64,000 nucleotides of DNA. It comes from Adineta vaga (taxonomy: Eukaryota > Animalia > Rotifera). The position numbers and the translations under genes are program-made. The DNA lies in the NCBI GenBank assembly GCA_021613535.1, contig CP075495.1:4464001-4528000 (forward strand). The letters run 5' to 3'. This document shows positions 1 through 64,000 of the stretch, in pieces. Position 1 is the first letter of the stretch, and each line of letters starts with the position of its first letter. The notes below the pieces were generated by a model. The model ran no database searches. It was given only the letters and a program-made list of their open reading frames with translations, and was not told the origin of the DNA.

Positions 1-722
1 ATGTGCCATATGTGTTGCACGACACCCTAAATATGAGGATTAGCGAAAAGAAATGAGTCTATTTAATATGGAAATATTTCAAATAGAAGATATACCGGAT
101 TCAAAAACAACAGGAGCATTCGGACCGATTAGAAGAGCACAGGCACCAGCACCACCTGTAGGACGGGCATTCCCTTTTGGATAGACAGCTATGTCACCCA
201 TAACCACAACAGCCTAAACAAAAAAGATCAAATATCATTTGATTAGGAACGTTATATTCAATTGATCTTTTGTATTACATATCGTCCATCCCAAAAACTT
301 GATTCGATCCAATGGATGGCATTGAATATAGCTGCCGTGCCTCCATAACAAGCATTTACATTATCTACACCTTCAACAGCTGTATTGTCATGATCAACAA
401 ATAATTGCATGAGAACTGTTTTGATCGATTTAGCTTTATCAATTAATGTTTCTGTTCCAACATCTAAACGACCTATTTGTTGAGGATGTACACCGGTTTC
501 ATCAAGTAAACGCGATAAAACAGTTAAACATAATGAACATATATCTTCATGATCAGAACATATTGACATCCGTTGTTGTCCTAATCCAATTGTATATTTG
601 CCTTTTGAAATATTCTCATGTGTTTCTAATTTCGATTGTTCAACATAAAGTGATGGAATGTAAAGTTCACAAGCAAGAATACCAACAGATGATGGACGAT
701 GTAAATAACCAGTTCCGTTCAT
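1..722 (-). CDS. HMGCS1: Hydroxymethylglutaryl-CoA synthase, 5' part (gene runs off the left edge)
   Basis: Motifs [18 protein letters not shown] and catalytic NACYGG. The next exon (~213-97) reads [24 protein letters not shown], followed by an exon reading CRATHMAH. Confidence 0.95.
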
Positions 723-1479
723 AATTTTGTTTCTCTCTAGAAGTAAAAGTTTAAAGAGTTAATATAAAAGTATTTATGGCCTTCAATAACAAATAATAAA
801 CAATGGAATGTGTATATGTTATGTTGAATGGTTGATTGTTGGATACCAATTTTAGACAGATGCAATATATATGACTCATTCAATCACGGGAAAAAAAGGA
901 GAAAAGAAAGAAGGAATAACATTAATGGCACAGAACATATCTAATAAAAGAAGTAAAGGGTAGTTGGCACTAGTCTACTGTCGCTTTCACATATGAATAT
1001 ACAATCAATTTTCTAGATTAATCACGATTTAATTTGTTCTCATTATATCATCAAATAAGAAAAATATTCAAAATGTTCTTTTGTTTAAACTAACGATATA
1101 TCTATCCATTTTTTGTTATGCAATTATTTAGCACAAAAATGCATACTTAGTTAAGCATATTGATCCTTACTATAAAATTTCATGTTTTTGACGCATTTAA
1201 ATAATGATGAAATACGACTGTAGCAGAAGGTTTTGATTTACTGCACGAAATAGAAGTTTATCGATCAATATTTTCTTTGTATTTATAGATACGTTATATA
1301 TGTAAGCAAGTCGTATAAAGCACAGAAAGCTAATATATACATGAACGCATTTCAAAATATGCATTATCAATTGATGATTCGTCGCTTTGTAGCATAATGA
1401 AAATTTTATTAATTAATTTATGGATATTATTGAAAACTAATTTGTTATGTAAAATAATGATTTATGTTTGAGATAAAAA

Positions 1480-3000
1480 CGCACTACCATGTGGATGTGG
1501 ACAAGTACCAGTAGAAATAAATTCACGAATTATTAATGGTGAAGACGTCGTACCTAAAAGGTGGCCAATGATGGTAATTAAAATAAACACTGTTATGGTG
1601 GAACGATTCTTAGCGAATCCTATGTACTAACAGCGACTTATTGTATCGATGATTTGCCGAGCGATGTAAGATATGTTGGAATATCCATTACATGGCACGC
1701 ATTTAGTCGTCATTGCATGGTGACAATCAGAGGGAGATGGTGTTTTTCCCAATGTTTTACAGCAAGTATCTATTAATATGATACATTATCTTGATAAACA
1801 ATGTGCAAAATCAATGTCTAATCCAAATATACACTTGTGTGCAGGAGTAGATGAAGATGATAAAGATAAAATTGTTTTATTTGTAATATTCAATCGTTTT
1901 CAATGAAAATATTATTGAGAAATATTTTCAGAGTCTTATTTATCGAACACTACAAGAGATAATTATCGAAGCTGGTATGTACGCTCAATTTGAACGTGAT
2001 ACAATAATTCGACAAGTAGATAGAGTTTATATTCATCGTAATTACAGTGTATCTGTTAATTCGTATAATAATTATATTGCTATTTTTTATTTATCAAAAT
2101 CACTCTATACAGAACATAACTCTTATGTATCATCAATATGTCCACTTTCAATGTATGATCACTCGATGGATCCTAGTAAGTATCTATCGAACATGAAAAT
2201 CAGAGGTGTTCAATATCTTCAGATCGACAAGAAATCTTTTGTAGATATATGCTATGCAGGCATAGAAAATTCTTTTTAATAAGTAGATTAGCTTGTTGTG
2301 CACATTAGGTTTCTTTATATAGATGATCCGGAAAGTCCAGTTTTTCAATAGGCTAATGATCGGTTGGATACAAATAGGTTTATCATCGTATTGTAGAATG
2401 CATGCTGATCTTAGCATTTTTACAAGATTAAATACTTTTACAAATTCTCTTAAATTCGACTCCAATAAAATCACCTGATGTATATCATCATGACAAGGAA
2501 GCACCATGTGGTTGCGGACCGACCGATGTTACCATAACTTCTTCTCAATGTATAAATGATTATAATAGTAATGATTATGCGTCGAAAAATTGATCAAATT
2601 TATATTCATTCAAACTATTCAAGCACTCAATCTTATTTGCATGATATTGCAATTGTTCACATCGATCATCCGTTTCCTCTAGACTAAACATCATTAAGAA
2701 TATCGAAAACATGTTTGTCGATTTTAAAGCTGGTACATCGACCATTCTTCGACAAATATCAGTTCGATTGATAGATACTAAAAATACCATATGTGCGAGT
2801 TCTATTATCAACGATACCTATCAATTCTATGCTGCACTAGTAGCAAATGATAATGTTAGCATGAAACTGAATTATTTATCACGCGGTAAGAAATATTGAA
2901 AGTCTAAATGAATTCAATTCATATTCATCTAGATGATACTGGTGGACCAATCATGATCTTCAAAGATAATCATTGAGAACAAGTAAATTAATGAAAGCAT
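1480..3000 (+). pseudogene. Decayed multi-domain trypsin-like serine protease
   Basis: Fragments CGCGQVPVEINSRIINGEDVVPKRWPMMV, GGTILSESYVLTATYC, IIRQVDRVYIHRNY, CGCGPTDV and DTGGPIMIF occur in shifting frames with stops. They are paralogous to the intact gene immediately downstream. Confidence 0.75.
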
Positions 3001-3494
3001 GATGTCATTGACAAACCTTTTACTACTTCATATTATGCTTCTTTATTCATCTACATTAATATAAATATATCCAAATGGATTATTTCTCAGTAAAGTATAT
3101 TTTTTGTAATCGTTCGATAGAATTCTAGAACAGGAATTAACGATAATATTGTCATCAGATCTCATCATAAAATTTCGTAAAAACGGTTATAATCATCAAT
3201 CATTGTTAGTCATAAAAAAAAGAGAGTTATATTATTCTGTCAGTTGTCACTAATCAAATAATTCTTATTGTTGATGTAATAACGATATATCATATGTTAG
3301 ATAACAATGTGTTTATAATAGTTTTAACTATGACTTTTGAAAGAAAACAAAAAAATAGGTGCTTACGAAAATATAGATAAGTAGTAAATAACAAAACAAA
3401 GGTTGAAAGACTTTTTCTTTTATTTTTAACGTACATTCTCAATACTCTCTTTTCATCGCGTTTCAAACATCAAATTAAATATTGAATATAAACT

Positions 3495-6554
<3,060 letters not shown>

Positions 6555-7533
6555 GTAATAGAAGAAAAAACAACTATTTTTTCATGTAATTAATAAATAA
6601 GAATTCATATGAAGTAAAAAAACGAATACAGAGAAGCAGCAAATTTCTTTAGTATCTCTACTAATTCTGTCTGTCGACCAACTTCATAAGCACATCATTT
6701 TAGATTTCAATATGAGTTCTTAATTAAACAGAATTTGATAGCATAAATTATCAGATCCTATTTATATCTCTTTGTTAAATAATTCTTATCTTCTTAGTAA
6801 ATTTCTCATTTGTTTTTAATCTGAATTATATCAAATGAAGACAAATATAGTTTACTAGTTGAATTGTAACTATTTTTATATTTCACATTGTTTATTTAAA
6901 GAGTAATTCTTCATCTTTTCTAAAGTATCAATAAATAAAACAATACATTCGTAATAATTTTTTTTTCTCTTTTTCCATTGTCGTTTTTTTCTTATCGATC
7001 TTGTCTCTTTCGTGTTTCTCCTTTTTATACATCTTAGACAAATGAAAACAAAATCAAACACAACACAACAATAGTAAAACTGATGAAGAAGACGGAAGAA
7101 AAAAAAGAAAAATTTTTCTATATACAAACAATGTGACCAAACACGACAGAAGAAAAGAAAAAACGAAAAGAGAAAAACCATAAATACATTCATACATACT
7201 ACAGACAACAAACAAAGCAATATGTGCCATCGTTAATAAGCACAAAAGAAAAAGAAGAAAAAAAAAGAAAGGAAGATGATGATGAAGAAGAAAAACCAAA
7301 ACCGATAGTGAAGAGCAATATGCCCAATAGAAGAATTTGAATAAGTCAACGTTTAATTAACCACAAGAAAACGAAAATGAAAACTATATACATTGTATAT
7401 AGACTAAGGCAAAGAAGGAGAAGAAATGAGTGGAGTGAAGAAAACTCTACTGTTATATATGTGCGTGCGTTGGATAAAGAGAATATTTATCTGACATAAT
7501 GTCTGTTGGAAAGGAAAACTTCTTTTGCTTTTT

Positions 7534-10500
7534 TTATTCATCCACTTGTTCATCGTCTCCATGTGTTAAACTAAAAAAAGAAAAATTCATAAGAAAATCG
7601 ATTTTTCTTTTTCCAAATCTACAACCTCATATCATTTTGTCCATCATCATCATCTGTATGTTCATATTGATTATGATTCATACCTCTTGATTGATCATTA
7701 TGTGAACCATTATTATCATTAACACTATTGGAATTTTCATCATCTTCATCATCGTCTTCAACATTATGTGAATGTAAAAGACCCTTGAGAAAAAAAAAGA
7801 CAATTATATACTTCTTATTTTGTCTATTTTCCTTTTCTTACTTTAAAATCTTTATAATCATCTTCCATACCAAATGGATAAGAATACAAAGCTTGATCAT
7901 CACCAGTAGATGTATTATGACTAAAAATGAATCATACATACGTTTTTCTATAAAGAAGAAACTCTTTAAAAATTAATTTCAATTTACCCATAAGAAGATG
8001 ATGATTCATTATGATTATTTCCTTTTTCTGCTCCACGCGTTAAACGTCGTTTACAAAATTCATTTTCATCTACAGTCCATACGGCACCTTTGATATTTTC
8101 TACACGCATAAAACATTTATGTAATGATAAGTTGTGTCGTACAGCATTCTATTTTGAAAAATAAGACGATAATATTAAGATTGAAAATCAAAAGAGAAAT
8201 CTTTACCTTCCATGTTTGAGCATTTTTACGAAAATATAGAAATTGTGCTTCAAACCATTTATAGACTTCATTTAATGTTAGTTGATTATCTGGAGATTCA
8301 ATAATTGCCTAGAATAAATACATACGATAATTTTCATCGTAATAGCTTGCTTTCGAGAGTTAAAATACCTGACGAATTAATGTTGCATATGTAAATGGTG
8401 GCCGTACGTCATGCGTCATATAATAATCACGATTTTTTAATTCTAAAAATAGAAAAGTTTTTCTTCGATTTCTATAAAGATTTTTATTTTGTATAACAAA
8501 CCTTTTCCTTTTCCTGCACGTTTTCCACCTAATGCTAACATTGCTTTACTTTTTTTACTCATGTGATGTTTTCCACTTGAACCCATTGATACAAGAGATA
8601 AATTATTTCCATTTGATCTTGATGGTGTTGATGTATTACCATTTGTACCAACCATATCATCATCATCATCATCATCGTCATCATCATCATCTTCGTCTTC
8701 TTGTGTATCATCTCCAACTTCTTCTTCAACAGTATGAACAGGTGGCGGGGAACTAGACGCACTAGCACGTAAAATCGCCGATGTTGTGGCATTATTTACC
8801 GACGAAAGATCCTGTGGTGTTGCAGTTGTTTTTATTAATCCAGCTGATGTTAGGAAAGCATTTTCTAATTTAACAATCGGTAAATGATGAAGTGATGATG
8901 ATGTTGGAGATGATAATTGATTTGAACGATTATTATGGTATGATGCTAATGTACGTGATGGTTGATGTGTAATTATATGGGCAGTTGTTGTCGTGGGATT
9001 CGATGTTGATGCACCATTGGAAATAATTTGTTGATTTCCTCCATGTAAATGTTTCATCATTGATTGAAGAATTTCACGTTCACGTGTTAATAATGCTTCT
9101 AATTGTTGTACGACATGTTGTTGTACGCGTGCTTGAGCAACGGATCGATCATCCAAAGAATGTTCATCACTAAGATGTCGATTAAAATCAATCAATGATG
9201 AACATAATGTATCACAACTTGGCCAACGACAATAATTTCGTTGAAATAATGGATTATTAGATAAATCTTGTTGAGTCGAACGATTGATCGTTGTTGTCGT
9301 TGCTGTTGGCATTATAATACGAGTTTCAGTTGAGTTATTAGAATTCGTTCCAAGAAGGTTCAAACCTATTAATAACAAGTGGTGAAAAAAGTATTAAATC
9401 TATTGTTTGTTTTCATTCAGCAATTCGAAAAATAAAGATAAACGTGCAAAAATCCGAGCAATAAAATAAATGTTCGATCAATGCACGCACAAATTATTCA
9501 AAACAAAACGAATTATATGCTATTCTTCTGTCTCCTCTCCGAAAAATGACCAACCGGTTGTGGTTCGACCTGTGGTTAGTAGATCAGTAATGTTAATCGT
9601 GGTTGGTTGCTGATATGGACGTGTTGAAATTGAAATAATTGATGGAGATTCTGTAGATACTTATATAGATTGTTTATGAAGAGAAAAAGTTTGTCTTTCT
9701 TCAGAGGAAAAAGTAAACAATGAAGACAAAGAATTCTTACCAGTAGTCGAAGAATTATTGGGTGTCGTAGTTGTTAAATATTGAACAGCTGCTGCTGTCG
9801 GTTGATTAGAATTATTTGAATTTGTAATACTGAATAAACTGGGTATTTGTTGTTGCTGCTGTTGTTGTTGTTGTTGTTTCGAAGAAACTTGTTGAAGGAG
9901 AAGTTGTTGGCTAGCTAATTGAGTCTAAAATCGAAGAATCAAGAAAAATGAGATAACAATTGTTTTATTGATTTACTTGAATTTGTTTAATCACTTCAGA
10001 ATTGGTCGATGTTGTACTCGGTGCCGGCGTTGTTTGAACTAGATTAAGTTGAATTTGTTCACTTAATTGTTGATTAATTTTTTCAACAAGAAGACGTTGC
10101 TATATAATGTAAAAGAAGAATAAATAAATGAACTGTAACAATAAACTTTGTTTTTGTGACTAATATTCAATCATTATCGTTGTTACAGATGCCATAGCTT
10201 ACATGAAATAACATACAAATAGAAGATATAGTCTCGTTGGTTGTTGTTGTTTTTTGTTGTGTGTATGTGTGTATGTGTGTTTCTTTCTCTTTTCTTCGTT
10301 TTTTACTCTATTATTAATTTTCTTTCCTTCTCGTTCTTATTCTCTATATGTTGTTTTTTGGTCGTCCTCATAAGCGAACACTATAAGCAACATCCTGTGC
10401 ATGCGATGTTTGTCGTACAACGAATGAGATGTCAAAGAAAGATGGAGAGTAACAGAAAGAGAAAAAGAAAAGAGGAGAAAAAAATGAGAAAGCAATTCAT

Positions 10501-11019
10501 ATTGTTCATAGTCTATGTATGAAAAGACACCATCTTGTAGGCTTCATAAATGACCATAGACGTTTGATAAATAGAGACAGAGCGGGGATATATGTATATG
10601 TATATGTATATATATATATATATGTATACAAGTTGACCTGTTACATCATATGAATTATATACCTGTTCCGGACTTGTTAGTATTTGTTGAATAAGCATAT
10701 TTTGTATTGCATTCGATGATGGTTGTAAATATTGAAGCATAGTTGATGTTGTCACTGGTTGTTGCTGTTGCGAGGACACTGTAGTTGACATATAATCACC
10801 TGAATCGATTAAACGTAGTGTACTCTAATACACAGAAGAACAAAACTAAGTATCAAATCTTAAGAATAAAATTACATTATTCGATGATGTTGGAGAAACA
10901 ATAGTTGTACCATTTTGTAAATGACCTGTTTGTTCATTAAGAATGGTAGTTGAAGATGTTTTAGCTCTCGCTGCTGTTTGCAGTTTAGATGTTCGATTTG
11001 TTGTTGTTACTCTCATCAT
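7534..11019 (-). CDS. FoxP: Forkhead box P transcription factor
   Basis: Q-rich N-terminus, C2H2 finger CRWPSC..HLSDEH, leucine zipper [20 protein letters not shown], and forkhead [14 protein letters not shown]|[22 protein letters not shown]|[28 protein letters not shown]. Confidence 0.95.
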
Positions 11020-12868
11020 AGATTTTACGAAAAAAAAGAATTCATTCAACGACAATCTACAATAAAATATCAATAACGAGTTTAACCTTCTGTTTTTTTC
11101 TCGTTCTCTCGGTCAACAATTCTTGTTTGTCCATTTTCCTCTCTCCTTCTCAATTTTTTTATTACCAAGAAAAACTACGAGGAGAGAGAGGTCAAAAATT
11201 TAATTGTCTCAGTAGACAAATATGAATAAAAAAAAGTATAACCCATACATATATACATTGTTTATCTTAACCCATTCGAATGTTGCCATGTAGTTACTTT
11301 GATAGAAGAGAGTAGGACGAAGAGAAAAAGAAAAAAGCAAAGAATAGCAAAATGTTGTTGTTGTTCTGTTGTGTGTGTGTTCGACGCACGACCCCAACAT
11401 CACATATACAATAACAATATTTCTCTCTTTAATCAACAAAATGCAAAGAAAATCTTTGATCGACCTATTCAATAAAAAAGCATTCTTTTCATAATCATAA
11501 GACACTATAGAACTTCATCAGAACTACATTCGAGATTTTCATAAAGAATCTTATCTATAAGTACACATAACGACCCTAATTGACCTATTTCTGAAGATGT
11601 CTTTCAATATCTATCGATAACATATAAATATGTAATACATAACAAATCATCTACAGATATTTCCTAAAATCGTAAAGATCTATTAAAACTTGATTCACTA
11701 TTACTTGATTTAAACACACGATCAAATGCTTCATCCATATCTAATACTAATGTAAGAGCTATATTGAGTGTATTTATCAGTATAAAGGTTTTTAAAATTG
11801 ATAACAAATACTGAAATACCTGTAACAAGCTATATAACTTTGCAACTCATCTACCAACGTAAACGATAAGACGGTGCTGTTTCTATCAGCGAATGGCTTC
11901 GTTTTTTTATAGTCAAACAGCAATACCATATTGATTTGAAGAGATTAATAAATAATATATATCATTGATAAAATTCGGAACTGTCAAGAGAGAATAACAA
12001 ATAAATAAAAAAAACCTTAATGAAACAAAAAAAATAAGGAAGAAAAGAAAGCTTGATTGTTATTGGTTTGTGACAAGATTAGAAAGAAAATATAATATAA
12101 AAGAAAATAAATAGGTTATTATTTCTTCTATGAATTATATGATGAAGATATACAACCATTCTTGACGCATTTTACTATAGATTTTATTGTGGTTTCAAAT
12201 ATAAAGATGGCGCCACATGACAGATACCTTAGTTTTCAAATTATCATGTATTATTATTAACATGTATACGCATACTTGAGTATTAGATTCTTATAAAAAT
12301 TAGTGGATTAATTCATTTTGCTGTGATGATAACAAACATTGCTATGAGAATGCTTTTTTCATTATTTCAAATTCAAAATAAAGTAAGCATGATCATGATC
12401 GTTTCTATAAAAGTGGTTATTTTCTTGTGAAATCAAACAAAAGTATAGAGAAAATTACGCAATGAAAATAGTTTGATTCTATAGTATTGAACATCTACAA
12501 GATATAAAAATGAAGAGAAAACAAACAATAACAAACAAAACGAACAAAAATATATGTAACAAATGTGTATATGTATAGATTTTACTCATTCTATCTGCAA
12601 TGGCAAAGAGATCATAGATAATATGTGTAGTGTACCTACATGAGAAACAAAGAAATCGAAGAGTCTGTGCCTGTTCGTAGTTTGAAGAAACCAGAAAAGA
12701 ACAACTCTTATAACAAATTGTATTATCATTTTTAGTTTACTTTTTGTTTCCAAATGAAAGGTTAAGAATATCAGAGAAACATAAATATGTGTGTATCTAT
12801 ATTAAAGAAAAGAACAAAAGTCATATTTGTTAAATTTATACAGATTGGTTGTTACTCTGAAATATTTG

Positions 12869-15633
12869 CTACTGGGCAGAGTATTTTCCATTTCCATTCA
12901 TTGTTTTATTCTCATTTTTCAAATGAACACGTCTTGTCACCAATGATGTTGAATATCTTTTTGAGTTTGTTTCTGTTGAAGAACGATTGTCATCGGAATA
13001 TTGTCGATATCGGGTTAACGACGAAGAACGATGTTCTAGATTTATTGTCAATATTTACAACTATAAATTACGATATTACTATATGTATTCATGTTTACCT
13101 CTTGAAGAACTAGTTGATCGTGTTCGTTTTTTACTATTTGTTATTGGCTCGGTTTGTAGTTTTGGTACTGGAGGTGATGATGATGATGATGATGTAACTA
13201 GAACTTTATGTAATAATCTCTCAGCTTGATGACGTTCTAATTCTACTTGACCAGATTGGATTAAATCAACAAATGTTGAAAAATACGGTTGAATATGTGC
13301 AACATCTAAATCACCATTTAAGACGGCATCAAGCATTCTTTTAGCTATCAATGGAGACACGACTTTTTCAGATTTCGTCTTCAAATCTTCTATCCTTTTG
13401 CTTGATAATAAATTTGACATACTCATATCATATTCATCTTCTTCATCTACTTGTAAAAGACCACTTGCTGCTAATATAGCACGTGCTGATTGTTCATTAA
13501 GAACAGCATGAGTACCATTTGTTGATTTTTGCTGTGCATTTAATAGAGTATAACCATCAAAGTTTGGTCTCGTTTTTGTCGGAGATATTCGTAATATTCC
13601 ATTATCAGTTAATGTCGGTGTTCGATTTGTATCAAGTATTACACGGCGATTAGATGGTTGACTAGTATTTCGACGAATAGTTTGTCCATTTTCCAGAGTG
13701 ACATGGTTTTCATTTGCATTGATTGACAAAGGAGAGATATGTTGATTCTCCTAGAACAAGACATTGAATATTACGACATTTTTATCATAAGCTTTCGTTG
13801 CTATCCTTTTGAAAGTTAGTATGCAACAGTGATAAAATATTTGATCACAATAAGACTGCTCTTGAAACAGCGAAAAAAAAAGAATGAATTTTTGTTTTAC
13901 ATACTAATTTATTTTGGAATGTCTGCATGTGATTTGTTTCATGTCTAAAAGTAGTCGGAAAAAAATCAACTCATATTGATATAAGAATAAATAGTTGCTA
14001 AGACATACATCATTTCTTGATAGGTTAATGAATGTGGATCAATAGGTCGAGATTCTAGTAGCTCATTATAATTTTGATACCAGAACTGTCGATCAAATGG
14101 ATAGAGTAAATCTTCAGGAGAAAGACCATGTTGAATCGAGTCTATAAAGTTTTTCAAATAAAAACCGTTGAAAACACAAAACAAAACTAACCTTGATGAT
14201 TGACTCTTATCAATCTTAATAATAATAAACAAAGTTAATTGATTTTATTTTTGAATACATCTAATATCTACTTACTCTGATGGGATTATTTCATTCTCTA
14301 TTTTTACACTTTTAATACAATCTTTTTCTCGTTCATTTTCAAACGGATAATCATACTCTTCAAATGTTTTCGATGTTAATTGTATTGAGAAATTTCTTTG
14401 TCCTTTACAACTCTGTGCTGAAGACGATTTATATGCAACAGCAAGAACAATTGGCTTTTGTCCAATGAATGAATTAAGTTGAATATGTAGTTGAATAGTT
14501 CCTGGTCCACCGTGTCGTGATTGAATTTGTTTTGCATAATTTTCAATAAGACGTTGTTGTTCAGAACGAATGATTGATGCTGCCTGGACACGTTCATACA
14601 TTTCGGGATGATGAACTTTCTAATTGAACACAAAAGAAAAAGAAGAAAGATTGATTTCTCAAAACAGAAAAAAGATTTCGATAAGTTATACTAAAAACTT
14701 TCGCTGATGTTCAATATTTGTTATATGTTGTAGAATTGATTGTGATGAACATTTACAATGGCATAAATCACAGATATACTGTGCGGAATTAAATAAGTTT
14801 TCAAATTGAAATTCGATAACATAATTCAATCCTATGATAATGATGAGTTTACATAAGATATAACAGAAATATGATCATACCTAATAGAGACTCTTTTGCT
14901 TGTTTGATTTGTTCATCACAGAGTAATTGACGATTAAATACTTTCTGATTAAGCATTTCAGGTGAAAACATCGCTTTATATACCGAACGATATTCTGGTT
15001 CGACTATTTTTCATTAAAAAGTATATTTTTCGAACATATAATTTTAAGACAAAGAATTAGTTACCTGATTGTAATACATCATGAATATTTTGAGTCTATA
15101 ATAGAAACAAGATATTATTTCTATGGAATTGGTAGTTGTTTTTTTTGCTTTTTATCAAAACAGTATACATCTTTGTATGAAAACAAAAATCGAGCATTAA
15201 TCTCTGATACTTATCACTATGAAATATTAGGATGATATTATCCGATGTAGTACCTCTTAGGTTCATAGCGATTTATTATCAGTGAGTCGAAAAACCACCT
15301 GTTACCTTCATTTAGTTAACTTAGAATATGAAAACTATTGTAAAACTTACTTGTTGATGTTGTTCACTGTTCAAATGTGAATTGAAAAGTTTCTGATTTG
15401 ATAAATCAATATTACAAATAGTACAAGAAAAACGTCGATTAGATTTAACCACCGTTTGACCAGTATTATTATTAGTTGAGTTACGAATTACATTTAATGT
15501 ATCAGGTAATTCAGAAAATGAATTGCCAGTTGTTGAAGATAAAACTTCAATTGATTCAGATGGAATTGAATTTGTATTCTAAGAAAAAATAAGCAGGTGC
15601 ACGGAAAAACTTTTATCGTTTTAATTTTACCAT
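12869..15633 (-). CDS. Uncharacterised protein with two U1/matrin-type C2H2 zinc fingers
   Basis: Spliced exons give FSCTICNIDLSNQKLFNSHLNSEQH and GLNYVIEF..YICDLCHCKCSSQSILQHITNIEH. The first coding exon is only ATG|gt. The C-terminus is low-complexity. Confidence 0.7.
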
Positions 15634-16778
15634 GGAATTAACGTTTTAAATCATCATCTGATCAACTGAAAAAAAGAGTAAGTTTTTCATATAGGAAATC
15701 TCTGATTGGCCAATAGAAATCTACCAATTAGATTTTTATCATTTTCATCTAAAGAGATTTAACAAATACAAATTTTTTGAGAATAAAATAAACATTGTTT
15801 TGAAAGAAAAAGAATCTTTTCTGAAGTAAATTAATATCGATGATTGTACTGCCCTCTGTAATATGCAATCTATCTGAATAGCAGTCTAATTCGATTCGAC
15901 TTCGAATATAATTGACGATTTTCAAAAAATGCTCCTAATCATTAAATGTTGATGGATAAAGATTTAGACTTTCTTACCCATAAATATAATTTGTAAGAAG
16001 AGTCATATAGGTGTTTAATTTTGAATTATAATGAATGGTAACCAAAATAAAACTATATTCCTATTCTATGGAAAAACTCTAGCTAAAGTTTCGTGATTTA
16101 TATTCGCATTCAAATTAGGCTGCTCATGATATTCTTACGATCATCAGTATGAGAAGATATGCGATAAAACCTTAACAACCAAAATTAAACTATAGGACTG
16201 CCCATCACATGTGTACGCATGCAAAAAGACAACTAGTCATTCAATTGATGTATTACATCAATCATTTACGGCCCGTACGATTAGGGAGAGAATGGGGAGC
16301 ATATTTTCCCTCTCTAATATTTTTCTAACATATTGTCTTTCTACCGCAGAATTTAGGGGCATGACTTTTTTATCAGTTAGCAAACACGACGAACTGTACA
16401 CAGACAAACATGTTGTATTTTTCGATAAAAAAAAATAGCATTCTCTCTATAAGTATATAGAAAGAATTGCTTGCTATTTCGCACACGAATGATTTCTGAG
16501 AAGATGTTCCATTTTCTTCTTCAATGTGTCCTATTTTCTCCTTTAGTTTAGATTGCTTTCTCTTTCAAATTGGTAGACTTTCTCCCTTGAATCTCCCCCT
16601 CCCTGAGCAAAACTAAACGAAAGCTGTGATTATTTGGAATAGAAATAAACAGATGCTCCATTTATCATATGATTCAGAACTGACTTTTCTTCTCACTGAC
16701 TTTTTTGTTTAATTTTCTTTTTTTTATACATCATAATTGAAGAGAAAATTCTCAGATCCTACAGTTATGTATGATTTT

Positions 16779-17404
16779 CAGAGACCGGACAAGTACAAGT
16801 GCAGCAAGTATGATTAAAACTACTTGTACTTTTAAAGTTGAACTTTGAACTTTTACTCAAGTACAATTACTTCGGTATATTTGTACTCATAGTACCGGTG
16901 CTGAGTACATTAGTAGGAAGTACTCGTACTTCAGTACATTTTACTAACTACCGGTGCTTCTGTACATTTTTGCGCAAACGAAAAATATTACAAACCATAA
17001 CACTAAAAAGCATAAATTATAATCATTTATATTTATCGTATGATATTGTTTTCTTTCGTAATTGTTTTGAAATTGATTGATTTTTTCTTGCTCAGTATAA
17101 CTTTTACATTTTTATTTTGAATTATCTTACTATTTTTTTCGAATACTCGTCTACAATATGTATGCTTATCGCGAATGTTTCAAATTGTAGCTACATGACA
17201 TAAGTATGCGCTGAAATATATGAAATATACGTTTTATTGAAACTTCACGATATAATCAAGTCAAAACAAGAAGAAACATGATAATTACAGATTAAATAAG
17301 CGAAGTAAACGTTTAGAAAAGATAAGCAAGTACATTTTGTACTTACAATTCTTCAGTACAAGAGTACAGAAATACTGAGTATTGTACTTAGTATCCAGTC
17401 TCTG
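16779..17404. mobile_element. Non-autonomous hAT-like DNA transposon (MITE)
   Basis: TIRs CAGAGACCGGA and TCCAGTCTCTG (10/11 match). Flanks ATGATTTT / ATGATTGT form a 7/8 match 8-bp TSD. Dense subterminal AGTAC/GTACT repeats; no transposase ORF. Confidence 0.8.
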
Positions 17405-17588
17405 ATGATTGTTCATCCTTAATCCAGATTTAACAAGCGTTTTATTTTATCTTGATTAAACAAAGTTTATTGTTGAGAAACTAATGTTTTTTTATGATTT
17501 TAATAAACAACAAGTCTGAATTAAATGAGAAAACTAGAAACTATTGAGTATTTCTTTATACATTAATACATACAGTAAAAGTCTATAT

Positions 17589-18047
17589 TTACAACAAAGG
17601 AAAATACAAATGAAAATCTTTAGGACGAACATATAACTCATTTGTAATAAGATGTCTTATCCGAGAACAGTTGGAACGTGCTACATCGTCAGTAAAATTG
17701 TTTGTAACTATTTTTAATGTTTCATAACCGATGTGAAGTTCCAGCAAACAAGGTAAACGAATATTATTTTCAAAGAGAAACTGCTCAGCATAATCAATAT
17801 GTGCGTTCGTAATATCCAATTTCTGGAGATGTGGAAATGTGATCAATGTAGATGAGTGTTACTTCTTCTTTTGTGCTTTCAAATTATTCAAACTTATGTT
17901 ACGAATGAACGGAAAACGTTGAAAGATATTCTCAAATAAATCATGTTCAAATGGATAAGAACCAGTCATTATTACTGATCGAACTTTATCAAATACACCA
18001 CTTTCAAAAGAATTGGTCGTTATAACTTTTGCCTTTTCTTTTGTCAA
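17589..18047 (-). pseudogene. 5'-truncated remnant of an F-box/LRR-type protein C-terminus
   Basis: Reads PFEHDLFENIFQRFPFI..ITFPHLQKLDI..HIDYAEQFL..LPCLLELHIGYETLKIVTNNFT..FHLYFPLL. The two ORFs are in the same frame, separated by TAA at 17859-17861. No upstream exons were found. Confidence 0.65.
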
Positions 18048-18997
18048 ATAATTATTTTATCATGTCATTGTTTTCTGATCTTTTTGTTTTAAATAAACGT
18101 TTCTTTAAAAAATAATTATTTCCAAGTTATTAATCAGATAGATTTAATATTTTTATGATAATTCCCTTTTCTGTAAGAAAGGGTCATAGAGCGTTAAAAT
18201 CATCGGCTTGAAGAGGTCCGTGAAAAATTTAATTTATCCTGATTTACTTTTCTCTATAGAAAAAAAATTCCTTTTAATACTTTTGGTACCTGTCTCTGTC
18301 TTCATCCAATCTCGTTAAGTGCGTGTACGTTCTGCAGCAATCTATGAACAAATAGAAATAGTAACGAAGGATAAAAATAGAATTTTATTTAAAAAGTTTA
18401 AAAAGAATGATTTCGCTGAGGATTAACGGATGAATGTCTGCAATTATGTAAATGAAACAGAAACAAGTAGTAAAATTTCGATCGTTCACCAGAAAGATTG
18501 CGCAAAATGTTCACGTACTGTTTTAACCAGTTATTGGTTTGTTCATAGACTACGTTATTAACATCATCTAGATCGAAACGTAGATTGATGTTGCGTTCTT
18601 TGCGATACATTGGTCGCGTGTATGTTTTTAGATGAAGACGATCGATGTACATGCCACACGAGTCAAGAAATTATAAGTCATTCTATATGACTTTAAGCAG
18701 CGCTATTGACGAAAATTTTTCTATTTACAGATATTCAATCTTAATAATAGTTTCTGAATCTATGTGTATGTTGGCGTCCATACTCGGATTCAGGCCAATC
18801 TATGCTGTGGTGAAATAGGTAGTTTTTTTTTGCCTTTTGTCTCTTTCTCTTTTTCTATCAGCTCTTGGACATATTCTCTGATTACGATTCATATTTGCGT
18901 TCCTTATAATAAACGTAAAGAATCACTCAAAATGAAATGCTGAATGATAGTTCTGTTTAGAAGAGCTTTGTTGTAAATATTGACTTTTTCTGTGCTA

Positions 18998-19110
18998 ATG
19001 ACGAAGAATAGTTAAGTGCAGAGTACACTTTTGCATCATCTTTCCAGTTCTGATGACGAAGAATAGATATAAGTTTAGGGTTCAGAATACACTTTTGCAT
19101 CATCCTGTCC
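18998..19110. repeat. Imperfect ~55-bp tandem duplication upstream of ACO2
   Basis: Two copies of ATGACGAAGAATAG...CAGARTACACTTTTGCATCATC. Confidence 0.7.
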
Positions 19111-19291
19111 TGTTCTCGTGCATATTATATAATATGAAGTATTCATTGGAGAAGAAATCATCCAATAAAATCACTATTTTTTTCTTTCTCTGATCCGATT
19201 CGCCTGGTTTCAAAACTGTCCGTATACCTTTGTGCGATTTTCTTTTATTTACGATCAGTTTTATTATTGATATTGATCTGATCTATTCAAA

Positions 19292-22748
<3,457 letters not shown>

Positions 22749-25700
22749 TCAATAAAATCTACATTCTCCTTTCCTCTTTCTTATTCCATATTTCTATTCA
22801 ACATCTGCTTATATTTACTGACATTAAAAAACTTTTAAAGAGTATATCTGACAAATTTTGTTTTATTTGATATATTATGAACCTGCGTTTTTTCTTTCTA
22901 TACTCACGAAAAAACACAAACATATATCTATCTATGTTAGCTTCTTTGTTTTTTATTCTAAAACAAAATGTCGTTTTCCCTGATATCATCATAAACAATC
23001 TTTCTGAGCATATTGTCAATAAAGATCAATAAACAATGGTTCATTTTCGATTATATTTTTCCAGTTGTTTCTAAATAACATACATTTTAAACGAGTAAAT
23101 AATGAACATAGTTACATGACTATAAATATCATTAAGAATAATTACATTCTTTATTAGATGATTACAATGCACATTATTTACAAGTGATTACATGAACAAT
23201 GAATATAAAGGCATTCATTTTCATTTCTACTAAACAAAGTTGTAACTGCTCTTTTCTCTTTTCTATATAAACTATAGATACACGTTCATAGATATCTAAA
23301 CATCTGTATCAGATTCTTTATGACAGATTGCTCACTATCTTTTTTTGATTAATTTCCGCCAGTTATAAACAATCGCTTTATATATTTTCTTTCAAATCAT
23401 TATTTGAACTTATTCATACATTTGAAAATCCTATTGAAAACTTCGAGTAGATCTATCTTATTTTTGCTTTCGAATATCAAATATCGATTTTACTACGATA
23501 ATTTTAATAAACCCACAAGAATTGATTATAAACATATCAGATATCTGGATCTATTCTTTGCATGTATGTATCTGATATCCATTTAGATGAAGAAACTAAG
23601 TGTATCATGTATATAGAAGTTTCTTTTTTTTTCTATCTTAATATAATTAGATCAATACCAAGGGAGTTTGTGATAAATATCTATCGCGATATGAATATTG
23701 ATTGGAAAGAGACATGGTGGGATATTTTGACAACAATTAAATTCAGACATCTGCACTCGATCGTATGCACCTAGTGATGACATTTTTTTGTATTGCTATC
23801 TTTTATACACTTCGAAGATGATCAATGACAATTTTATATAATGATATTGGCATTTAAGGTAATAAAATGTCAAGAGTTTATATTCTATGTATGTATGTAT
23901 GTACGTACAGAAAAGAATCTTTTTTTTTCTTCTTCTGTTTCGTCATCGTAGAATTGAATAAAGACGACTAATAGAAAAAAATAATCATCTGCACCATAAA
24001 TAGGACACTCCTTTGTTACCATTGAAGCATTGTTCATGCATGATAGAGCATAGAATATTGGATCAAAAACAAGTAGACTTACTCTTTAGAAAATAGATTA
24101 TAGTGAAGTGCATGATTCCTCGAGGCAATTTATAATTAAATTCGAAGATCGCAGAAATGACAATAATTTAATTTTAACCAAAAACAAAATTTGAATCAGT
24201 AAGTTATGAAAAATGACAACAAAAAAAAGACCCTAGTGAGTTGAAGAAATCAGGTGACGTATTCTTTTTTTCTTCTGACTCTGACATCTAGGAAATATTT
24301 CAGCTGTCAAACATGGGAGAAACTAATTAGGTTAGAATAGCAGTCGAGAAACAATTTGTTGTTTTCTATAAGATATATTATATATAAATTGTTATTTTAT
24401 TTCTCCTATGTCATAATCAGGTAATTTATTCTTTATTACATTTGTTAATAGATTGATTTTCTGTCGTTGTCAACCAGTCATAAGGGAAAACCAATCGATG
24501 TATTTGCTTTTTGTTTTTTTTCACCGTTTATCTATTTATCGATCAATTGACCTTGTTAAGCTTCATAAAAGACAACAAAAGTGTTATTATAATAACTAAT
24601 AGGATATTTAAGGAAAAAAATTTGTGTCTTGACTATTCGAAAGAGAGAAAAGAAAAAAGAACGGGAACATTATCGTTCGTTTTTTTCTGCTATTTAACTA
24701 TGTTATTCTTTTGCTTTGATTTGAAAATGTTAAATAAGATTATTGATAACGCATCTAAAGTAATACAATTAATAAAGAATATAGAAGAAAACAAGACGCA
24801 TCTATGTTGATGGAAATCAAAAAAAACAAAAATAGCATGTCTGTTTTTTTCTTCCATTGATAGAATTAGTTAGAAGATATGTGAATATATACATGCCATA
24901 TATATCTTACTCAGCAAGACTTTTCGTCGTTTTCTTTTCTTCTTGACTGCTTGATTATAGATAGATATAATACATTAACAAGGAAGTTTGCTCGTAGAGA
25001 GTAATGTTATTTTTAAGATGAAGAAATGAGCAAGTGAACAAAACGGATGTTGTCGTTTTCTTTTTTTTACCGTCTCTATGAATAATAAAAGAATGCATCC
25101 GTTCTGTCATGATAGGACCAGATTTTGACATAGATGAACGATGATAACCAACTAAAGACTTTGTTCAATAAACATATAGAGAATGTTCTTTCTTATACTT
25201 CATCTATTTTTGTTCGTTCTTCTTTATTACTCGAAGAACAGCTTATGTTTTTTCCTTCTTTTCTTTCTTATTCTTGCAATATGTGGTAAACATAGAGATG
25301 CATATATGTCTGTTACTATGTTTTCCTAGTATCACCATCGGCACATTCTCGAGACGATAGTTAAGTATACATAGTCGGTCAGATGGTAAAACACATCACA
25401 AGCTAGACTTAACTAGGAATAGATTATATATGCATTGTTGTTTCTTAGAATAAACGTGAGAAAACTGTCCTATGTATCATATCTATTTAGGCTGTATTTC
25501 ATTTAGAACGACGTAAGGTTTTTTCTTTTTCTTTTTCTTCTTCTTCTCCTTCTGATGCAATTGAAAAAACATCAAATAACAGTAATAGCCAATACTACTG
25601 TTATTAGAAATAAAAAAGAAGAAAATAGAAGTGCGAAACACACATACACGTTTTCTGTTCTCCCTGTTGAAAAAGAAAAATATTATGTCTAGAGCTATCG

Positions 25701-26280
25701 ACCACTTGGCATATGTCACGAGAGTTAATCAAGAGCATGTAATCAATTCATTTTTTGTTTCATATGGTAAGTGTTGCAGAAAACTCAAGGACTTATTATT
25801 GTTATCAATGTTATTGTTCTTTGTCAATATAGTGATGAAACAACGAGGACGAACATTAGAATATTAGAAAATGTTTTGGCCTTACGTGTTTATTAATAAT
25901 TCATAACAGGAAACACATCTATAGATATAGACTTTTTTTCTGCCTACTATCAATGGCCATGCGACGAGAACAAACGAATACCTTTTGCTCCATCAATCTC
26001 TTATCAATCATCAGGACGAAGAAGAAGAAGAAGAAGACGAAAGAGCGAGAAGAAGGAGGAGAAGAAGGAGAAGAAGAAAAAAACGGTAGAGAAGAAAAGG
26101 AAAAGATCGATTCTTTCTTTTTTTTTTTCTTCTTTTGTTCTATCATACTTGTTACATGCACACTATATACTCGTTATTTAGAAGGGCCTATCATCTATTA
26201 AGAAAAAAACCGTTCGTTTTTTTTTCTTCTATTGTATTTATTTACTGTAGGTAAGCAACTAGACGTCAGTTGATGATAGT

Positions 26281-29200
26281 ATGGAGTCAAGTTTGACGTC
26301 GAGTTTCCTGAAAATTGGTGATACAGTAGCTTTATATGCCGAAGGAACAGTTTGTGGATTTATTAGTACACTTGGGTAAGATACATTTGTTACTTTCAAT
26401 TTTATAATGAAGTTTTTCGTAATATTCAATTAATAGTCTTGTTGATGATCGATGTGTCGTACAACCTGATGCCGGTGATTTACAAAAACCACCAAAAAAA
26501 TTTCGCGGTAAAGATAAATTTTGATCAGGAAAAAAAACGATTGTATCTAACAATCTGATTTTTATCTTCATCCATAGATTGTTTGTTTCGTATATGTCCC
26601 AGTCATCGTTATAGCGCTCAAACTCAATATTGGAATGCTTTGAAAAGTCCAAGTGCTGTTCGAGATTTGAAAAAATTACAATTAGCAGCAGATACAGAAA
26701 AACGTCAAAATGAGGAAGAAAGTCGGAAACAAACGGGTACAATTATTAAATATGGCGATACAGTTGTTCAATTACTTCATATTAAAAGTAATAAATATTT
26801 AACAGTGAATAAACGTCTCCCAGCATTTTTGGAAAAAAATGCCATGCGTGTTTCTCTCGATGTTAGTGGTACTGAAGGTTCATGGTTTCAAATCGAACCA
26901 TATTATAAATTACGTGCGAAAGGCGAACGTGTACGTTTTCTTTAGTTTTGTACATGATTAATAATTTCTCCTAGGAAATTAATATGTTCTCTAGGTTGTA
27001 GTTGGTGATAAAGTTGTATTGATGCCATATAGTGGTGGACAACCATTACATGTTAGTGAATTAGAATTACCAGATCATCCTGGTTCCAAAGAAGTACGTA
27101 GAGATATTTTCGTTTTCTAATCATAAGTATGAAATTCGACATTCCAACTGGTTAAAATCAAAGAGAGATTATTGTGAAAGAAAAAAAAACAAAATTAACT
27201 TTCTTCTAGTGCTGCAGTGTTATTAATTTACATACGGTATTAAAAGAATGAGATTTGATTCGTTTTGAAAATGCAGTGCAGTTTTTGTTTGTTATTTTTC
27301 TAATGCATGTGCAATGTGATTGATATTTTTATTTTCTCTGTTATTTAGATCAATTGTTATTCATATACTTCCGTATGTTTGATGTGCATTTGTAGACACA
27401 CACACACACGCATTAGCACATTAATAAGAAACAAAAAATTCTCATTTTATTTGCCTGTCAAATGAGATAAATTTGCTTTTTCACGTATCTTTCTATAATA
27501 TTTCAATGGTGAAAGTTTTTCAGAGAGATTAGGATAATACGATTTGAATGCATGTCAGATTTTTCTATTCATGGATAATAATGATGATTACAGGTTTTGG
27601 TTCTTGAATGAAACTTATGCAAGATTTCATAACTAATTTTTTTGTTCGAAATTGTTTAACAGAATGAAATGAATATCTTTTAACGATTTTTTTCCCTATG
27701 CACTGCATCCCCACGCTTTTCATATCAGTATTGTTTTCAGTGGAGTTATATTTTAATCAAAAAAAAAGAAAGAAAACGATTTGAATCGAGAATTTATTTA
27801 AAATTCTGTTTTTACTCAATAGGTTAATTCTCATCTACAAACAAGTTGGAAAATTGTTTTATTTATGTCATGCTATGAAGGTACTAATGAAGTATTGAAA
27901 AGTGTAAGTTTAAATTTCTTTTGTTTCTTTGAAAATAAAATCTAATTCATTTAAAGGGTGATATTGTTCGTTTATTTCATGCTGAACAAGAGAAATTTCT
28001 GACATGTGATAATTATCGAAAGAAAAGTGTTGTATTTCTACGTGCGACAGGTCGTGCATCAGCAACATCAGCGACGTCATCAAATGCATTGTGGGAAATT
28101 GAAGTTGTTCAACAGGATCCATGTCGTGGTGGTGTTGGTCAATGGAATTCATTATTTCGTTTTAAACATCTAGCTACTGGACAATATCTTGCTGCTGAAG
28201 TTGATAATGATCAAACATTTGATGCAACACGACAAAAATTACGTGGCCCACCCGGTACACCTGTGTTTGCTCTCGTACCTATTCCACATGGTTATGATAT
28301 ATCATCAATATTTGAACTTGATCCAACTACGATAACACGTAATGAAGAAGCTGTACCATGGGGTTCTTATGTACGTTTACAACACATTTGTACGAATACA
28401 TGGGTACATTCAACAAATATTAAATTAGATCCAGATGATGATAATGTTCGTTTTAAAATTGGTTGTGCATTAACAAAAGAAGATCGAGAAGCATTTCAAA
28501 TTGTACATGTATCACCCGATGAAGTACGAGATTTAGATTTTGCTAATGATGCTGCCCAACATTTTGATATGACGGTTTCCAAATGGGAAAAAATTGGAGT
28601 AATGAATGTTCATGCAAATGATAGAAAGTAAGTTCAGATATATATATTTCTTCGAATGAAAAGACGATTCTCTTACATGAAGTATTAGCAAGGTCTTCTT
28701 TCTTCTGTCAAAGATAAACTAATAAATCAAGGATTATTGTATAGATAAAACTAGTTGACAACCGACGAACGAGATAGATGATGATGAAAATAATTTCCGA
28801 TTAGATACAAGTACAATATCGAAATGATAACAAATAATATATATTTTTTCTCTATATTAAGATATGAGAATACATTAGGTCAAAGAAATATGATTAAACA
28901 TATGAAAATCAAAATGTATTTTGTCATACAATTGACAATTGTTCTATAAATAGAAGAAAATGATTGAAATACATATTACTTATCGTGTTTGAAAGAAAAA
29001 TCATGAAATTTCATTCCTTATTCTTTAGACAAGTGATATTACTCTTAACTGATATTGTATATTTTCTTGCTTGTCAAGAAAATAATGGAAGTGATCCATT
29101 CGATGTTCAAATTTTAAAACCTAATCGTGAACGTCAAAAATTAATTCGTGAACAGAATATTCTAAAACAAGTAGATTTCTTCTTCAAGATTGTTACATAT

Positions 29201-32200
29201 CTATATCCTCTTCCATCTAGTTATTTCGTATTCTACGTGTAGTAAAACCTCGATTAGAACAAGAACGTTCCAATGTTCATGCAAACAATGCTTCGTCATC
29301 ATCATCATCATCAATAACAACGACACGTCCGGATTTTCATTCTAATCAATATCAAAATTCAGGAGCCATTAATAATGATACATATGGATCATCACAACAA
29401 CAAGATGCAGATATACGTTTCTCAACGACATTTTATCAAATGAAAACCATCTGTCGACTATGTTATCGAATTCTCAAACATTGTCAACAAGAATATCGAA
29501 AAAATCAAGTACGAAATATGTTTTTTTAACTTATCTTGCATTTAATTTAATATTAGGAAACAATTGCGAAAGAATTTTCTTTCATGCAATCTCAAATTGG
29601 TTATGATATATTAGCTGAAGATACGATCACAGCATTATTACATAATAATAAGAAATTATTAGAAAAACATATAACAGAAAAAGAAATTGATACATTTGTT
29701 AAATTATTACGAGAAAAACGCGATTGCAAGTAATGATCCAATGAATAATTTCTTTCAAGCAAAAAAAAAACTTCGATTTCATTTCTTAGATTTCTTGAAT
29801 ATTTGTCAGATTTATGTGTATCAAGTAATCAAGCTATAGCAAGAACACAAGAAATGATATGTAAATCTGTTTTGGAGAAAAATTCGGATATTTTAATTCG
29901 AACAAAGTTTGTGATCAAAAAACGATTTTATGTTCTTATTCATAGTAGAAATTTGAATATCTTAGATTGGAAGTAAAAGGATGTGTAGAAGATATGATCT
30001 TAGATGATAATGTCAGTCCACCAACTGGTTTTTCAAATCAAAATTTTTTACGTGAAGTTATATTAACATGGGATGGGAAATCAGAATCAATTGAATTTAT
30101 GGCTGGTGTAGTTCGAGATCAATTAGCACATCCAAGACGAGAAGAATTTCGAAGTATTTTAGAATATTACAGGTAAATACGAATATTAACAAAGCAAATT
30201 TTTCAATGACATTCAGCTATAATGTAGGATAATTCATTACTTCATGGACGAATGCTAATATTAGGAATAGCTTCTATTTATCCATCAAGTTTTTATCTCT
30301 CCTTCATTAATTGTCTATGATCCTTTAAAATACTCTGTTTAGTCTCTATCTCATTATAAAAACAATGAATTTTCAGTACATTAATTATGCTAAACTTAAT
30401 ACGTACTAATTTAACTATTCTTGTATTGAATCAGGAAATGTTCAGAAGTGATTTGACTTACCTTATTAAGATAATTCAAATGCATGTAAAATTTTATCAT
30501 TTATATTTTTCTATCTTAGATATCAACTCAATTTATTCTCTCATATGTGCTTTGATCGACAATATTTAGCCATTGACAATTTATCTCTAGAACTATCGAT
30601 TGATTTAATCTTAACGTAAGTTTACAAGAAGAAAAGGATCATACATATATTTTTCTTCTTTTCAGATGTACAAAAAGCGAAAATCTTCCAGCAGATTTAC
30701 GTGCTGCTTTCTGTCGTTTAATGGTTCATATGCATGTTAATCGTGATCCACAAGAAGAAGTTACACGTATCAAATATGCTCGATTATGGAATCAAGTGAA
30801 ACCAGCTATTTCTTTAAATGAGTATATAATCAAATAGAAAACGACGATAGAATATTCTATATTGTTTGACAATATCTATTTAGTTATGATCAAACTATTA
30901 GTGGATCACTTGAACCAGCAGAAAAGAACGAAAATCGTCCAAAATTTGAATCTACAATGAAATTTGTTGAAGATTATTTGAAAACAGTTGTTGAACAACC
31001 CAATTCATTTTCTGATCGTGAACAAAATAAATTAACACATGAAGTAAAAGAGAATGAAAAGAAAATATATTTCTTGAAATGAATCAATATATTCTTTTTC
31101 AAGGTTGTCAATTTAGCTCGTCGATTGATATTCTTTGGTTTCTATAGTTTCGAAGATTTACTGAAACTTACTCAAACATTATTGGGTATTCTCGATACAA
31201 GTAAAGTTCTATCGAATAATATTCATCCATTAGCAATAGAACAAGGTAAGAATTCTTTGATTGATTTTTGTTATTAAAATAAATATTTCTTTAGCTACTA
31301 AACTTGGAACGAATTCAAAATCGAATAAATATGATCATGTTATTTCTTCTACAACATCATATCCAGTACCAGATTCTACAGTTGAACAACAAACTGATGT
31401 TCTCGATGATTTAGCCTATGAAACAAAGATGAATGTTATTGCAATTTTAGAATTTATTCTTGATATTCGTCTTGATTTTCGTATATCTCGACTTATATCG
31501 ATTTTCAAACAAAAATACGATCGTTTAGGTATATAGTTGATAATTCAATTGATTCTTTAATTGTAAATATTTCTAGAACCATCAAATATTTTAACTGGTA
31601 TGGATTTACAAATAGCTGATATTGAATGTATATTTGATTCGAATACGAATCCTATCAATGAACCAAATCTTGATTTGGATGATGCAAAAGGAAAGATTTT
31701 TCTTAAAGTTTTATTGAATTTAATCATGCATGATTATCAACCATTAGTATCACGTGCATTATCATTACTTTTTCGACATTTTAATCAACGTAAAGAAACA
31801 CTTCAACATTTAAATCAAGTTCAATTACTTGTTAGTGAAACGGATATTAAAAATTATAAGCAAATTAAACGTGATCTTGATCAATTACGATTGTTTGTGG
31901 AAAAATCTGAATTATGGGTTTATAAAAAAGGTAAAGATGGCGGATCAATAACAGCCGGTGGAAATGAAGCAAATGCAGATCAAGATGATAGAAAAGATGA
32001 TGAATTTGAAATCAAAGTAAAAATCAAAGGAATTATTCTATATTAAGATAAACATATTCTATTGAATTCAATAGAAATTAGCTACATCATCGGGTTTAAC
32101 CGATCCAGATTTAGATATCAATGGTCCTAATGTAAGCGAAGAATCAGCCTATCGGTATACATCAATCTTCCAGGTTAGTATTTACACACACACATAAGTT

Positions 32201-35200
32201 TTGTTTAACTCTTCTATTTTTCAACTCAATACTTATAAAAACAAGATATAAATATTGCTTATTTATTAATCAATTTACACTCAGTAATTCCGAATATTCC
32301 ATACACGAAAACATTTTAATCGTTTTTCGAGTCAAATGTCTGAGTATCTATCTATTTTCGTAGGGCATACATACATTCATTGACACGGTAATTGGAATAC
32401 TATTTTTCTCTCTATACATATCCATATATATATATATACCTATATATCTATCTATTCAAAATGTTATTTGATTCAATTGCACATTTGTTTTTTCTTCTTT
32501 GATTGTTCTTTTATTCTTATTCTGGGTCGAACTTGCTTCTCTAGCAATATAAACTAAATCAGAGAAGCATTTGATTGTTGTTGCATGATTAAAATTAAGA
32601 CGAAAAAGAAGCCATAATCAAAAATGGTTACCCATACATTCTTAAGCATGTTTCACTTATTTTTTCAAAGAAATTTAATTATTTCTTATATTAAAATAAG
32701 CATGCTGGTATTGATTGGCTTGTAGAACTAATCTATCATTTGTTTGTAATTAACACATACATACACATACACACACAAAAGAAATGCATTTCTTAATTTA
32801 GAATTTTCAATCTTATTCCATTAATTTTCATATTTAGATTCTTCGTCGAATGATGAAATTGTGTGTTGTTGAAGGTCCAGATGGAAATTTATATGCTCGA
32901 GAAAATGAACAACGTTTATTAAGAAACATGGATGTTCATGTTGTTGTGCTTGATTTATTAAAAATTCCTTATGATAAAGTAGATCTGAATTGAATTTTGA
33001 GTTTAAGAAAAAAAACCATGTTTTTTCTTTAGGCTGAAGATACACGAATGAATCATATTATGAAATTAGCACATAATCTTTTACAATATTTTTGCTATAA
33101 TAATCCAACTAATCAAGCTAAATTGTATGAATTATATTTCAGTGATTATCAGCAGATATCTGAAGTAAAGAAAACTTTCATTAATATATTTGAATTCTAT
33201 TGAATTTCATTTACTTTTAGGAACAAGAAGTTGAAACTTGTTGTTATATATTTATGAATAATGTCCAACTATGTAAAACAATAACAGAAAAACATATTCA
33301 ACATTTTGTTCATTTGATTGAATTACATGGACGAAAAGTTCTATATATCAAATTTTTACAAACAATTGTCAAAGCAGAAAATCAATATATCAAAAATTGT
33401 CAAGATGTTGTCATGTCAGAAGTAGGAAATTCTATTTGAAACAAAGGAAAAAAAATGAAATTTGTTGGATGTGTGTTGTTGTTTTTTGTAGTTAGTTAGT
33501 TCGGATGAAGTATTAATGTTTTATGAAAAAGGAAATTTAGCAGATCTTGTTGAACGTATGCAATCAGAAACTGAACGTACAGATCCAAATTCTTTATTAA
33601 ATTATCATATTCAACTTGTACATCTTCTTGCAATGTGTACTGAAGGAAAAAATGCATCAACTGAAATCAAATGTCATTCATTAATTGGTCTAGATGATAT
33701 TGTTTTAATTGTAACACATCCAGATTGTATTCCAGAAGTTTGTGTTCGAAATGAAATGACTATTGTTATTTTAATGATATATTTTTATTTAGGTTAAAAA
33801 TGCGTATATTACATTCTTAAATCATTGTTATATCGATACAGAAGTTGAAATGAAAGAAATTTACAATAGCCAACATATTTATACTCTTATTGAAAGTTCA
33901 TTTTGTCCTGATATTGAAAAAGTAATTGAATTCTTTATTTAAACAAAAGAATTATTTAATGTATTTCGTTTAGTTAATTACAAAACTAATGGAACGTCGA
34001 AATCTGGAAAAATATATCTTAGATACTGTATCTGATTTAATCAATCAATTCTTTAATTCACCATTTTTTGAACAATCTTCAGCACCACAGGTAATACAAA
34101 GAAAACTCTATTCATCTTATTTAATATTTGTTCTAAGTTGGTACAAGATAGTTTTTTTCGAAAATATTAAAATCCCTTTTGTAATGTAAACATGAGACTT
34201 ACTCCTAGGATCCATGCTTGCTCAATGATGGTCGATCAATTGAGATTGCTCCATCAATAATACTAATTGCTTCGTGGGAGGTACTCTTATCATTTAGAAA
34301 TCAAAGCTAACAGATAGTTGACAATACATAACATTTTGCATGTTTATTCGATCAATTGTTTGTTTGTTATTCGTCTTTATATTTTACTCTCTTCTTACAG
34401 CTTATTGATAACGATGAATTGAAGGTAAGCACATCGGAAATAAAAGCAATATCAAGCGAAATTTTTACCCATAAGCTTCATTCCTACAGTTCATTTTCTT
34501 TTTCTTTTGGTACGGCAAAAGTATACAGCTCATGCGCATTTCATATCGCTGCACGTTCGGATTGTACATATTCTATCTATTGTTTTTGGCAAATTGAAAA
34601 TCGATTAAATATCATGTCTAAATCCATGTTTTATTCGTAATTTTTATCTTTAGCATCGCAATACAATATTAGTATCATTGCATAGTCATCTTGCTCGATT
34701 ATTAAGTGTACCATGGTTATCATCATCGCAACGTGAACGAATCGATCGATGTATTCATATTTTATCATTAATTGGTAATAAAAAGGAAAAATTAATTACC
34801 TAAAGATTTCGTATTCTTATCAATTTTAGCTGATCGTCGTGGGTTGAGTCATTTCTTACGTTCAAATCATTCAACAGTTGCAGAAATTACTAGTCGTTCA
34901 CGACGAACAAGTCGGAGTGCAACAGCTGATCGAATGCATAGTGTTGAACATATTTATACATCAGGCCATAAACTTGATACTCTCGAAGATGTTGAACATA
35001 AACGTGTTATTGATAATTTCGTGGTATGAAACAAATTAGAACTATTCTTGAATATTTGAATCTATTATTTTTTACCTAGGATTTTCTTTCGCAAGTCAGC
35101 ATTAGATTAAATCCACTTGTTCAAGCTGAAGGTAGTGTATTAGTGGATGTTATTCGTGCACCATATGCATTATTTCCTGAAACAAATGAATGTCGATTAA

Positions 35201-38200
35201 AATTTCTCTATGGGACATTTGTTCATAAGTACGTATGATTCACCTATGATTATCTAGAGAATCTCTTTTTTCGTATATGAAAATCAATGGATAAAAAAAA
35301 CTAACCGTATCATCGTTCGAAATGCATATCTATTCTCTCGATATGAATCCGTCTAAAACATTATTTAGACTAATAAATCATACAACAAAGCTGTTAATAA
35401 AACATCATGAAAAACAACTCAGTTTTTATGTACTCAATATCTTAGCCGATTATGCTCGAACAATGCAGCATAAGCAGATTCTACACTGGACATCTAATCG
35501 TGAGGTAGATGCTAAAGAAAATTCACACACGTGTTGTTTTGATTTCTAAAAAAAAAGAAACTCAAAGAAATGAAAAACACACGATCACGATTTTCTTCTT
35601 GTCTCGAATAAAGTAGTAGTGTAATTGATTAAACGCATATGCTACTGCTCTTTTGTTCGAGATGTCAAAGCTCTATAATTGACAAAAATCTACCTGATTT
35701 GTTCTTGCTTACAATCCGATTTTGTGTCATTTAGATTGATACAGCATGCCAAATATTTGCTTACACAAACCGATGAAAGTCTATGTTTGCGCATCATGCA
35801 TGCACTCAAATCAATGGTCAAAAGCAGTTATGAATTCGATTCAAGGGTATATAAATGCTTTTGCTTAGCTTTTGTTTTCTTTTCTTTTTGATTCAATCAA
35901 TAATCAAAAATGAATAGATATCTGATAAATATGTCGTCTTCTTGCCTTTCAGGGACATGGTTTAAGATTGAAATTATTGCGAAGATATTTTTCGGATGAT
36001 AAACAATATCTTAAATCACTTCATCAACCATTAAAAGGTTTGTTTTGAAAAGAAAAAGAAAATCGATTATTTTGTCTTTTATTCTTTGATACTTTTAGAA
36101 GAAGATGCTTTAGAAAGATTACGAATAACACAAAATGAATTGAATAAACAAGGAGCGAGTGATCTTGTTGTAGAATTATTTATGAGTGAATCACCGATTA
36201 ATATACTTGAAGAAAGCGTCAATTTAGCAATAGCATTATTAGAAGGTGGTAATACAGAAGTTCAAGTTCGTAATTAATTTTGATCATTCGTTTTTTAAAT
36301 TGAAAATCTAATCATTTAGATAAGTATTTACCGTCATTTACATGGATCGGAAACAGCATCGGAGAAATTCTTTCAAGTCTTTTATGATAAAATGTGTATT
36401 GCACAAAAAACTCTGAAAAGTATGCCATCAACAACATCAGAAATGAATCAAAATAATGACGATTTTGAAGAAACTATATATTCACCGAAATCTGGTGCAA
36501 TGTCACCAATTTTAAGTCCCACACTGAATGAACGACAACCATCACTTGTTCCAATGACAGATGAAAGTTTTAATTTTGAACAACAACAACCACTGATTGC
36601 ACAAACAACGAATACAATAGATCACAGTTTGTTTTCTAGTTCTATTATATCAAATTTCACATGAATTTTCTTTAAATCGATTTAGATGTTTTAACGATTA
36701 ATCAACCAGAAGAAGAGCCACAAGCATTCGTTGCAAAATTAACTACGTATCAAGAACCAGAATCATTCGAAACACTAAAAAATCCTGCAACTGGAACATT
36801 TGATATTCTTGATTTTCCGTAAGACTTTTCTGGAAAGTATTCGAATTTTACTCTGGTATAATTTTGTTAATTTAGTTCTCAAAATCGTCGTTATAAACTT
36901 CCATTTGAAATTCGTATTATGCAACCAATCTTACGTTTTCTACAACTTCTTTGTGAAAATCATAATCCAGAATTTCAAGTATTTTCCTATTTTCTTCTTT
37001 TTTCAACTTTAAAATTTAATACATTTGTTTAGAACTATCTTCGACTACAAGATAATAATAAAACAAACTATAATCTTGTTTGTGAAACATTGAAATTTCT
37101 TGATGCAATCTGCGGTTCTCAAACTGGATTACTTGGCCTATTAGGAAATTATATCAATGAAGATAATGTTGAATTAATCAATCAAGCATTAAATACGTTA
37201 ACTGAATATTGTCAAGGACCATGTCGAGATAATCAAGATGCAATTGTTAATCATGAATCAAATGGTATTGATATCATTATTGCTATTGTTTTGAATGATA
37301 TAACACCATTGAATCAAAAAAATTATGATCTTGTTTTGGAATTGAAGGTAAAAATGAATTGAATCTTATATATATATATATATATGCATATATGTATGTC
37401 TACAATTTATTCTTTAGGATAATGCATCAAAATTACTTCTAGCTGTGATGGAAAGTCGAGATGACAGTACGAATGCAGAGCGTATTCTTAGAAATATTGT
37501 ACCAGTTTCACAATTGGTACGTTTGAATATTTATTGAATGAGAAAACGAAAGGAATTATCATTTATTTTATGTGTATATTTAGCTTGATGTTGGTTGTGA
37601 TATATATGCACGTGGTAAACAACAAGAAATGGAAGGAAAAAGTGGTCAAGAGACGGAAAATGAAGAAGTATTACATGATGAAGATCCGAATGAAAATTCC
37701 GATAATGTTGCTCAAACTGTTGGTCATAATATGTATATACTCGCATATCAGGTAAGAAATCTTTTGGAATTGATTGTTTGTATTTGAAATCATCGAGAAT
37801 GTTGTTAATAACTTCATATCTTTGCGTTTTCATGTTGTACAACAAATCGAAAAGTATTCTCAGGTATAAATTAAAAAAGAAAATCAAACTAGTAGAAGCA
37901 CCGAGACTATATCTTTTGTCATTTTGCAATTTTGTTTTCCGGCTTATTCACGGATGATGGGAAAATTTATTGGATTTATTAAAAGATTTGTTCATTTTTT
38001 CATGTTGTTTTGTCATTAAGCTTGCTCGTCATAATCGTGAACTTGAAATTTTAATGAAACATCGAACATTGAATGATGAAGCTTTATCATATTATCATAA
38101 ACATACAGCTGAAATTGAAATAATTCGACATGATCGTTCAATTGAACCAAGTAAGATTTTGAATATGAAAAAAGAAAATCACATTTTTTATTTCAAGTTG

Positions 38201-41059
38201 TTTTTCCTGTTCCACAATTATGTGAATTTTTAACTGTTGAAAAAAAACAAAAAGTCTTTCTTACATGTGAACAAGATGAACAAGGTTCAAAAGTAAAAGA
38301 TTTCTTTGAAAAATTTCCTGAAATATTCGAAGAAATGAAATGGCAAAGAAAATTACGACATCAACCAACATTATATTGGTTTTCATCACATATGTCATTA
38401 TGGAGTGATATATCATTCAATTTTGCTGTTTTAATTAATATACTCGTTGCTGTTTTTTACCCATTTAATAAAGGTCTTAAAGGTAAGAAGCAAAATTTGC
38501 TTGAGATCAAGTGAAACTATGTTCGTTTGAATAGATCTTGATCCACGTGCTTCCGCTGCCATATGGAGTGCATTATTCGTAACATTAATTGCTATTCTAA
38601 TGAAACCAAATGTGACATCTATGCGTATGTTTTTTGTTGCGGGAATTTTACGATCAATCTATTCAGTTGGACTTGGACCGACATTATGGTTAATGGGAGC
38701 AATACAAGTAAAGATGATTGTTTTAATTTGATGAAAGAATTTGTAAAATATTATTTTATTTCTTACTTAGGTTTTGAATAAAGGGGTATTTTTAGTTAGT
38801 TTTATGGGAAATAATGGAACATTTTCGAAATCTCGTTATGAGAATTTAACAAACTTTGAACTTGTTTATCATGTCGGATATTTACTTTTGTGTGTATTTG
38901 GTTTATGTGTACATGAATTCTTCTATAGTCTATTGGTAAGTTGATCGTTCATGTATTAATTTGTACTTGTAATTCTATTGTAAATCTATTTCGTCTGTGA
39001 ATTTCAATACTTTGATTATAATGAACAATTATTTTAGAATTGTCAATGCTTTAGAATCATTTGAAGTTTTTTTCTTCTATCAAAATTGATTCAGTGAAGA
39101 TTTATGTTGAAGATCTAATTAGTTCTATATGAGACAGTACAACTGAACATTCGTTAAATGAGGAAAAGACTCTTGAGAAGAATTCTAGTTAGAGCTTTGT
39201 ATTCTTTTATGTATATGTTTTTGTTTTGTTAAAATGTTGTCTTGTATTGATTATCTTAGTTACTCGATGTTGTCTATCGTGAAGATACTTTATGGAATGT
39301 TATTCAATGTGTTGTACGCAATGCTAAATCTGTCATCTTAACAGCTGTTTTTGCTGTTATAATCATATATTTATTTGCTATATGTGGTTATCTATTTATC
39401 CAAGATGATTTTCTTATGGAAGTGAATAATAAACCACTTGGAATTGCTCATGAAAATGATACAAATATATTACGTAAGTTAAAGTCAAGTAATAAAATCT
39501 TTATTACAATACATTTTCTTTTCTTCAATGCTTTTGCTGCTTTAATTATTCGTCGTCGTATCTTTAAATAGAAAAGAAATCATCTCATATTTTCTCTTTC
39601 CAGTTGTTAGATATCGTTTTTCGAGATGCAACTTTATTACAAGTAACACAATCAGTAACACGTAATGGCAAATCTATTATGTTAACAATGATGCTTGCAC
39701 TTGTTTTAATCTATCTTTTTTCTGTTATGGGTTTCGTTTTTTTTCGTGATGATTTTCTTACACATATTCAAACAAGTCTATATCCATCGCATCCACATCA
39801 TCGATATCGACGAACAAATAATTCACCAAAAACCACGACATTGACACGTATGTCAATTAGTCGTTGTATCGTACTATTCTTGTTGATCTTAATTGTTTTG
39901 TCGTCTTTTAAAAACGTAGAAAAGAATATGTATTCTCATGCACTGTTTTCTTTTAGCTACTACCATTCCAAGCATTGTTAATGATGGATATTGTACCAAA
40001 GACAATTGTACTAATGATACATTAACTGGACATATTCGGCACGCTACACAAGCATCAACAATTTTGCCCGAAGAAGCAGTTGGGGAAGAAGTTGAACGAT
40101 CGTGTGACACATTATTCATGTGTATTGTTACAACACTTAATAAAGGCTTGAGGAATGGCGGTGGTATCGGTGACGTTCTAAGGCAGCCATCTAGTCAAGT
40201 GAGTAAAAAATGAAAATATAACCTAGTTTCAATCGGATAGCCAACAGAAATTCTCTTTTATTTGATCTTGTTTCTTCTTGATATGAAATCAAAGAAGTAT
40301 GTTTTGTTATTAGGAGCCACTCTACTTCTTCCGTGTTATTTATGATATGATGTTCTTCTTCATTGTTATTATTATTACTTTGAATTTAATTTTTGGTGTT
40401 ATTATCGATAATTTCGCTGATCTACGTACAGAAAAACAACGCAATGATGAAATTCTTCGAAATACATGTTTTATTTGTGGTAAAATTAAACAGTCTTCTT
40501 CTAATAATATTTTCATGCTTTTATTCTTTAGGACTTGATCGTAAATCATTCGATAATAAACATGTAACATTTGAAGATCATATTCGTAAAGTTCATAATA
40601 TGTGGAATTATGTTTATTTTATGGTTTTAATTAATGTGAAAGATTCAACTGAATATACGGGTCCTGAAAGTTATGTTCATGAAATGATTGAAGTTCGTAC
40701 ATTTTTATTTTATTTTTTCTCTAGAGAAAAAACAAAACAAACTCGTTGAATTTCTTTTTAGCAACGAAATCTTGATTGGTTTCCACGAATGCGTACGAGT
40801 AGTTTAGATATTCAAGAAGATAAAAACAAAGAAGATATGGATAATCGAATATTAAAATTTCAAATGGATGATGCAAATAAAGCAATTAAATCTCTTACAA
40901 TGGAATTATCTGAATTACAAAAATTAGTAAGAAGAAGAAGAATTATGAATGAAATATTGTTATATAAATGTTTGATTTTAGGTAACAGAATCTCGAGCAC
41001 AAAAACATCGAATGAATTTTCTTCAAAATCCATCATTACCAACACCATTGAATGCATAA
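26281..41059 (+). CDS. ITPR: Inositol 1,4,5-trisphosphate receptor
   Basis: [21 protein letters not shown]3-binding core ([26 protein letters not shown]), RIH domains, TEYCQGPC, six TM segments, pore [41 protein letters not shown]. Confidence 0.97.
35369..35504 (+). CDS. ITPR mutually exclusive exon pair 1, variant A ([45 protein letters not shown])
   Basis: ttatttAG acceptor and GTagat donor, 136 nt, phase 2 to 0, no stops, homologous to variant B. Confidence 0.7.
35735..35846 (+). CDS. ITPR mutually exclusive exon pair 1, variant B ([37 protein letters not shown])
   Basis: catttAG acceptor and GTatat donor, 112 nt, phase 2 to 0. Closer to the canonical [27 protein letters not shown] segment. 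Confidence 0.85.
39260..39473 (+). CDS. ITPR mutually exclusive exon pair 2, variant A (S4-S5 linker/TM5/luminal loop)
   Basis: [55 protein letters not shown]..; 214 nt, phase 0 to 1, AG/GTAAGT. Confidence 0.85.
39604..39847 (+). CDS. ITPR mutually exclusive exon pair 2, variant B (S4-S5 linker/TM5/luminal loop)
   Basis: [55 protein letters not shown]..; 244 nt, phase 0 to 1, CAG/GTATGT. Confidence 0.85.
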
Positions 41060-41908
41060 AAGAGAAAACGGTGCTAATCCTTGACAAATTAAAACAAAAA
41101 TAAACAGATTTTTATCTCTTGCTCGCTCTCTTTCGTTCTTATTGTTAATTATCTTTACTTCTTTTTTTCTCGCTTTTTTTTTCTTCTAAAAAAATACTCC
41201 GTTCTTGTCTGTTTTTTTTCTTCTTCTTCTTCTTTTCACTGTGTACACAAACTTTTTAGTATTGCTAAAAAACGTTATTTACTTTTGAGCAAAATGAAAG
41301 TTTGTAATCTCTCTTTCCTTCGTTCGTTCGTTCGGTTTTTTTCTGCATTCTATGTATGTGTGAATGTTGTATTTTTAGACAAAAGAGAAATAAAATTAAC
41401 GGAAACTTTTTTTGAAAAAGAATATCATGATTAGTTGCCAAAAGATGGGTAAGTTGTGTGATTATTAAGAGAAATAATTATGGAAAGGTATATAGCAGAT
41501 CTAACACGAACATTTACGAGAAACTTGAAGTTTTAATGAAAAACTTCGTGAAAAATTGAAGTAAATGAAAGACGAACTGAACAAGAATAAACATCGACGT
41601 GGAGCATCGTTGAAGGAGAATGATTTTATACTGTAGTAGTCATGTTTTAGAATGAAAAAAGAACCCGCTTCTTTCACTGCTCATGTTCTGTTTAAACAAC
41701 TGTTTTTCTGTGTAAATATTTTAAAAACAATTTCTACGCTTTTGTAACATATTTCTGAATTGTATGTAGAAAATCGGAAAAACAGAGAATATGATGATGA
41801 CTATGTTCTGTGTAATATATGCCATTAGATTAGATAATTATAAAGAGCACACTTTTTAAACAGATTTGAATGGATATCGAATTCGATTGCTTGAAAACTT
41901 CCTTTCAG

Positions 41909-43279
41909 ATGAAATATCATTTTTTCTTCATTATCAATATCTGTATTCTGTGTCCAATACAATCGACCATAGGTCCTGGTAGTCGTAAATCTTCTTTAAA
42001 TACTCCAATAATGACGGATCTACCAGAACCTTCTTCGAGTGAAAGTAAACCAGCATCGCAACTTCGTTCTATATTAGAAAATCCCTTACCGCCAACTGAT
42101 ACAAATGTTCTTCAACGTGATCTCTTACAAGAAGATATTAGTCCTCGAACAATTCTAGAAAATCATGAATCATATTGTCATAGTTGTGCTGATATCCGAC
42201 AGTTTTCTAATCCGACTCTTATCTATATTACTCCATGGAATAATCATGGTTATGATTTAGTAAAAATTTTCACACAAAAATTTGATTATATTTCTCCAGT
42301 ATGGTTTCGTATCAAACGTAAAGGTTTTCAAAATTATCTCATTGAAGGACTACACGATATAGACGTATCATGGATCGAAGCTTTAAAAACAAAACGTTCT
42401 GATGTACGTATTGTACCTCGTGTTAGTTTTGAACGATGGTCTGCTGATGATCTTCATGCTTTATTTCAATCTGAAGATGAAAAACAAGAAGTATCATTAA
42501 CATTGAAAAATCTACTGACTGAATACACTCATCTATTTGATGGGTTTGTTCTTGAAATACTTTCACAATTTCATGGTGCGTCAAAAGTAACGATTCATCA
42601 TCTTCTAACTGATATTGCTCAACATATACATGATATTGAAAATACTACGCGTCGAAAAGAAATCATTCTAGCTGTTCCACCCTTAGAAGAATATTTTGAT
42701 CGTAATGATTTTAATCTTTTATCAGAACATTTAGATGGCTTTCATGTTATGACATATGATTTTCCAACGAAAGAACCAGGTCCTGTTTCTCCAATAGGTA
42801 AGTTCACTTTTTTCTCTTTCAATATCAAAATGATTTGATTTTCTTACTGGTCGACAGAATGGATTAAAGAAGTAATGCGTAAATTTCCTATATCTAAACG
42901 TGATGCTTCTGTTAAACTTTTTCTTGGTATCAATTTCTATGGTTATCGATACGATCATATTATGCCACCACCTCCAAAAGATAAATCACAATATCATATG
43001 CAACATATCGTTGGTCGTAGTTATCTTGATTTTCTTAAACAATATTATCCAACAGCAAAAATTCATTTTGATACGCGTGCACATGAACATGTTACTGTTG
43101 TTTATACTCGTTCTGAAGCTAATGTTAATCGGCAAGCACATTATATGCCGCAAATAATTATCTTTTATCCAAGTTTAAAATCAATCTATGATCGTTTACA
43201 ATTAGCAATTAAATTTAACGTTGGAGTAGCTATTTGGGATGGTGGACAAGGATTCGATTATTTTTTCGATCTATTTTAA
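41909..43279 (+). CDS. CHID1: Chitinase domain-containing protein 1 (GH18-like, non-catalytic)
   Basis: Signal peptide, YITPWNNHGYDLVKIFTQKFDYISPVW, FDGFVLE, MTYDF, LGINFYG, GVAIWDGGQGFDYFFDLF. One intron at ~42798-42857. Confidence 0.92.
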
Positions 43280-44247
43280 TTTTAATTTATTAAAATTTTT
43301 GATAGAATAAATATTTTAGATAGTTTATCTACTTTTGTAACCGCCCTCTCATTGACGTATAGGCGTCACTCATATCACAAGCAGGTATGACAAAGCTAAA
43401 AACGTTTTGACGTAACCCACACATCTGTAGATAACAATATATTTCTATTAAAATATAATCTTTCGAATATTTATTCAATAGGTATTCATAAATTTCTTAT
43501 TCAGTTACTCAAATGACCTATGAATTCATTCTTCGTTTATAGTGATATCATGTTATAAGCAGATAAATACCATCAAAGTTATAAAATGAAACATTTTAAC
43601 AATTGGAAACTTATCACATATTGACTCGATATTTATACCTTATTTGACATTTAACTTGATTCATGTATGTTGTACACAGAACAATTGTTTCAAAAACTAA
43701 TATGTTTTCATTTCTTTTCATATGCTCAGATCTAATCAAATTAGGTTGTGACCTAAATGAAGAGAACAATAACACTAGTTTATAATGTGAGAAAAGGTAA
43801 TGATCATTTTTAATTATAAATTTTCAAAGGACTGTTCTCACCAAGTTATGAAAATGCCAAGAGATTTACAATACATTATTCATCAGTTTTATGCTTTCAT
43901 TCTTACAATTCTAATGCTAAGAAAAATTTTGTATCCTTTGGATAATAATTTTCATTTATTTATTCATCATGGTTTTTTTCAATATAACAAACAACAAACA
44001 AAATACTTCGCACAAATACAATAGATATAATAACACTCAGTAACATCTATATATTCATATATAATACGTTTTGGATAGTAAAATTTATTTATGTAATTCT
44101 GTATAATTATTGTTGATACTGAATTACATCTGAAATCTGACAATACAGACAATATGTAGCGAATTTTTTTGTTTTTTTTTTCAAAAAATACTTTCTTTAT
44201 AGATTCTTGTATATACAAAAAAAAGCCAATATAAGAATGAGAAAGGA

Positions 44248-44711
44248 TTAACGACGGTGACGACCAAAACGAGTTGATGGAACATAATGTTTTAAAGCTG
44301 GGGTCCAACCGCGGTCAACAGCTTTTTGAAGTATGTCCATCAACGCCTGACGTGTTTGAGCAGAAAGAGAATGTGCTGGTCTTGATGTACTAAATAGTGA
44401 TCTTTCATGAAACTTTCGCTCTTCATACGAATCATATTTGTCGTCTTCAGCTTTATTGTTATTGTATTCGTCAGAGAGTATCTCGGTGAGTATGAGGTTA
44501 CTATCGTCCGCTAAAAAGAGACGAATATTAGAATAAGATTAAAACTTGAAATAGTTTTTTATTTTAACTTACCGTTACTGTCATCCTCAGATGAAATCGA
44601 TTTTGCGTTATCGATATTGCTTAATTCTTTGTAATATACTGAACGACCAGAAGTGCATGTGAATACGAGTATAACTCCAATGAATATTTGTATTATAATG
44701 TAATAGGCCAT
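44248..44711 (-). CDS. Putative RFamide neuropeptide precursor (133 aa, 2 exons)
   Basis: Exons 44711-44573 and 44510-44248 join in frame through a GTAAGT..TAG intron. Signal peptide MAYYIIIQIFIGVILVFTCTSG, an acidic spacer, an RK site, and C-terminal ALKHYVPSTRF-G-RHRR*. Confidence 0.75.
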
Positions 44712-47676
44712 GATTGAAGTTTTTGTAATGAATCTAGAAAATAATGGTTGATATATATATATATATATATATATGAAGAGGGATTCGTCCTATGATGTAT
44801 AATGTATGTAATACTTAACAAATCAAACAATGACTAAAGATAGAACAGACAAAACGTAGATGAATGATAAAGAATTAGATAAAAACAAAGCGTGGGATGA
44901 GTTTTGGATATACCCAGGTCAATTTTATGTCTACAAAAAGATTGAATTCCCACTATGAGTAAAATAATAAACTTTAGTTGAATATTTTAGGCTATATGCA
45001 TATAATAGAGAAATACTAAAAAGAAATCATACATTTGACATATTTCAAACTACACTTCATATATACATAAAAGTAACGATTGATATGTAATCTCTAAACA
45101 TGCACATGAAAATGATGGAAAAGTTTTAATAAAAGTGAATTGAAATTATCTGTCAAGATAAAAACTATTTATTACTCCAAATATTTTTTGATTGGTTAAA
45201 AACTTAGAATGAAATGTAGGTGCACTCAAGAAACTGAGACAGATAGCCAACGCCTACATAATTTACAATATTACCTATTTCGCTATCTAACAACAATATG
45301 ATAAGATATATAGAGATCATCATAAAACTTAAAAAGAAAAAACTGACAAATACTAAATTATCCCACTTATAAATCGGAATCTAAAGTTCAATAGTTTTTC
45401 TCTTTCTGCTGAAAAATTTATTTTTATGATGACACAATTTTGTTTGCTATTTATTCAGACATCAGTCCTGACTTTGTTCAAAAACTATCTTATTTCAAAA
45501 TACGATATATTTGTAATTTTGATACTATAATTTTCAAGTAATAAAATTGACGTCAGTCTATATATTTATTGACTAAATGATCTTTTCCGAAGCGTAAAAA
45601 ATATTGAATCTATTGAACTTACTCTATTTTCTATTTAAACTACGTGTAAAACACAAAGACCGCGAAGAGTAACAACACATTTTAAGCTTTATATTTGAAG
45701 GACAAGCGAGAACAAACTTCAAATACTTAAATATCATGTATTTTTTTATCAAGTGTATTTGTGGTAATCTTTCCTGTCTGTATTTACTTTTACTAACTAA
45801 GGAATTTTCCTACGTATTTACCAGAGTATATATCTATAAAACAAAGTTACCGTGATGTTTATATGGGGGAGAAAAAAGCCAATTAGAGTATGAATAATGC
45901 GTAATGATACATGAAGTTAAAAATAATAATTCAACAAAAGTAAATAGCTAGAAGAAAAACTCATCTTATATAATATTCTAATCAGAGAACAAACGTCAAT
46001 GAAAATGTATTGTAAAAAAAGCAAACGAAAGAAATAATTTCATCATTTTCTTTTATACGCTCAATAAATGACGACAAGAGCAAAGATCAAGATATATATT
46101 TTATATTTCTCTGTGAATCAACCATCTCTCCCACACAAAAAAAAATAAAATGTTTATGTATACTTACATCAGAACAAGAATCTCATTCAGATCTCATGAG
46201 ATTCACAATATCATTTAATGTCTACTTTTTATTGTCTAATACAAATTGATAAAAACAATCAAATGATTAATGAGATTTCATGTAACAATTTGAATATTAC
46301 GAGAAAAAGTTTTTTTAATTATTCATAGAAATTAATGTCATGTGTCACATGCAAATGAAACATCAGTTTTTATATCAAAGGAATGTCAAAATAGATAAGA
46401 GGTATCGATTCAAATACCTGATTCATAATATATCAATCCAATAAAACAGATATTTATTACTAGATGTATATTTGTATGAATGCAGAAGTGGATAGTCAAT
46501 AAAATTCGAGGATTGAAAAAAGTTTATCATCATGATGAATCAAATATCAACAATTGTAATTGATTGATACGAATGTTTTCTAGTTATACATACGCCCAAA
46601 TGTTGATATATTGATTTTTATTATTGTTGATACGAAACGCGTCATTTAGAATGGGATAGAAATCATCTATGTAGTAAGTACTTCATTTTTCTGCATAAAG
46701 TCGAAATAAATTGGTACATGAATTCGACATCCCAATTTGAATGGCATACTCTAATCCAGTCTATTCATATTTATTCGTATCAAGGAAATATTTGACAAAT
46801 ATGTCAGTAATATTACAACATCATTTCTGTTTTATTAAATCTGAGTACAAATAATAACATGATAGACAATGGGTTTACCATGTCGTTGAATGATCAAACT
46901 AGGAAAATATGCGAGGAGAAGATAATTATTGTTTTATTTAAAAATTTGCACTATGTACCAAGAGTTAAATATATATATATAATTACATGTAAAACTCATT
47001 TGCATGACTTTTGTCAATCTCGTATTATATTACAATCGAAGCCATTGAGGAGTAGTATTTAATGAGCTTTCTAGTAGATTAAAAAGCCTAATTATGATTT
47101 TTTTTAATATCAGTAATGTTCTTAACTTGGACGATAACGTCGAATAAAACAGATGGTAATTAATAGTTCACCAATTTTCTGTTAGAGAAGAGATATTTGT
47201 GATATTTCAATATTAACCGAAGATTTTTGTTGATAACAAACTTGAAATTTTAGTTCAATGTTTCCTTTGATATATAATATTGTGTTCAAATCTTCTCGAC
47301 AGAACATTGTTTAATTCAGACAACGATGACGAAAAATTTGCTAGTCTCGTTCGTATGAATCACTTTTGATTATAACCCATATCGAAAGCCAACTGAGTTG
47401 TCTGATATATTCATTTTTTTCTCTCTCTCTCCTGCAAAACAATTTTAAAATGTGCTTCTCATTTGAAGAAATTCAAAAAATAGTTTCATCCACAAGTATT
47501 ATTCGGAATTCGAATGTTTTAAATCATTGAAGCACAAATTGTTTCGTAAAACTGATTAAATAGTAAAATAAAATAATAAAACAATCGATCTCTTCCAGTT
47601 TTATTTGAATTTCTTCTTCTAAGTTGCATTACCGAGAAAGGTTTTACAACAAAAACAATCTAAAATTTTTCTTTAT

Positions 47677-48003
47677 TTATTTGGTTGTAGCTGGTGCTGT
47701 TGTAGTTGTTGTAGCACCACCGGCTGTTTGTCGATGTGATTTACGTGATTTTGCTACTGTACCTTCACGAAAACCATTTCGAAATCGACGAAAGACTACC
47801 TTTAAATGTTTCATTCGACCAGTGCCAGTTGTTTTTCGACGACGAGCTTTTTCACTCCATTGGTAGCTACGAGTTTTAGCTGATGGAAAACCACAAGCGG
47901 CACAACGTTGTCGTTGTAAATGATATGATGAACGACCACATCGACGACATAATGTGTGAGTTTTGCAATTGCGCTTGCCGAATGATTGTGTACCCTTCGT
48001 CAT
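47677..48003 (-). CDS. RPL37: 60S ribosomal protein L37
   Basis: [56 protein letters not shown]; intronless CDS. Confidence 0.98.
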
Positions 48004-48490
48004 TGTTTCGACGAAGAAATTCTATGATCTAAATAAAACATTGATAAACATACGATATCAATCGCGGAAAATCATGAGAAAAACAAAAACAAACAGATGA
48101 TATATATATATAAATGAATTTTTACTATGAAAAAACAACGATTCAACAATCCATTCTATCCATAGTTGATTGTATCGTATGGATATCAAATGATTGGATG
48201 TCGTCATGTTTCGACGGATTATAGGTGGTAATAGAATGAATTTATATAATTAATTTCAAACAATTGAATTTCTTCATGAGTTGAATTATGATCAGTATTT
48301 GTATTTAATGAGAGTGAGAAAAACGATTTGCTTGATAGCGACATCTTTTGTAATTGACTCATTAACGTTTTGAAAGAAGAGAAGAAAATGCGAATGACAA
48401 TTAGTATTTCAAAAAACTTTTTAAAAGAATTTATTTCGAAATAGTATCGAATATTTGATCTTTCTTTTTAGAAAGAAAACAATGATATTA

Positions 48491-50786
48491 TCAAATAATT
48501 TCAGAAATTTGATTTTTTAAAGTAATATTATTCTTCATGTGATCAGTTGATATGTGAACACATTCATTGTAAACATTCAAAATTGTATCGACTATCTCTG
48601 TTGATAATGTTTGTTCAGGTTTGAGTATATTCTCATGATTTAATTCATGTCTATCAAAAAAACAAATGTTTAGAAATGATCATTCTTCGATTCGATATAA
48701 AAATTATTTACGATACAATTTGTGGTGTAAGAGAATCGATTTCATGTAAATGATTTTCTATAAATTGTTTATTTCCTTTTGTACTGATCAATAGAGATGA
48801 TTGATCGATATTTCGCTGATCAAGTCGCCAACTTATAGTTGTATCATCAATATAACTATGATGTTCTCTACCTTTTCGATAGATTTTTCTCGTTGGTAAT
48901 AATTGTTGTACACGACTTTCAATCGCTGCTAGATATAAAAGAATATTTCGATCATTAATTGATTTCGTCGATGAAAAACTAAAATTTCCATCACAATTCA
49001 ATTCAAAAAATAAATTATATATTAATTGATAGGCAGTATCTAATAATTCTCGAAGATTATGTTTTGCTATTTCAAATGATTGAACATTCATATTTGCTTC
49101 ATTAACTGAATGCTGAAATTGAAATAGTTTTATGTTAATTGAAATAATCATATTGGAAAAAGTTTGAACAAACTAACTTCAAGTTTTGTAAATATATTTT
49201 TAATAACAAATGAATCAATATTATCTTTAGAGAAGATATTTGAGATATAATTTCGTTTATTTTCAAGATCTTTATGAAGATGATCAAGCTAAAGAGAGAG
49301 AGATAGAAGATAAATTTATTCAATAGAAATTTCATTTATACTTCATTGATTAATTCAACAGCATATTCAAATAATGTAAAGGATTGTTCTTGTTCATTTA
49401 GAAATGTTTGAACAGTTCGATTAAGAATTTTTTCTTTAGGAAAATCTTGATCAAAACCATGACGAAATAATCGATGAAATTCATCGGCTGTATAAGCACT
49501 TTGTACTCCTTTGGAACCTATTCAAGAGAAAAATATTGATTTCGAAAACAAAATCTCAATAAAACACTAACGTTTGCCAGCAAATAAATCATTCAAACGA
49601 ATATGTTCTTGTCGTAGATGAGATTTTTTTAAAATAAAATTTTTTGATGCATAATTTCTTTCTAATAAACGATCAAGTTCACGAATATCATCTAACAATT
49701 TCTTTTCATCACGATCATGTTGATCACGTACAGATCGCATACGTGCTACAAGATTTCGTCTAAAATCATCATCATCATCATCAGACAAATATCAATTGAG
49801 AAAGTTTTCCATACCGATTAGCGAAACTTTCCGAACATTCAGATGTTAATCGACGTGATTCATCCATTGCATTTTGTATCACAATACTAAGTCGATTATA
49901 TTCATCAATCATTTCACGACGTTTACCTAACATACGTTTAATATCTATACGTAATTCGGTATTATCTGCACAAATTTGACTTAATTTAATATTCATCTGA
50001 AACATAATAGAAAACGATTCGATTTGTGTCAAAATAATATTAGATTAATTACAAACACGATGTAATTGATTTTCTTTCTGTGTTAATGTGAATTTTTGAT
50101 GATTTTGTTTGATATTATACTGATGATTAGGAATTTGTTTCATTTTTTCTATTTGTTTGATCTAATTTAAGGTATAAATTTTGTTTAGATTTCTTTTTAA
50201 ATATTCTCAAATCACCTTCTGACATAAAATAGAAATGTTTTCTTTTAAATTGATATTCTTCTGTTCAATATGTTTAGTATTATCCAATAATTTGTTGTAT
50301 TCTTGCAAAGATTTATTATGATTGATTGGAATTTTACGAAGAAGTAATTCTTTTTGTGAATATTTTTCAATATCAAGTAATTTTCTTAAACAGATAAAAT
50401 TATTGTCAATAATAATGAAAATGGAAGAGAAGTTGCGATTTACTCTTCCATAAGAATTGAATTTCGTGTACGATGTAAGAAACGTTTTATACGCATTTCC
50501 AAACGACGATGAAGACTTTTTAATTTGATTTCTTCATTTGTTAATGCCGCTGTTTGATTGGAAAGTTCTACAAGTTTCATTCGATCGATATCCTGGAAGA
50601 TTAAGACTATGCATAGAAATATGATAGTTCATTCGATCATACTTCTGATCTTCGACAATTGTAGCATTCATTGATTGAACTATTTGTATTCATCGGAATG
50701 AGTTCTACTTCGAAAGAAAGAAAGAAAGAACGTACAGTTTTCTATAATTCCAATCGACTACCTTCGACAGTATTGTTGACATCCAT
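48491..50786 (-). CDS. Coiled-coil protein of the CCDC63/CCDC114 (outer dynein arm docking) family
   Basis: Spliced segments ENQLH|MNIKLSQICADNTELRIDIKRML, EQSFTLFEYAVELINE and INDRNILLYLAAIESRVQQLL resemble the conserved ODA-DC2 blocks. Confidence 0.65.
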
Positions 50787-50972
50787 GGATATACGAAAAA
50801 AGAAATGTTAAAATAGGTTGTTTTTGTTTTTCATTTCCCGCTTTAGATTAAATAGAATATTCTTTATTATATAAACGAATATTAAAGTACAAAAGAAAAG
50901 AAGAAAAGAAAAGTTTCAAGTTGATCGATGATTGTTTTCTAAATTTAGATAAAATTAATAAAAAATAAACAT

Positions 50973-53516
50973 TCATATTGAAGATTTACTTGGAGACGAT
51001 CGCGTACTATGTTGTTTTGATGATTGTTCCTCATCATCGTCTAATTAGTGAATAAATCAAGATAAGTTTATCTTAAATAAATTTGTAAAAATGGTATACT
51101 TTTCGTTTTTTTGATCTTTGGTTTTCGTTTTTTTACTTTCGATTTTTTTTCTTCATCATTATTTGTTGATGATTTTGTTTTCTTACGTTTAGTAGTATTC
51201 GTTGTTTGATCGTTTTCACTTTCTGATTGTACTGGTTCTTTTGATTTTTTTGTTCTTCTTCGACTATTTTCAGTTTGATTTGATATCTCTTGTTGATCAT
51301 TCGTTCGTTTACGAATTTTTCGTCTATTTTTAACTTGCTCATCATTATCGGAATCATCACGATGATGAACATCTGCTTTGGACTTTTTACGACGTTTTGT
51401 TTTTCTTCTAGCATCAGTAATATGAGTAGAATTTGATTGAGATGGTTGATTTTCTTCATCAGATGTTTGTACAGGACGATCGTTTGATTTTGATTGTTTA
51501 CGTTTTCGTGTCTTTCTTTTCTTTTCAGAGGGTTTGTCTATGATAACGTTTGCTGCAGTAGCAACTGCTACAACTTCTTCTTCACGTTCAGCAATGACTT
51601 TTGCCGCACTACGAGTCTTTCTCGCACTAACAATCACCGATTTTGTTTTCGTTTTCGTTGTCATACGTGTTCGACTTTTTATTGGTACTGTTTCTTGAAC
51701 AGTAGTAGTCTGTCTAAAAAACAAAAAGAAACTTAGCTAGTGATTTCAAAGAGTAACTATGGTTATTTACAATTGAATTTCAGAGACTGGATTGAGAGTA
51801 TGCGTATTGTTCACTGTATCTAAACAAATATAAGATGATGATGATTTGAAATAGATTTATTATTTATTTTTTGTCAAGGATTCGATTTTCTCTAACAAGA
51901 TTTTGCTGAATGTAAGAAAAGCATACGCAGTACGTGTTCTGGTGTTGATCCAAGTTGTTCAGTATGATTGATGATTATGACATCATCATCTGGAATTGTC
52001 GGTCGAATATATTCATTTTGAATTTCATCGAATTGTTGTTCTGTTTTAACAATATCAAGCAAAAACGTTTGACCAAAACGACGATTATTTTCTATGTATT
52101 GTTTAACATCTAAATGAAAAGAAAATATAAACGATCATTAAATCGACTCTTTCTATGCTTCGAAATTCATACGCGTTCGATTGTGATCAATTGGTAAAAG
52201 AAGTGTTTTAATTGTACCTCGATTTATTTCATTATCATCATGATTTGATGATGACGAAGATTGTTCATGAATACTATCTTCAGGTAAATGTGTAACTTCT
52301 TGAAGCATCGTTGTTGAAAAACATAATCTTGCAGGTATATTTGGTTGAGAATCGATCAATAATCTTTCATGTTGATTGACAAATAAATGTGATTGATAAT
52401 GTTGATTCAATGCTCGATATGTTCCATTTGGTTCATCCTGATCATCATCATCATCATCATTTTGTATTCCATCTTCAATCATAATTTCTTCAGGTTTAAC
52501 AACAAATGTTGTATCAACAATATCTAAAGGTCGACGTGTAGTACTAAGTGGAACAATATGCATACTAAATTGTTCTTCTTTTCTTGGTAATGAATATTCT
52601 TGTTCAATAGGAATATTTAATCGTGTAGACGGAACAATTGTAAGTCGTTTCCATTGTATTCGTGATTCTAAATAGACTTAAAACTATTTTTCTTTTGAAA
52701 GAATAAAATTGATAAATTACTTCGAATCATTTGTGTTAATAATGGTGTTAATGTTTTACCATTCTTGAATAAAAAGAAATTCGAAAATACAATGATAAGA
52801 ACTCCTGTATACATTTACTAATAATTTTGATACATGCTCTTCATTTTCATCGTTTTCTTCATCGATTGTTTCAATATTTGATGCTGGACTTTTTTGTACT
52901 ATTCGTGGATAATTATTATTTCGAGAACGAATATCACCTGGATTAAGTAAATTCCTTGGCAATACAAGAAAAACTATTGATAGAAGAAAAGGGAGAGTAA
53001 TGAAATATACTGATCCATGACTGCATGAATTTCTTTCCAATGTTCTGCTTCTTCTTGAATAATTTGTTGAATAATATTACAATGTTCTGTTACAATAGCA
53101 CGTACACTATCCATTCTCTAATTTAAAAAAATACTATGATCGAAAAAAAAACGATAATCAAGTTTCTTACTCGATCAAAATAAATTCGAAGGGATTGAGA
53201 AGCTAATTCAATCATATTATCAAGTACACGTAATTTATCATGTTGTTTGACTGATCGTTCATTAATTTCATTAATATTTTCAATAATTTCGATATTATGA
53301 GAGAATATTCCTCTCATTTGTTTTTCATATTGAACTAAAAGAGAAAAACTTCGTAGGTTATCTTTTTTTCTTTCTTAGAAATAAAATTTATAATTTACTA
53401 TTGATACTTGTTTCAATAAGTTTCCGAGCAGTACGATATTTATTTCGTGTTGATTCAAATCGAGTACGATCCCATGTTAATGGAATATCGAATACTGTTC
53501 GATTAAGAACAAGCAT
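50973..53516 (-). CDS. Uncharacterised protein: N-terminal helical/coiled-coil region, Lys/Arg-rich low-complexity C-terminus
   Basis: Multi-exon ORF chain with GT-AG introns, from MLVLNRTVFDIPLTWDR to SSPSKSSI*, with many NLS-like basic clusters. Confidence 0.65.
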
Positions 53517-54351
53517 TTGTTTCTTTGAAAAAACTTGTCAAATATTCGTTGAATCGTTTAAAGAAGAAGAATTACATATGTATGCTATCGATCGCATCGT
53601 ATCATTTAATAGTATTTGTCTATCCAATAAATGATATCTTTGATAACAGATGTCACAAATTGTAATTGATTGTTTAAGAAAAAATAAATCATTCTTTTTC
53701 AATCTCTATTTTTAAATTCTATTGATAGATTGGCTAATTCTGACATATTTTCTATTTCAATTTCATTTGATAAGTTATTCGATGTTTTTTGATTATTGAA
53801 AATATATTTTATCAAATAGCAAATCAATATGTTACGCTTGTCTATGTACATCAAATATTGAAAATAATAATATGCCATAGAAAGGTCCAAGAATTATTTG
53901 TTGTGTTCGAAAATGATAATTGAAACCTTGAACCTATGTTTTCGATTGTGTCAACATATGTATGAATCATTCTCTATTTGACAAGGTAACTAGCGATCTA
54001 TTGATTGAATATTAATTTGATTCGGTATCTTTAATATAAATTCAATGATCTAGCTCTATTCATATTGAATGAAAGTTTTTCTCTTCTTAATATTTTATAT
54101 ATTTGAATATAGATATGTCAAAATACTATGTATTTAGTTAAAGCTATTAAAATATAATGAAATACGTTGTGATGTTTTTATTTTATTTTACTTTATATAA
54201 CTGATTTATTCTTTAATAAGACTAATGATGATTTAAAACTATGAAATAAATATTAAAATAAATAAATAAATAAAAAAGAAAAGAAAAAAAAACCTAACTT
54301 CTTATTATTGACTAATAACAATAAGAAGTCATGACAAGGTTAAATGTTCTA

Positions 54352-55389
54352 TCAAAATACAGAATATCCCGTTTGATAATATGCTGGATTATATTGATAA
54401 CGAGGATCAATAGTACGATCAGAAACTACCAATTGACGAACAGTTGGCAAAGTTTCTGCACGACGTACAACATCGGGAATAGCCCATACACCATCTGCTA
54501 CATTGACAAGACTATTTTCTAAAACATATTGATATGGAATATAGAAATAGCCGTTTTGACCCTACAAAGAAATATTAGAATATATATTTATATTCAAATG
54601 AAAATAAAACACAATTTATGATAATAGTTACCCAATCATCACCCCAAGAATTTCGTACGATAAAGTGTCCTGTTCTATCATCATAACCGACAACGAGAAC
54701 AGCATGTGTAGGAACAGATAAGATTTTTGGATCGTTTGGATTTGGCATTGACACATAGCCATTATTATATTTTGCTTCATTTGTTGCTTGTGGTAATAAT
54801 CGAATTCCAATAAGAAATGGTACTTCATTACTTAAACATGCTTTCATAGCTTGTAAATCTCGTGGAACGGATAAAACCACAACTGAAATTTGACTTGCTG
54901 CATCGTAAACATGAGCCGGCGGTCTTTGATCAATATAATTACGTTCATATGGCCAAACAAATTCCGCACAGACACCAAATTTACGTAAACCTAAAGCAAT
55001 GGTTCGTTTCGATGCTCCACCATCTGTGACTTCAAAACTTCGTTGTTGAATCATACGACCATTGTAATAGATAAATAATCTTGAAACATTAACATTGTGA
55101 CCAGCGCGACGTTTAATGATATATTCAATTGCACCAGCAAAAGCATTAGCAGCACTAGAATGAAGAAGATTTCATTTTAATGAAATGAATTAGAGTTTTC
55201 TCTTAAAAAAAAGATTTTTCACCATGCGTCTGTTTGTGCTTGATTTTGAACTGGTGTTAGCCAAGGACGAAGATCTATAGAGGGTGCAGTTCGGTGAACT
55301 GGAAATCGAAATGGTCGCATTGTAAGACGACGTGTATCCATAGATGAATCGACTGTTGGTGTATACCATTGGTATGGATGAGGATACAT
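54352..55389 (-). CDS. Papain-family (C1A) cysteine peptidase, xylellain/microbial type, copy 1
   Basis: DLRPWLTPVQNQAQTDAC|AANAF, SRLFIYYNGR, HAVLVVGYDD, RNSWGDDW|GQNGYFYIPY. No signal peptide or I29 prodomain. Confidence 0.88.
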
Positions 55390-56403
55390 CTTATTTCGAT
55401 ACTAGTTCTATAGAACTTCTCTCAACCACGTTCGTAACACAAATAGAAAACAGAGAAATAACACGAAAGACATGCTATATATATATATATATTCGATATT
55501 TCCAAAATTATAAATAATAAATGCTGGAAAAAATCAAGAATTATTCGGGCATGACTATGTAAAATCGAATTTTAGTTGTCATTATTACTCTCTATTTTAT
55601 TTTGTTGTTTTTTTCTTCCATTTAATCAACAAAAATATTTCTCACGGTCTCATATATCACGAACAAGAGAACACTCGTGTACAGTATCTATATGGTGAAA
55701 GAACAGTTACATGATTGATTGATTGATTGATTGTAAGAAGAAGGAAAAAAAATAGATCATTTACCTTATCAATATTTTAACTGTTTTTATATCGAAAAGA
55801 ATCAAATATATAAAGTAATATAAAAGGTATCTTATATACTCTAACAAGAGAAAATCTCATTCACATAAAATACATAATCTGTAATCATATCGACGAAATC
55901 AATTTTTCTGACGATATGACATAGAGTATTGACTCATTGTACAGCAATCAAACGGCTAGCAAGTACGAATTTGATATGCACATTATGGTTTTTAGATCGA
56001 TAAATAACGACAAACATAATCAATCGTTTATAGATAAACATTATTTTCAACGTATAATGTGATGAAATCACTATGACGAAAACATCCTTCCATCCGTGTA
56101 GTTTGTATACGTTCGATGACTTAGAAAGCATATCGACTTGATATACTTCGACATACAATCAGTTGAAACGATTTCAATCCGCATACAAGACTTGATTATA
56201 TCTTGCTTTACAGATTTTTCATCTCTAGCGAATAGGCTCATGTAAAAGATTAAATTCTGTGAAGAAAAGTATATGGCGATTTTCCACTTTCATTTACAAA
56301 TCAATGAAAAACATATGATGTGAAAAGTTTATTAAATCTTGTGAGAAAAAATACATGAGTATCAGAAACGTAGAGAAGCATGATACCAAGCATGTTGAAT
56401 TTA

Positions 56404-57390
56404 TTAGGGTGTTACCAATTGCCACATTGGAGGTGATTGTTCTGCGCGAGATACAACATCACCAATGGCCCATATGTCATTTCCTGTAGGTACTAGGTTT
56501 TGATCGAGAACATATTTGTATGGTATATAGAAACAACCATCTTGACCCTAAAATCGAAAGTAAAAAATATTTATCATAAGAAAGAAATCGAATGATGATA
56601 AATGTTACCCAATCACGTCCATAAGAATTTTGCACATGAAAATGTTTTGTTTCATCATCGTAACCCACAATCAGAACAGTATGGAAATTATCAATAGTTC
56701 CTTCGAGTGCATAAGAACTGATATTTGGTTTAGTAATATAACCATTATTGCGTTTTGCTTCTGTGTTTGCGTCTGGTACCAATATCATTGAAATGATAAT
56801 TGGTCTTTTTGCAGCTAAGCATGCTCTCATCGCATTTACATCTTGGGGGATTTTCCATGAAACTATAGAGATTTCATGTGCGGCTTCGTAAACATAAGAT
56901 GGCGGTTTTGTATCGATGTTTTCGGTTTCATATGACCAAAGAAATTCTTCACATACACCAAATTTACGTAAGCTTGAAAGGCGCTATAAATGCGTACTCC
57001 ACTATCTGGTGCTCCCAAACTTTTCCATTCAATCATTCGACCATTATAATAGATAAATAGCCGAGATACTTGAATTACGCGATTACTGCGAGATAAAAGA
57101 ATGTATTCTGTTGCTGTTGCAATTGCATTCGCCGTACTAAATAAATAAAAAAATCTTTCTACTCATTTTAGGCAATTTTGTTGTTTTCGTCTCTTTTCTA
57201 CAAATCTTTTGTATCGCGAATATGATTGTTCAACAACAAAAAACACTCACCACGAATCTGTTTCTCCTTGATCTTTGACACTTGTCATCATATGCTTAAG
57301 ATTTACACGCTGAGGTAAGTGTTGAGTTTGAAGATGAAATCTTGGCATGGGAAGACGTGATTCTCGCGACTGAGTTGTTACTTCATACAT
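56404..57390 (-). pseudogene. Papain-family (C1A) peptidase copy 2, with a 1-nt frameshift
   Basis: VKDQGETDSC|TANA, SRLFIYYNGR, then the frame shifts near 56972 before LRKFGVCEEF; HTVLIVGYDD, QNSYG. Intron positions match copy 1. Confidence 0.75.
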
Positions 57391-58483
57391 AATATCTTTT
57401 CGTTACGTTTATATGCAATCTCTGTAAGATATATATATATATATATATACTGAAAGTGATAAGTCAGGAACAGAGTAGAATATTCTAACATCATTGATTC
57501 ATATTTATATATTTATTTCGTGGGAAAAATTTACCAAAGGTTAATTGTGTGTGACAGTGTATATTATCTATCATGACGTTGTCTTAGTTGCATTTCCGTT
57601 TTCTTCAACTGACTCATTTAAATATTTATCATTTTTCGATAGTTGACGATAAGTAATTTCATATACAGTGTGCGCATTGCAAAAGATGTATAAAAAAAGT
57701 ATATCACAATGCACAGGTTGTGTCGTATGACACATTTTACACGAAAATATTGATCTGTGACTCGTTGATGAGTAGAAACTAAAAGGTAAAATCTAGTCTA
57801 TATATCCAGAGAAATTGTTTTAAATAGATGGGTATTTCTCACATATGTGATCAAAAAATGAGTAATTTAGAATAAGTATGAATCATTAGAATCCTGAAAG
57901 CAAATTAAAAATAATCATAGTATCGATTATATAGTTGGAAAAATCAAAGTTTGATTTAAATATGAAGGTCACAAATAGTTTGGTAGGAATAATTACAATC
58001 TATCAACGCATCATACTCAGTTGTGATGAAATAATAATGTCTTCAGAACGAAATCGTTCTCTGTAATATGGATTCGTATGTTATAATAAAGTAATGTGAA
58101 TTTTAACTAACTCGAACGTCTATTATAGACATCTGTCTTCACAGGATGTTGACAATACATTCTTAACCAATAGAATGTTTTTATGTTCTGTTCTGTGTTT
58201 GTTCTATGTTAGTTATATCGTTATAGATACTAACTGTAACTGCGTGAGTGTAGGATGGTATGTTTGTCCGTTAAAATTTCCTCCATACTTTTTTATTGTG
58301 TTCTGTCATGTGTGCTTGAGCGAACTCGCGGTGCGTTCGATTAAAATACTTGTCAATATGTATTATTACTAATGAGTATGCACTTTTTCGTTCTTTTTTC
58401 AATTCTTCGAAGACACTTCGACTCATTTTTTCTTTTTCAATTTGAAAAGATTTTAAAAAATAACAACAACAAAATCTTCTTCA

Positions 58484-59548
58484 ATGTCTGATATAACAAC
58501 TGTAAAATTTTCTTCTCTGCCAACTGCATCTATACATTCAATAGCACCTGATTCATCAACATCCTACGATATCAATGATTATGAAATTAAAACTGAACCA
58601 AATTCTGATTTACCATTTCTTTCTAAAAAGAAATTAATTCAATTTAAACCTACACATCGTGATATATTTCATTCAAGCAATTTCAATGGACCATCATTTA
58701 AACAAATCATCTTCTTTTTTATTATGTTTGTCTTAGTAACTTCTCTATGTTCATATTTATATAAAGATTCATTAATCAATATTTTACTCATTCTCGAAAC
58801 ATTACCATGGTGGTGGACATCGTTGTTTTTTTGTATTCTATTCACGGTCGTTTCGTTACCATTTGCTTGGGGTAAAAGAGAAAAGAAAATCTTATGAAAA
58901 TATAATGTCTATTTTCTTTATATTTAGGTTATATTCTATTAAATATTGCTTGTGGATTTCTATATGGATTTGTTTATGGCGTAATCTTCATTGTGCTTTA
59001 TGCTGGAATTGGTTTATCGATTTCTTTTTATGTTTGTCGCTTTATCTTAACTCATAATTATTGTGTAATTAAAAATGTTAAAACAACATTTGAAAATAGT
59101 GAAATCATTCAAACAATGATTAAAGTTTTAAATAGTGCAGATGGCTATAAAATTATTTTTCTCAGTCGATTAACTCCGGTAAGGAAAAGAAGGAAAAAGA
59201 AAAAGTTTATTTTTCTAATTCTATTTATATTAGATTCCTCTTGGTTTACAAAATGGTTTCTATTCAATAAGTAATATACCATTTCGCATTTATCTTTTCT
59301 GGTCATTATGTGGTTTAATTCCAACACAAATTATTTATTGTTCACTTGGTTCTCGACTTCATTCAATGACAGATTTAATTTTAATTGATAAACGAACAAA
59401 AACTGTTGGTATTATTGTTGGTTTATGCGAATGTTTTATGACCATTGTTTTAACATATTATGTATTTCGTACAGCTAAGAAAGTACTGAATAAATTGTTA
59501 CTTGAAACAGCAGAATCAAGTGAAAATTTATTAGTTGTTAAAGGATAA
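58484..59548 (+). CDS. TMEM64: TMEM64-like VTT/SNARE-associated membrane protein
   Basis: VVSLPFAWG|YILLNIACGFLYGFVYG, KIIFLSRLTP|IPLGLQNGFYS, GLIPTQIIYCSLGSRL. Confidence 0.85.
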
Positions 59549-59768
59549 ATAACTTCAGCTTTATGTTGTATTTTCATATGATAATGAAACAACTGTTTCT
59601 ATTTTCTTTTTTGTATTATTTCATGTAAAAATAAAAACAAAAGATAATAATGATCTAATCGAAATTATGTCCTTTTTTTCTCCTCAAATCTATTGATTAT
59701 CTTGTCTACTCAATGGAGAAAAAGTTTTAATTCTAGTGAATTGAATGATCGTTTTCACTTATATTTAG

Positions 59769-61236
59769 ATGAGCTTATGGTGTGATAAATATCGTCCGAA
59801 AACTTTCGATGAACTTGACTATCAATTAGAACAAGCCAATCTATTAAAATCAATTGTAAACGAAGTTTTTGGCGTTATTTTATACTTTATATATCTTGAT
59901 TATTAAGGTTGCAAACGGTGATTTTCCTCATTTGTTAATCTTTGGTCCGAATGGTTCAGGAAAAAAAACTCGAATCATATGTTTACTTCATGCTTTATAC
60001 GGAGATGGCGTTCAATCTCTTCGTATTGAAAATCATCAATATGAAACTCCATCAAGAAAAAAACTCGATATAACTACCATTGGTAGTCATTTTCATATAC
60101 AAGTTAATCCAAGGTGAATTTTCTATAGATCTAATTAATTCTAAAGAGAACTTATTTTTCATTTAGTGATGTTGGTATTTATGATCGTATTATTATACAA
60201 GAATTAATAAAAACTATTGCTCAAACAAAACAAATCAATAGTGATGAACAACGATCTTTTAAAAGTATGTACTGATAAATATTGACTGATTGAAATATCA
60301 ATATTGATTTTGTAAGTTATTGTTATTGTCGAAGTGGATAAATTAACACGAGATGCCCAACATAGTCTTCGACGTACAATGGAAAAATATATGAATTCAT
60401 GTCGATTGATACTTTGTTGTAATTCAACATCACGAGTTATTCCAGCAATTCGTAGTCGATGTTTAGCATTCCGAATGGCTGCACCATCTGTTGATGAGGT
60501 TAATTAATTCATTGAAGAAAATATTATTCTTTTATTTGTCGTTAGATTAATATTGTTCTACAAAAAGTAGCATACTTCGAAGGAATTAAGTTATCATTTG
60601 ATTTATCTAAACGTATTGCTGAAAAAAGTCAAAGAAATCTTCGAAGAGCTTTATTGATGTTTCAAACATGTGCTTCACAAAAGTAATACATGATTTTTGT
60701 GACAAAATTCAAGAGAGAAAGAAAGATATGTTCTTTGTTGAATTAGTATTTCGTTAACAAACGATCAAGAAATAATTGAACCCGATTGGGAAATATATCT
60801 ACGTGATACAGCTCGAATGATAAGTGTACAACAAACACCACAACGGTAGATCAGATTATCCTAATATTCGATTTATGAATATATTGCTTTTGATTTGCAT
60901 AGACTTTTAGAAGTTCGTGAACGTCTCTATGAATTAATTGCACATTGCATTCCTCCTGAGATTATCTTTAAAGTAGAAACTTTATTTTTTGTATTCAACT
61001 CGTATCTATTTGAATTTTGCATTGATTTTTAGCATTTATTGGAAGAACTGTTAATCAATTGTGATGAAACATTAAAAATTCAAATAACACAATTAGCAGC
61101 TGAATATGAACATCGTCTTCGACAAGGATCCAAACATATCTTTCATCTCGAAGCATTTCTTGCAAAATTCATGTGTGTTTATAAACAACATATTGAAATA
61201 ACAACTGCTGTTATTCTCGATGAAAATTTTGATTAA
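59769..61236 (+). CDS. RFC3: Replication factor C subunit 3
   Basis: MSLWCDKYRP, FPHLLIFGPNGSGKKTRI, EVDKLTRDAQHSLRRTMEKY, IRSRC, RNLRRALL, FHLEAFLAKFM. Confidence 0.95.
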
Positions 61237-61518
61237 TATGTGAATTTAATTTTAATTCATTATTCTTGAATATTATATTCATAAATAATAAAAGTTCAAA
61301 TATTGTTTTAGTGCATATTTTCTTGTCAAATAATATCTATATCAATTCAGATCTTTATTTTTTCTAAACTCACGCCATCAATATCTTGTCAATTAGGAGA
61401 TGTGAAAATCGAACATCTGTCGAAAATCAATTGTTGATTTTCTATATAAATCCTACGATGTAAATTTCATTGCATTGCTTTTCTTTCGATTATTTGAGGG
61501 AATCTGTGAGAATATCAA

Positions 61519-63287
61519 ATGTTTCTTTCTTATTTAAGTTTTATCCTAACTTGTGGTAGGATTTCTTTTTGATGTTTTCGGATACAATAAATCTTTCTTC
61601 ATAGGTCTCGCACTAGCACAGTATGCTCGAGTACATACACCAACTGAACGAATGAGACTTTTGGTAGAATTACATACATGAATATTTTCGAGTGTAATTC
61701 TTTATTTGATTATTAGGGTCCCTTGGCTTATGCTGATGCTCGATTGACATTTAACTGTCCAGCATTAAATCCATCGCCAACTATTCCAACATCAGGTGTT
61801 TATTTTTCTTATCAATTTGTTTTAGTCAATTTTAATTATTTGTTTTCTAGTTCATGCTTTACGACCAGCTGATATTAAACATATCGCATCCATGGGTGAT
61901 AGTTTAACTGTACGTTTAAATGAAAACAAAAGTGGAAAATCTGTTGATGTACTATTTTTATCTTAGGCTGCTAATGGAGCCAAAGCACATTCCATTGTTG
62001 CTGTTATAGTTGAATATCGGGGTGTGTCCTGGAGGTAAGAAATCTATATTGAGTATTATCCAAATTATTTTATGATTTTGTAGTATCGGTGGTGATGATA
62101 GTTTAAAAACAGTTGTCACTTTACCAAGTAAGGTTTTACAATATCGTATGATATTACTTGATGTTTCTCGTCTAGATATTTTACGTCAATTTAACAGTCT
62201 GTTGGATGGTTATTCAAAAGGTACTGGTGATCGAAATAATTCGAAAGCTGGTTTCAATGTTGCTAAAGCTGGTGCTATTTCTTCGTAAGTTTACATTTCT
62301 ATTTTGGAAAGAAAATTCTACTTGATATTATTTCGAAGTGATATGCCAACTCAAGCAAATCTTCTTGTTGAGAGAATGATTCGAGCATTGGGTGCTGCTA
62401 AATTTGCTGCTGATTGGAAATTAGTTACATTTTTCATTGGTGGTAATGATCTTTGTGGTTATTGCAAAGATCATGTATGTTTATTTGATGTTTCTATCAA
62501 ATAAAATTTTGTTTATCTATTTCAATTAGGATCGATTTAGTGCAGCTACATATACAAATAATATTAAACGAGCATTGGATATTCTCAAAGCACGAATGCC
62601 TCGTACATTGGTCAATTTTGTTACTGTTCTTAATGTTGCTGAACTTGAAGATTTACATGAAGGTATTCGATGTCAAACTTCACAAAAGTAAGATTCGATC
62701 TAGAAGAGAATTTCATCTTTTTGTTTGTTTGTTAGTTTTATGTGTGATTGTGCTGTGAATAAGAAAACACGTGAAGAAGTTCGTGTAGCAAATATTGAAT
62801 ATCAAAAATCAACAGCTCAATTAATTGATTCAGGTATTTACGATACAGCCGATGATTTTACCGTTGTTCGACAACCCTTTATGGAACATATGAAAGTACC
62901 AGCATTGGTATGAAAAGAGTTTTCTTTGAAAAAGCAAAAATCACTTGTATGAATTTGTAGAATAATGGCTTAGCTGATTTCTCATATTTCTCTCCAGATT
63001 GTTTTCATTTCAGTCAAAAAGGTCATGAAGCAGCAGCTATTGAACTTTGGAATAACATGGTGAGAAATTTGATTTATTCTACAAATCAATGAAAAAACTA
63101 TCGATCTGTTCTATTGTATTTATAGATGCAAAAAGTTGGTGAAAAAACAACTTTATGGAATTTATTAGATACTCTTAGCTGTCCTTCAACAGTAAGATAT
63201 TATTTATTTGATTTGATAGATTGTTAAAAATGACTTTTATCTTTTTAGGGCAACGGATATATCTATACAATGAAGAATAGTGCTTGA
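61519..63287 (+). CDS. Secreted single-domain phospholipase B1-like GDSL lipase
   Basis: Signal peptide, [70 protein letters not shown]. Confidence 0.9.
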
Positions 63288-63565
63288 GTCAAAACATAAT
63301 CTTTTATTGATCGTTCGAAATTTTCTTTTGTTTTTTTCTATGCTAAGTCAATAAAAGCATACTAATGAAAAAGAGCGAGAGAGAAATATCTTGACCGATC
63401 AGTGAATTGTTTGATATTTATGAGAAAAGAAATTCATCAAGGTCAAACGTTCAAGTTGAACGAACAGAGAGAAAATAGAGAGAAAGAAAGAGATATTAGA
63501 CTCGATAACTTTCTCGACAAATATAGATCAGTTCATTCATTTGAATCGTTCACAAACTGAAGAAA

Positions 63566-63974
63566 ATGCAATACTATCTTGTTTTCATCATTTTGCTCAT
63601 TGGCTATACAACTTCTGTGAATTCACAAACCGCTCAAACTTTGACAGTACCTGTCGTTTCAACTACTGTTGCAGTTAATGTTGTAAAAGAAGTTGTAACT
63701 GTTGAACAGACAACAGTTGTACCAATTGCAAACAACCATTGTACCAGTTGTTGTTGTTAAAGAAGAGACAGTTGTTCCAACTACAACAACTGTTGAATCA
63801 TCGGTGACACCAAAGACATTACCTGTTGTAAATAAATCACTTGTTACACCATGGCCTGAACCACTACCACATCCTCTTGGTTACTGCATTCGTGGTCGCT
63901 TACGTTGCTCGAAAATTCGTCGTTGTTGTACAGGACCATGTGACTTTGCTACGATGAAATGTCCATCATTGTAA
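63566..63974 (+). CDS. Secreted Thr/Val-rich stalk plus C-terminal cystine-knot peptide; apparent frameshift at ~63728
   Basis: Signal peptide and TV-rich repeats in one frame; the repeats continue into CIRGRLRCSKIRRCCTGPCDFATMKC in the adjacent frame. Confidence 0.65.
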
Positions 63975-64000
63975 ATCAACAATATTCAAAACAAACTTCA

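Follow-up and report, generated by a model that had tools for sequence, protein, structure and literature searches.

The IP3 receptor (IP3R) gene of Adineta vaga contains two adjacent, homologous exons, A and B, of which one or the other is taken into each mRNA, with the result that one gene yields two subunits with oppositely charged luminal faces. The best explanation of this arrangement, and one that we consider very likely, is an old mutually exclusive pair with a regulated choice and two tuned IP3R subunits as its product. That the exons exclude each other and are both functional is nearer still to certainty. Within the 64,000-nucleotide stretch of DNA analysed here (the window; all features are on the forward strand), exon A (39260-39473, 214 nt) codes for the S4-S5 linker and S5, followed by a luminal start that is acidic and bears an N-glycosylation sequon, while exon B (39604-39847, 244 nt) codes for an alternative S4-S5 linker and S5 and a basic luminal start. 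The pair is flanked by a constitutive upstream exon (38771-38935) that includes S4 and ends in FYSLL, and by a constitutive downstream exon (39957-40198) that supplies the rest of the luminal loop, the luminal cysteines, the pore helix, and the GGGIGD filter; RNA joins support both. An initial annotation, made from the letters alone, had described two intact exons of 214 and 244 nt running from phase 0 to 1, with AG/GT sites, flanks at 38935 and 39957, and their translations, all of which proved accurate. Its proposal that the two are homologous is borne out by ~47-49% identity over 55 amino acids and by the match of each exon to the same part of the Pfam Ion_trans domain. Both align to residues 2417/2418-2471/2476 of rat IP3R1, with bit scores against solved IP3Rs of 67 for A and 61 for B. 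A and B thus have the features of tandem duplicated exons: they are adjacent and homologous, encode the same region of the protein, and share the same phase. The description of the products as pore-module variants needs one qualification: the swap takes in the S4-S5 linker and S5 but no more than 11-30 residues at the luminal start, and constitutive exons supply the luminal cysteines, the pore helix, the GGGIGD filter, and S6.

The host gene extends from start to stop codon over 26281-41059 in an approximate model of ~35-40 exons, built on the exon-wise match to a second gene copy, the order of Pfam domains, and RNA that joins the 3' exons. The spliced model was compared exon by exon and Pfam was run on single exons, which gave Ins145_P3_rec, two RYDR_ITPR, RIH_assoc, and Ion_trans matches in that order. 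The domain features that distinguish an IP3R are present, with an N-terminal Ins145_P3_rec domain, two RIH domains, a RIH-associated domain, and a C-terminal channel domain. Exon B scores 61 bits against IP3R and 27 bits against ryanodine receptor (RyR), placing the channel region nearer to IP3Rs. The gene spans 14.8 kb with short introns, a size that fits a protein of ~2700 residues, and its GGGIGD filter is encoded in exon 39957-40198. Domains, filter, and size together identify the gene as an IP3 receptor, and IP3-gated Ca2+ release by a tetramer is presumed from the family. The genome assembly (100.8 Mb in six contigs that form homoeologous pairs, 30% GC) has two IP3R genes, on C2 and C5. 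A ryanodine receptor pair is the probable source of weaker Ins145_P3_rec matches on C3 (9.61 Mb) and C6 (6.44 Mb). The upstream neighbor at ~19400-22715, which we take to be an aconitase-like gene, and a downstream single-ORF-like gene at 42089-43279 keep their order around the C5 copy; counterparts of the downstream gene in two further loci, L005 and L032, match Glyco_hydro_18.

RNA evidence came from assembled contigs of four public runs, compared with window positions 37600-41400; three of them, each from a different study, reach this region, with contigs spliced at GT-AG introns. The join of the upstream exon to A (38935-39260), the join of A to the downstream exon (39473-39957), and the join of B to the downstream exon (39847-39957) were each seen in three studies, and the upstream-B join (38935-39604) in two. 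A single 300-nt contig runs from the end of the upstream exon through the whole of B into the downstream exon. Neither an A-B join nor an upstream-downstream skip occurs in the three contig sets, which come from whole animals; assembled contigs drop rare joins and give no isoform proportions, and the sides of the joins measure 27-29 nt. Mutually exclusive use, as first proposed, is therefore supported by RNA joins for each exon alone, with no A-B join and no double skip among the contigs. The four A/B junctions that the initial annotation had named for checking were all found in these assembled contigs, and the junction that it expected to be missing, 39473-39604, was absent.

Both exons are also intact in the C5 gene copy, where they measure 235 and 232 nt. 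Another 15 distinct bdelloid-type loci (26-50% GC) came from a metagenome scan and contig look-ups, with contigs taken for human left aside, bringing the total to 17 with the gene copies in the window and on C5. The upstream-A-B-downstream order is kept in 17/17 loci, with A and B free of stops and of length 3n+1, and although lengths range from 199 to 238 nt for A and from 208 to 247 nt for B, none departs from 3n+1. As had been claimed from the window alone, either exon by itself preserves the reading frame and both or neither breaks it: inclusion of A+B, or skipping, leads to an early stop in every one of the 17 loci. When dN/dS was calculated for each exon, as had been proposed, the first 55 codons gave 0.010 in A and 0.16 in B, indicating purifying selection on both; the flanking constitutive segments gave 0.049 and 0.008. 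Values of dS are 0.54 for A and 0.63 for B, compared with 0.93 and 1.30 in the flanking exons, a reduction that is expected where exons carry splicing signals. The amino acid sequence of B evolves ~16 times faster than that of A, although 33 of the 55 residues at its start do not vary across loci. On these comparisons, A is the near-invariant, rotifer-typical form and B a faster-evolving second form. Read-through of the B protein into intron 3 was considered and rejected, as it is not conserved and the C5 copy stops after 3 codons.

Since the pair occurs in both gene copies and throughout the sampled loci, it must have existed before the two copies separated and before the sampled bdelloid-type loci diverged. 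B is absent from four monogonont-like loci that cover this region, each of which has one A-like exon. In a 55-column tree, from which vertebrate-like rows were excluded, A groups with the monogonont-like exons (100/98) and B falls outside them on a long branch. Forcing an A+B clade costs 14.5 log-likelihood units, with an AU p value of 0.062, so that such a clade is not rejected. This topology suggests that the duplication occurred before the monogonont split and that B was then lost in monogononts. The mutually exclusive pair would have arisen when a single IP3R exon was duplicated in tandem long ago, and all bdelloid-type IP3R genes sampled have retained it.

IP3Rs are among the most conserved of channels, and their S4-S5 linker and S5 are nearly constant across animals. 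In the first 55 residues, which form the gating linker and S5, A and B show fixed differences at 24 of 55 positions. A has the rotifer-typical residues C17, A22, V25, F31, and C42, in common with the monogonont-like exons. B retains the outgroup residue at S17, T19, G22, I25, L31, and S40, positions where A departed, and changes E8 to D, E9 to A/S/P/T (E in one copy), and N13 to Q/Y/H in the linker, as well as A29 to M; E8, E9, and N13 are invariant in 28/28 outgroup sequences. Between residue 48 and the end of the exon, the net charge is -2 to -6 for A and +3 to +5 for B, with a basic tail on B, in 17/17 loci. An N-x-S/T sequon is present in A in all 17 loci, once spanning the exon junction, and in B in 5/17, including the window, where it reads N-N-S. 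The contrast first drawn between an acidic, sequon-bearing A and a His/Arg-rich B consequently stands for A and for the Arg/Lys residues of B, which are conserved, but not for the His-richness of B, which is not. An R-x-R-R motif in the luminal tail of B is found in 12/17 loci (39800-39815 in the window); it fits the proprotein convertase consensus, a match that has meaning only if a B subunit exits the ER.

Structures of IP3R3 show the S4-S5 linker and S5 shifting away from S6 as the channel opens (PMC8930994), and the loop after S5, the third luminal loop, is a site of control by ER redox proteins (PMC10235943). The movement of these elements in gating and the luminal redox control of the loop make a functional difference between A and B plausible, and the two forms probably differ measurably as channels. 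Subunits of the two types may assemble into homotetramers and heterotetramers with different behavior, and the likely outcome would be that gating and luminal regulation are tuned by cell type or stage. A different reading of the same substitutions is that B is not a second working channel subunit but a modulatory one, either non-conducting or altered in trafficking, which would act as a dominant negative or be relocated. The changes at E8, E9, and N13, the A29 to M change, the switch of the luminal start from acidic to basic, and the frequent R-x-R-R motif all fit this idea. However, B keeps the outgroup residues at the six positions where A departed, matches solved IP3Rs with a score not far below that of A (61 compared with 67 bits), and is joined to an unchanged filter and S6, and we regard a modulatory B as rather unlikely.

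Turning to how one exon is chosen, the splice sites that flank A and B vary far less among loci than constitutive ones do, with the upstream donor fixed as GTAAGT in 15/15 loci, the A acceptor as CTTAG in 13/15, and the B acceptor as TCCAG in 14/15. Three kinds of intronic element accompany them, with counts that are descriptive because the motifs were chosen after viewing the alignment and the loci are related: UGUUGU, a putative CELF-type motif, precedes the A acceptor (39234-39240; TGTTGT in 13/15 loci and 0/70 control introns), a YGCY cluster, putatively of MBNL type, lies in the A-B intron (39529-39543; TGCTT in 14/15 loci and 4/70 control introns), and GTYGTTGT follows B (10/15 loci and 0/70 control introns). 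Exon A has three invariant fourfold-degenerate sites, two of them within TGTTGT motifs. Over the B donor, a hairpin is predicted (39832-39867; z of -2.9 in the window) in which pairing between the final 16 nt of B and the 20 nt that open the following intron encloses the donor, and its 3' arm is the GUYGUUGU element at 39860-39867. The mean z score of this hairpin is -2.3 in 14 loci, compared with -0.25 to +0.67 at five other splice sites, where no conserved structure was found. Hairpin cells are paired in 87% of cases, against 24-59% when the structure is slid, with weak pairing in three loci; covariation does not exceed that of shuffles (101/500), and a swap test gave p of 0.08. A search for docking and selector elements of the Dscam type, considering long-range pairings of >7 bp, detected only the local hairpin at the B donor.

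These elements suggest that the choice between A and B is most likely regulated. By default, the B donor would be masked by the hairpin. An MBNL-type protein bound to the YGCY sites after A would favor A, and a CELF-type protein bound to the UGU-rich sites before and inside A and to the 3' arm of the hairpin would favor B; because that arm is itself a UGU-rich element, such a protein could open the hairpin. In planarians, UGU and GCUUGC are recognized by CELF and MBNL proteins, which promote inclusion of an exon from the intron that follows it (PMC4978528). The genome has a pair of muscleblind-like (MBNL) genes (C1 ~7.40 Mb and C4 ~5.55 Mb) and a pair of UPF1 genes (C3 ~5.71 Mb and C6 ~11.21 Mb), and rare A+B or skipped mRNAs, being out of frame, would be removed by nonsense-mediated decay. 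We offer this specific CELF/MBNL/hairpin switch tentatively, as a proposal with somewhat less than even prospects. Less probable again is the most detailed form of the account, in which the duplication predates the bdelloid-monogonont split and monogononts lost B, the hairpin, CELF, and MBNL make the use of B dependent on cell type or stage, and the altered linker and basic, mostly unglycosylated luminal start change the conductance or luminal control of homo- and heterotetramers.

Exclusion could instead be passive, with a steric clash between the A donor and the B branch point and no regulation of the choice. The missing A-B join among contigs would follow from such a clash, and the A-B intron is short (84-143 nt across loci). 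Most constitutive introns of the gene are shorter (~45-70 nt) and yet are spliced, which makes a steric explanation unlikely, and AG dinucleotides and branch-like motifs occur within ~20-40 nt of the B acceptor, which gives no indication of a distant branch point. We consider passive exclusion improbable and favor a regulated choice.

Another possibility is that B is mainly a regulatory, poison-like exon whose inclusion, often with a retained intron, cuts the output of functional A, with B protein a minor product. In one study, B was seen only with the A-B intron (39474-39603) retained on its 5' side, in a contig that links A to B unspliced, and in another, RNA coverage extends inside the intron after B (39848-39956). 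These observations suggest that part of the RNA from B is unspliced or unproductive, and they may represent splicing intermediates or retention. The predicted donor-masking hairpin and the rapid amino acid evolution of B compared with A are also in keeping with such a role. However, B is in frame, has a dN/dS of 0.16 and 33/55 invariant residues, has stayed 3n+1 through many indels, encodes a basic luminal tail in 17/17 loci, and is found in a fully spliced upstream-B-downstream contig, so that a poison-like role appears even less probable than passive exclusion. Finally, the chance that the pair is an assembly artefact, or that, as the initial annotation had allowed, one exon is never spliced in and decaying, is negligible, given the same pair in the C5 gene and 15 more loci from independent assemblies, purifying selection in all related loci, and RNA joins that include B.

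Elsewhere in the same gene, exons at 35369-35504 (136 nt) and 35735-35846 (112 nt) form a second candidate mutually exclusive pair, both of length 3n+1 and running from phase 2 to 0. Homology between them is faint (14 amino acids), and comparison of the gene with itself detected no recognisably duplicated exon other than A and B. The 35369-35504 exon is conserved in L005 and L032 and absent from the C5 copy and a third locus, L033. The intron between the two contains a strong predicted stem-loop (35601-35663; z of -6.7), with a similar stem of changed sequence in L005 (z of -3.3) and a weaker one in L032; it is a candidate control structure for this second pair.

Exon pairs of this type are well known in ion channels. 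Like the tandem duplicated exons of CACNA1C/D, SCN (exon 5a/5b), and Drosophila para, cacophony, and slo (PMC9741552; PMC12772994), A and B are adjacent homologues of shared phase, used one per mRNA, and they resemble them further in their age, purifying selection, conserved intronic elements, and channel host; the host here differs in being an intracellular ligand-gated Ca2+-release channel. Substitution of tandem duplicated exons is enriched in ion transport genes according to one survey, whose main text and two supplement files do not name ITPR (PMC9741552). The a/b exons of insect ryanodine receptors (PMC6026295; PMC3989282) are mutually exclusive duplicates in the sister family of Ca2+-release channels and are likewise conserved across a large clade, but they encode ~31 residues of the cytosolic SPRY2 domain, whereas the swap in the rotifer concerns the gating linker, S5, and luminal start; according to PMC6026295, no such exons were mapped in the IP3Rs of insects. 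The planarian CELF/MBNL program (PMC4978528) shares UGU-rich and GCUU motifs in downstream introns, and a spiralian setting, with the rotifer pair, but concerns cassette exons and is backed by knockdown data, whereas in the rotifer the evidence is the conservation of motifs around a mutually exclusive pair. Our literature search, which left most subscription papers outside it, returned no report of mutually exclusive exons in any IP3R or any rotifer, and within the literature searched the IP3R case appears to be new.

The A/B pair is a natural, long-selected swap of the gating module in a single gene whose filter and S6 stay the same, and it offers a ready-made test of what the linker residues and the charge or glycosylation of the luminal start contribute to gating. 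At ~1 kb, this mutually exclusive cassette is compact, contains candidate control elements, and is suited to minigene work, and if the hairpin/CELF/MBNL reading is true it would be the first IP3R with a splicing-switched gating and luminal module. Vertebrates likewise obtain IP3R diversity from one locus, through the SI, SII, and SIII splice variants of ITPR1, and in addition have three ITPR genes. The SI-SIII sites are cytosolic cassettes and not swaps of homologous exons. Vertebrate subtypes vary where the third luminal loop begins. Vertebrates thus diversify the S5 and luminal region by gene duplication and the rotifer by splicing, which here stands in for the gene-level subtype diversity of vertebrates.
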